Shown here: piece after piece, positions 1 to 8,487 of the stretch
How positions within the stretch are numbered: position 1 is the first letter of the stretch
How the letters are laid out: each line of letters starts with the position of its first letter
Virus record (IMG/VR): IMGVR_UViG_2675903650_000007
Span: 1 to 8,487 of that record
Length of the DNA: 8,487 nt
Reading direction: 5' to 3' (one strand)
Source: a virus
Lineage: Duplodnaviria; Heunggongvirae; Uroviricota; Caudoviricetes
Position numbers and translations under genes: made by a program
The notes under the pieces: generated by a model
Seen by the model: the letters and a program-made list of their open reading frames with translations, nothing else
The model's database searches: none
What the model was told of the DNA's origin: nothing

Positions 1-8
1 ACGCCATA

Positions 9-32
9 TCACTCTCCTTTGATGCGAATGCC
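9..32. repeat. 24-bp direct repeat, copy A (3' junction of Ea22-like paralog 2)
   Basis: TCACTCTCCTTTGATGCGAATGCC is identical at 9-32 and 852-875. On the minus strand it encodes GIRIKGE, the stop codon and the SD of the next gene. Confidence 0.85.
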
Positions 33-530
33 TGTTGCAATGCTGTTTATGATGCTGTCAGTGCATGGGGTAGAAAGCTGGGCATCTCCAGCAATTTTCA
101 TGACCTCAACATCTGCATATCGAATACCGAGGTGTATCAGACCGGCTATGCCTGACTTAAGTCGAACATTTTCCATAAACAGATCTTTTTCCCGCTGTTT
201 AGCGGCTTCCAACTCCATCGACAATTTTTCCAACTGCTCTTTATGCTTCTTGTATTCCTGATACGCGTGCCAAGACTGACCTTTGCGCACACTATCAGTG
301 ATATCAGCAACCTGCTCCGGTGTTAGCGTGGTCAGTGGCTGTGCTGGAAAAATCATCACCTTCCCGGCATCCCAATCAAAACCCGCCTGAATTGACTGAA
401 CCTCAACTGATGGTGTTGAACCGATGCGACCAGGCGAATGAACAACGATCGTTACATCCATATCGCGACGATGGCTGTGGTTGTTGGACAAAATACGATT
501 CACCAACTCAGAAAATTTGGAAAATTTCAT
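9..530 (-). CDS. Ea22-like family prophage protein, paralog 2 (173 aa from ATG at 528-530; the six-frame ORF extends to 659)
   Basis: Minus-strand ORF. Start chosen at MKFSKF because GAGGGA sits 5 nt upstream and the ATG overlaps the upstream gene's stop (ATGA). The C-terminus ...GIRIKGE* is identical to that of the 249-aa Ea22-like protein at 852..1601, encoded by the same 24-bp DNA. Central coiled-coil-like segment ([32 protein letters not shown]). Family assignment is from memory. Confidence 0.5.
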
Positions 531-850
531 GCTGATCCCTCTTTTTCTCCCCGGATAATTCTGTTGCACACATCCACACACTCGTCGCAGATGAAAACGG
601 CGTCCCCAGCAATTAACTTTTTGACGGCGTACTGGGATTTGTTGCAGAAGCTGCAACAAAGTGTTCGCCTGACTGATAAGGATGGAGCGCCAGATGTCAG
701 CCGCTCCATATCGTTCTTGCGACGCAATATCACACGGCTGAACTCAACCAGTTTCTCCGGGGATATCTCCTCCTCCGTAGCAAGCGCCTCTAATCGTTCG
801 AGTATGTGGAAGGCTTTTTTCTGGGTAATTGCAGAATGCGATGTGGTCAT
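527..850 (-). CDS. Small protein with C-terminal ClpX-type C4 zinc-finger domain (107 aa)
   Basis: Minus-strand ORF. Start at ATG 848-850 with GGAGAG 4 nt upstream, chosen over the in-frame ATG at 892 which has no good SD. The C-terminal segment [35 protein letters not shown] closely resembles the N-terminal zinc-binding domain of ClpX (CSFCGKSQHEVRKLIAG..ICDECVDLCNDII), including all four Cys. Stop overlaps the start of the downstream gene (ATGA). Confidence 0.7.
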
Positions 851-851
851 C

Positions 852-875
852 TCACTCTCCTTTGATGCGAATGCC
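852..875. repeat. 24-bp direct repeat, copy B (3' junction of Ea22-like paralog 1)
   Basis: Same 24-mer as 9-32; flanking sequence diverges on both sides. Confidence 0.85.
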
Positions 876-1601
876 AGCGGCGCGGGAATCATTCCATCGC
901 TTTACTTCTTCACGAATTACGTCAATGCATTCTTTCGAATCCATTAGGTAATCTTCATCAAAAAGACGTTCCTGTTCGTTTTCTATCGCAACAATGATTG
1001 CTTCAACTAACTTTTGTGCCTGAGAACCACTTTCTAACTCTGCAATGCGCTTCTCTGCGGCTTCCAGATTCTCGCGCATATCGTCAACGTACTCGACCAG
1101 AGATCCGCCAGCAGGAATTTCGCATTCCTCGACCAGTTGGAAGTAGATATCAGCTGCGGCCCGTGTGTTGCTATGCCTAGCGTCGCCCATCTCACCTTCA
1201 CGAAGAGCATCGCGTTCGGCGGTAAGATTGGCTATTTTGCTGTCTTTGCCTTCCAGCTCAACGCGCAGCCTCCCAACCGTAAGCGCAATATCCTCGTTCT
1301 CCTGATCGCGGCTTTTGATGTATTGCAGGTTTCTTTCCCGTTCATCCAGCAGTGCCAGCACGGTAGCCGGGTTAGCCTCTGCTATGAATTCAGCGTTTGC
1401 ATAAGCCTGAGCATCTGTTTCAACCAGGCAGTTAACGTGACATTCTGCAATTACGCCACCGGGTTCTCCTTTCCATTTTTGACAAACAAAAACTCCTGTT
1501 AAATTGCCGTGTTGGTTAACAGATGTATGCCCTACGATGTAGCTTCCTTTAGTTGCTTTCTCTGCCTTTTCACGCAGTGCCTGATAGTTAATCTCGCTCA
1601 C
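852..1601 (-). CDS. ead/Ea22-like family prophage protein, paralog 1 (249 aa)
   Basis: Minus-strand ORF with GTG start at 1599-1601 overlapping the upstream stop (GTGA) and GGAGG 7 nt upstream. N-terminus [19 protein letters not shown].., acidic coiled-coil middle, C-terminal ..GIRIKGE* shared with 9..530. Family assignment is from memory of E. coli prophage annotations. Confidence 0.6.
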
Positions 1602-1822
1602 TCTTCATCCTCCAAGTCGGCAACGGCGTCCATCACATCAGAACCGCGAATAACCTCAAAAGCACGGCAGGCCATTTGAAATACCAGTTGCTCTTGCGGG
1701 TGAGGAGACTCCCAATATTTGAAGCCTGGGCGATGCGTGTACCCCATCATTGAATAAAAATCACCAGCAAGCTTAATCGCGGCATCGACAAGCTCTCTGT
1801 TAGTCATTCTTTTTCCGCTCAC
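1598..1822 (-). CDS. Hypothetical small prophage protein (74 aa, acidic C-terminus)
   Basis: Minus-strand ORF. GTG start at 1820-1822 overlaps the upstream stop (GTGA) and has GGAGG 6 nt upstream. An alternative ATG start at 1805-1807 would give 69 aa. No recognised domain. Confidence 0.5.
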   Translation of the reverse strand: MSGKRMTNRELVDAAIKLAGDFYSMMGYTHRPGFKYWESPHPQEQLVFQMACRAFEVIRGSDVMDAVADLEDEE

Positions 1823-2250
1823 TGGTTGCCTCCTTTGCGAAGCTGGGCAGCAAAGTCAACTAACCACTCAGTCATTTCAACCTTCCCTACCAGGTCTGAA
1901 CCAGGGTACATACAGCAATCACTCTGCGCCGCTTTGAAATCCTTATACTCATATTCTTGGGCCACCAGATTTTTTGCAGCTTCTATAGCAGCATCCACCC
2001 CCTGCGCCCGGACTTCAGCCAGGAAAGCATCAGTGGCTGGCATATTTCCTGTTGCCTTCATTGCCTCCAAAATAACCAGAACGCCATCTCGCCCAATCTC
2101 CTCGCAGATAACCTCGGTGCTGTCGCCAACAACATCGCAAAATGCCTGAACTGCTTTACGAGCCAGCGCATCTTCCGCCCTGTGAAACGCCTCGCGGTTG
2201 AAATTTTCATATCCCGTCATTGGACCGGCAATATAAACTCTCACCCTCAC
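1819..2250 (-). CDS. Hypothetical protein with nucleoside 2-deoxyribosyltransferase-like (DUF4406-type) N-terminal motif (143 aa)
   Basis: Minus-strand ORF. GTG start at 2248-2250 overlaps the upstream stop (GTGA) and has AGGAGG 7 nt upstream. The N-terminus VYIAGPMTGYENFNREAF matches the K-IYIAGPMTG motif of DUF4406 / deoxyribosyltransferase-like phage proteins, but the remainder is longer and did not match my recollection of that family. Confidence 0.55.
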   Translation of the reverse strand: MRVRVYIAGPMTGYENFNREAFHRAEDALARKAVQAFCDVVGDSTEVICEEIGRDGVLVILEAMKATGNMPATDAFLAEVRAQGVDAAIEAAKNLVAQEYEYKDFKAAQSDCCMYPGSDLVGKVEMTEWLVDFAAQLRKGGNQ

Positions 2251-2639
2251 TCCATCACCTCCTGAAAGTTTCCCCGATAGAACGCCAGCACACGCTGCAT
2301 AACTTCGCTCCTCCTGCTCTCACGACAAATTATGTTCTGCCGTCTGTTGTAACGACGTATTTCTCCGTCAGGTAACTTTCGAATCAGTGTCGGGTCAGCA
2401 GCCTTCTCCGGTGTCTTACGCCATACGCGATACGCCTGCTCTGATGGAAATACCCCGCAACCAGAGAGCCAGACATCACCACTGGCCGCAAGCGCACCAG
2501 ATAAACGACGAATAGCGGTCTTACTGACACCCGTTTTATCTGCCAGTTGTCGAAAAGTTTCTCGTCCGCTCAGGCGCACGAATTCCACAATGCGCGCCTT
2601 CACTTCTTCCCGCTCTTCTGGTGTAAATACTTTTGCCAT
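2247..2639 (-). CDS. Hypothetical prophage protein (130 aa)
   Basis: Minus-strand ORF. ATG at 2637-2639 with GGAGG 5 nt upstream; the ORF track's TTG at 2654 is rejected. Basic, possibly nucleic-acid-binding (..KTGVSKTAIRRL.. resembles an HTH). Stop overlaps the next start. Confidence 0.55.
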   Translation of the reverse strand: MAKVFTPEEREEVKARIVEFVRLSGRETFRQLADKTGVSKTAIRRLSGALAASGDVWLSGCGVFPSEQAYRVWRKTPEKAADPTLIRKLPDGEIRRYNRRQNIICRESRRSEVMQRVLAFYRGNFQEVME

Positions 2640-2654
2640 AAGCGCCTCCGGCAA

Positions 2655-3380
2655 TCACTTTTCCGACACAATACGACCGGATGAATCGACAATCTGTCGA
2701 ACAATATCCCGGTGCTTGTTCAGCTCCCGCAGCGCGGCGCAGACTCGCTCCCACTTCTGAACCTGACCTTTTGCCCGGCGCAGCTCGCGGTTAGCCACAT
2801 GCAGCGATGGTAAAATCAGACCATCCGGATGTTTTCTGGTGAACGACGGCTGTGACTGCACTGTGACCGCCACACTTTCCGTTTTTATTTCTTCCTGTGT
2901 TTCTGCTTCCCGGACAGGTAACGCAACACCTGCTGGCTGAGGAAAGGCTTTACCATCGGTTTCCGCTACGGATGCAGCTTCCGGCTCTGCCGGTAAATCA
3001 GCGCCCGGTATGCAGTAACGAAATTTACCGCCCTGATTCACGCGAATCAGACGCCCTTTGCTGATTGCCATGGCCAGCGATGAATTCGCCCGGCGGGAGG
3101 TAATCCCGAACATCAGTGCCAGCTCATCCGCCGTTTGTGGGCCATGTTGTTCAATCGCCTCAGTCAACATTTGCGCTGTCACTTTCGGTACCGGTGACAC
3201 CGGTTCACTTTCACCAGCCTGAATCAGCCACCACATCGAACCCTTGTTATCCGCTTCACCGCGGCGCTTCAGTTTCCACAGTTCGTTGACCGCATCTTCA
3301 CGGCTGATTCCAAGGCGGGCCGCCACTACCTGTGAAGAGGCTCTTTTCAGTGCTTTCAGTGCGTCAAATACGGTTTCCAT
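2655..3380 (-). CDS. Hypothetical prophage protein with two tandem winged-helix-like segments (241 aa)
   Basis: Minus-strand ORF. ATG at 3378-3380 with GGAGG upstream. Two similar segments (..[25 protein letters not shown].. and ..[28 protein letters not shown]..) suggest an internal duplication of a small DNA-binding module. Sits immediately after the helicase-loader gene, where lambdoid phages carry accessory nin/ren-type genes. Confidence 0.6.
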
Positions 3381-3409
3381 TAAAATTTCCTCCGGATAAA
3401 AATTACTTC

Positions 3410-4150
3410 TCAGTTCCTGTGCTGGCTGACGTTCGGACGCCAGCTCTCCCAGTTAAACGTCACCCAGCGACCACCGTTCATGGACATGCGGTCCATTACC
3501 CGCTCGCCGAGAAGTGTATTCATCGCTGCATGATTAAGATTTGTCAGCATCCCCACACTGAGTAACGATGCCGTTCTACGGTCAACAATCTGATTCAGCG
3601 TGACCTGCTCATTACGCGTATCCCGTTGCATGCCAATTTCATCCAGTACCAGCAGGTCAACGCCACACAATCCCTGCAAAAATTTTTCGCCCGAGTTTTT
3701 GTTGTCGTAGCTGCCATGTAACGCTAGCATCACATCCGCCACTGTTATCACAATCACACTGCGACCTTTCGCCAGAAGGTGGTTGCCAATAGCCGCCGCC
3801 AGGTGGTTTTTTCCTGTGCCAGGCCTGCCACTGAAAACAAAATTCGTACAGCCGCCTTCCAGCTCTGCCGCAATGGATTTCGCCTGACTCAGGGCATGGC
3901 GCTGACCATCGTTCTGCACCCGGTAGTTACCGAACGTACACTTCCGGTGAAGCGGCTGGATACCGGAACGGTTAATGATTTTTTCAACCCGCGTCTGATG
4001 ATTCAGACGATTAACCTCCTCGCTTCGCTTACGCCCTTCAGCAAGCTGCCATTCCCGCCACTCCGCCACCGTACGGTACGGAGGGATTGCATCCTGCGGC
4101 ACAAATCTGCTGACTCTTGCCAGAACACCACCTGACGTAATGTTTTTCAT
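3410..4150 (-). CDS. DnaC-like replicative helicase loader (AAA+ ATPase, IstB/DnaC family; 246 aa)
   Basis: Walker [16 protein letters not shown] and Walker B LLVLDEIG motifs in the arrangement typical of DnaC and the Rac YdaV-type loader. ATG at 4148-4150, 6 nt after the stop of the initiator gene. Confidence 0.9.
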
Positions 4151-4156
4151 GATGCG

Positions 4157-5110
4157 CTACCCCCTGAACCCCGGCGGAATTTCGGTATCCGGTTCAGAAA
4201 TATGATTCACGCAACGCTGCGCGGGCGAACGCCCCAGGCGAATTACCAGTTCATCCCATTTTTCCCGGAGTTTTGCCGGACTCATGATGTTTTTTACCCA
4301 GAACGAATCCCGTTGAACACGCCCAAACATTTCACAAATCTGTCGGTGACTACGTCCATCCAGCATACGCATCATGCGCACATCATTCGCCCAGGTCGTC
4401 CAGTTAGGCTCTCTGGGGCGTGATACCTCCCCATCATCACTGGCGGCCTGTTCATACAACGCAACAACCCGTCCCCAGATCCACTGTGCACACGTCAAAT
4501 CCTCCCGGGTTCCCCACTGTCGCTTCGGTACATTCCAAGTATGCGCATCCGGGTGTTTCTCCAGAAATCGCTCAACTGGTGATGATTGTTTTTCGTCCGG
4601 CAGTGAAACGTCTGGACAAGAAGATCTTTTATCTGACGGATCAGGTTTTAATACTGACGGATCGGGGTCAATCATCGCCCCCCTAATCCGCAGTTTTTTA
4701 TCAACAGTTGATCCATCAACATTTGACGGGCCAACCGTTGAGGGGGCAATATTTGACGGGTCATTTTTTGCCGGGCTAATTTTTCTTTTTGGTTTATATG
4801 CCTCACGCGCCGCCGCTGCAGCTGCTTCAAGTTTTTCCACATTAAGCCGATAGATATTGCTTACGTTACGCCCACCGACCTTACGCTCTTCCTTCGTCAG
4901 CCAGCCCTCTTTCGCCAGTTCTGCAATAGCAGATTTAACGGTGGATTCACTTCTTGCACCGATCTGACGCCGGATAGTTTCAATGGCAGGCCATGACACG
5001 CCCTCGTCATTGCTGTAGTCTGCAAGACGGGCCATAACTGCCACCCTGGATAAGATCATGCCGGTGAAGGCGCACCCTTCCCAGACAAGACCATGAAGCT
5101 TGCTGCTCAT
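4157..5110 (-). CDS. Replication initiator / replisome organizer, O-like (317 aa from ATG 5108-5110)
   Basis: Minus-strand ORF directly upstream of the DnaC-like gene. N-terminal winged-helix-like domain, Ala-rich and Pro/Asp/Ser-rich linker, C-terminal domain. The linker DNA contains an iteron cluster and AT-rich tract, as lambda ori sits inside O. The ORF track's GTG at 5125 is rejected in favour of the ATG with GGGGG 4 nt upstream. Confidence 0.8.
   Translation of the reverse strand: MSSKLHGLVWEGCAFTGMILSRVAVMARLADYSNDEGVSWPAIETIRRQIGARSESTVKSAIAELAKEGWLTKEERKVGGRNVSNIYRLNVEKLEAAAAAAREAYKPKRKISPAKNDPSNIAPSTVGPSNVDGSTVDKKLRIRGAMIDPDPSVLKPDPSDKRSSCPDVSLPDEKQSSPVERFLEKHPDAHTWNVPKRQWGTREDLTCAQWIWGRVVALYEQAASDDGEVSRPREPNWTTWANDVRMMRMLDGRSHRQICEMFGRVQRDSFWVKNIMSPAKLREKWDELVIRLGRSPAQRCVNHISEPDTEIPPGFRG
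4634..4800. repeat. Putative origin of replication: iteron cluster plus AT-rich tract inside the O-like gene
   Basis: Direct repeats TGACGGATC (4634-4642, 4655-4663), TGACGGGCC (4724-4732), TGACGGGTC (4754-4762), a degenerate TGAGGGGG (4739-4746) and an inverted near-copy GATCCATCA (4710-4718). Immediately followed by AT-rich tcattttttgccgggctaatttttctttttggtttatat (4763-4800). Confidence 0.6.
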
Positions 5111-5132
5111 AAAACCCCCGAACACCGTGCTT

Positions 5133-5558
5133 TTAGTGCATCACCACAGCATTCCCTGCCGGGCCGCCGCGATTTATCTGGTCATACAAAACGACCGCTG
5201 ACGCAACAAAATCGTCGACATCCTTCACCAGCCGATCCCGCCGTTCGACAATCTCCCGGTAATACTCAGAACTGTGACTGCGCATACGGGCCACCAGCAA
5301 AGGCGGCATCGCCTTTTCGATCGCCGGTAACAGCGCCTGAATTTTTTCAACAGCATCAGGCGTATCCTTCTCCACCCAGCGGAAAATTTTCTGGGTATTA
5401 CGGGCCAGGGCTTCCGGATGGCTGTCGTCGTACAGTTCCGGGAACGTCATCCCAAGTTCGAAATAAGTCCGGGCTATTTCAGCTGCAGGCACTTTCTCAC
5501 CATCAGGATATGCCCAGGCATTCATCGCCATGCGGATGTGTTCATGTTTGATTTTCAT
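5133..5558 (-). CDS. YdaT-like protein (Rac-prophage YdaT family) in the cII position (141 aa)
   Basis: Minus-strand ORF immediately downstream of the cro-like gene, start overlapping its stop (ATGA at 5555-5558). The N-terminus MKIKHEHI.. matches my recollection of E. coli Rac YdaT. It does not resemble lambda CII. Confidence 0.65.
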   Translation of the reverse strand: MKIKHEHIRMAMNAWAYPDGEKVPAAEIARTYFELGMTFPELYDDSHPEALARNTQKIFRWVEKDTPDAVEKIQALLPAIEKAMPPLLVARMRSHSSEYYREIVERRDRLVKDVDDFVASAVVLYDQINRGGPAGNAVVMH

Positions 5559-5818
5559 GAATCAACTCCCAGCGCGGGTTGTGTGTTAGCCTGATAGTCA
5601 ACAGGTATGCCATCGGTTGGGTTGGGGTAAGTACTGCTATCAATCTCGTGCGGGGTCACTACCCACCCTGTTGCTTCACACCAGCGTAAAACTTTCCCCC
5701 CCGTAAGTTTCGCCCGTCCAGTAATAACATGGCTTACCATCCCTTGGGTTACCCCAACAATTTCAGCAAAATCTTTCTGGGTTATACGGGAATGATGCAA
5801 ATATTCTCCAAGATTCAT
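5555..5818 (-). CDS. Cro-like / YdaS-family HTH regulator (87 aa)
   Basis: First gene of the minus-strand operon, divergent from the repressor gene. HTH-like segment ITQKDFAEIVGVTQGMVSHVITGRAKLT. RBS GAGGTG 4 nt before the ATG at 5816-5818. Confidence 0.7.
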   Translation of the reverse strand: MNLGEYLHHSRITQKDFAEIVGVTQGMVSHVITGRAKLTGGKVLRWCEATGWVVTPHEIDSSTYPNPTDGIPVDYQANTQPALGVDS

Positions 5819-5847
5819 TGTTCACCTCATGTTATGTGACCATGAAT

Positions 5848-5890
5848 ATTAATAGCATTGTTATTTTTAAAAGTAAATAGCACTGCTATT
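5848..5890. promoter_or_regulatory. OR-like operator pair and divergent promoter region (PR-like on minus strand)
   Basis: Two 15-bp palindromes 25 bp apart: AATAGCATTGTTATT (5851-5865) and AATAGCACTGCTATT (5876-5890). On the minus strand a near-consensus -10 TATTAAT (plus coordinates 5848-5854) and -35 TTTACT (5872-5877) with a 17-bp spacer overlap the two operators and point into the cro-like gene. A plus-strand repressor promoter is expected between 5885 and 5920 but cannot be placed confidently. Confidence 0.65.
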
Positions 5891-5925
5891 TCAAAGAGAT
5901 TAATAATCTTATTAGAATTGAAGGT

Positions 5926-6426
5926 ATGAAAAGAAAACCCCTGTCAGAGATCGACCTGCAAGCCGCCCAGAGACTGAAAGAAATCTGGACGACGAAAAAA
6001 ACTCAACTTGGGTTAACCCAAGAGCGTGCGGCAGAAATTCTGGGTTTTTCGACACAAGGGGCAGTAAGCCATTATCTAAATGGTCAGACACCTTTAAATC
6101 TAGAGGCTGTTATCAAGTTCGCTGGGTTGCTACAAGTTCCGCCTGAGTCAATTAGACCAGATATGGCAGACTTGTTACGAATTGTAAGGATGTACCCCCA
6201 AGAACTGCAGCAGGATAATGTTGTCGCTTTACCCGCAGAGATGGAACAATCGGAAAACGAACTTCCGTTTAATATAGAACCTATAGAGCGAGATTTGATC
6301 CAGACGTTCAGGGCTTTCCCAAAAGAAGACAAAGAGAAAATGCTTAAGGAAATGAAGGAGAAAAAAGAATCAATTGAAGAAACCGTTGCGCGGTGGCTAG
6401 AGGCGCAAAAAGGTCTTCGCGCCTAA
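5926..6426 (+). CDS. Prophage repressor, XRE-family HTH, no S24 peptidase domain (DicA/RacR/PaaR2-like; 166 aa)
   Basis: Divergent from the cro-like gene across an operator-containing intergenic region. HTH motif LTQERAAEILGFSTQGAVSHYLNGQ. The C-terminus is Lys/Glu-rich helical and lacks a LexA/CI-type autocleavage domain. Followed after 17 nt by the antitoxin gene, so the three genes are probably co-transcribed. Confidence 0.8.
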   Translation: MKRKPLSEIDLQAAQRLKEIWTTKKTQLGLTQERAAEILGFSTQGAVSHYLNGQTPLNLEAVIKFAGLLQVPPESIRPDMADLLRIVRMYPQELQQDNVVALPAEMEQSENELPFNIEPIERDLIQTFRAFPKEDKEKMLKEMKEKKESIEETVARWLEAQKGLRA

Positions 6427-6443
6427 TCTGAGGAGGTTAGAAC

Positions 6444-6635
6444 ATGAGTACAGTCCTTTCCCCGATAATTTCAGAATTTGAAACAATCGAACAAGAAAAC
6501 AGCTATAACGAATGGTTACGCACCAAAGTGGCAGCAAGCCTCGCAGACCCCCGTCCTGCAATTCCGCATGACGAAGTAATGGCTGAAATGGAAAACCTTA
6601 TTGCGCAAATAGCTTCGACGAACAGGAGTGAGTAA
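6444..6635 (+). CDS. Small antitoxin (PaaA2-like) of a ParE-type toxin-antitoxin pair (63 aa)
   Basis: Strong RBS GAGGAGG 6 nt upstream of the ATG. Small acidic protein (..SEFETIEQENSYNEWLR..) whose stop overlaps the toxin start (TAATG at 6633-6637). The sequence resembles my recollection of PaaA2 from E. coli O157 prophages. Confidence 0.75.
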   Translation: MSTVLSPIISEFETIEQENSYNEWLRTKVAASLADPRPAIPHDEVMAEMENLIAQIASTNRSE

Positions 6636-6925
6636 TGCTGCCCATTTTATGGCTACCTTCTGCGCGTGATGATTTGCGTCAGATCGTAGCCTATATTGCC
6701 AAGGAAAACCCTCCCGCTGCACGTAGACTAAAAATACGCATTGAAACATCAGTTTTGTCACTTACTGAACACCCTTACCTGTATCCACCAAGCGAAAGAG
6801 CTCTAGGCCTTCGTGAGATAGTGACCCATCCTAACTACATAATACTTTACCGAGTAACAGCATCTAACATCGAGATCGTAAATGTAGTTCACTCACGAAG
6901 GCAGTATCCAAACAAAAGCTGTTAA
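6635..6925 (+). CDS. parE: ParE/RelE-superfamily toxin (ParE-like; 96 aa)
   Basis: Size and motif pattern typical of ParE toxins (LP-LW..A..DL..I..YIA.-NP.AA..L...I......L...P.-G......L-LRE.V-...YI--YRV....IEI-.V-HSRR). Translationally coupled to the preceding antitoxin gene. Confidence 0.8.
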   Translation: MLPILWLPSARDDLRQIVAYIAKENPPAARRLKIRIETSVLSLTEHPYLYPPSERALGLREIVTHPNYIILYRVTASNIEIVNVVHSRRQYPNKSC

Positions 6926-6939
6926 TCATTCCTACCAAC

Positions 6940-6964
6940 AACCACCTTCGGGTGGTTTTTTTTT
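6940..6964 (+). terminator. Rho-independent terminator of the repressor-antitoxin-toxin operon
   Basis: Perfect hairpin AACCACC-TTCG-GGTGGTT (stem 6940-6946 / 6951-6957, GNRA-like loop) followed by a T-run through 6964, 15 nt after the toxin stop codon. Confidence 0.8.
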
Positions 6965-6980
6965 CTTACCTCCAAAAAAC

Positions 6981-7022
6981 AATAGCATTACTATTTACAG
7001 AATAAAATAGCAGTGCTATTGT
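6981..7022 (+). promoter_or_regulatory. OL-like operator pair with PL-like promoter
   Basis: Second pair of the same 15-bp palindrome, again 25 bp apart: AATAGCATTACTATT (6981-6995) and AATAGCAGTGCTATT (7006-7020). Candidate -35 TTTACA (6994-6999) and -10 TATTGT (7017-7022) with a 17-bp spacer overlap both operators and point rightward. Confidence 0.6.
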
Positions 7023-7199
7023 TTATTCATCACCCACCCTCCCCACAGAACGCAGGGCAATACTTCGAGTTACCAGGCAGTGGTCAGGGGGTAAGTAGCC
7101 AGCCCGAGGCGTAAGAACATGACGGCAGGGTTCAACTTTAATAACTATGCAGCAGGTTTTTGTTCCGCTACCCCGGCGTTAAGGGGAAATGAGGTCAGC

Positions 7200-7352
7200 A
7201 TGGATACTATCGATCTTGGCAACAGCGAATCTCTGGTATGTGGCGTGTTCCCCAACCAGGACGGTACGTTTACCGCGATGACGTATACCAGAAGCAAAAC
7301 GTTTAAAACTGAAGCTGGCGCGCGTCGCTGGTTAACCAGAAACACTGACTGA
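7200..7352 (+). CDS. YdaF/YdfA-like small prophage protein (50 aa)
   Basis: RBS GAGG 5 nt before the ATG at 7200. MDTIDLGNSESLVCGVFPNQDGTFTAMTYTRSKTFKTEAGARRWLTRNTD resembles the ~51-aa first gene of the Rac/Qin PL-type operons as I recall it. The ORF track's longer version from ATG 7119 has no SD. Confidence 0.6.
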   Translation: MDTIDLGNSESLVCGVFPNQDGTFTAMTYTRSKTFKTEAGARRWLTRNTD

Positions 7353-7363
7353 TGAGGTTGACG

Positions 7364-7702
7364 ATGGAATTTAAAGATTTACCTCCTTCAATCCAGGAGA
7401 TTGCAGCACACACACTTCGTCATCGTCTGAACGAACTTGAATTGGAATCGGTAACAAAAAAAGACACTGATAATATGGCTCGTAATGTGCGCGATGCGTT
7501 TACTGGGCTGTTTTCAGATACAGCTTTAAATATCCATGGCACAGAGGATACAGCAAAACAATTTGCAGAAAAAGAAGTGGAAGATCCCAGTTCAAAGAGC
7601 CAGAAACAGCCAAACAACCATGAAATTAACGAACTGCTTCTGGCAACAGGCTTCATAAATATTAACGAATATGAACGCCGTAAAAAAATGTTATCTGATT
7701 AA
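7364..7702 (+). CDS. Hypothetical acidic prophage protein (112 aa)
   Basis: ATG at 7364 with GAGG 5 nt upstream; an in-frame ATG at 7352 overlaps the preceding stop and would add 4 aa. No recognised domain. The 3' end overlaps the convergent gene 7691..7885 by 12 bp. Confidence 0.55.
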   Translation: MEFKDLPPSIQEIAAHTLRHRLNELELESVTKKDTDNMARNVRDAFTGLFSDTALNIHGTEDTAKQFAEKEVEDPSSKSQKQPNNHEINELLLATGFININEYERRKKMLSD

Positions 7703-7885
7703 TCCATCAAGATATCTTTTTAGCATCAGCGTTTCTACGTTATTAAAACCATCAGATTTTAACATAGCTTCGATTCGCTGATTTAAATTGCCAACTAACT
7801 GTTGATACTGAGTAGATGGAAGCATGTGTACCAGCTCCTTGAGAACACAATAACATGCACCAAGTTTTAACTCCTGCTCTGACAT
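7691..7885 (-). CDS. Hypothetical small protein, convergent to the PL-like operon (64 aa)
   Basis: Minus-strand ORF with start ATG at 7883-7885 and GGAGGA 4 nt upstream. MSEQELKLGACYCVLKELVHML.. has no recognised family. The longer ORF-track version (88 aa, to 7957) lacks an SD. Confidence 0.45.
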   Translation of the reverse strand: MSEQELKLGACYCVLKELVHMLPSTQYQQLVGNLNQRIEAMLKSDGFNNVETLMLKRYLDGLIR

Positions 7886-8227
7886 TTTATCCTCCATTGA
7901 GGTTACTGGTTGAGAATGGAGACCTCTCGTGACAGCGTGTGGTCGTGCGCCGGACACGGATAAGAATCCGGCACTGACAGTTTACTGAAAGGATATTTCC
8001 CTGAAAAGTCAGACCATAACGCGAAAGCGCACGGCGAGGTAGCTGGTTCATAGATAGCCTGTCGTTAAATTTTCGTCGACCGTGCGCTTCCGGTTGTGGC
8101 AATCCGCGAAATGGCGCGGCGGTAAGTATGGCTGGGGTTTCCTCCATTGCTCCAGAAAATGCACCGGGTTGTCAGGTTGACCATACGCTTAAGTGACAAC
8201 CCCGCTACAACGCCCTCTGTTATCAAT

Positions 8228-8285
8228 TTTCTGGTGACATTTGGCGGTATCAGTTTTACTCCGTGACTGCTCTGCCGCCCTTTTT
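8228..8285 (+). ncRNA. dicF: DicF-like small regulatory RNA
   Basis: tttctggtgacatttggcggtatcagttttactccgtgactgctctgccgcccttttt matches the ~53-nt DicF sRNA of the E. coli Qin prophage almost base for base, from memory with about one difference, including the GC-rich 3' stem and U-tract. Confidence 0.8.
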
Positions 8286-8290
8286 AAAGT

Positions 8291-8442
8291 GAATTTTGTG
8301 ATGCGGTGAATGCGGCTCAGCGCACGCGGAACAGTTAAAACAAGCGGTCTTTTACGGGCGTAACGGGAATGCTCTGTATCCGGCGTTAATTGTTAACTGG
8401 TTAACGTCACCTGGAGGCACCAGGCACCGCATCACAAAATTC
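8291..8442. repeat. 18-bp perfect inverted repeat enclosing 116 nt, immediately 3' of DicF
   Basis: GAATTTTGTGATGCGGTG (8291-8308) is the exact reverse complement of CACCGCATCACAAAATTC (8425-8442). On a DicF read-through transcript this would form an 18-bp dsRNA stem. Confidence 0.7.
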
Positions 8443-8487
8443 ATTGTTGAGGACGCGATTGTCACGAACGGTGCAATAGTGATCCAC

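Follow-up and report, generated by a model that had tools for sequence, protein, structure and literature searches.

A 24-nt sequence at the ends of two dissimilar phage genes is a stereotyped gene junction of accessory-gene arrays in temperate phages of E. coli

Why should two neighbouring phage genes that encode different proteins end in exactly the same nucleotides? The question is raised by an 8,487-nt stretch of a Caudoviricetes genome (IMG/VR record IMGVR_UViG_2675903650_000007, positions 1 to 8,487; hereafter, the window). An earlier note on this DNA had reported an identical 24-bp junction at the ends of two genes, and this observation is confirmed: the exact 24-mer TCACTCTCCTTTGATGCGAATGCC (plus strand) occurs twice within the window, at 9-32 and 852-875. 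With up to 3 mismatches allowed, the 24-mer has 0 matches in 200 dinucleotide-preserving shuffles; the pair is exact and non-random. It can be extended to 28 nt (5-32 and 848-875) at 96% identity, with one mismatch, and the extension adds CAT, that is, the ATG of the next gene on the minus strand. On that strand, both copies run GGC ATT CGC ATC AAA GGA GAG TGA [T/G] ATG and are read as a GIRIKGE tail, a stop codon, one base, and a start codon (Table 1). The repeat (hereafter, the junction, or J) recurs in stereotyped form between genes in the accessory-gene arrays of temperate E. coli phages and did not arise by duplication in this genome. Comparative data strongly support the earlier description of a conserved module junction that comprises a tail, a stop codon, and the Shine-Dalgarno sequence (SD) of the next gene.

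Table 1. Features of the junction region of the window
Feature	Position	Strand	Remarks
ATG of next gene (class D1, 171 aa)	5..7	-	gene extends beyond the window
Junction copy 1 (J)	9..32	-	GIRIKGE + TGA ending the 173-aa gene; exact 24-mer
Shine-Dalgarno AAAGGAGAG, copy 1, in codons K-G-E	12..20	-	ends 6 nt ahead of ATG at 7-5
Ea22-derived C-terminal module of 173-aa gene	9..227	-	coiled-coil end, C-terminal domain class U1, tail
Non-Ea22 N-terminal module of 173-aa gene	228..530	-	residues 1-101, phrog_6026
ClpX C4 zinc-finger domain gene, 107 aa	527..850	-	Pfam PF06689, 57 bits
Junction copy 2 (J)	852..875	-	GIRIKGE + TGA ending the Ead/Ea22-like gene; exact 24-mer
Shine-Dalgarno AAAGGAGAG, copy 2	855..863	-	ends 6 nt ahead of zinc-finger ATG at 850-848
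CGCGCCGCT (R-A-A), partly conserved J extension	876..884	-	common to several unrelated C-terminal-domain classes
Ead/Ea22-like gene, 249 aa	852..1601	-	N-terminal domain, coiled coil, variable C-terminal domain (class U0), tail
Conserved coiled-coil stretch (...RVELE)	1251..1358	-	second-lowest-diversity region of the gene family

The two genes that end in the junction are built differently. Both had been taken for Ea22-like; this holds for the 249-aa ORF, which matches the Pfam family Ead_Ea22 (PF13935) over profile positions 1-139 with 114.2 bits (gathering cut-off, 27), but not for the 173-aa ORF (9-530, minus strand), which has no match to any Pfam family at E <= 0.01, Ead_Ea22 included. 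The 173-aa gene is a chimera of a non-Ea22 N-terminal module and an Ea22-derived C-terminal module: over 72 aa, residues 102-173 of its product are 92% identical with the C-terminal end of a genuine 182-aa Ea22-like protein of another locus (L198), and window regions 2-200 and 9-200 carry ead/Ea22-like annotation in other genomes (H65 and H66). The start of this gene overlaps the stop of the zinc-finger gene (ATGA), and in 15 of 19 related loci the zinc-finger gene is followed by a gene recognized by a ten-residue stretch of its protein; the zinc-finger gene and the 173-aa gene form a two-gene unit. Two cassettes are stacked in the window, in a nin-like region located downstream from the genes for replication: the Ea22-like gene with its junction, and the zinc-finger gene together with the chimeric 173-aa gene and its junction. 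The zinc-finger gene thus lies between the two copies, as noted earlier, but so does the entire body of the 173-aa gene; exchange between the copies would remove or duplicate the zinc-finger gene, as had been expected, but only within a unit of 843 bp that includes the 173-aa body and one copy of J. The D1 gene is annotated as frameshifted in the source genome. The only Rfam match in the window is DicF, at 8229-8280.

The 24-mer is present in at least 119 IMG/VR contigs, and a 36-nt junction query finds matches in 2893 of 5426 complete E. coli genomes, at 5923 places in total and with as many as 10 in a single genome. Across 122 occurrences of J, 13 upstream classes and 21 downstream classes are joined in 53 combinations; the IMG/VR loci are redundant, with many near-identical E. 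coli prophages, so that these counts do not correspond to independent events. Conservation drops to background 9 nt upstream of J and directly past the ATG, and J is a conserved short sequence with alternative non-homologous flanks, as defines a module-boundary linker. Upstream genes that are not Ea22-like include those for an HNH_3 endonuclease and a Mom-like/XF1762 protein as well as one for an unassigned protein of 102 aa. We rejected a special link between the zinc-finger gene and J: this gene, one of the 21 downstream classes, follows J in 3 of the 122 occurrences, and a different sequence precedes it in 6 of the 19 related loci. When one genome per species was scanned, the matches came mostly from lambda DNA contamination in unrelated assemblies and are of little use for host range.

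Among 76 Ea22-like genes sampled independently of J, 43 carry the identical 24-mer. In the 55 genes with J (up to 3 mismatches), nucleotide diversity (pi) is 0.018, the lowest of all 24-nt windows of the alignment, the next lowest being 0.055. A separate ungapped estimate for the Ea22 N-terminus (0.376), which is unreliable because of indels, was discarded in favour of the MAFFT-based profile. The distinct kinds of J variants, counted in these genes and other loci, are fewer than 10: about 6 non-synonymous (G>D, G>V, I>F, R>C, I>L, and E>K, in the E. coli pool) against 3 synonymous (ATT>ATC, ATC>ATT, and GGC>GGT). Diversity at J is thus very low, synonymous changes are not in excess, and the variant ratio is roughly neutral. 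Different host pools carry different alleles: E. coli phages have J1 (GIRIKGE), Salmonella P22-like phages have J3 (AGIKVKES), and a third pool has J2 (GIGVKGE). The three alleles have in common the anchor GCCGCTGGCATT, which consists of GCCGCT and the first two J codons (GGCATT). The conservation of this A-A-G-I anchor (GCYGCTGGCAT) across the alleles of different pools is explained neither by an SD role nor by recent exchange and could reflect a peptide-level or other constraint.

The geometry of the junction suggests what it might do for translation. The codons AAA-GGA-GAG are the SD of the next gene, in a sequence that also supplies the last seven codons and the stop codon of the upstream gene. 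The start codon lies 1 nt past the stop in 119 of the 122 occurrences, and the arrangement TGA-N-ATG, with AAAGGAGAG ending 6 nt ahead of the start, agrees with that of coupled gene pairs, in which an SD-like sequence lies 5-9 nt before the downstream start and the upstream stop within a few nucleotides of it. Because the SD is located within J and the ATG one base past the stop, the downstream gene would probably be translationally coupled and need no ribosome-binding site of its own. The alternative tails GIRIKGGE*, AGKGEAS*, GIKEESE*, FTKEGAAR*, and AGIKVKES* each retain an SD-like run ahead of a start codon that is adjacent or overlaps. A scan for promoters and terminators yielded counts at chance level.

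Alignments break off at the junction. There are 245 phage records that match the downstream gene together with J, and among the 30 alignments listed, the match ends at query positions 383-401, that is, at the 5' edge of J. In local BLAST searches, with J at query positions 360-383, the ends of all 45 HSPs on the downstream side fall at 371-393, and of the 57 on the upstream side, 33 begin at 353-360. Breakpoints that coincide with the linker are thus observed both in the phage records listed and in the local HSPs. One C-terminal domain, U8, allows a crossover to be placed: its last ~75 nt are identical in two phage pools, yet J differs between them at 5 of 14 nt, which positions the exchange at the shared anchor. 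Within the 249-aa gene, BLAST alignments begin or end at about 1245-1255 and at 1361-1364, and the conserved coiled-coil stretch is likely the upstream homology arm for the exchange of C-terminal domains.

The comparison of presence and absence that the earlier note called for also has a positive outcome. A natural arrangement that lacks the inter-repeat segment exists, with U0-J-D1 contiguous at 97.9% identity over 564 nt (L042, L186, and L187), and the same two flanks enclose other fillings of 300, 364, and 537 bp. No exact one-step deletion derivative of this prophage is among the matches listed for E. coli and phage records: with a synthetic query composed of the downstream gene, one copy of J, and the end of the Ea22 gene, each of the best 25 among 36 E. 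coli records with high coverage aligns as two separate pieces, and coverage of the query reaches 80% in none of the phage records. The 'empty' arrangement that was found exists at the level of domains, not as a deletion derivative of the whole prophage.

We consider J to be, probably, a module-boundary linker that serves both to initiate coupled translation and to provide a short patch of homology at which cassettes are exchanged. Because the same 24-37 nt lie in many phages between otherwise unrelated sequences, J offers a patch of perfect identity, and the length of this patch is close to the minimum required by Red-beta-type recombinases; published values for the minimal efficient pairing segment are 23-27 bp with Red-beta and 31-34 bp with RecA (PMC3945230). 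Through exchange at J, a phage would replace its downstream cassette or, on the upstream side, a C-terminal domain or a gene, with the reading frame and expression preserved, and the junction would be maintained by its two uses, in initiation and in exchange. The earlier suggestion of a recombination linker for the shuffling of cassettes is probably right, given the combinatorial flanks, the breakpoints at J, and the natural arrangement that lacks the inter-repeat segment; from these patterns, we infer that RecA or Rad52-like recombinases of phages carry out homologous recombination at J. A more far-reaching reading, which we offer as a speculation with a limited chance of being correct, is that J, far from a passive relic, is a selected standard connector that gives enterobacterial temperate phages, both lambdoid ones and P1/P7-like phage-plasmids, an integrase-free cassette system, the alleles of the host pools being compatibility tags that channel exchange within a pool; in a variant of this reading, the A-A-G-I-x-I/V-K tail is additionally a portable peptide signal.

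Breakpoints at gene boundaries are, however, also expected if selection acts on random illegitimate joints. J would then be kept only as a good translation-initiation region and as the ancestral 3' end of ea22, and new flank combinations would come from illegitimate recombination and subsequent selection, with homology at J irrelevant, an explanation that we regard as unlikely. It accords with the view of Hendrix and Juhala that random illegitimate recombination is followed by selection for intact gene boundaries. The SD inside J and the adjacent start codons fit this explanation, as does the finding that the 3' half of J alone terminates unrelated genes too (the 16-mer AAAGGAGAGTGANATG terminates non-Ea22 genes); moreover, each new upstream class must first have acquired J via a non-homologous joint, the conserved upstream extension ranges from 0 to 9 nt, and ~70% of temperate-phage mosaics carry no trace of flanking homology (PMC3945230). 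What argues against it is that 13 unrelated upstream ends join within 0-9 nt of one and the same 24-mer, the first 12 nt of which (GGCATTCGCATC) are not SD, and that synonymous diversity is near zero, whereas selection on the SD would not constrain codons 1-4. Furthermore, lambda retains J without a coupled gene; as GATC, not ATG, follows J there, an SD role cannot explain this retention.

Alternatively, (R)AAGIRIKGE might be a portable functional peptide that is retained by selection on many proteins and serves, for instance, in docking or degradation, the N-terminal zinc-binding domain of ClpX being a conceivable partner; we find this quite unlikely. At least 13 unrelated C-terminal domains carry the tail in frame, the pattern A-G-I-x-[IV]-K/E-x-E/S recurs in diverged DNA alleles of Salmonella and other phage pools, and a ClpX-zinc-finger gene happens to come after one copy of J in the window. 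The likeness of the I-R-I-K of the tail to the L-R-V-V-K of the XB-like ClpX-docking tail of SspB is loose. However, the variants in the E. coli pool are mostly non-synonymous at a roughly neutral ratio, the tails of other Ea22-like proteins (AGKGEAS, FTKEGAAR, and GIKEESE) differ and retain the SD only, and just the 3 junctions mentioned above precede a zinc-finger gene. The '+GE' end that Ea22 proteins have in common according to the literature (PMC7093339) fits a peptide signal, but K/R-G-E is exactly what the SD AAR/AGR-GGA-GAG encodes. The possibility that the tail has a function of its own, also raised earlier, is weakened by the variants and by the divergent tails.

It is very improbable, and already largely excluded, that a dedicated mechanism of site-specific recombination or homing acts on J, as on an integron attC or a homing-endonuclease site. 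The cassette-like combinatorial arrays would be compatible with such a mechanism, as would the HNH endonuclease encoded by one J-tailed gene and the HNH remnant nearby in the source prophage, but HNH genes are rare among the J contexts (1 of 122), and J has no inverted-repeat or hairpin potential. Folding of both copies with flanks and of the 37-nt cores gives z-scores from -1.8 to +1.0 and no structure in common, there is no Rfam match in 1-2300, and no integrase or recombinase gene is present in the 13.7-kb neighbourhood of the array; J is thus distinct from structured sites, which combine a hairpin-forming imperfect inverted repeat with a cognate recombinase nearby. Finally, a simple tandem duplication of one Ea22-like gene in this prophage, for which Ea22-type C-terminal sequence in both genes might speak, is refuted, as BLASTP aligns only the last residues of the two proteins (E = 0.01), the protein bodies, which the earlier note had called different, thus being unrelated, each gene has closer relatives elsewhere with different partners, and phage-plasmids whose Ea22 N-terminal part is a different one show the same arrangement of two copies (H1 and H2); full-length homology without recombination, which would have spoken against the note, is not what we see, given that recombination signatures are present.

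As a module-boundary linker, J clearly exemplifies a principle that is already known and does not represent a novel type of element or system. It is nevertheless an unusually clean natural case in which to weigh short conserved linkers against random joints filtered by selection as sources of phage mosaicism, with a size of 24-37 nt that is near the published pairing minimum of Red-beta, thousands of sites in E. coli, and dozens of flank combinations. For annotation and engineering, J marks points of exchange of Ea22-like and neighbouring accessory genes, in Stx phages included, and the genes downstream of J would lack a ribosome-binding site of their own, which is relevant to annotation.

The closest known systems include the linkers of lambdoid phages, which are reportedly part of the modular theory of Susskind and Botstein, and for which boundary sequences are said to have been reported in HK620 by Clark et al. 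in 2001. The general statement of boundary linkers in lambdoid phages (PMC4546147) describes, as for J, a short conserved boundary sequence, non-homologous alternative modules, and a proposed site of homologous exchange; unlike these linkers, J lies inside coding sequence, doubles as C-terminus, SD, and stop, and has alleles specific to host pools. The mechanism that we invoke is that of De Paepe et al. 2014 (PMC3945230), namely, Red-beta acting on very short identity, with exchanges between phages and defective prophages; the homologies measured there are hundreds of base pairs or more, and the junction is not described. That study reported no recent exchange between lambda-like and P1-like phages, whereas here J together with the D1 gene is common to Stx phages and P7 at ~96% identity. 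Arrays of integron attC cassettes resemble J arrays by analogy only, being promoterless and combinatorial in content, with a recurring short separator; in contrast to attC, J has no integrase and no hairpin-forming imperfect inverted repeat, and is in frame within coding sequence.

The ea22 gene of lambda itself (NC_001416, complement 29847-30395) ends in the same 24 nt as the window copies (29847-29870, GIRIKGE-TGA). In lambda, J is followed by GATC and a decayed remnant, in contrast to the coupled ATG of the window, ea8.5 starts ~190 nt past J with its own ribosome-binding site, and ea22 belongs to the PL operon (exo-xis region), whereas the copies in the window are in a nin-like region. A literature search for GIRIKGE found no paper. 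In Dydecka et al. 2020 (PMC7093339), every Ea22 protein compared terminates with K/R-G-E, although the C-terminal domains are unrelated, and the significance of this '+GE' motif is stated there as unknown. What is a protein motif in that study is here the in-frame reading of the SD (AAA/AGR GGA GAG) and belongs to a longer DNA junction of 24-37 nt that is found on non-Ea22 genes too. To read the '+GE' end of Ea22 proteins as the SD of the gene that follows gives a concrete and testable answer to a small question in the lambda literature.

The sequence TCACTCTCCTTTGATGCGAATGCC occurs in the window as two exact 24-nt copies, with no match in any of the shuffled sequences, and the pair grows to 28 nt with one mismatch. 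Read in the coding sense (GGC ATT CGC ATC AAA GGA GAG TGA N ATG), each copy encodes a GIRIKGE tail, a stop codon and, after one base, the start of the next gene; the Shine-Dalgarno (SD) sequence AAAGGAGAG ends 6 nt 5' of that start. The earlier note was thus right that an identical 24-bp sequence at both gene ends combines tail, stop and SD. We denote this gene junction J. The window is identical to the E. coli DETEC-S792 chromosome (NZ_CP116067.1, starting at position 796049) and comes from a lambdoid prophage that carries the DicF antisense sRNA and is therefore of the Qin/dicB type. All genes in 1-5800 are on the minus strand and constitute the rightward early operon, with a cro-like gene, a gene in the YdaT/cII position, an initiator, a DnaC-like loader and a nin-like array of small accessory genes. 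The 15-nt tandem units resemble origin iterons that lie within the replication gene, an arrangement known from lambda O, and the boxes on either side of the cI-like gene look like OR-type and OL-type operators.

Coordinates and identities of the features in the window
Feature	Position	Strand	Remarks
J, first copy	9-32		
J, second copy	852-875		
Further gene	7-5	-	only the ATG in the window; remainder beyond the window edge
173-aa gene	530-9	-	start overlaps stop of zinc-finger gene
ClpX C4 zinc-finger gene	850-527	-	107 aa
Ead/Ea22-like gene	1601-852	-	249 aa; Pfam PF13935, 114 bits
Second homology-breakpoint cluster	1039-1052		inside Ea22-like gene, ~55 codons upstream of tail
Gene-remnant fusion	1819-2250	-	143-aa ORF; DUF4406 N-terminus (~30 aa) and phrog_368-type C-terminus; in RefSeq, two pseudogene fragments (HNH endonuclease, DUF4406)
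Initiator-like ORF	4157-5125		
Tandem units	4702-4776		four 15-nt units, CAACAGTTGAnnnnn-like, within initiator-like ORF
Inverted-repeat boxes	5851-5890; 6974-7027		AATAGCAnTGCTATT, repeated; flank cI-like gene
cI-like repressor gene	5926-6426		
RelE/ParE toxin-antitoxin pair	6444-6925		between repressor gene and second box set
DicF	8229-8280	+	full length; Rfam RF00039, 77 bits (gathering score 48)

The two proteins that end in J have, as previously noted, different bodies: aligned beyond the tail, the 249-aa and 173-aa proteins have nothing else in common, and local tandem duplication as the origin of the two copies is essentially excluded. The claim that both are Ea22-like holds fully for the 249-aa protein, a member of the Pfam family, but only in part for the 173-aa protein, which is not a member. 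The latter protein is a chimera. Over residues 102-173 it matches the C-terminal end of a true Ea22-like protein of 182 aa at 92% identity, from the conserved KLxxELE at the end of the coiled coil onwards, whereas residues 1-101 come from another family, phrog_6026. A single family, phrog_368, matches three window proteins (9-530, 852-1601 and 1819-2250), each over a different, non-overlapping part of the profile; chimeric proteins of the Ea22 type were evidently used to build it. In 15 of 19 related loci, the zinc-finger gene is paired with the second gene of the unit via an ATGA overlap, and this second gene bears several alternative C-termini. Because the two genes travel together in most relatives, the segment between the copies is a two-gene unit: the zinc-finger gene does lie there, though not alone, and recombining the two copies would delete or insert the whole 843 bp rather than that gene only.

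J is widespread. The lambda ea22 gene ends in the same 24-mer (NC_001416, 29847-29870), which at least 119 viral contigs of IMG/VR also carry. Among 5426 complete E. coli genomes, 2893 have a match to a 36-nt query with J at its centre; the matches lie in 5923 places, as many as ten in one genome, and 283 of these places are on plasmids. A scan of one genome per species recovered mainly lambda contamination, plus Escherichia species and Shimwellia. The exact 24-mer is also found in ~30 assemblies of unrelated bacteria, such as Streptomyces, Bacillus, Prevotella and Pseudomonas, on contigs that are either ~48.4-48.5 kb or short, several with low coverage; this is almost certainly contaminating phage lambda DNA.

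We classified both flanks of 122 occurrences of J, all oriented the same way. Thirteen unrelated upstream gene ends are joined to 21 unrelated downstream starts in 53 combinations, each common upstream class being paired with 4 to 9 different downstream genes. When each class is represented once, conservation reaches the background level 9 nt upstream of the 24-mer and directly after the ATG. Ten of the 13 upstream classes are Ea22-like proteins that share the N-terminus and coiled coil, while their C-terminal domains are unrelated; the tail is likewise found on an HNH_3 endonuclease, a Mom-like/XF1762 protein and an unassigned 102-aa protein. The cassettes that follow J include a dATP/dGTP pyrophosphohydrolase-DUF551 protein, other DUF551 proteins, the zinc-finger gene and a 251-aa gene (D6), often coupled to J, that is labelled queuine tRNA-ribosyltransferase in RefSeq phage records, yet has no Pfam match at E <= 0.001 and may be a DpdA-like DNA-modification gene.

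Homology breaks at J. We searched with a synthetic query comprising D1 (the gene that runs off the window start), one J copy (query 360-383) and the end of the Ea22-like gene. The D1 side was matched by 245 phage records, including Stx phages, Shigella phages and P7, and in the 30 alignments listed the matches end at query 383-401, the 5' edge of J. Among the loci collected, all 45 D1-side alignments stop at query 371-393, and 33 of 57 Ea22-side alignments start at 353-360; most others start within the gene, at a second hotspot (window ~1039) where the exchangeable C-terminal domain begins. On the presence or absence of the inter-repeat segment, a comparison that the earlier note had proposed, three loci on two contigs cross J in a single alignment (97.9% over 564 nt): they are a natural configuration that lacks the segment, with the same C-terminal domain joined via J directly to D1. 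In phage-plasmids, the same flanks enclose other fillings, of 300, 364 or 537 bp. P1/P7-like phages and phage-plasmids (P7; 90-100 kb E. coli plasmids) carry J and D1 at ~96-97% identity to Stx/lambdoid phages, whereas these groups have been reported as lacking recent exchange (PMC3945230).

Loci retrieved via D6 contain, besides the window allele (J1), diverged alleles: J2 (GGCATTGGCGTGAAGGGGGAGTGA, GIGVKGE) and J3 (GGCATCAAGGTTAAGGAGTCGTGA, AGIKVKES; its ATG overlaps), the latter being the allele of P22-like phages of Salmonella, BTP1 among them. Each allele is found on several unrelated C-terminal domains. The sharpest case is one domain class that occurs with both J1 and J2: its last ~75 nt are identical but for one extra Ala codon, with ~9% divergence further upstream, and 5 of 14 nt differ inside J. 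Such identity next to such change rejects point mutation as the source, and the pattern reads as a recombination joint at the common anchor, GCCGCTGGCATT.

Among 76 Ea22-like genes retrieved via their bodies, and hence independently of J, 44 end in GIRIKGE and 43 have the identical 24-mer. In a MAFFT alignment of the 55 genes that have J at up to 3 mismatches, J is the 24-nt window of lowest diversity (pi 0.018; the runner-up, 0.055, lies in the conserved coiled coil), and third codon positions are not more variable than first or second ones. Loci retrieved via D1 carry exact J (53 of 80), a G>D variant (17), a synonymous variant (1) or only the 3' half, with ends ...KGE* or ...KGK* (9). The alternative Ea22-like tails (GIRIKGGE*, GIRINGGE*, AGKGEAS*, GIKEESE*, FTKEGAAR*) all keep an SD-like purine run a few bases 5' of an adjacent or overlapping start, and the 16-mer AAAGGAGAGTGANATG also terminates unrelated genes (for example, ...NHLRTKGE* and ...AAMLQGKGE*). 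This accounts for the K/R-G-E end of Ea22 proteins, recorded as being of unknown significance (PMC7093339): it is the next gene's SD read in frame.

Some observations do not fit easily. In lambda, what comes after J is GATC and the decayed remains of a downstream ORF, so that its SD has no gene to serve and is idle there. These remains (GATCGGTTTTGTAAAAG...) occupy lambda 29656-29846, downstream of ea22; in relatives the corresponding sequence starts with TATGAGCAGGAATACGGGTTTGTAAAAG, itself an ORF of just 7 codons. The SD role does not explain why the A-A-G-I anchor is kept across junction alleles from different host pools, and recent exchange does not explain it either. A main rival, in which selection filters the products of illegitimate recombination and J is no more than a good initiation region, seems unlikely. 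That the tail is a portable functional peptide is less probable again: anchor conservation may reflect a peptide-level or other constraint, but the variant kinds across all samples, six non-synonymous (G>D, G>V, I>F, R>C, I>L, E>K) and three synonymous (ATT>ATC, ATC>ATT, GGC>GGT), are close to the neutral ratio and, in these small numbers, do not point to purifying selection on the peptide. That J is a structured site for site-specific recombination is essentially excluded.

We favour J as a linker at a module boundary that would double as the translation-initiation region for whichever gene comes next. The identity of the copies, their geometry, the combinatorial flanks and the breakpoints are shown here, and the last two strongly support the earlier note's conserved module junction, probably a recombination linker; the recombination pathway acting at J, the translational coupling and the reason for its maintenance are what we infer. 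A crossover within J would swap modules while upstream frame, stop, SD and start stay in register. J measures 24 nt where exact and 28 nt if the start codon is counted, and classes with a common R-A-A have up to 37 nt in common; this length matches the minimal efficient pairing segment of Red-beta, 23-27 bp (31-34 bp for RecA; PMC3945230). For swaps of C-terminal domains in Ea22-like genes, the second arm could be the conserved coiled-coil stretch (window 1251-1358); the chimeric joint in the 173-aa gene falls exactly at the conserved coiled-coil motif.

Ea22 mosaicism, in which the N-terminus and coiled coil are common and the C-terminal domains unrelated (PMC10834534), the '+GE' end (PMC7093339) and the view of short linker sequences as the places where lambdoid modules are exchanged (PMC4546147) have been published. 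In the literature searched, we found no paper with the string GIRIKGE and no earlier description of this junction as a 24-37 nt DNA element, of J on non-Ea22 genes, of the SD reading of '+GE', of J prevalence in E. coli genomes or of its host-pool alleles. The HK620 paper reportedly describes lambdoid module exchange at short linker sequences. Like these lambdoid linkers, J is a short sequence at a module boundary and a proposed site of exchange.

Follow-up and report, generated by a model that had tools for sequence, protein, structure and literature searches.

The 143-aa open reading frame (ORF) examined here is very probably an in-frame mosaic of a DUF4406 gene and an Eae-like gene, located in the early post-replication region of a lambdoid Escherichia coli prophage. 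It lies within a stretch of 8,487 nucleotides that was analyzed as a whole and is referred to as the window. Both parentages, the junction between them and the loss of the remainder of the DUF4406 gene were observed directly, and no observation spoke against the chimeric origin. The protein, MRVRVYIAGPMTGYENFNREAFHRAEDALARKAVQAFCDVVGDSTEVICEEIGRDGVLVILEAMKATGNMPATDAFLAEVRAQGVDAAIEAAKNLVAQEYEYKDFKAAQSDCCMYPGSDLVGKVEMTEWLVDFAAQLRKGGNQ as translated from the window, begins with MRVRVYIAGPMTGYENFNREAFHRAEDALARKAVQ and ends with FAAQLRKGGNQ, and the whole ORF is 100% identical to a sequence in E. coli DETEC-S792 (NZ_CP116067.1). The gene and its parts have the following coordinates.

1819..2250, minus strand: the whole chimeric ORF (143 aa) with a GTG start and a TGA stop.
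2258..2263, minus strand: Shine-Dalgarno sequence AGGAGG, 7 nt 5′ of the GTG, read directly from the sequence.
2247..2250, minus strand: GTGA start/stop overlap with the upstream DUF977 gene (2247..2654), in which the GTG overlaps the TGA stop of DUF977.
2164..2250, minus strand: DUF4406-derived 5′ segment (gene nt 1–87, aa 1–29) with the β1 strand, the YIAGPMTG loop and the start of helix α1.
2164..2171, minus strand: crossover, an exact 8-nt microhomology ATGCGCTG common to both parents (gene nt 80–87; three-way DNA comparison).
1994..2163, minus strand: Eae-like module B (gene nt 88–257, aa 30–86), ending in the conserved PATDAFLAEVRAQGV linker.
1859..1993, minus strand: exchangeable internal cassette (gene nt 258–392, 135 nt), from blastn mapping and sequence comparison.
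1819..1858, minus strand: conserved tail ending in FAAQLRKGGNQ plus the stop codon, a shared module boundary.

A first-pass annotation of the DNA had described the N-terminus of the protein as a DUF4406/deoxyribosyltransferase-like hallmark, and Pfam agrees: DUF4406 (PF14359) matches aa 4–31 with E=1.4e-6 and 29 bits, which formally exceeds the gathering cut-off of 22 bits and corresponds to positions 2–29 of the 91-position profile. The motif (V/I)YIAGPMTG..N...F lies at aa 5–22, with columns that are invariant between this protein and intact family members, and over gene nt 1–80/87 many E. coli genomes have annotated DUF4406 genes with 92–97.5% identity. Judged by its sequence, the N-terminus is truly homologous to DUF4406 and not similar by chance. 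The homology ends at about residue 29–31, and no DUF4406-type match reaches past query residue 35 among 1.84 billion representative proteins, in agreement with the remark in the annotation that the remainder is foreign to this family. Intact DUF4406 relatives cover profile positions 2–91 of 91 with 89–124.5 bits.

The missing part of the domain is not hidden elsewhere in the window. In tblastn and blastn searches with intact DUF4406 only aa 1–32 were matched, and aa 33–100 (∼70 residues) are found in no frame of the window; we therefore regard the joint as the product of a deletion or recombination rather than of a frameshift, and the annotation was right in seeing none. The conserved block GW..S.GA..E..LA..LG of intact DUF4406 proteins is likewise absent from the 143-aa protein and from all six frames of the window. 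Judging from the family, the Glu of the GW..S.GA..E block would correspond to the catalytic Glu of NDT/Rcl enzymes. The nucleoside 2-deoxyribosyltransferase profile (PF05014, Nuc_deoxyrib_tr) does not match the 143-aa protein, and matches intact DUF4406 proteins weakly (E 0.003–0.04). Sequence searches of the PDB with the chimera and with intact DUF4406 returned nothing significant, and the three papers found to name DUF4406 do so only in passing.

Structure prediction points in the same direction. An AF2 run on 33 near-identical homologues gave an unusable model (pLDDT 45), and the prediction repeated with 48 diverse representatives reached a pLDDT of 81 and a pTM of 0.59. This model consists of helices 15–43, 45–68, 74–99, 105–114 and 119–138 and has no β-strand; it is all-α and lacks the Rossmann/flavodoxin-like α/β fold. 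Residues 1–12, which include the hallmark YIAGPMTG motif, are disordered (pLDDT below 50), residues 80–140 have pLDDT values of 94–97, and one continuous helix (15–43) runs across the junction. Foldseek found no significant fold match in the PDB (best E 2.2) or in BFVD (best E 0.35), and no deoxyribosyltransferase or flavodoxin-like protein was among the matches listed by three fold searches.

These results bear on the proposal of the first-pass annotation that the protein might retain the deoxyribosyltransferase fold and modify nucleosides or nucleotides, i.e., that it is a true DUF4406/NDT-fold member whose C-terminal two-thirds have strongly diverged. The intact hallmark motif, the score above the cut-off and the name “DUF4406 domain-containing protein” that PGAP gives to a 116-aa sibling would fit such an enzyme. 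However, residues 30–143 are 95–98% identical to the C-termini of proteins outside DUF4406 and are therefore not diverged DUF4406 sequence, the GW..S.GA..E motif is gone, and the model is strandless without any NDT-like fold match, all of which makes this reading extremely unlikely. The profile match stops at position 29 of 91 (29 bits, compared to 124.5 bits over positions 2–91 in an intact relative) and the predicted fold is unrelated; the proposal is thus refuted. An NDT-fold enzyme was rejected on the grounds of profile coverage, the lost motif, the model and the fold searches. Likeness to PF05014 enzymes is confined to the β1-loop motif, which is shared through DUF4406; in contrast to them, the chimera has no PF05014 match, α/β fold or structural match. 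It lacks three of the four testable DUF4406/NDT features (full-domain match, acidic block and α/β fold), and should not be filed under DUF4406 despite passing the gathering score. We infer from sequence and model that its product would have no deoxyribosyltransferase/N-glycosidase activity.

As judged from profile and database matches, residues ∼24–143 correspond to the C-terminal module of Ead/Ea22-family “eae-like domain” proteins. In PHROGs, the C-terminal parts of phrog_368 (E=5.9e-33), phrog_492 and phrog_614 match aa 24–143, whereas the N-terminal part of phrog_368 instead matches the neighboring Ead/Ea22-like gene at 852..1601. A search of 5.8 billion proteins returned 3030 matches, the best of which are 88–100% identical over query ∼25–143 and carry source names such as “eae-like domain protein”, “ead/Ea22-like family protein” or, rarely, “hNH endonuclease”. 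In the alignment of these matches, the module is almost invariant from ...LARKAVQAFCDVVG onward, with 93 invariant columns, and is attached to at least six unrelated N-termini. Its landmarks ARKAVQAFCDVVG ... PATDAFLAEVRAQGV ... FAAQLRKGGNQ are all present in the 143-aa protein. Pfam and NCBIfam contain no model for the module, and NCBIfam gave no meaningful match for the chimera, for intact DUF4406 or for an Eae-like donor from O111 (WP_000672528.1).

The tripartite architecture of N-terminal segment, coiled coil and C-terminal domain (CTD) is not preserved, as the 143-aa protein has the CTD-equivalent module only. PF13935, which covers the N-terminal segment and coiled coil, does not match it at E≤1, and matches the neighboring gene 852..1601 at 9e-33. 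In the chimera this part of the donor is replaced by 29 aa of DUF4406. Fusion by recombination to an Eae-like C-terminal module thus accounts for the length and atypical character of the protein.

The C-terminal part is itself composed of two independently shuffling sub-modules (aa 24–∼88 and ∼69–143) that overlap in the PATDAFLAEVRAQGV linker. Homology to eae-like and ead/Ea22-like genes starts at gene nt 72–80 in blastn, matches to module B in the search of representatives cover query aa 24 to ∼88, and homology to all donors ends 6 nt past the stop codon of the chimera. The internal cassette at 1859..1993 is identical in the C-terminus of an “HNH endonuclease” of Salmonella phage VSe13. This VSe13 protein (L007:1096–1722) has no Pfam match at E≤1. 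An HNH endonuclease identity of the C-terminal module (window 1819–2040) was considered and rejected, as no HNH domain match backs the label; on the VSe13 protein, as on a C-terminal fragment annotated by PGAP, it looks like a propagated misnomer.

Related heads and tails occur in other combinations. In a 203-aa protein from a Logan contig (P0230; SRR23636720, L018:3001–3612), a complete DUF4406 domain (PF14359, 1–91/91, E=2e-30) is joined to an Eae-type tail (...HPATDAFLAEVRAQGVEMFA...FAAELRKGGNQ). Two Ead_Ea22 genes come next, and at least three contigs carry P0230; this natural fusion means that the Eae tail has elsewhere been joined to an intact DUF4406 head too. Within the window, the N-terminal part of an ORF (9..530/659) is, at positions 193–548 on the minus strand, 92% identical at the DNA level to that of O111 WP_000672528.1 (L003:2119–2853), a protein that ends in the Eae-like C-terminal module also seen in the chimera. 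Within one gene pool, the same heads and tails have thus been paired in more than one way by recombination. In addition, a 28–37-nt repeat (window 848–884 and 3–34, minus strand) forms the 3′ ends of two Ead/Ea22-region genes that both end in ...GIRIKGE*, and is conserved at equivalent gene boundaries of most comparison loci. It looks like a linker at a module boundary, of a type that favors the exchange of cassettes.

For base-by-base comparison we used the DUF4406 gene of JE86-ST02 (L006:1501–1803, 100 aa) and the eae-like gene P0002 (L008:3001–3519) as parents. The chimera is identical to the DUF4406 parent at 83 of 87 nt over gene nt 1–87 and follows P0002 from nt 80, with 345 of 349 identical nt over nt 84–432 (98% DNA identity). 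Around the crossover the parents themselves are identical at 13 of 15 nt (gene nt 73–87, window 2164–2178). The resulting in-frame splice, ...AFHRAEDAL/ARKAVQ..., passes from the predicted α1 helix of DUF4406 to the end of the coiled-coil segment of the donor.

The same bipartite pattern appears in database searches. By megablast against 5426 complete E. coli genomes, gene nt 1–80/87 fall under “DUF4406 domain-containing protein” genes just after DUF977, and nt 72/80–432 under “ead/Ea22-like” or “hypothetical” genes; in phage genomes the partial matches divide likewise. A non-redundant check against the 1.84 billion representatives (50% identity) gave 151 matches, in which DUF4406-type hits end at or before query residue 35 and Eae-type hits start at ∼18–25, or at ∼62–70 for the last sub-module. 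The sole representative that spans the junction is P0123, a 116-aa sibling chimera.

Many of the 50%-cluster representatives that match the DUF4406 N-terminus (P0219–P0269) are short (48–120 aa) and run out of frame after 30–60 residues, so frameshifted or truncated DUF4406 genes appear to be common in public assemblies. This would favor the view that the 143-aa ORF is a frameshifted, mis-assembled or mis-called DUF4406 gene, with an odd C-terminus produced by sequencing or ORF calling. Nevertheless, the junction is the same base for base in eight independent complete genomes, DUF4406 residues 33–100 are in no frame of the window, and thousands of proteins share the C-terminal part as a genuine conserved module. 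We therefore consider an artefact next to impossible.

Gene mosaicism in lambdoid prophages is textbook knowledge, and exchange at short homologies is the accepted source of it. A role in relaxed homologous recombination has been reported for phage Rad52-like recombinases (PMC3945230). In our model, a single recombination event fused the 5′-terminal 87 nt of a DUF4406 gene with the 3′-terminal ∼350 nt of an eae-like gene of the Ead/Ea22 family. The crossover in ATGCGCTG placed the coding region of DUF4406 helix α1 onto the end of the region that encodes the coiled coil of the donor, and the DUF4406 part supplies the AGGAGG ribosome-binding site and the GTG that overlaps the DUF977 stop codon. 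Lost in the event were ∼70% of DUF4406, with its conserved acidic C-terminal motif, and the portion of the Eae-like gene for the N-terminus and coiled coil.

The AGGAGG has the same upstream sequence at the intact DUF4406 locus of E. coli 042, indicating that it was inherited from the DUF4406 parent. Similarly, the GTGA overlap with DUF977 has the layout annotated at intact DUF4406 loci, and such an arrangement would allow translational coupling of the ORF to DUF977. Since the native Shine-Dalgarno sequence, the GTG start and the DUF977 overlap are kept, and since the frame is open in all eight copies found, the 143-aa ORF is probably translated. Directly 3′ of the chimera lies a 74-aa ORF (1598–1822, minus strand; 69 aa in the PGAP version, WP_001350881.1), which aligns to positions 105–178 only of the 179 positions of phrog_4132 (E=8.7e-43) and may correspond to the C-terminal end of a protein that is longer in other phages.

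The nearest relatives of the chimera are WP_072006479.1, P0002, WP_001545907.1 and WP_001266130.1. The two intact DUF4406 proteins, WP_001545907.1 (JE86-ST02, 100 aa) and WP_001266130.1 (E. coli 042, 98 aa), share its first 29 residues, with 95–97% DNA identity of their genes over nt 1–80/87. In E. coli 042 the gene has the same position after DUF977 and the same Shine-Dalgarno sequence and GTGA overlap, whereas the JE86 copy follows a “hypothetical protein”. Compared to these proteins, the chimera is devoid of domain residues 30–100 (profile 30–91) and hence of the GW..S.GA..E..LA..LG block. P0002, a 172-aa “eae-like domain protein” of an E. coli prophage, is identical to it from ALARKAVQ... 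to ...LRKGGNQ except for A78S, and both genes lie upstream of an Ead/Ea22 gene; P0002, however, has its own 58-residue N-terminal segment where the chimera has 29 DUF4406 residues. WP_072006479.1 (116 aa; E. coli SCU-106, STEC17-183, LZSFT34 and SW070917) is the sibling chimera, with the same junction and prophage context. Its gene nt 1–257 are nearly identical to those of the 143-aa form and the region of nt 393–432 and the downstream flank are homologous, but the cassette at 1859–1993 is replaced by an unrelated 54-nt segment leading to ...VEMMREHPSIKLCSLTHICDELAAQLRKGGNQ.

With a 121-nt junction probe, for which a match over at least 80% of its length was required, the junction was found in eight of the 5426 complete E. 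coli genomes, compared to 1303 genomes in which some part of the gene was matched. Three genomes (DETEC-S792, S1-CAM-02-A and 99RCEF) carry the 143-aa form, identical to the window, which PGAP splits into two pseudogene fragments (“DUF4406 ... missing C-terminus” and “hNH endonuclease ... missing N-terminus”). The other five carry the 116-aa form, annotated as an intact “DUF4406 domain-containing protein”. Gene nt 1–257, nt 393–432 and the downstream flank are common to both forms, which differ only in the internal cassette (135 nt versus 54 nt). It is therefore most likely, as far as sequence comparison can tell, that the junction arose once and was followed by cassette exchange at conserved linkers. 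Replication modules of two kinds, lambda-P-like and DnaC/IstB-like, occur among the carrier prophages, whose host strains originate from China, Switzerland, the USA, Ecuador and Brazil. Within each form the copies differ by 0–3 nt and are too similar for a dN/dS selection test. One 116-aa copy, in E. coli S19-651 (L016:1172–1522), carries A8V, which changes YIAGP to YIVGP in the hallmark motif; this single observation is compatible with relaxed constraint on the N-terminal relic.

The donor of the chimera's tail belongs to the same Ead/Ea22-like modular group as lambda Ea22. Ea22-like early proteins consist of a short N-terminus, a coiled coil and an exchangeable, variable CTD, and lambda Ea22 has been reported to be pro-lysogenic, with a poorly defined function (PMC10834534, PMC7093339). 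Full-length lambda Ea22 forms a tetramer with a pro-lysogenic phenotype that was not obtained with the CTD by itself (PMC10834534). PDB sequences, among which the reported NMR structure of this CTD should be included, yielded no significant phmmer match for the chimera. The lambda CTD is mixed α-β and unrelated in sequence, whereas the module of the chimera is predicted to be all-α, and the lambda gene lies between exo and xis, in contrast to the position of the chimera downstream of replication genes.

The chimera works like neither parent in full. We infer that any activity would be that of a head-less, uncharacterised Eae-like C-terminal module. By analogy to lambda Ea22, such a module would interact with a host or phage partner and influence the lysis-lysogeny decision. 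By the behavior of the lambda CTD, it may be inactive when detached from its coiled coil, but this parallel is weak, as the lambda CTD has no sequence relationship to the module and is mixed α-β.

Recombination more probably left the gene as a tolerated by-product than gave rise to a new function under selection. A retained function would be compatible with eight of eight intact copies across two replication modules and five countries, the strong Shine-Dalgarno sequence and the high pLDDT (94–97) of the C-terminal 60 residues. On this basis it is conceivable, albeit rather unlikely, that the chimera is a selected new gene, in which a stand-alone Eae-like C-terminal domain is expressed via DUF4406 translation signals. 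Its product might compete with or modulate full-length Ead/Ea22-family proteins, or bind their host partner. In favor of selection are the open frame in all copies, in prophages with different replication modules, the survival of the junction through later cassette exchange, the start/stop overlap that would allow coupling to go with the strong Shine-Dalgarno sequence, and a C-terminal module that the model folds confidently. The separate fusion of an Eae-type tail to full-length DUF4406 in P0230 adds that the tail is reused on different heads. Against it, the junction is rare (eight of 5426 genomes, with 1303 matching some part of the gene) and A8V in one copy is consistent with no constraint on the N-terminal relic. 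The coiled-coil region, which is needed together with the CTD for the lambda Ea22 phenotype (PMC10834534), is also missing, although this is an analogy between unrelated CTDs.

A more specific version, which we hold to be distinctly improbable, is that of a selected head-less Eae-like protein whose tail (PATDAFLAEVRAQGV...FAAxLRKGGNQ) is a promiscuous targeting or partner-binding module, with the chimera competing at or modulating a shared partner. If true, lambdoid prophages would attach the Eae tail to varied heads, including Ead/Ea22 coiled coils, full-length DUF4406 (as in P0230) and a VSe13-type N-terminus.

The locus is a case of ordinary prophage gene mosaicism and reveals no new nucleoside-modifying enzyme. 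In RefSeq the exact 143-aa sequence is already marked as partial genes; what is new is its reconstruction at base level, which holds no surprise. The locus provides a clean, base-resolved example of how lambdoid prophages form in-frame fusions at very short homologies, and the same locus shows continued cassette exchange at conserved linker motifs after the fusion. It also matters for annotation hygiene, as a partial Pfam match of 29 bits suffices for a DUF4406 label on the 116-aa sibling even though ∼70% of the domain is missing.

Elsewhere in the window, a three-gene cassette on the plus strand (5926–6925) comprises an HTH_3 regulator (5926–6426, 166 aa), a PaaA2-type antitoxin (6444–6635; PF21217, E=2.9e-22) and a ParE toxin (6635–6925; PF05016, E=4e-18). 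It is similar to PaaR2-PaaA2-ParE2, a toxin-antitoxin system of a prophage in E. coli O157, and the HTH protein occupies the expected position of the prophage repressor. On the minus strand, positions 527–892 encode a 121-aa prophage protein whose C-terminus matches the ClpX C4-type zinc finger (PF06689, E=1.7e-15), in agreement with PGAP; the match marks it as a putative stand-alone mimic of the ClpX N-domain in the early operon.

Follow-up and report, generated by a model that had tools for sequence, protein, structure and literature searches.

A predicted replication origin in the DNA that encodes the initiator linker of a Rac-like lambdoid prophage

Gene neighborhood and domain architecture of the initiator

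We analyzed an 8,487-nucleotide stretch of viral DNA (IMG/VR record IMGVR_UViG_2675903650_000007, positions 1 to 8,487), referred to here as the window. This DNA comes from a Rac-like lambdoid prophage of E. coli and is 100% identical to a prophage adjoining rspB in E. coli DETEC-S792 and 98% identical to a prophage of an O157:H7 strain. Relatives with ~87% identity are present in many genomes, and DNA-level matches to related initiator genes were obtained in 1855 of 5426 complete E. coli genomes. A megablast comparison with phage records returned a single 62-bp match, and tblastn was required. The source prophage has several pseudogenes, so the window's copy of the origin proposed below may no longer fire.

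A cI/RacR-like repressor gene lies on the plus strand at positions 5926-6426. On the minus strand are a cro-like gene (5555-5818), a YdaT-family gene in the cII position (5133-5558), a gene for an initiator of 317 amino acids (4157-5110; taken from the list of open reading frames and present as a RefSeq coding sequence in the identical E. coli locus), and, directly downstream of the initiator gene, a gene whose profile matches identify it as a DnaC-like helicase-loader gene (3410-4150). The order cI-like gene, cro-like gene, cII-position gene, initiator gene, and DnaC-like loader gene is that of a lambdoid replication module. DUF1627 and DUF977 genes are also found in the early region of the window, and the sole Rfam match in the window is DicF (8229-8280). 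The loader matched NCBIfam PRK12377 with 475 bits (cutoff, 389), Pfam IstB_IS21, and PHROG 50 ("DnaC-like helicase loader"); its score with the DnaC equivalog model, 303 bits, is under the cutoff of that model. We presume that this loader is the partner of the initiator C-domain. Genes of the initiator family are annotated merely as encoding a "helix-turn-helix domain-containing protein," and the RefSeq and phage records that we inspected have no origin feature annotated at the locus.

The RefSeq start of the initiator is an ATG at 5110, and there is an in-frame GTG upstream, at 5125. An AlphaFold (AF2) model divides the protein into a winged-helix N-domain (amino acids 1-104; positions 4799-5110), a disordered linker (approximately amino acids 105-175; positions 4586-4798) in which the pLDDT is <50 at amino acids 109-175, and a helical C-domain (amino acids 176-317) that also aligns with λ O. 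In BLASTP, the C-domain is 43% identical to λ O over amino acids 198-297 (E value, 1e-25), and the hhalign probability is 99.7%. PHROG 391 ("replication initiation O-like") matches the whole protein. The only Pfam match is HTH_36, at the N terminus; a Phage_rep_O-type N-terminal domain and a Rep_3 domain were both sought with Pfam, and neither was found. Similarity between the N-domain and λ O was not detected by Pfam or by profile-sequence alignment, and the part of the protein that aligns is the C-domain only. A search by sequence retrieved no solved structure of a relative of the initiator, and a Foldseek search with the N-domain matched generic winged helices of the ArsR/MarR type and nothing else (E values of 4e-3 or weaker). 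The recognition helix corresponds to the helix at residues 55-67 of the N-domain model. The protein had been described as O-like in the original prediction. That description holds for the C-domain but not for the N-domain, which is of the HTH_36 type. We conclude from these comparisons that the initiator is O-like in its architecture and its C-domain, whereas its predicted origin-binding domain is of another type.

Two classes of repeats in the linker-coding DNA

Four to six copies of TGACGG(A/G)(T/G)C had been predicted within the initiator gene, as a single motif loosely spaced at 15 to 30 bp. The copy number was confirmed. Exact matches to the motif occur three times in the entire window (at 4634, 4655, and 4754), all of them in the predicted cluster; the number expected from shuffled sequences is 0.17, and none of 200 shuffles reached 3. 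When one mismatch is allowed, there are six copies in 4634-4762 (starting at 4634, 4655, 4710 on the minus strand, 4724, 4739, and 4754), compared with three in the rest of the window (8.3 kb). The window has eight TGACGG cores, half of which are packed into 126 bp (Poisson P of ~5e-7). All 3 perfect matches to GAYCCGTCAR in the window lie in 4633-4762, as do six matches at 8 or more of the 10 positions; clusters in 200 shuffles reached at most 5. Altogether, there are six or seven sites in the linker-coding DNA, within 4633-4778, between the parts of the gene that encode the N- and C-domains. The sites and the A/T-rich stretch described below were predicted to lie in the linker-coding part of the gene; this was correct, the linker being approximately amino acids 105 to 175, which AlphaFold models as disordered.

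The predicted layout did not hold up. Instead of a single motif with loose spacing, the repeats form a strict 15-bp array and a separate pair of sites 21 bp apart, and they fall into two classes, which we refer to as class A (the palindrome array) and class B (the GATC boxes). The tandem array extends over approximately 4702-4784 with a strict 15-bp period (by repeat finding; TRF reports a period of 15 at 4717-4784). Class A, defined by repeat finding, TRF, and a codon map, comprises five 15-bp units on the minus strand at 4709-4778, each with a perfect or imperfect 10-bp palindrome of the form TGACSSGTCA. On the plus strand, the cores read TGATCCATCA (4709-4718), TGACGGGCCA (4724-4733), TGAGGGGGCA (4739-4748), and TGACGGGTCA (4754-4763), followed by a degenerate core, TGCCGGGCTA (4769-4778). 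The units encode the pentapeptides NDPSN, IAPST, VGPSN, and VDGST.

Class B consists of two GATCCGTCAG boxes on the minus strand (CTGACGGATC on the plus strand) at 4633-4642 and 4654-4663, identified by repeat finding and from the family consensus, which both boxes match at 10 of 10 positions. Each box has a Dam GATC site, and the encoded peptide is DPSV..DPSD. Class B boxes are 21 to 24 bp apart, or about two helical turns; classical iterons are phased at ~21 to 24 bp. Overall, there are four GATC sequences in 4623-4713, where 0.22 would be expected (P of ~9e-5). Besides those in the two boxes, a third site (4623-4626) lies inside an adjoining segment that is conserved at the DNA level in the codon alignment. 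This segment (4595-4632, minus strand) has the sequence ..GATAAAAGATCTTCTTGTCCAGAC....CCGGAC and encodes KRSSCPD..PD, and the codons at its conserved Cys and Asp are TGT and GAC in 100% of cases. It is the junction at which different N-domain cassettes meet the common C-domain. The original prediction also stated that the repeats translate as Asp-Pro-Ser motifs. DPS is indeed encoded at amino acids 117-119, 150-152, and 157-159, together with the variants APS, GPS, and DGS.

Conservation of the linker DNA and its association with the N-domain

We collected 80 loci with the initiator N-domain, one genome per species across Enterobacterales, from genera that include Edwardsiella, Morganella, Providencia, Proteus, Yersinia, Rahnella, Erwinia, and Pantoea; the codon alignment comprised 78 loci. 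Every full-length member of the family has 15-bp pentapeptide-coding repeats in its linker, with the number of units ranging from 1 to more than 10. After the repeats, the family has a block with the sequence …GATCCGTCAGTA-AAYTCAAAAC-AA-GATCCATCAGATAAA…. We calculated normalized synonymous-codon entropy at conserved residues over the 78 loci. Entropy was 0.83 in the N-domain (66 columns), which is essentially saturated, and 0.20 in the linker (27 columns; Mann-Whitney p = 6e-13), with the freezing of synonymous sites starting at amino acid 116. Codon choice was correspondingly skewed. Ser codons were TCA or TCT in 85% of cases in the linker versus 28% in the rest of the gene, and Lys was encoded by AAA in 93% of cases in the linker versus 65% elsewhere. 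The DPSV codons across the family are GAT in 80 of 80 cases, CCG or CCA, TCA in 80 of 80, and GTA in 70 of 80, and the information content of class B is near maximum at each of the three codon positions. In Edwardsiella, the "Ser" position of the array units varies among Ser, Pro, and Leu (TCA, CCA, and TTA), with the nucleotide pattern kept. Since synonymous sites in the linker are frozen even though AlphaFold models the linker as disordered, we conclude that the DNA itself is under selection. Frozen DNA that encodes a disordered, freely substitutable peptide is, on this sequence evidence, the signature of a predicted cis-acting DNA element.

The repeats are associated with the N-domain rather than with the remainder of the replication module. 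The same N-domain and repeats are joined to at least two unrelated C-domains, and the gene that follows the initiator gene encodes a DnaC-like protein in the window and in locus L085, a λ P-like protein in L009 and L063, and a PerC-like protein, without a loader, in an SfIV-like locus. Moreover, the core of the array differs with the recognition helix. Loci whose recognition helix has STVRT (119 loci) carry a mean of 2.1 TGAYSSRTCA cores and 0.0 TGAACGTTCA-like cores, whereas those with STVIT or STVIS (21 loci) carry a mean of 0.0 TGAYSSRTCA cores and 3.0 TGAACGTTCA-like cores. TGACSSGTCA is thus the core that accompanies STVRT, and TGAACGTTCA is the core that accompanies STVIT.

Unrelated N-domains have repeats of their own. 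At one locus, L006, a Phage_rep_O-type N-domain is joined to the same C-domain, with a breakpoint relative to the window at SCPDASQPD, and the linker-coding DNA has five λ-like 23-bp palindromic iterons (CATCAGGTCAAAATGGCCCGATG). These palindromes are followed by an A/T-rich 12-bp tandem repeat, in the same place in the gene as the repeats of the window. The 12-bp tandem, which encodes TENT, was rejected as a candidate for the iterons of L006, the real iterons being the five palindromes upstream. In the K-12 Rac prophage, the N-domain of YdaU, again fused to the same C-domain, is of the DUF1376 type, and the middle of the gene carries four copies of AAnCAGATGTTCAA. The N-domain and the repeats move together, which would make the repeats the predicted initiator-binding element that sets specificity.

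The two classes of repeats differ in how they evolve. The class A array is plastic in both sequence and copy number (1 to more than 10 in relatives), whereas the class B boxes, GATC included, are invariant. The exact class B 22-mer of the sister subfamily is present in at least 120 IMG/VR viral contigs; in 111 of 120, it lies inside a gene of the initiator family (as judged by a loose N-domain motif), and the other contigs are cut by their ends. Class B is also found in the STVIT group, despite the different array core, although this is partly a selection effect because the STVIT loci were found by means of the class B 22-mer. Because class B stays constant while the array core varies, it may be neither a binding site for the initiator nor an ordinary specificity iteron.

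We propose that the locus is the replication origin of this Rac-like lambdoid prophage, embedded where the initiator gene encodes the linker, and we consider this assignment, which rests on sequence comparison, to be probable. It retains the central claim of the original prediction, that the iteron cluster in the initiator linker is the origin. Four observations argue for it: synonymous sites are frozen, the repeats are linked to the N-domain, their core covaries with the recognition helix, and unrelated N-domains are accompanied by unrelated repeats. Counting against an origin is the 15-bp period of the array, with which neighboring sites face almost opposite sides of the helix, unlike classical iterons.

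Two other explanations for the conserved DNA would dispense with an origin. The DNA might be a cis-acting element of another kind, such as a recombination "boundary" for exchange of N- and C-domain modules or an mRNA structure regulating translation of the initiator or the loader. Consistent with a boundary, the conserved block lies exactly at the mosaic junction of differing C-domains and loaders, and the SCPD..PD junction is frozen in DNA; yet a boundary sequence needs neither 6 to more than 12 internal repeats nor a core that changes with the recognition helix, and it would not account for unrelated N-domains having their own unrelated repeats. As for an mRNA structure, the single-strand fold of the region is unusually good (z = -4.8), but this is attributable to the array of palindromes, the invariant block has no covariation, and the region has no Rfam, promoter, or terminator match (the search for internal promoters and terminators covered 4400-5000). 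We therefore rejected single-strand structure as the explanation, and we regard a non-origin cis element of either kind as quite improbable. It is still harder to credit that the repeats serve the protein, as a low-complexity DPSxV/SDxSK linker produced by replication slippage from DNA that is itself functionless. The units are in frame, encode pentapeptides, and vary in number like slippage products, and the perfect 12-bp TENT tandem of L006 resembles plain slippage. Against this, conservation at third codon positions equals that at the other two, in genera whose N-domain synonymous sites are saturated; amino acids change while the DNA pattern persists; and a linker predicted to be disordered should be under weak protein constraint. 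This reading is very improbable. An overlapping gene as the cause of the frozen third positions was ruled out, alternative frames being open in at most 10 of the 78 loci.

Candidate unwinding sites and relation to known origins

An A/T-rich stretch of ~40 bp had been predicted next to the repeats as the place where unwinding starts. The stretch exists: the segment at 4760-4799, N-terminal to the array, is 30% GC, is the lowest-GC 40-mer in the gene, and encodes KPKRKISPAKN. In the window as a whole, it ranks 14th among the lowest-GC nonoverlapping 40-mers and falls in the lowest 3% of all 40-mers. Its predicted role fared less well. Mean GC content at the offset of this tract is 0.43 in the subfamily of the window and 0.51 in the larger SDxSK subfamily, which lacks the Lys-rich segment that the tract encodes. 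We therefore rejected 4760-4799 as a family-wide unwinding element. A second A/T-rich block, at approximately 4615-4653, is conserved in the family; it was identified from the GC profile and, in the orientation of the gene, lies between the class B boxes and just 3′ of them, reading GTATTAAAACCTGATCCGTCAGATAAAAGATCTTCTTG on the minus strand. It has the lowest 30-bp GC content in the family profile (mean of 0.27 in the SDxSK subfamily and 0.32 in the subfamily of the window; 0.30 in the window), and this minimum, directly following the first class B box, is the sole one that the subfamilies share. This block of ~35 bp is 27 to 34% GC, lies downstream of the array in the sense of the gene, is interleaved with class B, and is only moderately A/T-rich. 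Both candidates are ~66 to 70% AT, and neither is outstanding in the window as a whole, which also counts against an origin.

With moderate confidence, we prefer 4615-4653 as the candidate site of unwinding and helicase entry, on the grounds of sequence conservation and of analogy with λ. Its side and order are those of the A/T-rich region of λ, whereas the tract at 4760-4799 is specific to one subfamily, lies on the side opposite to that region in λ, and is upstream of amino acid 116, where synonymous freezing starts. One could accept the origin and its iterons and still place the start of unwinding at 4760-4799, because this tract has the lowest GC content in the gene and directly adjoins the array, whose last unit decays into it. 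However, besides being unconserved (43 to 51% GC in relatives), the tract is on the opposite side from the A/T-rich tandem of L006 as well as from the A/T-rich region of λ, and we consider it unlikely that opening begins there.

With 4615-4653 as the preferred unwinding site, initiation may proceed as follows. Rightward-type early transcription would traverse the cro-like gene, the YdaT/cII-like gene, and then the initiator gene, both making the initiator and crossing the origin. The winged-helix N-domain, probably as dimers, would bind TGACSSGTCA every 15 bp at 4709-4778, with the array sequence setting origin specificity and the number of sites varying among relatives; both steps are suggested by sequence and homology. 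Opening of the duplex would then take place in the invariant module at 4615-4663, which consists of the two GATCCGTCAG boxes with A/T-rich DNA between and after them, and the boxes might also serve as anchor binding sites. The λ O-like C-domain would recruit the DnaC-like loader encoded by the neighboring gene, together with host DnaB. Dam methylation and SeqA could modulate firing through the GATC sites in the invariant boxes. The same bases would also be obliged to encode a tolerable linker, and this dual demand would explain the pentapeptide DPSxV repeats.

A more elaborate version of this scheme, which we offer tentatively and regard as doubtful, is a two-part origin. A fast-evolving specificity array would be combined with invariant boxes (GATCCGTCAGTAAAYTCAAAAC / GATCCATCAGATAAAAAA), initiated by GATC and tailed by A/T, that would act as a Dam/SeqA-gated element for unwinding and helicase entry. 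Such an element would be common to subfamilies with different array specificities and would couple firing to methylation, by analogy with the GATC 13-mers of oriC. The oriC 13-mers start with GATC and have an A/T-rich tail, as do the class B boxes, and the unwinding element of P1 oriR is also GATC rich.

Knowledge of the origin and its specificity rule (STVRT with TGACSSGTCA versus STVIT with TGAACGTTCA) would improve prophage annotation, and the rule would help predict the sharing of initiators among coresident prophages or satellites. The initiator family is very common, occurring in Enterobacterales prophages and in many viral contigs. The locus would be a natural example of a single DNA stretch that is both a protein linker and a binding-site array, and the invariant GATC boxes are a specific starting point for testing whether methylation controls phage replication.

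Lambdoid initiators with iterons in their own gene are already known; the repeat design of this family is undescribed in the searchable literature. Our literature search found general texts on lambdoid origins and oriJ and no description of the origin or repeats of this family. A full-text search with the repeat sequences returned unrelated primers only, and this replication module falls outside the Eru classification of Stx phages.

Origins inside initiator genes are established for λ and for Stx phages, with 933W and P27 being of the six-iteron type (PMC7466680). The four iterons of λ (L090) are 18- to 19-bp palindromes of the ATCCCTCAAAACGAGGGA type with ~20- to 24-bp spacing, followed by a 40-bp A/T-rich region; iterons precede the A/T-rich region along the gene in both λ and L006. 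Like ori-λ, the predicted origin of the window would sit mid-gene, in the linker that separates the origin-binding N-domain of the initiator from its loader-recruiting C-domain, and the window likewise has palindromic repeats and an A/T-rich segment. It differs in that its palindromes are 10 bp long, with a 15-bp period and an array of variable length, and are accompanied by a separate, invariant GATC pair. The proteins also differ from λ O and P, the N-domain being of the HTH_36 type and the loader being DnaC-like rather than λ P-like, although certain relatives that share its N-domain and repeats have a λ P-like gene downstream. The predicted origin of the window is not ori-λ, since it has other iterons, another N-domain, and another loader. 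The likeness to the origin within λ O that was part of the original prediction thus extends to the origin-in-gene arrangement; for the tract at 4760-4799, the A/T-rich side is reversed.

Origins have also been predicted in the coding region of gene 18 of P22 and of phage L, P22 having four ~20-bp repeats and phage L having six imprecise 11-bp repeats, TGTCCAACGGA (PMC8022706). These are distantly related lambdoid initiators that, like the initiator of the window, have their own repeats within the coding region. They differ in repeat sequence and initiator family, and they are paired with a DnaB-type helicase, gp12, rather than with a DnaC-like loader. The iteron origins of theta plasmids (those of RepA, RepE, and π) share with the window a winged-helix initiator and repeated sites beside an A/T-rich region. 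In contrast to those plasmids, the window has no Rep_3 domain, and its sites are in a coding region and are palindromes with a 15-bp period rather than direct repeats of 17 to 22 bp phased at ~22 bp; a spacing of 21 bp is seen in the class B pair only.

The same gene arrangement is found in the K-12 Rac prophage, whose oriJ is mentioned in two papers (PMC3945230 and PMC11014345). Rac has a racR-like gene, a ydaS/cro-like gene, ydaT, an initiator gene, and the DnaC-like ydaV, and its initiator has the same C terminus (…IPPGFRG) as that of the window. It is the DUF1376 N-domain of YdaU and the four AAnCAGATGTTCAA repeats that differ, and for this reason the predicted origin of the window is not oriJ and would have a different specificity.

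Candidate origin repeats in related loci

A close likeness to the λ origin was found in a mosaic relative, L006 (NZ_AP027256), whose initiator shares its C-terminal domain, and its neighboring DnaC-like loader, with the window but has an N-terminal domain of the Phage_rep_O type. At positions 1953 to 2158 of this locus, we detected five λ-like 23-bp palindromic iterons (CATCAGGTCAAAATGGCCCGATG), followed by an A/T-rich tandem of five perfect copies of the 12-bp sequence ACAGAGAATACA, which encodes the peptide TENT. This layout, with five palindromic iterons and then an A/T-rich tandem, closely copies that of ori-λ.

λ itself carries the palindrome TTCGTCAGAGAATTCTGGCGAA to the right of its AT-rich region (approximately positions 563 to 584 of L090, the λ locus; λ 39162 to 39183). 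By-eye comparison only indicated that this palindrome is similar to CCCGTCAGAATCTGGCGGG, a block conserved in L013 and other loci of SDxSK, the large sister subfamily of initiators. In that subfamily the block sits before the GATC boxes, and the subfamily to which the window belongs lacks it. The likeness between TTCGTCAGAGAATTCTGGCGAA and CCCGTCAGAATCTGGCGGG may be a remnant of common ancestry of the origin modules.

A third N-domain subfamily has the recognition-helix variant STVIT and comprises L103, L107, L111, and about 18 further viral loci. Its 15-bp array unit is TCTGAACGTTCAGAA, the core of which is a perfect 10-bp palindrome, TGAACGTTCA, and the invariant GATCCGTCAGTAAAYTCAAAAC block is retained.

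In the Rac prophage of E. coli K-12, the middle of ydaU contains four copies of AAnCAGATGTTCAA (L007, 4472 to 4563), with spacings of 33, 33, and 12 bp. These copies are plausible candidates for the iterons of oriJ, the Rac origin. YdaU, the initiator of that prophage, shares only its extreme C terminus (...IPPGFRG) with the window protein.

Features beside the boxes and the array

An inverted repeat, GTCAATCATCGCCCCC (4667 to 4682) and GGGGGCAATATTTGAC (4742 to 4757), with arms that are 81% complementary, flanks part of the palindrome array of the window; the result is a long single-strand hairpin (fold z = -4.8). The sequence GATCTTTTATCTG (4623 to 4635, plus strand) agrees at 9 of 11 specified positions with the oriC 13-mer consensus, GATCTnTTnTTTT, the match having been read off the sequence. 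This 13-mer-like sequence adjoins the class B (GATC) boxes.

Helicase loading and the initiator start

The initiator of Shigella phage SfIV (L088, 2501 to 3933) is 52% identical and has repeats of the same type. A PerC-family gene lies downstream of it, in place of any loader gene. Since SfIV lacks a downstream loader gene, gene content suggests that some members of the initiator family must recruit the host helicase-loading machinery directly.

A mechanical open reading frame (ORF) call starts the window initiator at a GTG (5125), whereas RefSeq places the start at an ATG (5110). All homologues begin with MSxKL, which supports the start at 5110.

Other genes in the window

A full-length DicF antisense small RNA is encoded at 8229 to 8280 on the plus strand (Rfam RF00039; 77 bits versus a gathering score of 48). 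There, dicB comes after DicF in the source genome, an order that matches the Qin and Rac-type dicBF operon. The repressor gene is closely followed by a small ORF and a RelE/ParE-family toxin gene (6444 to 6925, plus strand; toxin, 6635 to 6925, annotated by RefSeq). The ORF upstream of the toxin gene is annotated by RefSeq as a RelB antitoxin in one relative.

Follow-up and report, generated by a model that had tools for sequence, protein, structure and literature searches.

A PaaA-ParE-family toxin-antitoxin pair behind a lambda-CI-type repressor gene in a lambdoid prophage immunity region

Genes and control elements of the locus

The window analysed here is a stretch of 8,487 nucleotides of viral DNA (Caudoviricetes; IMG/VR record IMGVR_UViG_2675903650_000007), and the locus of interest lies at positions 5,848 to 7,022. 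It contains three closely packed genes, for a repressor, an antitoxin and a toxin, and this cassette is embedded in a lambdoid immunity region, opposite two genes that occupy the ydaS and ydaT positions. The features are collected in Table 1.

Table 1. Genes and control elements in and around the repressor-antitoxin-toxin cassette (window positions).
Feature	Position	Strand	Details
YdaT-family CII-like activator gene	5133-5558	-	141 aa
Putative YdaT operator	5548-5565	.	OM-type inverted repeat TTGATTTTCATGAATCAA, at the cro-like/ydaT gene junction
Cro-like HTH regulator gene, YdaS position	5555-5818	-	87 aa
PR, inferred, TTTACT/17/TATTAA	5877-5849 (-35 5877-5872, -10 5854-5849)	-	read by eye; mirror image
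OR-like operator pair	5851-5865 + 5876-5890	.	motif statistics; overlaps putative PR, abuts PRM -35
PRM-like promoter TTCAAA/17/TAGAAT	5890-5918	+	promoter scan
Repressor gene	5926-6426	+	166 aa; lambda-CI-type N-terminal domain, disordered linker, PaaR-type C-terminal helical tail
PaaA-family antitoxin gene	6444-6635	+	63 aa
ParE-family toxin gene	6635-6925	+	96 aa
Intrinsic terminator closing the repressor-antitoxin-toxin unit	6940-6966	+	hairpin, then T-run
OL-like operator pair	6981-6995 + 7006-7020	+	overlaps PL-like promoter
PL-like promoter TTTACA/17/TATTGT with TGn	6994-7022	+	promoter scan; aimed at ydfA, DicF, dicB

The initial annotation had described three open reading frames packed into one transcription unit, ended by a terminator and bracketed by two operator pairs, and all of these elements are seen in the sequence. 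The repressor gene ends with TAA (6424-6426), and the 17-nt gap that separates it from the antitoxin gene contains the Shine-Dalgarno sequence GAGGAGG, 7 nt upstream of the ATG at 6444. The antitoxin stop and the toxin start have one base in common, GAGTAATGCTG (a TAATG overlap). After the toxin gene, the terminator scan finds a hairpin at 6940-6957, with a 7-bp stem containing 4 G-C pairs and a 4-nt loop, followed by nine T. The number of terminator-like sites in the scan (three in total, compared to 2.2 in shuffles) is not in excess, and this site is convincing because of its position, 15 nt past the toxin stop. No + strand promoter was found between 5919 and 6993 in the promoter scan. The gap, the overlap, the one terminator and the lack of an internal + promoter fit a predicted single operon.

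The operators are defined by the motif AATAGCAnTrnTATT (the AATAGCAnTGCTATT operators), which occurs at four sites only in the whole window. This amounts to 8 strand matches, compared to 0.03 expected, and 8 matches were reached in 0 of 200 shuffles. The spacing within each pair is 25 bp, start to start, and the OR-like and OL-like pairs are mutual inverted copies (78% over 40 nt). There are two operators per side, as compared to three in lambda, and a search allowing up to 2 mismatches did not find a third operator overlapping PRM. Negative autoregulation of the lambda kind is therefore not evident.

The PRM-like and PL-like promoters both overlap operators, and PL points away from the operon. 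The assignment of PR was made by eye, as its -10 fails the scan rule (the last -10 base being T). For both PR and PL, the TGn extended -10 is part of the proximal operator half-site TGCTATT. Promoter-like matches overall are at the shuffle expectation, and what speaks for these promoters is that they lie within the operators, and not how many there are. The -10 of PRM ends 7 nt upstream of the repressor ATG. The same geometry is kept in two diverged relatives discussed below (L009 and L004), while the intervening bases differ (gaaggt, ggatgt and gagacc). The geometry and its recurrence suggest that the repressor mRNA may be leaderless, a property that is experimentally known for lambda cI and for paaR2, in the latter case by 5' RACE (PMC8630535).

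On the other strand, the cro-like gene is divergent from the repressor gene and has the ribosome-binding site GAGGTG; its product matches Pfam HTH_3 (E 4.9e-6) and PHROG 35 (E 3.7e-16). The YdaT-family protein matches Pfam YdaT_toxin (E 7.8e-10) and PHROG 163, the CII-like activators (E 1.3e-46). The inverted repeat at the junction of the two genes is an exact copy of the published TTGATTN6AATCAA (PMC9986795), in the same position as in prophage CP-933P of E. coli O157:H7. Beyond ydaT, O-like and DnaC-like replication genes are found.

With 99.99% identity, the window matches a prophage of E. coli DETEC-S792. That prophage lies in ydfJ (the Qin site) and measures about 52 kb, and a few pseudogenes are present in its accessory regions. 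The annotation gives intact genes for terminase, portal, capsid, tail, lysis, replication, int and xis. From its annotated gene content, the host element looks like a complete lambdoid prophage and not obviously cryptic, unlike CP-933P, which is cryptic.

The toxin-antitoxin pair and the repressor

The three-gene locus paaR2-paaA2-parE2 of CP-933P / Sp12 was reportedly described by Hallez in 2010, and it is the subject of a study by Jurenas in 2021 (PMC8630535). We recovered the true PaaR2 locus via phage Evi (L003), whose ParE does not differ from the solved ParE2 and whose regulator starts with MQKKE as published. The first match in E. coli EDL933 (L002) was considered as the PaaR2 locus and rejected. 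From a neighbouring ECs1072-family gene we infer that this second EDL933 copy is the CP-933M homologue mentioned in PMC8630535.

The 63-aa antitoxin matches a single Pfam family, PaaA2 (E 2.9e-22), and its residues 4-56 match the solved PaaA2 chain (PDB 3zbe; phmmer E 1.7e-22). The 96-aa toxin matches Pfam ParE_toxin (E 4e-18) and the solved ParE2 chain (PDB 5cw7_B; E 5.7e-35), and the ParE membership put forward in the initial annotation is thereby confirmed. The alignments to PaaA2 and ParE2 agree with the proposed relationship, with identities of 71% for the antitoxin and 64% over 92 aa for the toxin. The pair is nearer to that of L002 (86% and 88%, respectively). These matches assign the 63-aa protein to the PaaA2-family antitoxins and the 96-aa protein to the ParE toxins. 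No DNA-binding domain was detected in the antitoxin in the Pfam search; PaaA2 itself is without a DNA-binding motif (PMC8630535).

Between the window and its relatives, dN/dS is 0.04-0.17 for paaA and 0.04-0.16 for parE, and over all locus pairs it reaches up to 0.31 for paaA; with synonymous sites near saturation these values are rough, yet they are far below 1. This shows strong purifying selection on paaA and parE, which are maintained as working genes. The result bears on the possibility that the pair is an inert passenger, i.e. a selfish insertion that affects neither the prophage nor the host. Such a view would agree with the absence of ParE2 activity in either switch state of CP-933P (PMC8630535) and with the rarity of the cassette in sequenced phages, where a toxin homologue is detectable in 1 of 50,697 records, that of phage Evi. 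The selection on both genes, with synonymous sites close to saturation, argues against it, as do the matches to the cassette in 841 of 5,426 complete E. coli genomes (at least 80% of the cassette in 606 of them; the window-type immunity region together with the cassette in 72) and the plasmid stabilisation shown for the homologue (PMC8630535). A selfish addiction module would, moreover, work by the same mechanism as the one favoured below. We consider an inert passenger to be quite improbable.

The repressor has a Pfam HTH_3 match and is similar to the lambda CI N-terminal domain (1lmb) with a phmmer E of 1.6e-9. AlphaFold models the protein with a mean pLDDT of 76, and in the model a five-helix domain at residues 8-89 is followed by a disordered linker (93-112) and two C-terminal helices (119-129 and 133-165). 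In a Foldseek search, the N-terminal domain superimposes on lambda CI N-terminal-domain chains with TM scores of 0.81-0.93 (target-normalised) and an rmsd of 1.1-1.5 A; the search is informative for this domain only, the two-helix tail being too small to place. The domain is 54% identical to that of the CI repressors of Stx2 phages. These sequence and fold comparisons identify residues 1-90 as a true lambda CI N-terminal domain, which would have its own operators.

The C-terminal part is different. It has no Pfam match to Peptidase_S24, and in the model it consists of two helices, about 50 residues in all. By BLASTP, residues 103-166 align with the L002 regulator (56% over 64 aa, E 1.4e-22) and residues 123-166 with PaaR2 (48% over 44 aa, E 1.3e-14). 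Outside the tail, BLASTP gives no alignment to PaaR2, and the head has no detectable similarity to those of L002 and L003. The suggested correspondence between the repressor and PaaR2 thus stands for the tail and fails for the DNA-binding head. We have also considered the repressor as a PaaR2 orthologue, and this was rejected, since just residues 123-166 align and the head is of the lambda CI type. The tail probably gives oligomerisation, as the monomer model and the octamers formed by PaaR2 (PMC8630535) would suggest.

The missing S24 peptidase domain, by which the repressor would not be RecA-cleavable, raises the question of whether the toxin acts in the lysis-lysogeny switch itself. In that scenario, ParE freed when transcription of the repressor operon drops would damage DNA or alter supercoiling and so reinforce induction, and it is known that overexpression of ParE2 induces the SOS response (PMC8630535). 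However, the SOS-positive fraction is equal in the two CP-933P switch states, each of which also shows transcription of the pair (PMC8630535). For the window locus the scenario would be pure conjecture, and we give it a very small probability.

Relatives of the locus and the position after the repressor gene

The DNA similarity between the window and L002 ends at 5666, inside the cro-like gene, and resumes at 6296, inside the repressor gene. From there the homology runs to 7331, with a lapse across the terminator/OL segment until about 7027. The operators of both L002 and L003 differ from those of the window. A conserved core, consisting of the repressor tail, paaA and parE, is therefore flanked on both sides by immunity-specific DNA. 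At the protein level, the YdaT protein is 84% identical to its counterparts in both L002 (EDL933) and L003 (Evi, CP-933P-type), and the Cro-like protein is just 38% identical to that of L002 and 30% to that of L003.

In a sample of further E. coli matches, the toxin-antitoxin cassette is found behind at least four types of repressor head. These are the window type (the window and L009, 80% identical), the type of the second EDL933 copy (L002 and L010), a diverged relative of the L002 type (L011) and the PaaR2 type (L012). In L013, two regulator genes stand in tandem, and metagenomic relatives of 244 aa combine a window-type head, an L002-type HTH and the same tail.

The operator motif is present with a CI-type head in L009 and in L004 to L006, and a search for it in L002, L003 and L007 gave no matches. 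Spaced operator pairs are located 5' of the repressor gene in both L009 and L004. On the 3' side of the cargo, L004 has a second pair, and L009 has one match within 2 mismatches and a more degenerate copy 25 bp further on. The comparison of these loci shows that the putative operator motif follows the CI-type head.

The genes behind the repressor vary as well. In L004, a HipA_2/DUF3037 pair, which corresponds to the PADLOC candidate PDC-M66 (PDC-M66A/B), stands behind a 244-aa repressor that has the same tail. In L007, a Salmonella relative with a different tail, HigB/HigA come after the repressor. The position after the repressor gene behaves therefore as a cargo slot.

These occupants are relevant to the main rival of an addiction function, namely that the cassette serves mainly in anti-phage exclusion or abortive infection. 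It would then be a functional counterpart of rexAB, made together with the repressor in lysogens and set off when a superinfecting phage enters. The initial annotation had put the pair in the position of rexAB, and this agrees with the literature, which places the CP-933P-type pair in the rexA/rexB slot (PMC8630535, PMC9986795). That the same slot holds a candidate defence pair in L004 and HigB/HigA in L007 also speaks for exclusion. On the other hand, no PADLOC model matches the repressor, the antitoxin or the toxin of the window, and the PaaA2-ParE2 literature consulted reports post-segregational killing and no defence phenotype (PMC8630535). We judge exclusion as the main role to be rather unlikely.

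The L004 arrangement also bears on the tail. The idea that the tail is always linked to paaA-parE was rejected, as the 244-aa relative with the same tail carries HipA_2/DUF3037, and this relative also weakens the case for the tail as the part that docks the complex of toxin and antitoxin. It is more likely that the tail is an assembly domain and not a docking site. A search with the 52-residue tail against 1.84 billion representative proteins gave 10 matches at E <= 0.001; the tail family is therefore narrow, and no broader conclusion is possible from it.

One could go further and propose that the PaaR tail and paaA-parE form a core that persists while the head, Cro, OR and OL are exchanged, the mosaic being the footprint of the pair killing those recombinants that lose it. 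In a stronger version, the tail would be functionally tied to the toxin-antitoxin complex, e.g. by docking, such that the assembly of the repressor senses the state of the pair. For CP-933P, an 'anti-recombination addiction' has been proposed, not demonstrated. We regard this proposal for the window locus as speculative and decidedly unlikely.

Proposed function and comparison with known systems

Overall, the observations are best explained by a lambdoid prophage immunity region with a repressor-linked PaaA-ParE addiction module, and we hold this explanation with good confidence. Addiction is the most likely function by analogy with CP-933P.

In the proposed mechanism, the repressor would be made from a probably leaderless PRM-type transcript that continues through the antitoxin and toxin genes to the single terminator. 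Assembled via its tail, which would provide oligomerisation, the repressor would bind the four operators and shut off both PR (cro-like, ydaT) and PL (ydfA, DicF, dicB). The Cro-like protein and YdaT would be the counterparts of Cro and CII. Because the antitoxin is without a DNA-binding domain, expression of the pair would depend on the phage switch. PaaA would neutralise ParE by wrapping around the toxin. If the operon is lost, the unstable antitoxin would decay and ParE would poison the cell, and the cassette would for this reason act as an addiction module for the immunity region.

The homologies, the layout of the locus, the joint variation of head and operator among the relatives and the purifying selection are seen in the sequences themselves. 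The binding of DNA by the repressor, the leaderless translation, the toxicity, the neutralisation and the addiction are here transferred from the CP-933P homologue. In that system, the paaR2-paaA2-parE2 locus stabilises a mini-F plasmid, post-segregational killing being shown only for this homologue, and PaaA2 is degraded by ClpAP and ClpXP, while the target of ParE2 is not established (PMC8630535). Counting against the addiction function, no toxin activity was seen in either switch state of CP-933P (PMC8630535), and the window toxin shares only 64% identity with ParE2.

The known systems can now be compared with the window. Canonical parDE systems (RK2, Vibrio cholerae) likewise have a ParE-fold toxin neutralised by a small upstream antitoxin. 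Canonical ParD has its own DNA-binding, autoregulating domain, whereas none was detected in the window antitoxin; unlike in canonical parDE, control in the PaaA-type system has passed to a separate phage repressor (PMC8630535).

The cI-rexA-rexB region of lambda resembles the window in its divergent PRM/PR promoters, in a second operator set at a PL-like promoter about 1.1 kb away and in having accessory genes behind the repressor gene, in the window predicted to be co-transcribed with it. The N-terminal domains of the two repressors are homologous (ca 35% identical). The differences are that lambda CI has an S24 C-terminal domain where the window repressor has a 50-residue helical tail, that the cargo is RexAB in lambda and a type II toxin-antitoxin pair in the window, and that the CII role would be filled by a YdaT protein, which is unrelated to lambda CII.

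The locus L002 has the closest toxin-antitoxin pair, with 81.5% DNA identity, and shares the repressor tail described above, but it differs in having another HTH head and other operators (AAAACTGT...ACAGTTTT).

In CP-933P, PaaR2 is the CI analogue, YdaS is Cro and YdaT is CII (PMC8630535, PMC9986795), the analogy being drawn for a PaaR2 that has no sequence similarity to CI. The CP-933P locus has OR and OL/PL sites, and PaaR2 represses PR and PL (PMC8630535). The toxin-antitoxin pair stands in for rexA/rexB (PMC9986795, PMC8630535). The claimed parallel between the window and paaR2-paaA2-parE2 holds, as the two share the three-gene order with its tight junctions, the location between OR and OL, the -10 right next to the start codon of the repressor gene, the Cro-like and YdaT genes in divergent orientation, the placement of the YdaT operator and the ydfA/dicB-type genes after PL. 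They differ in their operators, which are GTTTAGTAA repeats, three or four per side, in the PaaR2 locus as compared to two per side of the window type, and in their repressors, PaaR2 having 123 aa and the window repressor 166 aa, with unrelated DNA-binding domains.

Since the literature already describes the three-gene architecture, where it sits in the immunity region and how it behaves as an addiction system, the main finding is one of confirmation: the window locus adds a heteroimmune representative to the known paaR-paaA-parE family. It departs from the known system mainly in its repressor, in which a true lambda-CI N-terminal domain is combined with a PaaR tail. What is added is comparative, in that one toxin-antitoxin core with its tail occurs behind several unrelated heads, each with its own operators. 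The window copy, with a head truly homologous to lambda CI and in a complete-looking prophage, provides a natural variant for asking whether the pair guards the immunity region against replacement, whether it affects the induction of a RecA-uncleavable repressor and whether it excludes other phages.

The transcript from the PL-like promoter

Downstream of the PL-like promoter (PL), the window carries ydfA and then the DicF small RNA, which scores above the threshold of its Rfam family; DicF stands immediately 5′ of dicB, a gene that starts past the window end. From this position, after PL and before dicB, it follows that the PL-like promoter would drive ydfA, DicF and dicB as a cell-division-inhibition operon of the Qin type.

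The DUF1391 match is restricted to residues 29-75 of the 77-aa ydfA ORF, and RefSeq places the ydfA start at an internal ATG at 7200, giving a product of 50 aa. The leader of about 180 nt between PL and ydfA is also kept in two heteroimmune loci, the second EDL933 copy of the system (L002) and phage Evi (L003). This stretch may serve as a regulatory site, for example a nut-like one.

Further features in the window and in other loci
Feature	Locus	Position	Strand	Remark
ydfA, 77-aa ORF	window	7119-7352	+	DUF1391 (YdfA) match
DicF small RNA	window	8229-8280	+	Rfam RF00039; score 77 bits, gathering threshold 48
Tandem regulator genes	L013	681-1532		E. coli RM10466
Truncated ynfG and start of second element	L001	37821-39513		
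244-aa tandem-HTH repressor and cargo	L004	4787-6360		also L005, L006
Repressor with CI-type head, followed by HigB/HigA-like pair	L007	4612-5339		Salmonella prophage

Atypical regulators, and antirepressor genes beyond the integrase

In L013, two regulator genes lie in tandem 5′ of paaA-parE. A complete PaaR2-like gene is paired with one that resembles the L002 regulator, and the latter has an odd start and overlaps paaA at its 3′ end. This arrangement may be a recombination intermediate. A database protein of 74 aa (P0038) is cro-like, with part of the PaaR tail joined at its C-terminus; the fusion probably arose by a deletion or through faulty assembly of the sequence.

In L001, ynfG is truncated about 10 kb past the prophage integrase, where a second element starts. 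It has Ant-type antirepressor genes, which may be relevant to the induction of a repressor without an S24 domain.

Other cargo behind related repressors

The 244-aa repressors combine a head of the window type with the same PaaR tail, and are followed by HipA_2 and DUF3037 proteins instead of a toxin-antitoxin pair. These proteins match PDC-M66A/B, a candidate defence system in PADLOC, and are flanked on both sides by the operator motif of the window. The L007 repressor has the CI-type head with a different tail; the HigB/HigA-like pair behind it is a further toxin-antitoxin system at the rexAB position, where lambda carries rexA and rexB.

Follow-up and report, generated by a model that had tools for sequence, protein, structure and literature searches.

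Putative operators of a lambda-type immunity switch that also carries a toxin-antitoxin pair in an Escherichia coli prophage

The window analysed here, an 8,487-nucleotide stretch of DNA (positions 1 to 8,487 of the viral record IMGVR_UViG_2675903650_000007), contains four copies of a 15-bp palindrome. In all likelihood these serve as operators for the bistable, lambda-type switch that governs immunity of a lambdoid prophage of E. coli. Comparison with homologous loci makes it very probable that the four palindromes bind repressor and Cro in a prophage switch with toxin-antitoxin genes as an additional component. On this comparative basis the sites are probably read by the repressor (5926–6426), and probably by the Cro-like protein (5555–5818) as well. 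Although the element is of an ordinary kind, its operator sequence is previously undescribed. What the analysis establishes directly concerns sequence and homology, the statistics of the sites, their conserved positions, and covariation; from these we infer binding, promoter activity, activation, cooperativity, and looping.

The Palindromic Motif and Its Copies in the Window

Searching both strands with the pattern AATAGCANTGCTATT returns matches at four places only, even when as many as three mismatches are allowed. The chance expectation from shuffled sequences at this threshold is 0.34 matches, and none of 200 shuffles reaches four. An earlier note on this DNA had placed AATAGCA-N-TGCTATT at 5851, 5876, 6981, and 7006 and nowhere else, which is borne out for the strict pattern with no more than one mismatch, and the 25-bp spacing it described is found start to start in both pairs. 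The imperfect halves are likewise as reported there, TGTTATT and TACTATT (the latter given as ACTATT). The two 40-bp blocks that hold the site pairs form a direct repeat (80%) and also an inverted repeat (78%).

Genes and Promoters of the Locus

The repressor and cro-like genes are divergent and 107 bp apart, and the region between them holds the sites at 5851 and 5876 together with a weak site at 5899. On one side of this intergenic region lie the cro-like gene, ydaT, and O-like and DnaC-like genes; on the other side, past the repressor operon, follow a terminator, the second site pair, a ydfA-like gene, and DicF.

The repressor (5926–6426, plus strand) has 166 amino acids, matches only HTH_3 in Pfam, and is laid out as an N-terminal head, a disordered linker, and a PaaR-type helical C-terminal domain (a helical hairpin). 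Its N-terminal domain is lambda-CI-like, with five helices, an N-terminal arm (MKRKPL), and the recognition helix TQGAVSHYLN; residues 2–82 align with the lambda repressor in the PDB (1lmb; E 1.6e-9), and Foldseek comparison of an AF2 model with lambda-type heads gives TM scores of 0.81–0.94 (target length) and an rmsd of 1.1–2.8 Å at 34–37% identity. There is no Pfam match to Peptidase_S24. Over its last 64 residues the repressor shares 56% identity (E 2e-21) with the regulator of an E. coli O157:H7 paaA-parE module, whereas the N-terminal DNA-binding domains of the two proteins are unrelated. A PDB search with the repressor finds no solved structure covering the C-terminal domain, and a Pfam match to Tad5 in that domain (E 0.008, below the cut-off) was treated as noise.

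The Cro-like protein (5555–5818, minus strand) is a YdaS-type helix-turn-helix protein of 87 amino acids that matches Pfam HTH_3 and carries the recognition helix TQGMVSHVITG. It is 33% identical to the helix-turn-helix region of the repressor (E 2e-6), the two recognition helices being nearly identical (TQGMVSH and TQGAVSH), and 37% identical to the O157:H7 YdaS-like protein; a PDB search with it gives nothing significant. Its neighbor on the same strand (5133–5558) encodes YdaT, a CII-like regulator (Pfam YdaT_toxin, 7.8e-10), 84% identical to O157:H7 YdaT. At the end of the cro-like gene (5548–5565) lies a YdaT-type site, TTGATTTTCATGAATCAA, which fits TTGATT-N6-AATCAA without mismatch and agrees in motif and position with the footprinted site of CP-933P (PMC9986795). 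Downstream of the repressor on the plus strand are a PaaA-type antitoxin (6444–6635; Pfam PaaA2, 2.9e-22; PDB 3zbe, 1.7e-22) and a ParE-type toxin (6635–6925; Pfam ParE_toxin, 4e-18). The first gene past the PL-like promoter, also on the plus strand (7200–7352), belongs to DUF1391 (ydfA-like) according to Pfam and to the RefSeq annotation of an identical prophage, and the DicF small RNA (8229–8280, plus strand; Rfam RF00039, 77 bits, E 3.8e-16) is located in the operon under OL/PL.

The promoters are predictions, made with a consensus scan for the PRM-like and PL-like promoters and by eye for the PR-like promoter; with that distinction the previously noted overlap of the palindromes with -35 and -10 elements holds for all three. 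The PR-like promoter of the cro-like/ydaT operon (5849–5877, minus strand) consists of a -35 TTTACT (5877–5872), a 17-nt spacer, TGc, and a -10 TATTAA (5854–5849). It was not returned by the promoter scan because its -10 hexamer lacks the conserved final T; relatives carry TTGACA/TAATAT at these positions, and the same hexamers are found at the corresponding places of PydaS in Rac, a promoter mapped by experiment (PMC9638921). The PRM-like promoter of the repressor operon (5890–5918, plus strand) reads TTCAAA-17-TAGAAT. Since the repressor ATG at 5926 comes only 7 nt after this -10, the repressor mRNA is probably leaderless. Almost all relatives whose repressor has the TQGAVSHYLN helix show a gap of 6–7 nt from the -10 to the ATG, and leaderless transcripts have been mapped experimentally for paaR2 (PMC8630535) and racR (PMC9638921). 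The PL-like promoter (6994–7022, plus strand) reads TTTACA(6994)-17-TATTGT, with a TG upstream of the -10. An intrinsic terminator of the repressor-paaA-parE operon (6940–6966, plus strand; predicted hairpin of -10.4 kcal/mol, z -3.1, followed by U9) directly precedes the second site pair.

Conservation and Covariation among Relatives

Related repressors (approximately 45–65% identical) are encoded by prophages of Salmonella, Citrobacter, Yersinia, Rouxiella, Providencia, Proteus, and Arsenophonus. The scan of related prophages proposed in the earlier note thus finds the motif at corresponding places across several enterobacterial genera: about 73–75 and 49–50 bp before the repressor ATG, with a second pair just past the repressor operon. 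These positions are kept regardless of the cargo carried between repressor and OL, be it PaaA/ParE, HigBA, a HipA-like gene, or none, although the loci share ancestry and the conserved position is partly inheritance. A weight matrix trained solely on sites of distant relatives, and so on none of those in the window, ranks the four window sites first to fourth and position 5899–5913 fifth among 8473 positions, with some circularity in that the training sites were the best matches within anchored windows. The proposal that the palindromes are repressor and/or Cro-like sites draws its support from this comparison rather than from binding data.

In 18 distinct versions from E. coli the outer AATAG/CTATT never varies, and invariant outer bases with a drifting center fit two helix-turn-helix heads reading outer half-sites. 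Recognition helices also covary across lineages. Repressors with GAVSH are paired with Cro-like proteins with QG(M/Y)VSH, GAVSQ with QGF(V/I)SQ, and A(S/T)VS with QGYVSR, and in this last group half-site positions 5–6 are altered (ATTAAT, ATTAGT..CGAAT). The sites of one Salmonella relative (L002) are much weaker, at 13–15 bits, despite an identical recognition helix; the strict 15-mer has a single match there, with three mismatches, and the sites keep AATA..TATT and differ inside.

The Individual Operators

O_R1 (5851–5865; AATAGCATTGTTATT; one mismatch) has the top matrix score in the window, 22.5 bits, and shares bases with both the -10 and the extended -10 in the PR-like promoter that serves the cro-like gene. 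Its outer AATAG/TTATT is invariant in the 18 E. coli versions, and its register, -73 to -75 from the repressor ATG, is the same in all relatives. O_R2 (5876–5890; AATAGCACTGCTATT; no mismatch, 20.9 bits) overlaps the PR-like -35 and adjoins the PRM-like -35, with its center at about -43 relative to the repressor ATG. The five outer bases on either side of O_R2 are invariant among the E. coli versions and all five central columns are polymorphic. O_L2 (6981–6995; AATAGCATTACTATT; one mismatch, 20.5 bits) overlaps the -35 TTTACA of the PL-like promoter, while O_L1 (7006–7020; AATAGCAGTGCTATT; no mismatch, 20.9 bits) overlaps its extended -10, TGcTATTGT. The earlier suggestion that imperfect halves reflect graded affinity is not supported by these values: the deviant bases occupy positions 10 and 11, two columns that are free to vary within the family, the supposedly degenerate site at 5851 scores highest, and no two of the four sites differ by more than 2 bits.

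A weak third site, O_R3, is proposed at 5899–5913 (ATTAATAATCTTATT; matrix rank 5 of 8473, 11.7 bits), in the interval from the -35 to the -10 of the repressor promoter and at a distance of 23 bp from O_R2. It is the weak one of the set and does not appear in the earlier note. With the family matrix the next independent position reaches 6.1, and 13 of 5000 shuffled versions of the intergenic region attain the candidate's score within 3 bp on either side of the register. Clearer sites occupy this register in relatives, ATTAGCAATACTATT in Citrobacter and ATTAGCAATCTTATT in the 78–80% E. coli group. A third OR site, weaker and situated on the promoter of the repressor itself, is thus very probable, and OL has only two, so that the description of two sites per operator region stands for OL and gives way at OR to a probable three. 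The conservation of the O_R3 candidate could stem from the promoter it overlaps. At OL no matrix match occurs 23–25 bp upstream of O_L2, where the T tract of the terminator fills the place that an O_L3 would take, and relatives also have two sites; a two-site OL with 24–26 bp spacing is found in 14 of 15 representative lineages.

Alternative Readings of the Sites

Both proteins share the helix motif TQG-VSH, so either one alone could account for the motif, and the third site has a distinct left end in most lineages (ATTA, not AATA) that could mark a different preference. A reading in which the sites serve the Cro-like protein alone or the repressor alone is nevertheless improbable, since across lineages changes in the two helices accompany one another as well as changes in the half-site, and a bistable switch requires both proteins acting at OR. 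In CP-933P, moreover, PaaR2 and YdaS protect overlapping intergenic regions and both repress PR, PRM, and PL (PMC8630535).

Two further readings dispense with the repressor and the Cro-like protein altogether. A mere promoter duplication, in which PR and PL descend from one ancestor and the repeats have no operator function, would explain why the 40-bp blocks are 80% identical and why both carry TTTAC-N17-TGCTATT. It is very improbable, since each unit is a dyad whose invariant outer bases and drifting center are not accounted for by promoter function; part of O_R2 falls outside any hexamer, the half-site changes in step with the recognition helix, and the dyads hold their position in lineages with different hexamers (TTGACA/TAATAT versus TTTACT/TATTAA). 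Classical antitoxins bind palindromes at their own promoter, and the sites here flank the operon containing the toxin-antitoxin pair, as autoregulatory sites of a PaaA-ParE complex in the manner of classical type II modules might. This complex as the binder is hardly credible and was rejected: the same site pairs persist in relatives without toxin-antitoxin genes (L004, L008, L019) or with HigBA or HipA-like cargo, and the PaaA-type antitoxin matches only the PaaA2 family, described as having no DNA-binding domain (PMC8630535).

A Proposed Switch

In the two-protein switch favored here, repressor dimers would read the outer bases of the 15-bp site, A(A/T)TAG-N5-CTA(A/T)T. The promoter driving the cro-like/ydaT/replication operon would have its -10 covered by O_R1 and its -35 by O_R2, which lies some 43 bp ahead of the probably leaderless repressor start; with this placement, occupancy of O_R1 and O_R2 would shut PR, and O_R2 may stimulate PRM. 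The weak O_R3, inside PRM, would allow negative autoregulation at high repressor levels and would offer a target for the Cro-like protein, which, given its nearly identical recognition helix, is expected on the same sites and would thereby close a double-negative loop. At the promoter driving the ydfA-dicF-dicB operon, O_L2 would cover the -35 and O_L1 the -10. The PaaR-type C-terminal domain, of a family whose regulator is reported to form octamers, is expected to give cooperativity between sites 23–25 bp apart, and perhaps mediates OL-OR looping across 1.13 kb.

Comparison with Known Switches

Many features of the locus parallel phage lambda. The repressor heads are homologous, with a basic N-terminal arm and a five-helix fold, and the repressor of the window has acidic residues at the positions aligned with E34 and D38, residues with a recognized role in lambda. 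The three OR dyads have center spacings of 25 and 23 bp, compared with 24 and 23 in lambda; as in lambda, O_R1 and O_R2 lie on PR, with O_R2 preceding the PRM start by about 43 bp, O_R3 falls within PRM, PL has an operator cluster of its own, and repressor and Cro share helix residues. Unlike lambda CI, the repressor has no S24 autocleavage domain, so RecA-driven induction would not be expected. The sites are 15 bp with the half-site AATAG, whereas those of lambda are 17 bp (TATCACCGC); OL has two sites instead of three, the role of CII would be taken by the unrelated YdaT, and the cargo after the repressor is PaaA/ParE where lambda has rexAB.

As far as its sequence allows it to be placed, the locus is a heteroimmune version of the published paaR2-paaA2-parE2/ydaS-ydaT switch of CP-933P from E. 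coli O157:H7 (Jurenas et al., 2021, PMC8630535; for YdaT, PMC9986795). Shared features include the gene order, which runs from ydaT and a ydaS-like gene to a divergent regulator, paaA, and parE, with a PL-like promoter then preceding ydfA-like genes and dicB; a regulator without an S24 peptidase; operator clusters at OR and again past the toxin-antitoxin pair; and a perfect TTGATT-N6-AATCAA YdaT site at the end of the cro-like gene. The repressor mRNA, leaderless in CP-933P, probably is so in the window too. The order regulator-PaaA-ParE, divergent from ydaS-ydaT, recurs in the O157:H7 locus compared here (L111). The O157:H7 module compared is a paralogous one, with a regulator other than PaaR2 itself, and it was rejected as a stand-in for CP-933P in view of its different operators and an antitoxin not identical to PaaA2 in the PDB. 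The window differs from both in its recognition elements. Its lambda-CI-like repressor head is unrelated to that of the compared O157:H7 regulator, and its 15-bp AATAGCA-N-TGCTATT operators differ from the AAAAACTGT dyads of that locus and from the 18-bp palindromes of PaaR2, with half-site GTTTAGTAA (PMC8630535). Site numbers differ as well, with three at OR (counting the weak candidate) and two at OL in the window, whereas CP-933P has four inverted repeats in OR and three OL operators.

The racR/ydaS-ydaT region of Rac in E. coli K-12 (PMC9638921) likewise has divergent repressor and ydaS-ydaT genes, three proposed intergenic operators, and a leaderless repressor transcript, and operator ends overlap the PydaS hexamers as in the window. 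The Rac layout of ATTAGGCGACGCCTAA followed 26 bp on by AATAGGCTGTGCCTAAT resembles the window family. RacR was rejected as a homologue of the repressor (BLASTP E 3.7); its consensus, (T/A)TAGGC-n3-GCCTA(T/A), holds TAG in another register than AATAGCA-N-TGCTATT, and Rac, unlike the window, has no toxin-antitoxin cargo.

The DNA-binding head also has a counterpart in Stx2-converting phages of the Lyz12581Vzw type (Oslovirus; NC_049917). The head of their CI is 54% identical and has the helix TQGAVSQLLN, the divergent cro-like gene encodes the helix SQGFVSGVITG, and the OR sites (AATAGTCTAGCTATT, ATTAGC.., ..GCTAAT) are of the same family as those of the window. What sets this CI apart is a C-terminal domain of the S24 peptidase kind (240 aa, LexA family in the annotation), and its gene has a Shine-Dalgarno leader and no toxin-antitoxin cargo. 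We know of no study of the operators of Lyz12581Vzw-type phages.

Significance for Prophage Immunity

Three kinds of tail occur behind such heads: the S24 peptidase of Stx2-converting phages, the PaaR-type oligomerization hairpin of the window, and a whole second helix-turn-helix regulator in forms of 240–255 amino acids. Speculatively, and on balance rather unlikely, one head and operator code, A(A/T)TAG-N5-CTA(A/T)T with three OR and two OL sites, may be common to repressors with all three tails, and a resident non-cleavable repressor could restrain an Stx2 phage. Were the specificities to overlap, such a repressor could check an incoming or co-resident SOS-inducible Stx2 phage with the same operator class; the induction pathway and immunity would then be uncoupled. 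On this reading the hypervariable center of O_R2 could be where affinity is adjusted.

Through control of the DicF/dicB operon by the OL pair, repressor occupancy would decide the expression of host cell-division inhibitors. The authors of the CP-933P study raised the idea that the toxin-antitoxin pair protects the immunity region from being replaced through recombination (PMC8630535), on which the window locus, with PaaA/ParE of the same family and a different head, cro-like gene, and operators, bears. The current understanding of how such switches work is unchanged. A search of a cultured phage collection with the whole region covers 7–12% of the query, and no sequenced phage in that collection has this immunity region. 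The proposed operator code and site map provide a concrete description of an immunity type of E. coli and Enterobacterales prophages, one that approximately 72 of the 5426 complete genomes of E. coli possess, strains of O104:H4 and O145:H28 among them.

Probable Operator Pairs in the Immunity Region

A lambdoid E. coli prophage has its immunity region in the window, which matches a prophage adjoining rspB in strain DETEC-S792 at 100% identity. A survey of 5426 complete E. coli genomes finds at least 80% of a 1.65-kb region in 72; this region is absent from every phage in the cultured-phage collection. Genes on the minus strand include a DnaC-like gene (3410-4150), an O-like gene (4157-5125), ydaT (5133-5558) and, in the Cro position, a gene for an 87-aa HTH protein (5555-5818). 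Across a 107-bp intergenic region (5819-5925), the plus strand encodes a 166-aa HTH repressor (5926-6426), a PaaA-type antitoxin (6444-6635; Pfam PaaA2, 2.9e-22; PDB 3zbe, 1.7e-22) and a ParE toxin (6635-6925), followed by an intrinsic terminator (6940-6966, plus strand, -10.4 kcal/mol), a second site pair (6981-7020), a DUF1391/ydfA-like gene (7200-7352) and the DicF RNA (8229-8280; Rfam, 77 bits). In the identical prophage dicB is next after DicF. With both downstream of the PL-like promoter, OL would control host cell-division inhibitors (DicA has this role in Qin).

A search of both strands of the window for AATAGCANTGCTATT, allowing up to three mismatches, yields only four matches: O_R1 (5851-5865, one mismatch), O_R2 (5876-5890, perfect), O_L2 (6981-6995, one mismatch) and O_L1 (7006-7020, perfect). 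Dinucleotide-preserving shuffles contain a mean of 0.34 matches and never reach four, and the earlier description of four palindromes forming two pairs is accurate. Spacing within each pair is 25 bp, and aligning the two 40-bp blocks gives 80% identity in direct and 78% in inverted orientation. Judged from sequence, the sites are genuine and are well accounted for as the probable operators of a switch of the lambda, CP-933P and Rac type, with no counterpart to the operator sequence itself found in the literature searched.

Conservation of the Sites across Relatives

Repressor homologs and approximately 110 loci encoding them were compared. Every lineage with a TQGAVS(H/Q)YLN helix carries the motif at two distances upstream of the repressor ATG, 73-75 and 49-50 bp; the set spans E. 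coli, Salmonella, Citrobacter, Rouxiella, Yersinia, Providencia, Proteus, and Arsenophonus, and repressor identity goes down to about 45%. Of 15 representative lineages, 14 repeat the motif as a pair, 24-26 bp apart, directly past the repressor operon, the exception being a Salmonella locus (L002) with one downstream match at the threshold used. Loci without cargo genes carry this pair 58-90 bp past the stop codon, and those with cargo carry it past PaaA/ParE, HigBA, or a HipA-like gene plus DUF3037. The first site of OL pairs is followed by GAC(A), completing a -35, and the second extends into a -10. The cargo slot from repressor stop to OL (6427-6980 in the window; L002 4466-5462, L005 4736-6928 and L004 4463-4525 in relatives) holds PaaA/ParE in the window; one Salmonella relative has HigB/HigA there and another has a HipA-like kinase with DUF3037, and the relatives from Rouxiella, Yersinia, Providencia, and Proteus have an empty slot.

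With a weight matrix trained only on the OR sites of the more distant relatives (below about 70% identity), the four window sites take ranks 1-4 among 8473 positions, scoring 20.5-22.5 bits. The earlier note had read degenerate right halves as a sign of graded affinity. This is not borne out: the deviations are T at position 11 (+0.65, with C at +0.95) and A at position 10, and the site at 5851 scores highest, with all four falling within 2 bits. Among 18 distinct E. coli OR versions, otherwise nearly identical, sites 1 and 2 have invariant outer AATAG and CTATT, whereas all five columns of the O_R2 centre (5881-5885) are polymorphic (CACTG, CATCG, CATCA, CATTA, CGATG, TGATG and others). The element predicted to be read is thus A(A/T)TAG-N5-CTA(A/T)T, and conservation does not extend to the perfect palindrome found in the window. 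Variability of the O_R2 centre may reflect either lack of constraint or tuning of affinity.

Half-sites also vary with the recognition helices. Repressors with ..GAVSHYLN accompany Cro-like QG(M/Y)VSH(V/I) and half-site AATA(G/A)C; ..GAVSQYLN accompanies QGF(V/I)SQV and A(T/A)TAGCA; and with ..A(S/T)VS(H/Q)YLN and QGYVSR(V/I), half-site positions 5-6 change, giving ATTAAT/ATTAAC, or ATTAGT with CGAAT opposite. The S24-bearing CI of Stx2 phage Lyz12581Vzw, whose head is 54% identical to that of the window repressor, has the helix TQGAVSQLLN and OR sites AATAGTCTAGCTATT, ATTAGCTTACCTGAT, and ATTTGTGTTGCTAAT. This covariation, although correlative, fits the expectation for sites read by both proteins, and binding by the repressor or the Cro-like protein alone appears unlikely. 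A duplicated promoter with no operator role explains neither the dyad pattern of invariant outer bases around a drifting centre nor the covariation with the helices. Binding by the toxin-antitoxin complex, whose genes lie between the two pairs, is excluded in practice because relatives that lack these genes still have the sites and PaaA carries no domain for binding DNA. A distant relative, a Pseudohongiella MAG with helix SQGAVSHYLN, has three sites (L029 3929-3989; AGTACCGCCGGTATT, AATACCGCCAGTCTT, and ATTACCGCCAGTAAT) sharing ACCGCCAG, which is also the core of lambda operators, a hint that the operator families have a shared ancestry.

A Probable Third OR Site

Two sites per region, instead of the three of lambda, had been proposed; this holds for OL, where no third site is found and its position is taken by the T tract of the terminator, but probably not for OR. 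In an anchored alignment, relatives have a third OR site 23 bp past the second (20 bp in the Yersinia group), for example ATTAGCAATACTATT (Citrobacter, 18.8 bits), ATTAGCAATCTTATT (the 78-80% E. coli group), ATTAGTAAAACTATT, and ATTAGCAATACAAAT. The window counterpart, ATTAATAATCTTATT at 5899-5913 (O_R3), has five mismatches to the strict pattern and was therefore missed by both the first reading and the three-mismatch search. It is fifth in the matrix ranking of the window at 11.7 bits, with the next independent position at 6.1; when the intergenic region is shuffled 5000 times, its score is attained within 3 bp of register in only 13 cases. O_R3 lies between the -35 (TTCAAA, 5890-5895) and -10 (TAGAAT, 5913-5918) of the repressor promoter. 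It is graded only as a probable third operator, since its conservation could partly reflect the promoter it overlaps. A shorter perfect palindrome, TAATAA-TC-TTATTA, occupies 5901-5914 in the same region, with AATA and TATT 4 bp apart rather than 7.

Comparison with Known Switches

The CP-933P switch of E. coli O157:H7 has the same layout as the window. There, both PaaR2 and YdaS give footprints in the 97-bp intergenic region and repress PR, PRM, and a PL past the toxin-antitoxin genes (PMC8630535). PaaR2 operators, unlike those of the window, are 18-bp palindromes with half-site GTTTAGTAA (PMC8630535). A paralogous O157:H7 module (L111) carries dyads AAAAACTGT/ACAGTTTTT at OR and OL alike. 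Its YdaT is 84% identical to that of the window, and its regulator is 56% identical to the window repressor over the C-terminal 64 residues, with unrelated N-terminal domains. With the toxin-antitoxin pair, YdaT and repressor tail retained and the head, cro-like gene, and operators exchanged, the window represents a heteroimmune member of this group of prophages. CP-933P YdaT binds TTGATT-N6-AATCAA at the ydaS end (PMC9986795), and a perfect repeat of this type, TTGATTTTCATGAATCAA, lies at 5548-5565, at the cro-like/ydaT gene junction; a PRE-like, YdaT-dependent route to repressor expression is thus probably conserved. The racR-ydaS intergenic region of Rac in E. coli K-12 (L113 2743-2865) has almost the layout of the window family (..AAATATTAGGCGACGCCTAA.., and 26 bp on ..GTCAATAGGCTGTGCCTAAT), with no detectable similarity between RacR and the window repressor.

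Predicted Promoters and Proposed Mechanism

The PR-like promoter on the minus strand consists of -35 TTTACT (5877-5872), a 17-nt spacer and TGcTATTAA (5854-5849), and the PL-like promoter of TTTACA (6994), 17 nt and TGcTATTGT (7022). O_R1 and O_L1 lie over the -10 regions, O_R2 and O_L2 over the -35 regions. Relatives and Rac PydaS have TTGACA and TAATAT in the places of the PR-like hexamers, and the window TTTACT/TATTAA is clearly weaker; this E. coli lineage may have an attenuated lytic promoter.

The PRM-like -10 ends 7 nt ahead of the ATG at 5926, and in almost every relative carrying the TQGAVSHYLN helix (L002, L004, L005 and others) the distance is 6-7 nt, a conserved spacing that makes a leaderless repressor mRNA likely. 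The Providencia, Proteus, and Arsenophonus loci lack such a -10 hexamer, and the S24-bearing Stx2-phage homolog (L112) has a GGAGG leader instead. Leaderless mRNAs have been mapped for paaR2 (PMC8630535) and racR (PMC9638921); PaaR2 itself is octameric and lacks a cleavage domain (PMC8630535).

The O_R2 centre is approximately 43 bp upstream of the repressor start, the position of lambda OR2 relative to PRM. In the proposed mechanism PR and PL would be repressed via their operators, PRM possibly stimulated from O_R2, and O_R3 would serve autorepression and the action of the Cro-like protein. The PaaR-type tail would confer cooperativity, possibly with OL-OR looping, and SOS induction through self-cleavage would not be expected.

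The Repressor and Cro-like Protein

The repressor head shows homology to the N-terminal domain of lambda CI (PDB 1lmb, E = 1.6e-9, residues 2-82), with a basic N-terminal arm in both (MKRKPL versus KKKPL in lambda). Its acidic residues E33 and E37 correspond in the alignment to lambda E34 and D38, which function in PRM activation. An AlphaFold model (mean pLDDT 77, 85-93 over most of the five-helix head) can be superposed on structures of the lambda CI N-terminal domain (TM 0.81-0.94, rmsd 1.1-2.8 Å); residues 93-112 are predicted to be disordered and 119-165 to form a helical hairpin. Pfam finds no S24 peptidase in the repressor. The Cro-like protein is 33% identical to the repressor HTH (E = 2e-6), and the recognition helices are nearly alike (TQGMVSHVITG versus TQGAVSHYLNG in the repressor). 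The same DNA-binding head is found with three tails: the PaaR-type hairpin of the window repressor; a whole PaaR1-like protein, which brings its own HTH to give two-HTH repressors of 240-255 aa (P0013-P0023; L005 4001-4735, L007 4001-4723); and an S24 peptidase, in Lyz12581Vzw (L112 1795-2514) and the homolog P0033.

Follow-up and report, generated by a model that had tools for sequence, protein, structure and literature searches.

A small antisense gene in a dicBF-type prophage operon, probably carried as payload by a portable moron-like cassette

Lambdoid phages reportedly carry morons, in the usage of Hendrix and colleagues, which are autonomous promoter–gene–terminator units inserted between the genes of an operon. 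Anti-CRISPR and anti-defence loci hold diverse small ORFs that have a conserved regulatory neighbourhood in common, and the pR and pL promoters of coliphage 186 are a case of transcriptional interference between convergent promoters. The dicBF operon is much studied as a case in which prophage genes influence the division, the metabolism and the phage resistance of the host. In Escherichia coli K-12, processing of the operon transcript yields DicF, an internal plus-strand promoter was not found, and RNase III acts on the operon RNA (bioRxiv 10.1101/2023.04.14.536235). Our literature search found no description of an antisense small-gene slot within this operon.

A convergent gene pair in a dicBF-type operon

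The window analysed here is a stretch of 8,487 nucleotides from a Caudoviricetes virus (IMG/VR record IMGVR_UViG_2675903650_000007, positions 1 to 8,487), and it contains a prophage operon of the Qin/dicBF type, with DicF at its end. A candidate PL-like promoter, the equivalent of dicBp, was located by consensus scan upstream of the ydfA-like gene (6994–7022, plus strand; TTTACA, a 17-nt spacer and TATTGT, with a TG), at a position that agrees with the dicA–ydfA gap of K-12. The ydfA-like gene itself (7200–7352, plus strand; DUF1391, Pfam PF07151, E = 6.6e-27) is a RefSeq CDS in a 100% identical genome. Further along the same strand lie a conserved untranslated block (7886–8228), recognised from alignment and from the K-12 annotation (bioRxiv 10.1101/2023.04.14.536235), and the DicF sRNA (8229–8280; Rfam RF00039, 77 bits with a cutoff of 48, E = 3.8e-16). 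A PaaA2–ParE pair at 6444–6925 of the window is a separate module.

Between ydfA and the untranslated block, the ORF list gives a convergent pair: a plus-strand ORF of 112 aa (7364–7702), which starts at 7364 within a longer version of 116 aa (7352–7702), and a minus-strand ORF of 64 aa (7691–7885), which starts at an ATG at 7885 internal to the open frame 7691–7957. As originally predicted, the two overlap by 12 bp around their stop codons (7691–7702, both strands). The codon boundaries are in register there, such that the plus-strand stop TAA (7700–7702) is the complement of the minus-strand gene's Leu62 TTA, and the stop of the minus-strand gene lies opposite a Leu TTA of the plus strand (7691–7693). 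The convergent geometry also makes mutual interference unavoidable; as had been pointed out, transcription of each gene must run antisense into the other. That no terminator separates the genes holds for strong ones, none being found by the consensus scan; it does not hold for a weak motif of A7, a hairpin (7693–7713) and T5 that spans the overlap (7682–7721) and, judged from its fold, may be a weak bidirectional terminator. On the minus strand the hairpin is followed by U7 (−11.9 kcal/mol, z = −2.96), and on the plus strand z is −0.96. The motif falls below the criteria of the terminator scan, and its T-run is interrupted in Salmonella.

The minus-strand ORF (WP_001295058.1) appears to be a real gene under purifying selection. 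Its exact length is kept in E. coli, Salmonella and Citrobacter, and omega in its own frame is 0.22–0.31. The phrog_4987 profile matches the protein over its full length (residues 1–64 of 64, E = 3.1e-49) and is also matched by two distant relatives, P0052 and P0053; structure prediction, which had also been proposed, gives three helices with a pLDDT of 89. The strong Shine–Dalgarno sequence noted at the outset is present as GGAGGA at 7895–7890 on the minus strand, 4 nt ahead of the ATG. At all loci examined, the gene lies within prophage early operons.

An exhaustive profile (HMMER) search returned six relatives only, a protein-pattern scan of representative genomes found none, and a search of PDB sequences with a profile of the family gave nothing meaningful. 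PADLOC returned no defence-system match for the 64-aa ORF, the 112-aa ORF or the other ORFs found in the same position (see below), and there was no relevant Pfam match; none of these was recognised as part of a type II toxin–antitoxin or known defence system. The lack of a functional annotation, of a tblastn match among deposited phage genomes and of a strong promoter could be taken to mean that the 64-aa ORF is a spurious frame. This is extremely improbable in view of the conservation of length and frame across three genera and the omega values, on which we rejected it, and the phrog_4987 match with its distant family members, the confidently predicted fold, the strong Shine–Dalgarno sequence and a mosaic joint placed exactly at the ATG argue in the same direction.

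The plus-strand ORF likewise appears to be a real gene under purifying selection. Pfam and NCBIfam searches of the 112-aa protein returned nothing; it belongs to the "MEFKDLP" family (phrog_2151/1363; hereafter MEFK). Its first ~70 aa are conserved, and its C-terminal tail is peculiar to the cassette type described below. Could this ORF be the decaying remnant of a ~212-aa gene that reads into the cassette, with the minus-strand gene alone functional? The RefSeq (PGAP) annotation points that way by retaining 7364–7514 only, as a pseudogene ("incomplete, missing C-terminus"), as do the alignment of the ORF, which covers positions 1–101 of the 212-position phrog_2151 profile, and the position of the stop, which differs among close relatives (products of 112, 113 or 119 aa). 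However, the Salmonella homologue aligns without indels at 74% nucleotide identity, and in this comparison omega is 0.41 for the whole ORF and 0.29 for its C-terminal half, the supposed read-through, against 0.7–1.0 in the other two frames. The MEFK family also has many different yet intact tails. We regard a remnant as very doubtful, and the comparisons suggest that the RefSeq pseudogene call for this gene is wrong.

Mosaic joints, a conserved leader and swapped ORFs

Alignment by blastn with the commonest cassette type, which carries a 69-aa ORF, delimits an AT-rich segment specific to the 64-aa type (7572–7879), with a GC content of 31–37% over 7575–7875 versus 46–55% in both flanks. The right-hand joint lies at 7878–7884, that is, at the ATG, whichever other cassette type is compared, and the left-hand joint shifts with the type (7386, 7502, 7515 or 7571). 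K-12 Qin and strain 357900 lack the 64-aa gene, and other prophages have different ORFs at the same joint. The suggestion that the gene might be a small moron is largely supported by this segment and by its absence from many related prophages, K-12 Qin included.

Upstream of the ATG, cross-locus comparison reveals a portable, conserved leader that would form an 87-nt 5′UTR (7886–7972, minus strand). The 19-nt end of the leader is present in at least 119 IMG/VR loci, and among the loci listed at least six unrelated ORFs follow it (69, 64, 61, 80, 75 and 63 aa), with leader variants and payloads reshuffled relative to each other. In every locus examined, the orientation is antisense to the operon. 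Among 5426 complete E. coli genomes, 1289 (about a quarter) have the leader, in up to four copies each, and 152 have the 64-aa cassette at ≥99% identity; ATCC 25922 and O104:H4 2011C-3493 are examples of strains with an identical copy. At two loci (L016 and L124), the leader is the sole sequence in common with the window; it is also found away from the block that precedes DicF, both at L016 and as the second copy (B) in Salmonella, where one locus (L008) has two partner-plus-payload modules in tandem, each with its own ~125-nt leader copy. An equivalent leader architecture is seen with the distant family members P0052 and P0053, and in prophages of Edwardsiella and Pluralibacter. As judged from these sequence comparisons, it is the leader that stays constant, and the ORF that follows at its ATG can be exchanged.

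Three hairpins can be drawn in the leader on the minus strand: hairpin 1 at 7971–7950 (GCCGGA/TCCGGC), hairpin 2 at ~7944–7921, within the conserved sequence, and hairpin 3, in which UCCAUU (7920–7915) pairs with AAUGGA (7898–7893). The folding energy of the leader is no better than that of shuffled sequences on either strand (z = −0.8), and an Rfam search at a permissive threshold over 7650–8240 matched no family. RNAalifold found almost no covariation, which speaks neither for nor against the hairpins since hairpins 1 and 3 are invariant. K-12, which is free of a payload, has lost the Shine–Dalgarno sequence and ATG of the leader and retains hairpins 1 and 2. Because of this retention, and because the leader lies inside the DicF precursor, its conservation may partly be in the service of the plus-strand RNA.

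The partner tail also changes with the cassette: each payload type goes with one tail type. This could mean that the two genes form a convergent module, in which the 64-aa protein is functionally coupled to its partner's C-terminal tail, for instance by binding or regulating the partner, and in which the 3′ overlap is kept since the pair is inherited, and perhaps regulated, together. Besides the tail that every payload type brings along, such coupling is favoured by the two full partner-plus-payload modules in tandem in Salmonella, by the constraint on the tail (the first two codon positions being more conserved there than the third, with an omega of 0.29 in the C-terminal half of the plus-strand ORF), and by the overlap of the 64-aa family with a convergent partner in four lineages. 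The genes of P0052 and P0053 are also convergent with a partner gene (overlaps of 4 and 11 bp), and these partners, whose N-terminal parts are unrelated, share a tail motif LxLxxGxIxxxE[YF] 18–22 nt from the payload stop; in shuffling tests, p was <2e-4 between the two distant tails and 0.007–0.05 against the window and Salmonella tails. However, the same co-variation would arise from simple linkage, with both genes lying between fixed recombination anchors; the payload-specific tails and the overlap in four lineages agree with such linkage as well as with a two-gene module, and a profile of the two distant tails, in a six-frame search, ranked the window's tail fifth (E = 2.4). The plus-strand stop moves freely among the three product lengths, and Citrobacter has two payloads in tandem, the 64-aa gene among them, without intact partners. 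Weighing both sides, we consider functional coupling of the pair possible, though unlikely.

The overlap itself looks incidental, a result of tight packing at a mosaic joint with no device in it, since its length varies by cassette type (0, 12, 29, 33, 44 or 75 bp), since lengthening it is silent for the 64-aa gene, and since the Citrobacter gene does without a partner. The silent change is TAA to CAA at the plus-strand stop, which is synonymous on the minus strand (TTA to TTG) and extends the plus-strand ORF to 119 aa and the overlap from 12 to 33 bp.

Weak similarity to the anti-adaptor IraP

Over its C-terminal two thirds, IraP (PDB 8gkv), an anti-adaptor of RssB through which RpoS is stabilised, weakly resembles the 64-aa protein as judged from the sequence comparisons; like the model of the 64-aa protein, it is a small all-helical protein. 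IraP is the top Pfam match for five members of the 64-aa family in a single register (residues ~7–63 to profile positions 25–82). For the window protein, the match to PF10796 (14.4 bits, E = 0.062) is below the family cutoff of 23.2 bits; the distant member P0052 passes it with 24.5 bits. An hhalign comparison of the family with IraP gave a probability of 31% (E = 5e-4), and NCBI calls a Citrobacter homologue IraP. An NCBIfam search, including NF007598, gave no match for the window protein, BLASTP found none between it and K-12 IraP, and IraP was not among the relatives returned by the exhaustive HMMER search. All IraP alignments begin at profile positions 20–32, and a counterpart of IraP residues 1–18 is absent. 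The 64-aa protein thus differs from IraP in lacking its first ~18–30 residues, with the coiled-coil region and L9 among them; the N-terminal coiled-coil (residues 1–35) and L9 are implicated in IraP activity (PMC4428439). K-12 iraP adjoins phoA on the chromosome, unlike the prophage-borne 64-aa gene. We rejected membership of the IraP family, which is contradicted by the score relative to the curated cutoff, by the missing N-terminal region and by the genomic context. The weak resemblance provides a testable hypothesis, namely RpoS stabilisation.

Expression of the cassette and comparison with known systems

The original prediction held that the 64-aa gene has no obvious promoter, and the consensus scan indeed found none on the minus strand of 7886–8230. 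What this missed emerges from the leader comparison, which reveals a weak candidate at 8007–7979 (minus strand), read from the sequence as a −35 of TTTTCA (8007–8002), a 17-nt spacer and a −10 of TAAACT (7984–7979), with 8 of 12 positions agreeing with the consensus. A −10-like hexamer lies 5–9 nt ahead of hairpin 1 in mutually non-homologous upstream sequences, and the positional equivalents elsewhere read TTGAGA-17-GATAAT, T[TG]GTCC-18-TATAAC and TTGTCT-17-TAGTAT. This positional conservation across non-homologous contexts suggests that the cassette has its own promoter.

We favour, as the probable explanation, a portable, moron-like antisense cassette that has the 64-aa ORF as its payload, is expressed in lysogens and is counteracted by transcription of the operon upon derepression. 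The cassette would consist of a weak promoter, a structured leader of ~87 nt and one small ORF, and would occupy, in lambdoid prophages of the dicBF type, a recombination hot spot between the ydfA/MEFK-family early genes and the untranslated DicF-precursor block. In a lysogen, the PL-like promoter would be repressed and the cassette transcribed from its own promoter, and hairpin 3, which covers half of the Shine–Dalgarno sequence, may tune translation. Once the operon is derepressed, DicF-bound transcription would cross the entire cassette in the antisense direction and would oppose its expression through collision and through pairing of sense and antisense RNA.

The same geometry could be read the other way round, with minus-strand transcription controlling, through transcriptional interference or RNase III cleavage of duplex RNA, whether PL-like read-through gets to DicF and DicB, and with the peptide being secondary. 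DicF is reached only by transcripts that cross the cassette, the candidate promoters converge from ~950 bp apart with no strong terminator found between the genes by the consensus scan, the K-12 operon RNA is already an RNase III target, and the antisense orientation is invariant at all loci examined. Yet the ORF is under purifying selection with an exact length in three genera, the payloads are unrelated proteins and not arbitrary sequence, the leader occurs without an adjacent DicF (Salmonella leader B, L016), and many prophages, that of K-12 among them, make DicF with no antisense gene. We consider cis-antisense gating very unlikely as the main purpose of the locus, which was one of the two options first proposed, and we rejected a pure antisense device on account of the constrained coding sequence and of the leader's presence away from DicF.

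A bolder reading, which we consider quite unlikely, combines several of the observations above: the leader would be a hitherto undescribed platform for regulation in enterobacterial prophages, from which interchangeable small effectors would be expressed specifically in lysogens, antisense to the DicF/DicB operon, and the phrog_4987 payload would be a truncated IraP-like protein paired with its partner's tail. If this were true, that protein might act on RssB/RpoS or on how stable its partner is, the 3′ overlap would be the mark of a genuine module of two genes, and the leader would be a tool for finding small host-manipulating proteins. The portable cassette that we favour has consequences of its own if it is expressed as proposed: lysogens would specifically make a family of small proteins that are unrelated to one another and unstudied, expression of the slot and of DicF/DicB would be mechanically opposed, and the leader sequence would offer a simple means of listing such proteins throughout Enterobacterales.

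Among described loci, K-12 Qin (ydfA-ydfB-ydfC-dicF-dicB) has the same order of repressor, ydfA, an untranslated block of ~340 nt, DicF and dicB, but its variable slot holds the plus-strand genes ydfB and ydfC and no minus-strand gene. Coliphage 186 offers a parallel in its lysogenic and lytic promoters placed face to face, of which, by analogy, the stronger could silence the weaker; here the candidate promoters have two coding regions between them in addition to their wide spacing. As in anti-CRISPR and anti-defence loci, a constant element marks a slot of unrelated small proteins and can be used for finding further members, whereas the cassette has no associated regulator gene and PADLOC found nothing in it. 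The likeness to morons lies in an extra gene whose neighbours, in related prophages, either adjoin each other or have something different between them, in a base composition unlike that of the flanks, and in a probable promoter of its own from which the cassette is probably expressed in lysogens beneath a repressed operon. Unlike morons, the cassette is antisense to the operon and without a strong terminator; here, it is the regulatory leader that is conserved and portable, and unrelated ORFs are swapped behind it precisely at the start codon.

Convergent genes in a Qin-type prophage

The window represents an E. coli lambdoid prophage of the Qin/dicBF type and differs from strain DETEC-S792 (NZ_CP116067) by one base over 1100-8459. 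Its plus strand carries a cI/DicA-like HTH repressor gene (5926-6426), a PaaA2-ParE toxin-antitoxin pair (6444-6925), a promoter-like site (6994-7022), ydfA/DUF1391 (7200-7352), the 112-aa ORF (7364-7702), an untranslated block of ~340 nt (7886-8228) and DicF (8229-8280; Rfam, 77 bits). Given this gene order, and because no internal promoter was found upstream of DicF in the K-12 dicBF operon (bioRxiv 10.1101/2023.04.14.536235), it is sound to speak of a "PL-like operon leading to DicF". The toxin-antitoxin pair, absent from the O104:H4 relative, comprises a 63-aa PaaA2-like antitoxin and a 96-aa ParE toxin followed by a good terminator-like hairpin (6940-6957), all downstream of the repressor gene and upstream of the PL-like promoter. 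At 8460, 2 bases before the dicB start codon, the window diverges from its near-identical relative, and its last 28 nt (8460-8487) are the end of an IS100 (IS21-family) element; dicB is therefore severed from its Shine-Dalgarno (SD) sequence and the operon promoter in this genome.

The convergent overlap had been described accurately: with the last base of the plus-strand ORF at 7702 and that of the minus-strand 64-aa ORF (ATG at 7885) at 7691, the two share 12 bp, and the strong SD, GGAGGA, lies 4 nt 5' of the minus-strand ATG. Codon boundaries in the overlap are in register, each TAA stop complementing a TTA leucine codon of the opposite gene. A consensus scan agreed with the prediction in finding no minus-strand promoter within 7886-8230 and no terminator between the two genes, but the latter claim needs qualifying, as a weak A7-hairpin-T5 motif (7682-7721) spans the overlap. 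This motif, whose T-run is not kept in Salmonella, might serve as a poor bidirectional terminator.

We regard both ORFs as genes from their sequence conservation. The 64-aa ORF is of identical length in E. coli, Salmonella (86% amino acid identity) and Citrobacter (72%), shows an omega of 0.22-0.31 in its own frame (Nei-Gojobori), aligns with phrog_4987 from end to end (E = 3e-49) and is listed in RefSeq as hypothetical protein WP_001295058.1. RefSeq annotates only the first 151 nt of the plus-strand ORF (7364-7514; PID00_RS28420, O3K_RS27635), as an incomplete pseudogene. Aligned with its Salmonella homologue, this ORF has 74% nucleotide identity and zero indels. Omega is 0.41 for the whole ORF and 0.29 for its C-terminal half, whereas the other two frames give 0.7-1.0. 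This one diverged comparison suggests purifying selection on the entire 112-aa frame, and on the same basis the pseudogene call is probably wrong.

Payload swapping at the minus-strand start codon

The region is a mosaic. Of 5426 complete E. coli genomes, 152 contain positions 7520-7960 with >=99% identity; the sequence right of ~7880 is common to thousands of genomes. When representatives of each arrangement were compared by blastn, the right-hand joint fell at 7878-7884, at the minus-strand ATG, in every case, and the left-hand joint varied inside the plus-strand gene (7386, 7502, 7515, 7571); GC content is 31-37% between the joints and 46-55% in the flanks. An exact search with CTCAATGGAGGATAAAATG, the last 19 nt of the conserved minus-strand leader (7886-7972), returned at least 119 IMG/VR loci, and among the matches listed at least six unrelated ORFs, here termed payloads, are read from the ATG behind it: 69 aa (MPNK..., phrog_4274; at least ~60 loci), 64 aa (MSEQ..., the gene in the window; at least ~31), 61 aa (MSDK...; at least ~15), the zinc-ribbon-like 80 aa (MPTKLCPAC...; at least 4) and 63 aa (MSATTTKCPKC...; at least 1), and 75 aa (MINEEQ...; 1-3 among the matches listed). 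Frameshifted payload stumps also occur behind the leader, and leader variants and payloads are found in mutually reshuffled combinations. K-12 Qin differs in carrying plus-strand ydfB and ydfC in place of a payload, with the SD and ATG lost. In Citrobacter freundii (L011, 220-640), the 64-aa payload and a homologue of the 69-aa one sit in tandem on one strand, and no intact partner gene separates them.

The size of the overlap is set by which payload and which tail of the plus-strand partner meet: 0 bp for the 69-aa payload with a 212/216-aa partner, 29 bp for 61 aa with 52/56 aa, 44 bp for 80 aa with 186 aa and, for the 64-aa payload, 12 bp with a 112/116-aa partner or 33 bp with a 119/123-aa one (24 and 4 loci, respectively, among the matches listed). 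The step from 12 to 33 bp turns the plus-strand stop TAA into CAA and, on the minus strand, TTA into TTG, leaving Leu62 unchanged; the Citrobacter locus has lost most of the partner, and 41 bp separate the 64-aa gene from convergent ydfA. For these reasons the 12-bp overlap looks like a by-product of packing, its shared bases constrained by the minus-strand frame.

Alternatively, payload and partner tail could form a functional two-gene module. Every payload is accompanied by its own partner tail, and in four lineages members of the 64-aa family converge on and overlap a partner (by 12/33 bp, 4 bp or 11 bp). These include P0052 and P0053, distant family members (45% and 36% identity) recovered by an exhaustive profile search, whose partners, one of 74 aa and one of 186 aa with an HTH-like segment, are unrelated in their N-terminal parts but end in ~25 residues that resemble the window tail (LLLATGFININEY, LLLDAGLISMAEF, LRLDIGMMSMAEY) at an equal distance from the payload stop. 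In shuffle tests, p was 0.007-0.05 when the window and Salmonella tails were compared with the distant ones and <2e-4 when the two distant tails were compared with each other; however, a small profile of the distant tails did not recover the window tail in a six-frame search. Because linkage between two recombination anchors would by itself yield much of the payload-tail pattern, we place the two-gene module second and consider it unlikely.

A portable leader with a candidate promoter

The leader travels as a unit. Loci L016 and L124 have only ~90-110 nt in common with the window (7883-7971 and 7879-7989), and a Salmonella prophage (L008) holds two tandem partner-plus-payload modules, each payload behind its own ~125-nt leader copy, the second away from the pre-DicF block. 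P0052 and P0053 lie behind the same architecture as in the window, a GCCGGA...TCCGGCGCAC hairpin, a second inverted repeat, a CTCCAT box, GGAGG and ATG, the last two ~83-87 nt beyond the first hairpin. Leader matches of 108 nt occur at 2005 places in 1289 of the 5426 complete E. coli genomes. An exact first-hairpin search of one genome per species found leaders, preceding further payloads, in Edwardsiella ictaluri, E. anguillarum, Pluralibacter gergoviae and an assembly labelled Chryseobacterium, and a degenerate one in Escherichia albertii.

In L137, L140 (Edwardsiella) and L138, the leader is followed by a 30-32-aa proline-rich peptide (MRINQFGGTERPRPDGQV...PKPKK), a candidate payload. L138 (CACSKA010000005.1, labelled Chryseobacterium sp., Bacteroidota) combines the enterobacterial leader with a 32-aa proline-rich payload that closely resembles the Edwardsiella ones, and its contig may be contamination or mislabelled. 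The tandem-module Salmonella prophage is without DicF, has a different terminator-like hairpin at that position and carries three tandem C4 antisense RNA repeats and an isrK-like RNA (1614-3497) adjoining Phage_ASH genes.

The sequence directly upstream of hairpin 1, the stem farthest from the ATG, varies by context, and in each context the hairpin is preceded at 5-9 nt by a -10-like hexamer, with a -35-like one 17-18 nt above that: TTGAGA-17-GATAAT in L016/L021, T[TG]GTCC-18-TATAAC in both Salmonella copies, TTGTCT-17-TAGTAT in the Edwardsiella type and TTTTCA-17-TAAACT (8007-7979; 8 of 12 consensus positions) in the window and other E. coli dicF-linked copies. Their recurrence at an equal position in differing upstream contexts suggests a transcription start at or just before hairpin 1 (~7972-7975), which would make the shared 87 nt a 5'UTR.

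RNAalifold predicts three hairpins, the last pairing UCCAUU with AAUGGA and so covering half of the SD. Hairpins 1 and 3 are invariant across leaders, so covariation is uninformative for them; the hairpin-2 repeats differ by leader class (ACACG/CGTGT, ACATG/CATGT, CTCCAT/ATGGAG, CTCCAC/GTGGAG, CCCAAC/GTTGGG), which fits a conserved stem. Single-sequence folding energies of the leader were no better than those of shuffles, and no Rfam family matched it. The same DNA also belongs to the plus-strand DicF precursor, and K-12 Qin (L006, 2543-2660) lacks a minus-strand payload yet keeps hairpin 1 and a hairpin-2 inverted repeat, so leader conservation is not assignable to one strand alone. The part retained in K-12 is 5' of the 190-nt DicF precursor that RNase III generates (bioRxiv 10.1101/2023.04.14.536235).

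The 64-aa protein and the nature of the cassette

An AlphaFold2 model from an eight-sequence family alignment places helices at residues 3-20, 24-43 and 49-63 (mean pLDDT 89). The top Pfam match of the window protein is IraP, below threshold (14.4 bits vs 23.2); four other family members match in the same register, P0052 above the Pfam cutoff (24.5 bits), and comparing the family with an IraP alignment by hhalign gave a probability of 31% (E = 5e-4). NCBI calls the Citrobacter homologue IraP (26.8 bits vs a cutoff of 78), this C. freundii protein being the 64-aa ORF lengthened to 103 aa through the leader by the gene caller. BLASTP found no match between the 64-aa protein and IraP, an exhaustive HMMER search with the family did not return IraP, and the first ~18-30 residues of IraP, which include the coiled-coil region and L9 implicated in its activity (PMC4428439), have no counterpart in the family. 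On these grounds, together with the sub-threshold Pfam score, we rejected membership of the IraP family; the 64-aa protein is possibly IraP-related.

The cassette would have its own weak promoter and be expressed while the PL-like promoter is repressed; upon derepression, DicF-ward transcription would cross it, so that the two programmes would be opposed. The original prediction had offered a regulatory antisense arrangement or a small moron. We judge antisense regulation a side effect rather than the purpose, since K-12 makes DicF without such a gene and the payloads are constrained proteins. The moron alternative comes closest to our best reading, and we rate the unit a moron-like accessory cassette. 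What the sequence comparisons show is the anatomy of the cassette, the swapping of payloads, purifying selection and an antisense orientation that never varies. The literature searched mentions only variability of the genes upstream of dicF and was not found to describe a leader-plus-swappable-ORF slot. The 64-aa gene already has a hypothetical-protein annotation and a PHROGs entry, and overlaps between convergent genes are commonplace; the arrangement that seems undescribed is the conserved leader followed by exchangeable small ORFs and lying antisense within the dicBF operon.

Follow-up and report, generated by a model that had tools for sequence, protein, structure and literature searches.

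A DicF small RNA copy with a conserved leader in a mosaic early-left operon of a lambdoid prophage

In Escherichia coli K-12, the small RNA (sRNA) DicF is derived from the dicBp polycistronic transcript, which starts upstream of ydfA; RNase III cleavage gives rise to a 190-nt species, RNase E generates the 5′ end of the 53-nt RNA, and experiments found no internal promoter (PMC10448788). Pairing with ftsZ involves the 3′ part of DicF and pairing with xylR its 5′ end (PMC5069750), while manX, too, is paired via the 3′ end (PMC5861419). Multiple prophage contexts of dicF were described by Balasubramanian et al. (PMC5069750), and four DicF orthologues from different prophages of O157:H7 were reported as produced (PMC10448788). 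DicF, its processing, and several of its prophage contexts are therefore already known, and the significance of the locus described here is slight beyond its annotation, i.e., as a genuine DicF in a common mosaic variant of the early-left operon with a conserved precursor leader. The locus lies in a stretch of viral DNA of 8,487 nucleotides (IMG/VR record IMGVR_UViG_2675903650_000007, positions 1 to 8,487), which was analyzed as a whole and is referred to below as the window.

The window and the dicBF operon of the K-12 Qin prophage share the DicF terminator, a 340-nt leader with a hairpin, a ydfA-like first gene, and a structured spacer between dicF and dicB. On the other hand, the window differs from K-12 in a G12A substitution in DicF, another cassette in place of ydfB-ydfC, a non-DicA repressor with its own operators, a dicB that is separated from DicF by IS100, and a PaaA2-ParE toxin-antitoxin pair that stands between repressor gene and PL-like promoter. 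Of the features of a K-12-type operon, ydfA as the first gene and the conserved ydfC-dicF leader were found, whereas ydfB/ydfC, dicB directly downstream, and DicA with its operators were not. The immunity type is not that of DicA and dicBp in K-12, although the layout is analogous. Window positions 1 to 8459 share 99.988% identity with a prophage of strain DETEC-S792, and S1-CAM-02-A is another strain that carries this prophage. The DETEC-S792 copy adjoins rspB, which is the Qin attachment site and the same chromosomal site as that of K-12 Qin, and it continues with dicB, a DUF1482 (ydfD-like) gene, an exonuclease gene, xis, and int. The DETEC-S792 prophage and that of the O104:H4 strain 2011C-3493 have the same cassette of a 112-aa and a 64-aa ORF between the ydfA-like gene and DicF, and in both an intact dicB stands right after the spacer, without the IS100 junction of the window.

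An Rfam scan of the whole window gave DicF (RF00039) as the sole match above threshold, at 8229 to 8280 on the plus strand, with 77 bits (gathering score, 48), an E value of 3.8e-16, and coverage of model positions 1 to 52 of 52. The feature as a whole extends from 8228 to 8285 (plus strand) and consists of 53 nt in the K-12 form at 8228 to 8280 and a T-run at 8281 to 8285. Alignment with K-12 dicF and its flanks gives a single base change within DicF, from G12 to A at window position 8239; the remaining 52 of the 53 bases are identical (98%), and positions 13 to 53, which comprise the 3′ pairing region for ftsZ and manX, are all the same as in K-12. The near identity to K-12 DicF that was claimed in an initial annotation of this DNA was thus confirmed, with the ftsZ-pairing part unaltered. 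The terminator, a stem at 8243 to 8279 (ΔG = −15.9) followed by TTTTT at 8281 to 8285, is intact, and the layout is that of DicF, in which an RNA of approximately 53 nt begins with a single-stranded 5′ part and ends in a Rho-independent terminator hairpin and U-run. As judged from its sequence, the segment from 8228 to 8280 is a bona fide and ordinary copy of the DicF sRNA.

The stretch upstream of DicF, from 7889 to 8227 (339 bp), contains plus-strand ORFs of just 32 and 39 aa. In the Qin prophage of K-12 MG1655, 340 nt without a gene separate the ydfC stop (4042) from dicF (4383), so that an ORF-free stretch of 340 bp normally belongs to the operon; it had been taken for a difference from K-12, but the K-12 spacer is equally 340 nt long, ORF-free, and homologous. 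The conserved untranslated DicF leader (7927 to 8227, plus strand), which is the homolog of the ydfC-dicF spacer, is 87% identical to K-12 in the MAFFT alignment, and 92% identity to K-12 is obtained with blastn for 7944 to 8459. The only variable patch of the leader is a run of 25 nt at approximately 8134 to 8162, which differs from K-12. Folding predicts a long hairpin at 8014 to 8099 (plus strand), with 23 paired positions in the lower stem, in the window and in K-12 alike, and this hairpin is a putative RNase III substrate in both. A 190-nt species that ends at 8280 to 8285 would begin at approximately 8091 to 8096, which is within the 3′ arm of the hairpin. Apart from window position 8207, the 65 nt that precede DicF do not vary among K-12, phage Tritos, DETEC-S792, and the window; the site at which RNase E generates the 5′ end is among them, and the sequence around that end is identical to that of K-12. 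Because the hairpin is the same and these 65 nt are invariant, the suggestion that the 5′ processing context of DicF differs from that in K-12 is not supported, and we infer from the alignment that this context is conserved. The long ORF-free leader accordingly belongs to the DicF precursor, in which it is conserved, and is no sign of rearrangement.

On the minus strand of the leader, a strong hairpin at 8159 to 8210 (ΔG = −19) is followed by TTTT. This T-run is located inside the patch that differs from K-12, and no T-run is present at the matching position of K-12. The hairpin could serve as a terminator for transcription from the dicB side.

The first gene of the operon is a ydfA-like gene of the DUF1391 family (7200 to 7352, plus strand; 50 aa; PF07151, E = 1.9e-27) with 82% nucleotide identity to K-12 ydfA. 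Two ORFs form the cassette that follows, one of 112 aa (7364 to 7702, plus strand) and a convergent one of 64 aa (7691 to 7888, minus strand), and they overlap tail to tail by 12 nt. The match of the 112-aa ORF to phrog_2151 (E = 1.8e-55) covers just positions 1 to 101 of 212, i.e., the N-terminal half, and the ORF is 61% identical over 102 aa to a 212-aa protein of the O157:H7 86-24 prophage, with residues 1 to 49 identical and divergence thereafter. The 64-aa ORF, which is annotated as the hypothetical protein WP_001295058.1, matches phrog_4987 over positions 1 to 64 of 64 (E = 3.3e-49). Neither ORF has a match in Pfam, NCBIfam, or PADLOC, and their PHROGs are families without an assigned function only. 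In DETEC-S792 and O104:H4, PGAP annotates only the first 50 codons of the 112-aa ORF, as a truncated or partial pseudogene.

The neighbors of DicF are thus as the initial annotation described them, with a ydfA-like gene, a 112-aa ORF, a convergent 64-aa ORF, and an ORF-poor stretch of approximately 340 bp. Its term "rearranged operon" holds insofar as ydfB-ydfC are missing and other ORFs occupy their place, but it overstates what is merely a cassette swap in a variable slot. The value of 33% obtained for 7353 to 7926 against K-12 is alignment noise, and ydfB-ydfC are absent; by this comparison, the exchange of the ydfB-ydfC cassette for the two predicted ORFs of 112 and 64 aa is the only upstream difference in gene content from K-12. 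The full cassette together with DicF was found in 152 of 5426 complete E. coli genomes, and its carriers include the O104:H4 outbreak strain 2011C-3493; in the complete E. coli genomes, the first 163 nt of the cassette were found in 869 and K-12 ydfB-ydfC in 2311. The prophages of O157:H7 strains 86-24 and 4276 have the same architecture, in which a ydfA-like gene is followed by a cassette with a convergent gene, the leader, DicF, and dicB. In 86-24, the order is ydfA-like gene, 212-aa ORF, convergent 69-aa ORF, leader, DicF, and dicB, whereas in 4276 the plus-strand ORF is absent and the ydfA-like gene is followed by a convergent 171-aa ORF, the leader, DicF, and dicB. Both convergent ORFs are unrelated to the 64-aa ORF, and in particular no similarity was found between the latter and the 69-aa ORF of 86-24. 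A predicted minus-strand accessory gene in the slot between ydfA and dicF is a recurrent theme in the loci compared; the slot, as seen in these alignments, is a variable site in lambdoid early-left operons, and the cassette of the window is a recurrent mosaic variant. The element that varies is hence a swappable accessory cassette located between ydfA and the leader.

The sole sigma-70-like site that the promoter scan detected within 6900 to 8487 is TTTACA-17-TATTGT with a TG (6994 to 7022, plus strand), in which the −35 element TTTACA is at 6994 to 6999 and the −10 element TATTGT is at 7017 to 7022. This PL-like promoter is the putative counterpart of dicBp. It is flanked and overlapped by two operators with the palindrome AATAGCAnTGCTATT, at 6981 to 6995 and 7006 to 7020, and the same palindrome is present at two OR-like operators in the divergent intergenic region of the repressor and Cro-like genes, at 5851 to 5865 and 5876 to 5890. 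Four sites are thus found in the window, as against 0.03 expected by chance, and the two sites of each pair are spaced by 25 bp; the predicted operators form a classical OR/OL layout. The prophage repressor of 166 aa (5926 to 6426, plus strand) contains an HTH_3 domain (E = 1.7e-9), no peptidase S24 domain was found in it, and its similarity to DicA is weak and C-terminal only (25% over 51 aa). We infer that this repressor holds the functional place of DicA or CI with a different immunity type. Like DicA, it may be relieved by an antirepressor rather than by RecA-mediated cleavage, and the PL-like promoter is probably repressed by this repressor of the prophage itself. Residues 106 to 160 of the repressor gave a faint, sub-threshold Pfam match to Tad5. 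The segment from 6444 to 6966, which separates the repressor gene from the PL-like promoter, encodes an antitoxin of PaaA2 type with 63 aa and a ParE toxin with 96 aa, and this pair appears to be cotranscribed with the repressor gene. A strong terminator at 6940 to 6966 ends the repressor-PaaA2-ParE unit, and the PL-like promoter is located just downstream.

The promoter scan predicted no sigma-70-like site on the plus strand from 7023 to 8487. The hairpin and T-run scan found no strong intrinsic terminator on the plus strand from 7022 to 8228 and only weak, imperfect sites of a hairpin with T4 at approximately 7511 and 7865, the terminator of DicF itself being the only strong one; terminator scans are insensitive, as a simple scan missed the DicF terminator, which the custom hairpin and T-run scan recovered. 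With no internal promoter and no strong terminator predicted, read-through followed by processing is the best explanation. We assign a probability of roughly 80% to the reading, drawn from the sequence and from what is known of K-12, that DicF is produced by PL-like read-through and K-12-like processing in the early-left operon of a lambdoid prophage related to Qin. Transcription of this operon would start from the PL-like promoter at 6994 to 7022, which would be off in the lysogen via the two overlapping operators. Upon derepression, the transcript would extend across the ydfA-like gene and the 112-aa ORF, pass the 64-aa ORF in antisense, and cover the conserved 300-nt leader, and it would then halt at the intrinsic terminator of DicF or continue past it. 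By analogy with the K-12 experiments, RNase III would cut the hairpin at 8014 to 8099 to yield a precursor of approximately 190 nt, and RNase E would form the 5′ terminus of the 53-nt RNA, at 8228. The mature DicF would then repress ftsZ and manX through its unaltered 3′ half.

Several other readings of the locus were weighed against this one. The match could be a chance resemblance or a degenerate, functionless remnant of DicF, for which only the single substitution at position 12 speaks; this reading is refuted by the Rfam score and the K-12 alignment, and the full-length coverage of the model at E = 3.8e-16, the identity of 52 of 53 bases, the intactness of both the terminator stem and the T-run, and the recurrence of the exact 58-mer in 152 complete genomes leave it with practically no probability. 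The initial annotation raised the possibility that DicF needs its own promoter, with read-through across the convergent gene as the alternative; it is the latter that we judge best on the sequence. A promoter in the leader or the cassette that acts independently of the PL-like promoter is very improbable, since none is predicted on the plus strand from 7023 to 8487, none was found experimentally in K-12 (PMC10448788), and the leader is otherwise homologous to that of K-12. The points that favor such a promoter are that the convergent 64-aa gene might hinder read-through and that the 25-nt patch of the leader is unlike K-12, together with an extra operon promoter proposed in an older study, which was placed upstream of dicB and not of dicF (PMC10448788).

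It is unlikely, too, that DicF is intact yet effectively silent, as a passenger relic in a prophage whose PL transcription is stopped within the cassette by convergence, Rho, or cryptic terminators. The tail-to-tail arrangement of the cassette ORFs with its 12-nt overlap, the two weak hairpin sites on the plus strand at approximately 7511 and 7865, and the long untranslated stretch, on which Rho could load, are consistent with such a block. However, both weak sites are imperfect with four Ts only, K-12 makes DicF despite an equally long untranslated stretch (PMC10448788), and DicF orthologues of different O157:H7 prophages were reported as produced (PMC10448788); moreover, DicF and the leader hairpin stay conserved from one cassette to another, and the arrangement is maintained in 152 genomes as well as in several other convergent forms. 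Transcription of the 64-aa gene could also collide with that from the PL-like promoter or form an antisense duplex. A rather improbable extension of this idea is that the 64-aa gene gates the output of DicF, by collision or through an RNase III-sensitive duplex with the PL precursor, and that G12A and IS100 add to this effect, so that the locus would provide DicF alone as a regulator, with a bias toward ftsZ and manX and without coupling to DicB or xylR. If the antisense gate were real, the amount of DicF would depend on the accessory cassette that occupies the ydfA-dicF slot. For the minus-strand promoter of the 64-aa gene, the only candidate, recognized by eye, is a weak TTGACT-17-TTCAGT at approximately 8012 to 7984, which is below the threshold of the scan.

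The spacer between dicF and dicB (8288 to 8445, plus strand) is 87% identical to that of K-12 and is closed by a perfect 21-bp stem, in which 8288 to 8308 pair with 8425 to 8445. All 21 of the 21 pairs are kept in six loci, and the three positions that vary do so by G-U wobble only; the predicted stem is likely an RNase III substrate on read-through transcripts. A sub-threshold match to the Salmonella sRNA STnc100 (RF02076) was obtained for 8292 to 8438 of the spacer (37.4 bits; threshold, 47).

What is genuinely unusual at this locus is an IS100 at the 3′ side, which the earlier annotation missed. Positions 8460 to 8487 (plus strand) are the left inverted repeat of IS100, an element of the IS21 family, and correspond to the IS100 end that adjoins istA; a comparison copy of IS100 (L004) ends on the right in a matching inverted repeat and is flanked by a target duplication of 5 bp. 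With none of the dicB loci compared does the homology extend beyond 8459, and position 8460 corresponds to the region of the dicB ATG in locus L001, K-12, and Tritos; the insertion precedes by 2 nt the position that the dicB ATG has in an otherwise identical prophage, and no dicB is present directly downstream within the window. The dicB Shine-Dalgarno sequence GAGG (8449 to 8452) is stranded on the DicF side of IS100. The junction between the DicF spacer and IS100 was found in none of the 5426 complete E. coli genomes, and no match to it was obtained in GTDB representative genomes. Since IS100 leaves the DicF terminator and the 21-bp spacer stem untouched, DicF maturation should be unaffected by the insertion. 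Coexpression of DicB with DicF is probably lost, so that IS100 would uncouple the toxic dicB.

The G12A substitution is located in the 5′ pairing region of DicF, and the targets known from K-12 therefore need not all be retained, whereas the unaltered positions 13 to 53 mean that the sequences pairing with ftsZ and manX are intact. Duplexes of DicF with its targets were computed in this analysis with RNAduplex. For ftsZ (−29 to +26), the core pairing is predicted with either allele, the energies being −38.5 and −36.6 kcal/mol. K-12 DicF positions 5 to 17 form a perfect 13-bp duplex with xylR (+8 to +20) of −20.3 kcal/mol, and the A12 allele places an A-C mismatch in the middle of this duplex, which changes the predicted energy to −14.5 kcal/mol; the predicted loss from A12 is similar for pykA. 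G12A is thus predicted to weaken the pairing with xylR and to leave that with ftsZ, and as a natural variant it is usable for probing target-specific pairing, xylR versus ftsZ. The A12 58-mer is the minority allele, with exact matches in 152 records as against 3055 with the K-12 allele. A linkage between G12A and the cassette, which was suggested by the count of 152 for both, was rejected because the O104:H4 prophage combines the cassette with the K-12 G12 allele and O157:H7 strain 4276 combines A12 with a different cassette.

The position of DicF itself is occupied differently in E. coli O121:H19 16-9255 (L006), where a different sequence of similar length, at approximately 2890 to 2965, is located between the conserved leader and the dicF-dicB spacer. 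This sequence has no Rfam match to DicF. It contains a GC hairpin of its own (GGCGGGTATC...GATACCCGCC) and a T-run, and it may represent an alternative sRNA in the same slot.

Follow-up and report, generated by a model that had tools for sequence, protein, structure and literature searches.

The long stem downstream of DicF probably closes an STnc100-related RNA domain and coincides with a known RNase III processing site

Introduction

Directly behind the small RNA DicF, the DNA of a tailed-phage record (IMG/VR IMGVR_UViG_2675903650_000007) carries a long inverted repeat, and the question raised by this locus is what the repeat does there. It could act as a double-stranded stem in RNA, mark the ends of a small inserted element, or control how much transcription reaches the next gene; all of these had been put forward in an initial annotation of the DNA. 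In the following, the window is the whole stretch of DNA that was analysed, 8,487 nt in length.

Two 3' ends of DicF have been described, one produced by termination, which gives an RNA of 53 nt, and one produced by RNase III acting on the full-length dicBF mRNA, which gives an RNA of 72 nt (PMC5069750 and PMC9438474, citing Faubladier et al. 1990). Both the 72-nt figure, which has the precision of a gel, and the RNase III dependence are taken here from these two secondary citations of the 1990 work. A later study assigned just one DicF end to RNase III, the 5' end of a 190-nt species, made no mention of a downstream cut, and described 1,608-nt transcripts that span ydfABC-dicFB-ydfD (PMC10448788). 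Processing by RNase III just 3' of DicF has thus been documented since 1990, and the stem flagged in the window adds little to this when it is considered alone. We therefore describe the stem together with the RNA that it encloses and with its relatives in other prophages and phages.

Results

The Rfam model of DicF (RF00039) matched the plus strand of the window at 8229-8280 with 77 bits, as compared with a gathering score of 48. The K-12 annotation puts one more base on the 5' end of DicF, and alignment with K-12 dicF accordingly places the 53-nt sRNA at 8228-8280, followed by the U-run of its terminator at 8281-8285 (feature 8228-8285, plus strand). The left arm of the repeat begins 10 nt past the DicF end, at 8290, so the initial annotation was correct in placing the repeat directly 3' of DicF. 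The stem is located on the DicF strand, past the DicF terminator and ahead of the next gene, in a spacer that is orthologous to the dicF-dicB spacer of K-12.

A repeat search gave a perfect inverted repeat of 19/19 nt, with arms at 8290-8308 (TGAATTTTGTGATGCGGTG) and 8425-8443 (CACCGCATCACAAAATTCA) and 116 nt between them. It is the longest perfect inverted repeat in the window at a gap of up to 300 nt, and the longest inverted repeats in 200 dinucleotide-preserving shuffles measured 9-14 nt as against the 19 nt observed. The repeat had been reported as an 18/18 match at 8291-8442 that was far beyond chance; this is confirmed, and was understated by one outer base pair. In RNA, fold prediction added G8289-U8444 and A8288-U8445, which gives a helix of 21 bp (8288-8308 with 8425-8445). 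Folding of the region with DicF and the repeat had been suggested as a check, and the 21-bp stem was present in both the minimum free energy (MFE) and the centroid folds of 8229-8459 (-87.3 kcal/mol, z = -4.6). We refer to this closing helix as P1. Its 5' strand (8288-8308, plus strand) contains the perfect DNA arm 8290-8308 and the putative RNase III cut 8299/8300, and its 3' strand (8425-8445, plus strand) contains the arm 8425-8443 and the predicted staggered cut 8435/8436.

The conservation of the arms was examined by scanning IMG/VR and a genome collection with an anchor on the DicF 5' motif, so that the search was blind to the repeat. It returned 159 matches; those from the genome collection were mostly chance matches in unrelated phyla, the usable ones being from Escherichia, Shigella and a few MAG contigs that have this spacer as well (e.g. 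L026 and L030). Every true DicF copy retrieved had the left arm directly after the terminator. Among the approximately 108 DicF-linked copies in the standard register, 24 had a perfect stem and only a handful a mismatch. Wobble pairs were seen as G-U at pair 16 (35 copies), as U-G at pair 15 (23 copies) or at both pairs (20 copies), and a full double change from C-G to U-A occurred in one copy. The common arm variants were C-to-T changes at left position 15 and right position 4, with at least one of them present in 78 of the 108 copies, and a bulged A, or an A-C mismatch four pairs in from the outer end of the stem, occurred in a minority of copies. Since the common wobbles pair only on the plus strand, and would be A-C mismatches on the minus strand or in a DNA cruciform, the variation is of the RNA type. 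C-to-T is the commonest mutation, and part of the G-U pattern in the arms could for this reason be neutral drift. The stem was also kept where the downstream gene is not dicB, including the kilR gene of Rac, and the spacer was found in 4632 of 5426 complete E. coli genomes (~85%). Thus, in the comparison with the spacers of K-12 and related prophages, which had been named as the test of the stem, the arms stayed paired as a pair across the approximately 108 copies.

The sequence between the arms had been described as containing further palindromes, one of them centred on GTTAAC. This palindrome is real and forms a 10-bp hairpin (8382-8391 with 8399-8408) with the loop GUUAACU, but the interior is in fact a conserved five-helix RNA akin to STnc100. 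At a permissive threshold, the Rfam STnc100 model (RF02076) matched 8292-8438 with 37.4 bits (E 4e-7), below its gathering score of 47. The corresponding copies from K-12, P7, D6, Klebsiella phages and Rac scored 34-43 bits against the same model, and when IMG/VR was scanned for the motif of the 3' hairpin, more than 120 loci were retrieved, with two or three copies in some of them.

RNAalifold predictions and pair counts on two alignments, taken with the Rfam model, delimited an STnc100-like structured RNA domain at 8309-8424 on the plus strand. Alignment A2, which consists of 51 diverse copies and takes in a copy with a published primer sequence, showed compensatory changes in 8 of 19 consensus pairs and had 31 invariant columns, in support of the STnc100 consensus helices P1, P2 and P5. 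The motifs invariant in the 51 copies were GGUGAAU, CU..GCG and UCACC.GGAGGCAC..GGC.CC. In alignment A3, which holds the 41 sequences of the DicF-type subfamily, a five-helix structure was paired in 98.6% of cells and 10 pairs showed double changes, whereas shifting the partners by one to three columns, as a control, left 29-46% paired in the same 41 sequences. The five helices of the subfamily fold are P1, P2 (8312-8316 with 8322-8323 and 8325-8327), the base of the variable arm P3 (8328-8334 with 8374-8381), P4, which is the GUUAAC hairpin, and P5 (8410-8414 with 8420-8424), all on the plus strand. The segment in which the window differs from K-12 is the variable arm, and the loop and junction sequences are nearly invariant across the family copies.

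By its predicted structure and its invariant motifs, the 116-nt interior is a divergent relative of STnc100; by the Rfam threshold it is not a member. According to published work, STnc100 and PasD are sRNAs that stand alone in the late region of phages and associate with Hfq, with a function that is not established (bioRxiv 10.64898/2026.05.13.724894). We found no statement of the relationship between the interior and STnc100 in the literature searched, and no title or abstract linking STnc100 and DicF. An Rfam-based annotation of EDL933 contains 11 STnc100 and 4 DicF genes, none of them adjacent (PMC5331693); standard Rfam annotation misses the structured RNA enclosed by the stem because of its sub-threshold score. 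ARAGORN found no tRNA or tmRNA in 8000-8487.

We also observed that the 5' arm ends on its inner side in GGUGA (8305-8309), which could pair either with CACC of the 3' arm (8425-8428) or with UCACC just before P5 (8406-8410). CACC occurs three times within 22 nt in the region 8406-8428 of the window, and a pairing through GGUGA and CACC that competes with P1 and P5 is conceivable.

The length of P1 distinguishes the copies from each other. Ordinary STnc100 copies have a covarying closing helix of 6-9 bp, most often 8 bp, as compared with 19-21 bp in the DicF-linked copies. The Klebsiella-phage lineage of the subfamily has its own P1 of 14-21 bp with compensatory changes, and in the P1-like phages P7 and D6 the closing helix is only 8-9 bp. 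In these counts the outer pairs of P1 were determined by a script, as a gap introduced by MAFFT in the 3' arm put the outer stems of the DicF-linked and the Klebsiella-type copies out of register. The long stem is thus a lineage-specific extension of P1, to 14-21 bp, in the DicF-linked, the Rac (kilR) and the Klebsiella-phage lineages.

The two groups also differ in what follows the module. Of 121 copies of the DicF-type subfamily, 118 have an ORF that is preceded by a Shine-Dalgarno sequence and begins 28-41 nt past the inner end of P1, whereas the next ORF of ordinary STnc100 copies lies at a median distance of 264 nt. The one ordinary copy that was read through its 3' flank (L102) has a terminator-like hairpin and a U-run after the module. 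The ORFs downstream of the subfamily are small and varied, and their products include DicB, KilR, a TerB-like TciA, a Phd-like antitoxin, and peptides of 40 and 67 residues. In Rac, a DicF-like hairpin (39.1 bits with the Rfam DicF model, below the gathering score) is followed by the long-stem STnc100-like unit and then by kilR. The three-part arrangement recurs in a second prophage type, with kilR as another cell-division inhibitor.

Several further observations were made while these loci were read. The Rac prophage of E. coli ET210 (L378 651-894) carries the Rac-type order, with a bulged A in the stem. The module of P7 (L160 1304-1388 and 1501-1616) and D6 (L161) lies in the ban operon, between tRNA genes and tciA (TerB-like), and just upstream of it there is a tRNA-Sec-like sequence that scored 46.6 bits in P7 and 43.1 bits in D6, with a gathering score of 47. 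The Klebsiella-phage lineage comprises L277, L283, L308 and about 90 other IMG/VR loci; in the representative loci that were read, the RNA lies upstream of a small ORF, mostly one of 40 residues (MKDFARVPTGNQ...), and in the one locus scanned with Rfam (L162) no DicF was detected upstream of the module. Copies of the ordinary STnc100 type occur two or three times within 0.3-1 kb on some phage contigs (L169 2310-3366, L213, L175, L192, L205 and L223), and these clustered copies are often spaced regularly by approximately 484 nt.

We then compared the position of the stem with the published ends of DicF. When counted from the DicF 5' end at 8228, nucleotide 72 is 8299, which is position 10 of the 19 in the left arm and falls in the middle of the helix. 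The K-12 counterpart of the 72-nt end, 1649453, likewise falls within the left arm of the MG1655 repeat (arms 1649444-1649462 and 1649573-1649591), and the K-12 spacer folds into an equivalent helix of about two turns with two G-U pairs. The results showed that the stem 8288-8445 is the orthologue of the K-12 processing site described in 1990 and is in this sense already known. The proposal that a long double-stranded stem is cut by RNase III and is linked to the DicF 3' end is thus supported, with the 72-nt end as given in the secondary citations falling at arm position 10/19.

Table S1 of Gordon et al. 2017 lists position 1649470 of NC_000913.3 as 'dicF-dicB', flagged as known, with 0 + 0 reads in the wild type and 26 in the rnc mutant. 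This rnc-dependent position sits 8 nt inside the loop of the MG1655 stem. The signal is weak (26 reads) and represents a loss of coverage in the wild type, which argues weakly against a stable excised domain in exponential phase.

A second long stem lies upstream of DicF. It was found by folding and as an inverted repeat, is imperfect, and has approximately 22 bp (8014-8099, plus strand). A 190-nt RNA with its 3' end at 8280-8285 would start at 8091-8096, inside the 3' strand of this stem, and 8014-8099 is therefore the likely place of the second cut by RNase III in the literature, which gives the 5' end of the 190-nt DicF precursor. That site is distinct from the stem 8288-8445, and DicF is bracketed on both sides by long stems of the RNase III type.

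A dicB-like gene had been expected just beyond the window. In intact relatives (K-12 and AR_0017) dicB does follow, and begins 2 nt after the position that corresponds to 8459, but in the window the end of an IS100 element follows from 8460 instead. The alignment with K-12 and AR_0017 identified the Shine-Dalgarno sequence GAGGA (8449-8453) and the nucleotides that separate it from the dicB ATG in intact homologues (together 8449-8459, plus strand). Positions 8456-8487 are 100% identical to the DNA directly upstream of istA of IS100, at a place where the IS interrupts an IS66 transposase gene; from this identity, 8460-8487 (plus strand) was assigned to the left end of IS100 (IS21 family), which replaces the start of dicB and bounds the RNA element without being part of it. 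Homology to intact spacers ended at 8459 in all E. coli genomes listed. As no match among the closest complete E. coli genomes in this list extends past 8459, none of them showed the IS100 junction. Since the IS100 end lies between the dicB Shine-Dalgarno sequence and the start codon, dicB is separated here from its Shine-Dalgarno sequence and its promoter.

In another part of the window, a relB/relE-type toxin-antitoxin pair, annotated in the identical region of AR_0017, has its counterparts in the ORFs 6444-6635 and 6635-6925. The pair is placed between the prophage repressor region and a DUF1391 (ydfA-like) gene.

Discussion

The findings are best accounted for if the stem closes an STnc100/PasD-related domain on the read-through transcript and is itself the site of the RNase III cut that gives the 72-nt DicF end, and we consider this to be highly probable. 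The stem, its conservation as a plus-strand helix, the fit of the 72-nt end, and the fold and family of the interior come from the present analysis, whereas the RNase III dependence is taken from the literature.

On a plus-strand transcript that passes the DicF terminator, the arms would pair into the 21-bp P1 of a 116-nt multi-helix domain, and at this length P1 is long enough to serve as a substrate for RNase III. A cut between 8299 and 8300 would produce the alternative 72-nt 3' end of DicF. RNase III cuts leave 2-nt 3' overhangs, and a cut after 8299 would by this rule have its partner between 8435 and 8436. Three RNAs would result: (i) DicF with a 19-nt single-stranded tail, which could be trimmed back to the terminator hairpin, (ii) a folded RNA of approximately 136 nt (8300-8435) that keeps a 9-bp P1 and thereby has the usual length of the STnc100 family, and (iii) a downstream mRNA that starts at A8436 with a 5'-monophosphate, 13 nt before the Shine-Dalgarno sequence. 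We infer the position of the second cut, as we do any effect on the fate of the freed RNA or on the expression of what follows it (dicB, with kilR taking its place in Rac).

The stem could instead be chiefly the P1 of a cis-acting leader that governs the translation or stability of a small, often toxic downstream gene (dicB, kilR, tciA and others) by way of its fold or of a factor that binds it, with RNase III being secondary or serving as an entry point for decay. The close spacing between P1 and an ORF with a Shine-Dalgarno sequence in 118 of 121 copies, as opposed to the median of 264 nt in ordinary STnc100 copies, is what a leader would show; the module is also kept while the downstream genes vary, and the near-invariant loop and junction sequences suggest a specific partner. 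However, the Shine-Dalgarno sequence lies outside the fold and is unsequestered in both the MFE and the centroid structures, and no ligand or protein is known. The copies in P7 and D6 work with a P1 of 8-9 bp, so that its lengthening needs an explanation of its own, which recognition by RNase III offers. We regard the leader as a rather unlikely main role of the stem, although it is partly complementary to the RNase III explanation and does not exclude it. That the stem acts as a transcription terminator or attenuator and limits read-through into dicB is very unlikely. The helix is very stable and stands between DicF and the next gene, but there is no U-tract after its 3' arm (UUGUUGAGG), the 116-nt structured loop is unlike that of an intrinsic terminator, and the published 1,608-nt transcripts cross ydfABC-dicFB-ydfD (PMC10448788). 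A scan of 7900-8487 for promoters and terminators found nothing; this is a weak negative, as it also missed the DicF terminator, the hairpin of which has an internal loop. The suggestion that the repeat controls the transcription reaching a downstream gene thus found no indication, with no U-tract after the stem and an IS100 end beyond it in place of dicB.

The readings in which the repeat acts as DNA fare no better. The perfect 19-bp arms with their abrupt ends resemble the terminal inverted repeats of a miniature transposable element, here a 152-bp unit inserted between dicF and dicB, and related units do occur in several phage contexts. There is, however, no target-site duplication, as the flanks (TTTTTAAAG on the left and TTGTTGAGG on the right) contain no direct repeat, and there is no empty site, none of the approximately 108 DicF-linked copies being without the unit. 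Each prophage has one copy in a fixed syntenic position, and an nhmmer search for dispersed copies with the unit found no extra one in the DicF loci, the second match in each locus being a reverse-strand palindromic match of the unit to itself. The arms vary by wobbles or compensatory changes, as in RNA, and in relatives the arms shrink to a covarying 8-bp helix, unlike ends that are bound by a transposase. The small inserted element proposed in the initial annotation thus fails on the absence of a target-site duplication, on the lack of any DicF copy without the unit and on the RNA-type variation, and we consider it extremely improbable. It is just as hard to believe that the repeat acts as a protein-binding palindrome, a cruciform or a recombination site, or on a minus-strand transcript. 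The repeat is perfect in the window and both strands fold equally well, but at least one plus-strand G-U pair is present in 78 of the approximately 108 homologues, and this is an A-C on the minus strand and a mismatch in a cruciform. In addition, a simple operator would not have its halves anywhere near as far apart as 116 nt, the covariation of the interior is of the plus-strand RNA type, G-U pairs included, and no minus-strand ORF or promoter-like site was found here.

If the stem does close the domain and is an RNase III site, a third functional product may be encoded in the dicF-dicB spacer and in the equivalent Rac spacer before kilR, namely an RNA of the STnc100/PasD family of approximately 136 nt that is freed by RNase III. 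We put this forward as a tentative possibility with the odds against it. If it is true, the module would be a portable, RNase III-gated RNA or leader on prophage genes for cell-division inhibitors, with a function of its own that is exerted by the binding of a partner or in trans, and its excision would be akin to the release of rRNA from precursors, achieved through a purpose-built extension of the closing helix. The mechanism predicts defined RNA ends and an rnc-dependent RNA of approximately 136 nt. Prophages of the Qin and Rac types both have the combination of a DicF-like sRNA, a long-stem module and a small toxic gene, and modified versions of it are found in P1-like and Klebsiella phages. 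This context may help work on DicF, DicB and KilR, and the module offers a possible handle on how toxic genes such as dicB and kilR are kept in check.

The nearest known system is the dicBF processing site of the K-12 Qin prophage, which is the same locus, with 92% identity to the window over DicF and the spacer. The arms are alike except that K-12 has two G-U wobbles where the window has a perfect 19-bp repeat; the window differs further in the variable arm P3, and its dicB is cut off by IS100. STnc100 and PasD of lambdoid and Stx prophages share with the window element the multi-helix junction closed by P1 and the invariant motifs, and both are prophage-borne. They differ in the sequence type of P2, which is GCGGCU in the window and CCCCCU in STnc100, and in P1, which is about 8 bp in STnc100 as compared with 19-21 bp in the DicF-linked copy of the window. 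STnc100 is also a stand-alone RNA, whereas the window element has no terminator of its own and in its subfamily a small ORF follows directly; Hfq association and base-pairing in trans belong to the literature on STnc100 and PasD only.

More distant parallels are found among RNase III substrates. In the processing stalks of rRNA operons and at the intercistronic sites of phage T7, RNase III cuts a long-range helix of similar length, about 20 bp, with a 2-nt stagger, which separates the products. The window element resembles these in having a long-range helix of about 20 bp around a structured RNA, which would separate the products of one transcript, but it is much smaller, with a domain of about 116 nt inside, and its upstream product is an sRNA and not an mRNA or rRNA. 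At the RNase III sites of the early-left operon of phage lambda (N leader and sib), cleavage alters the fate of neighbouring genes, toxic ones included. These are likewise RNA stems of a lambdoid early operon, as in the window, with no similarity in sequence or structure to the stem described here.
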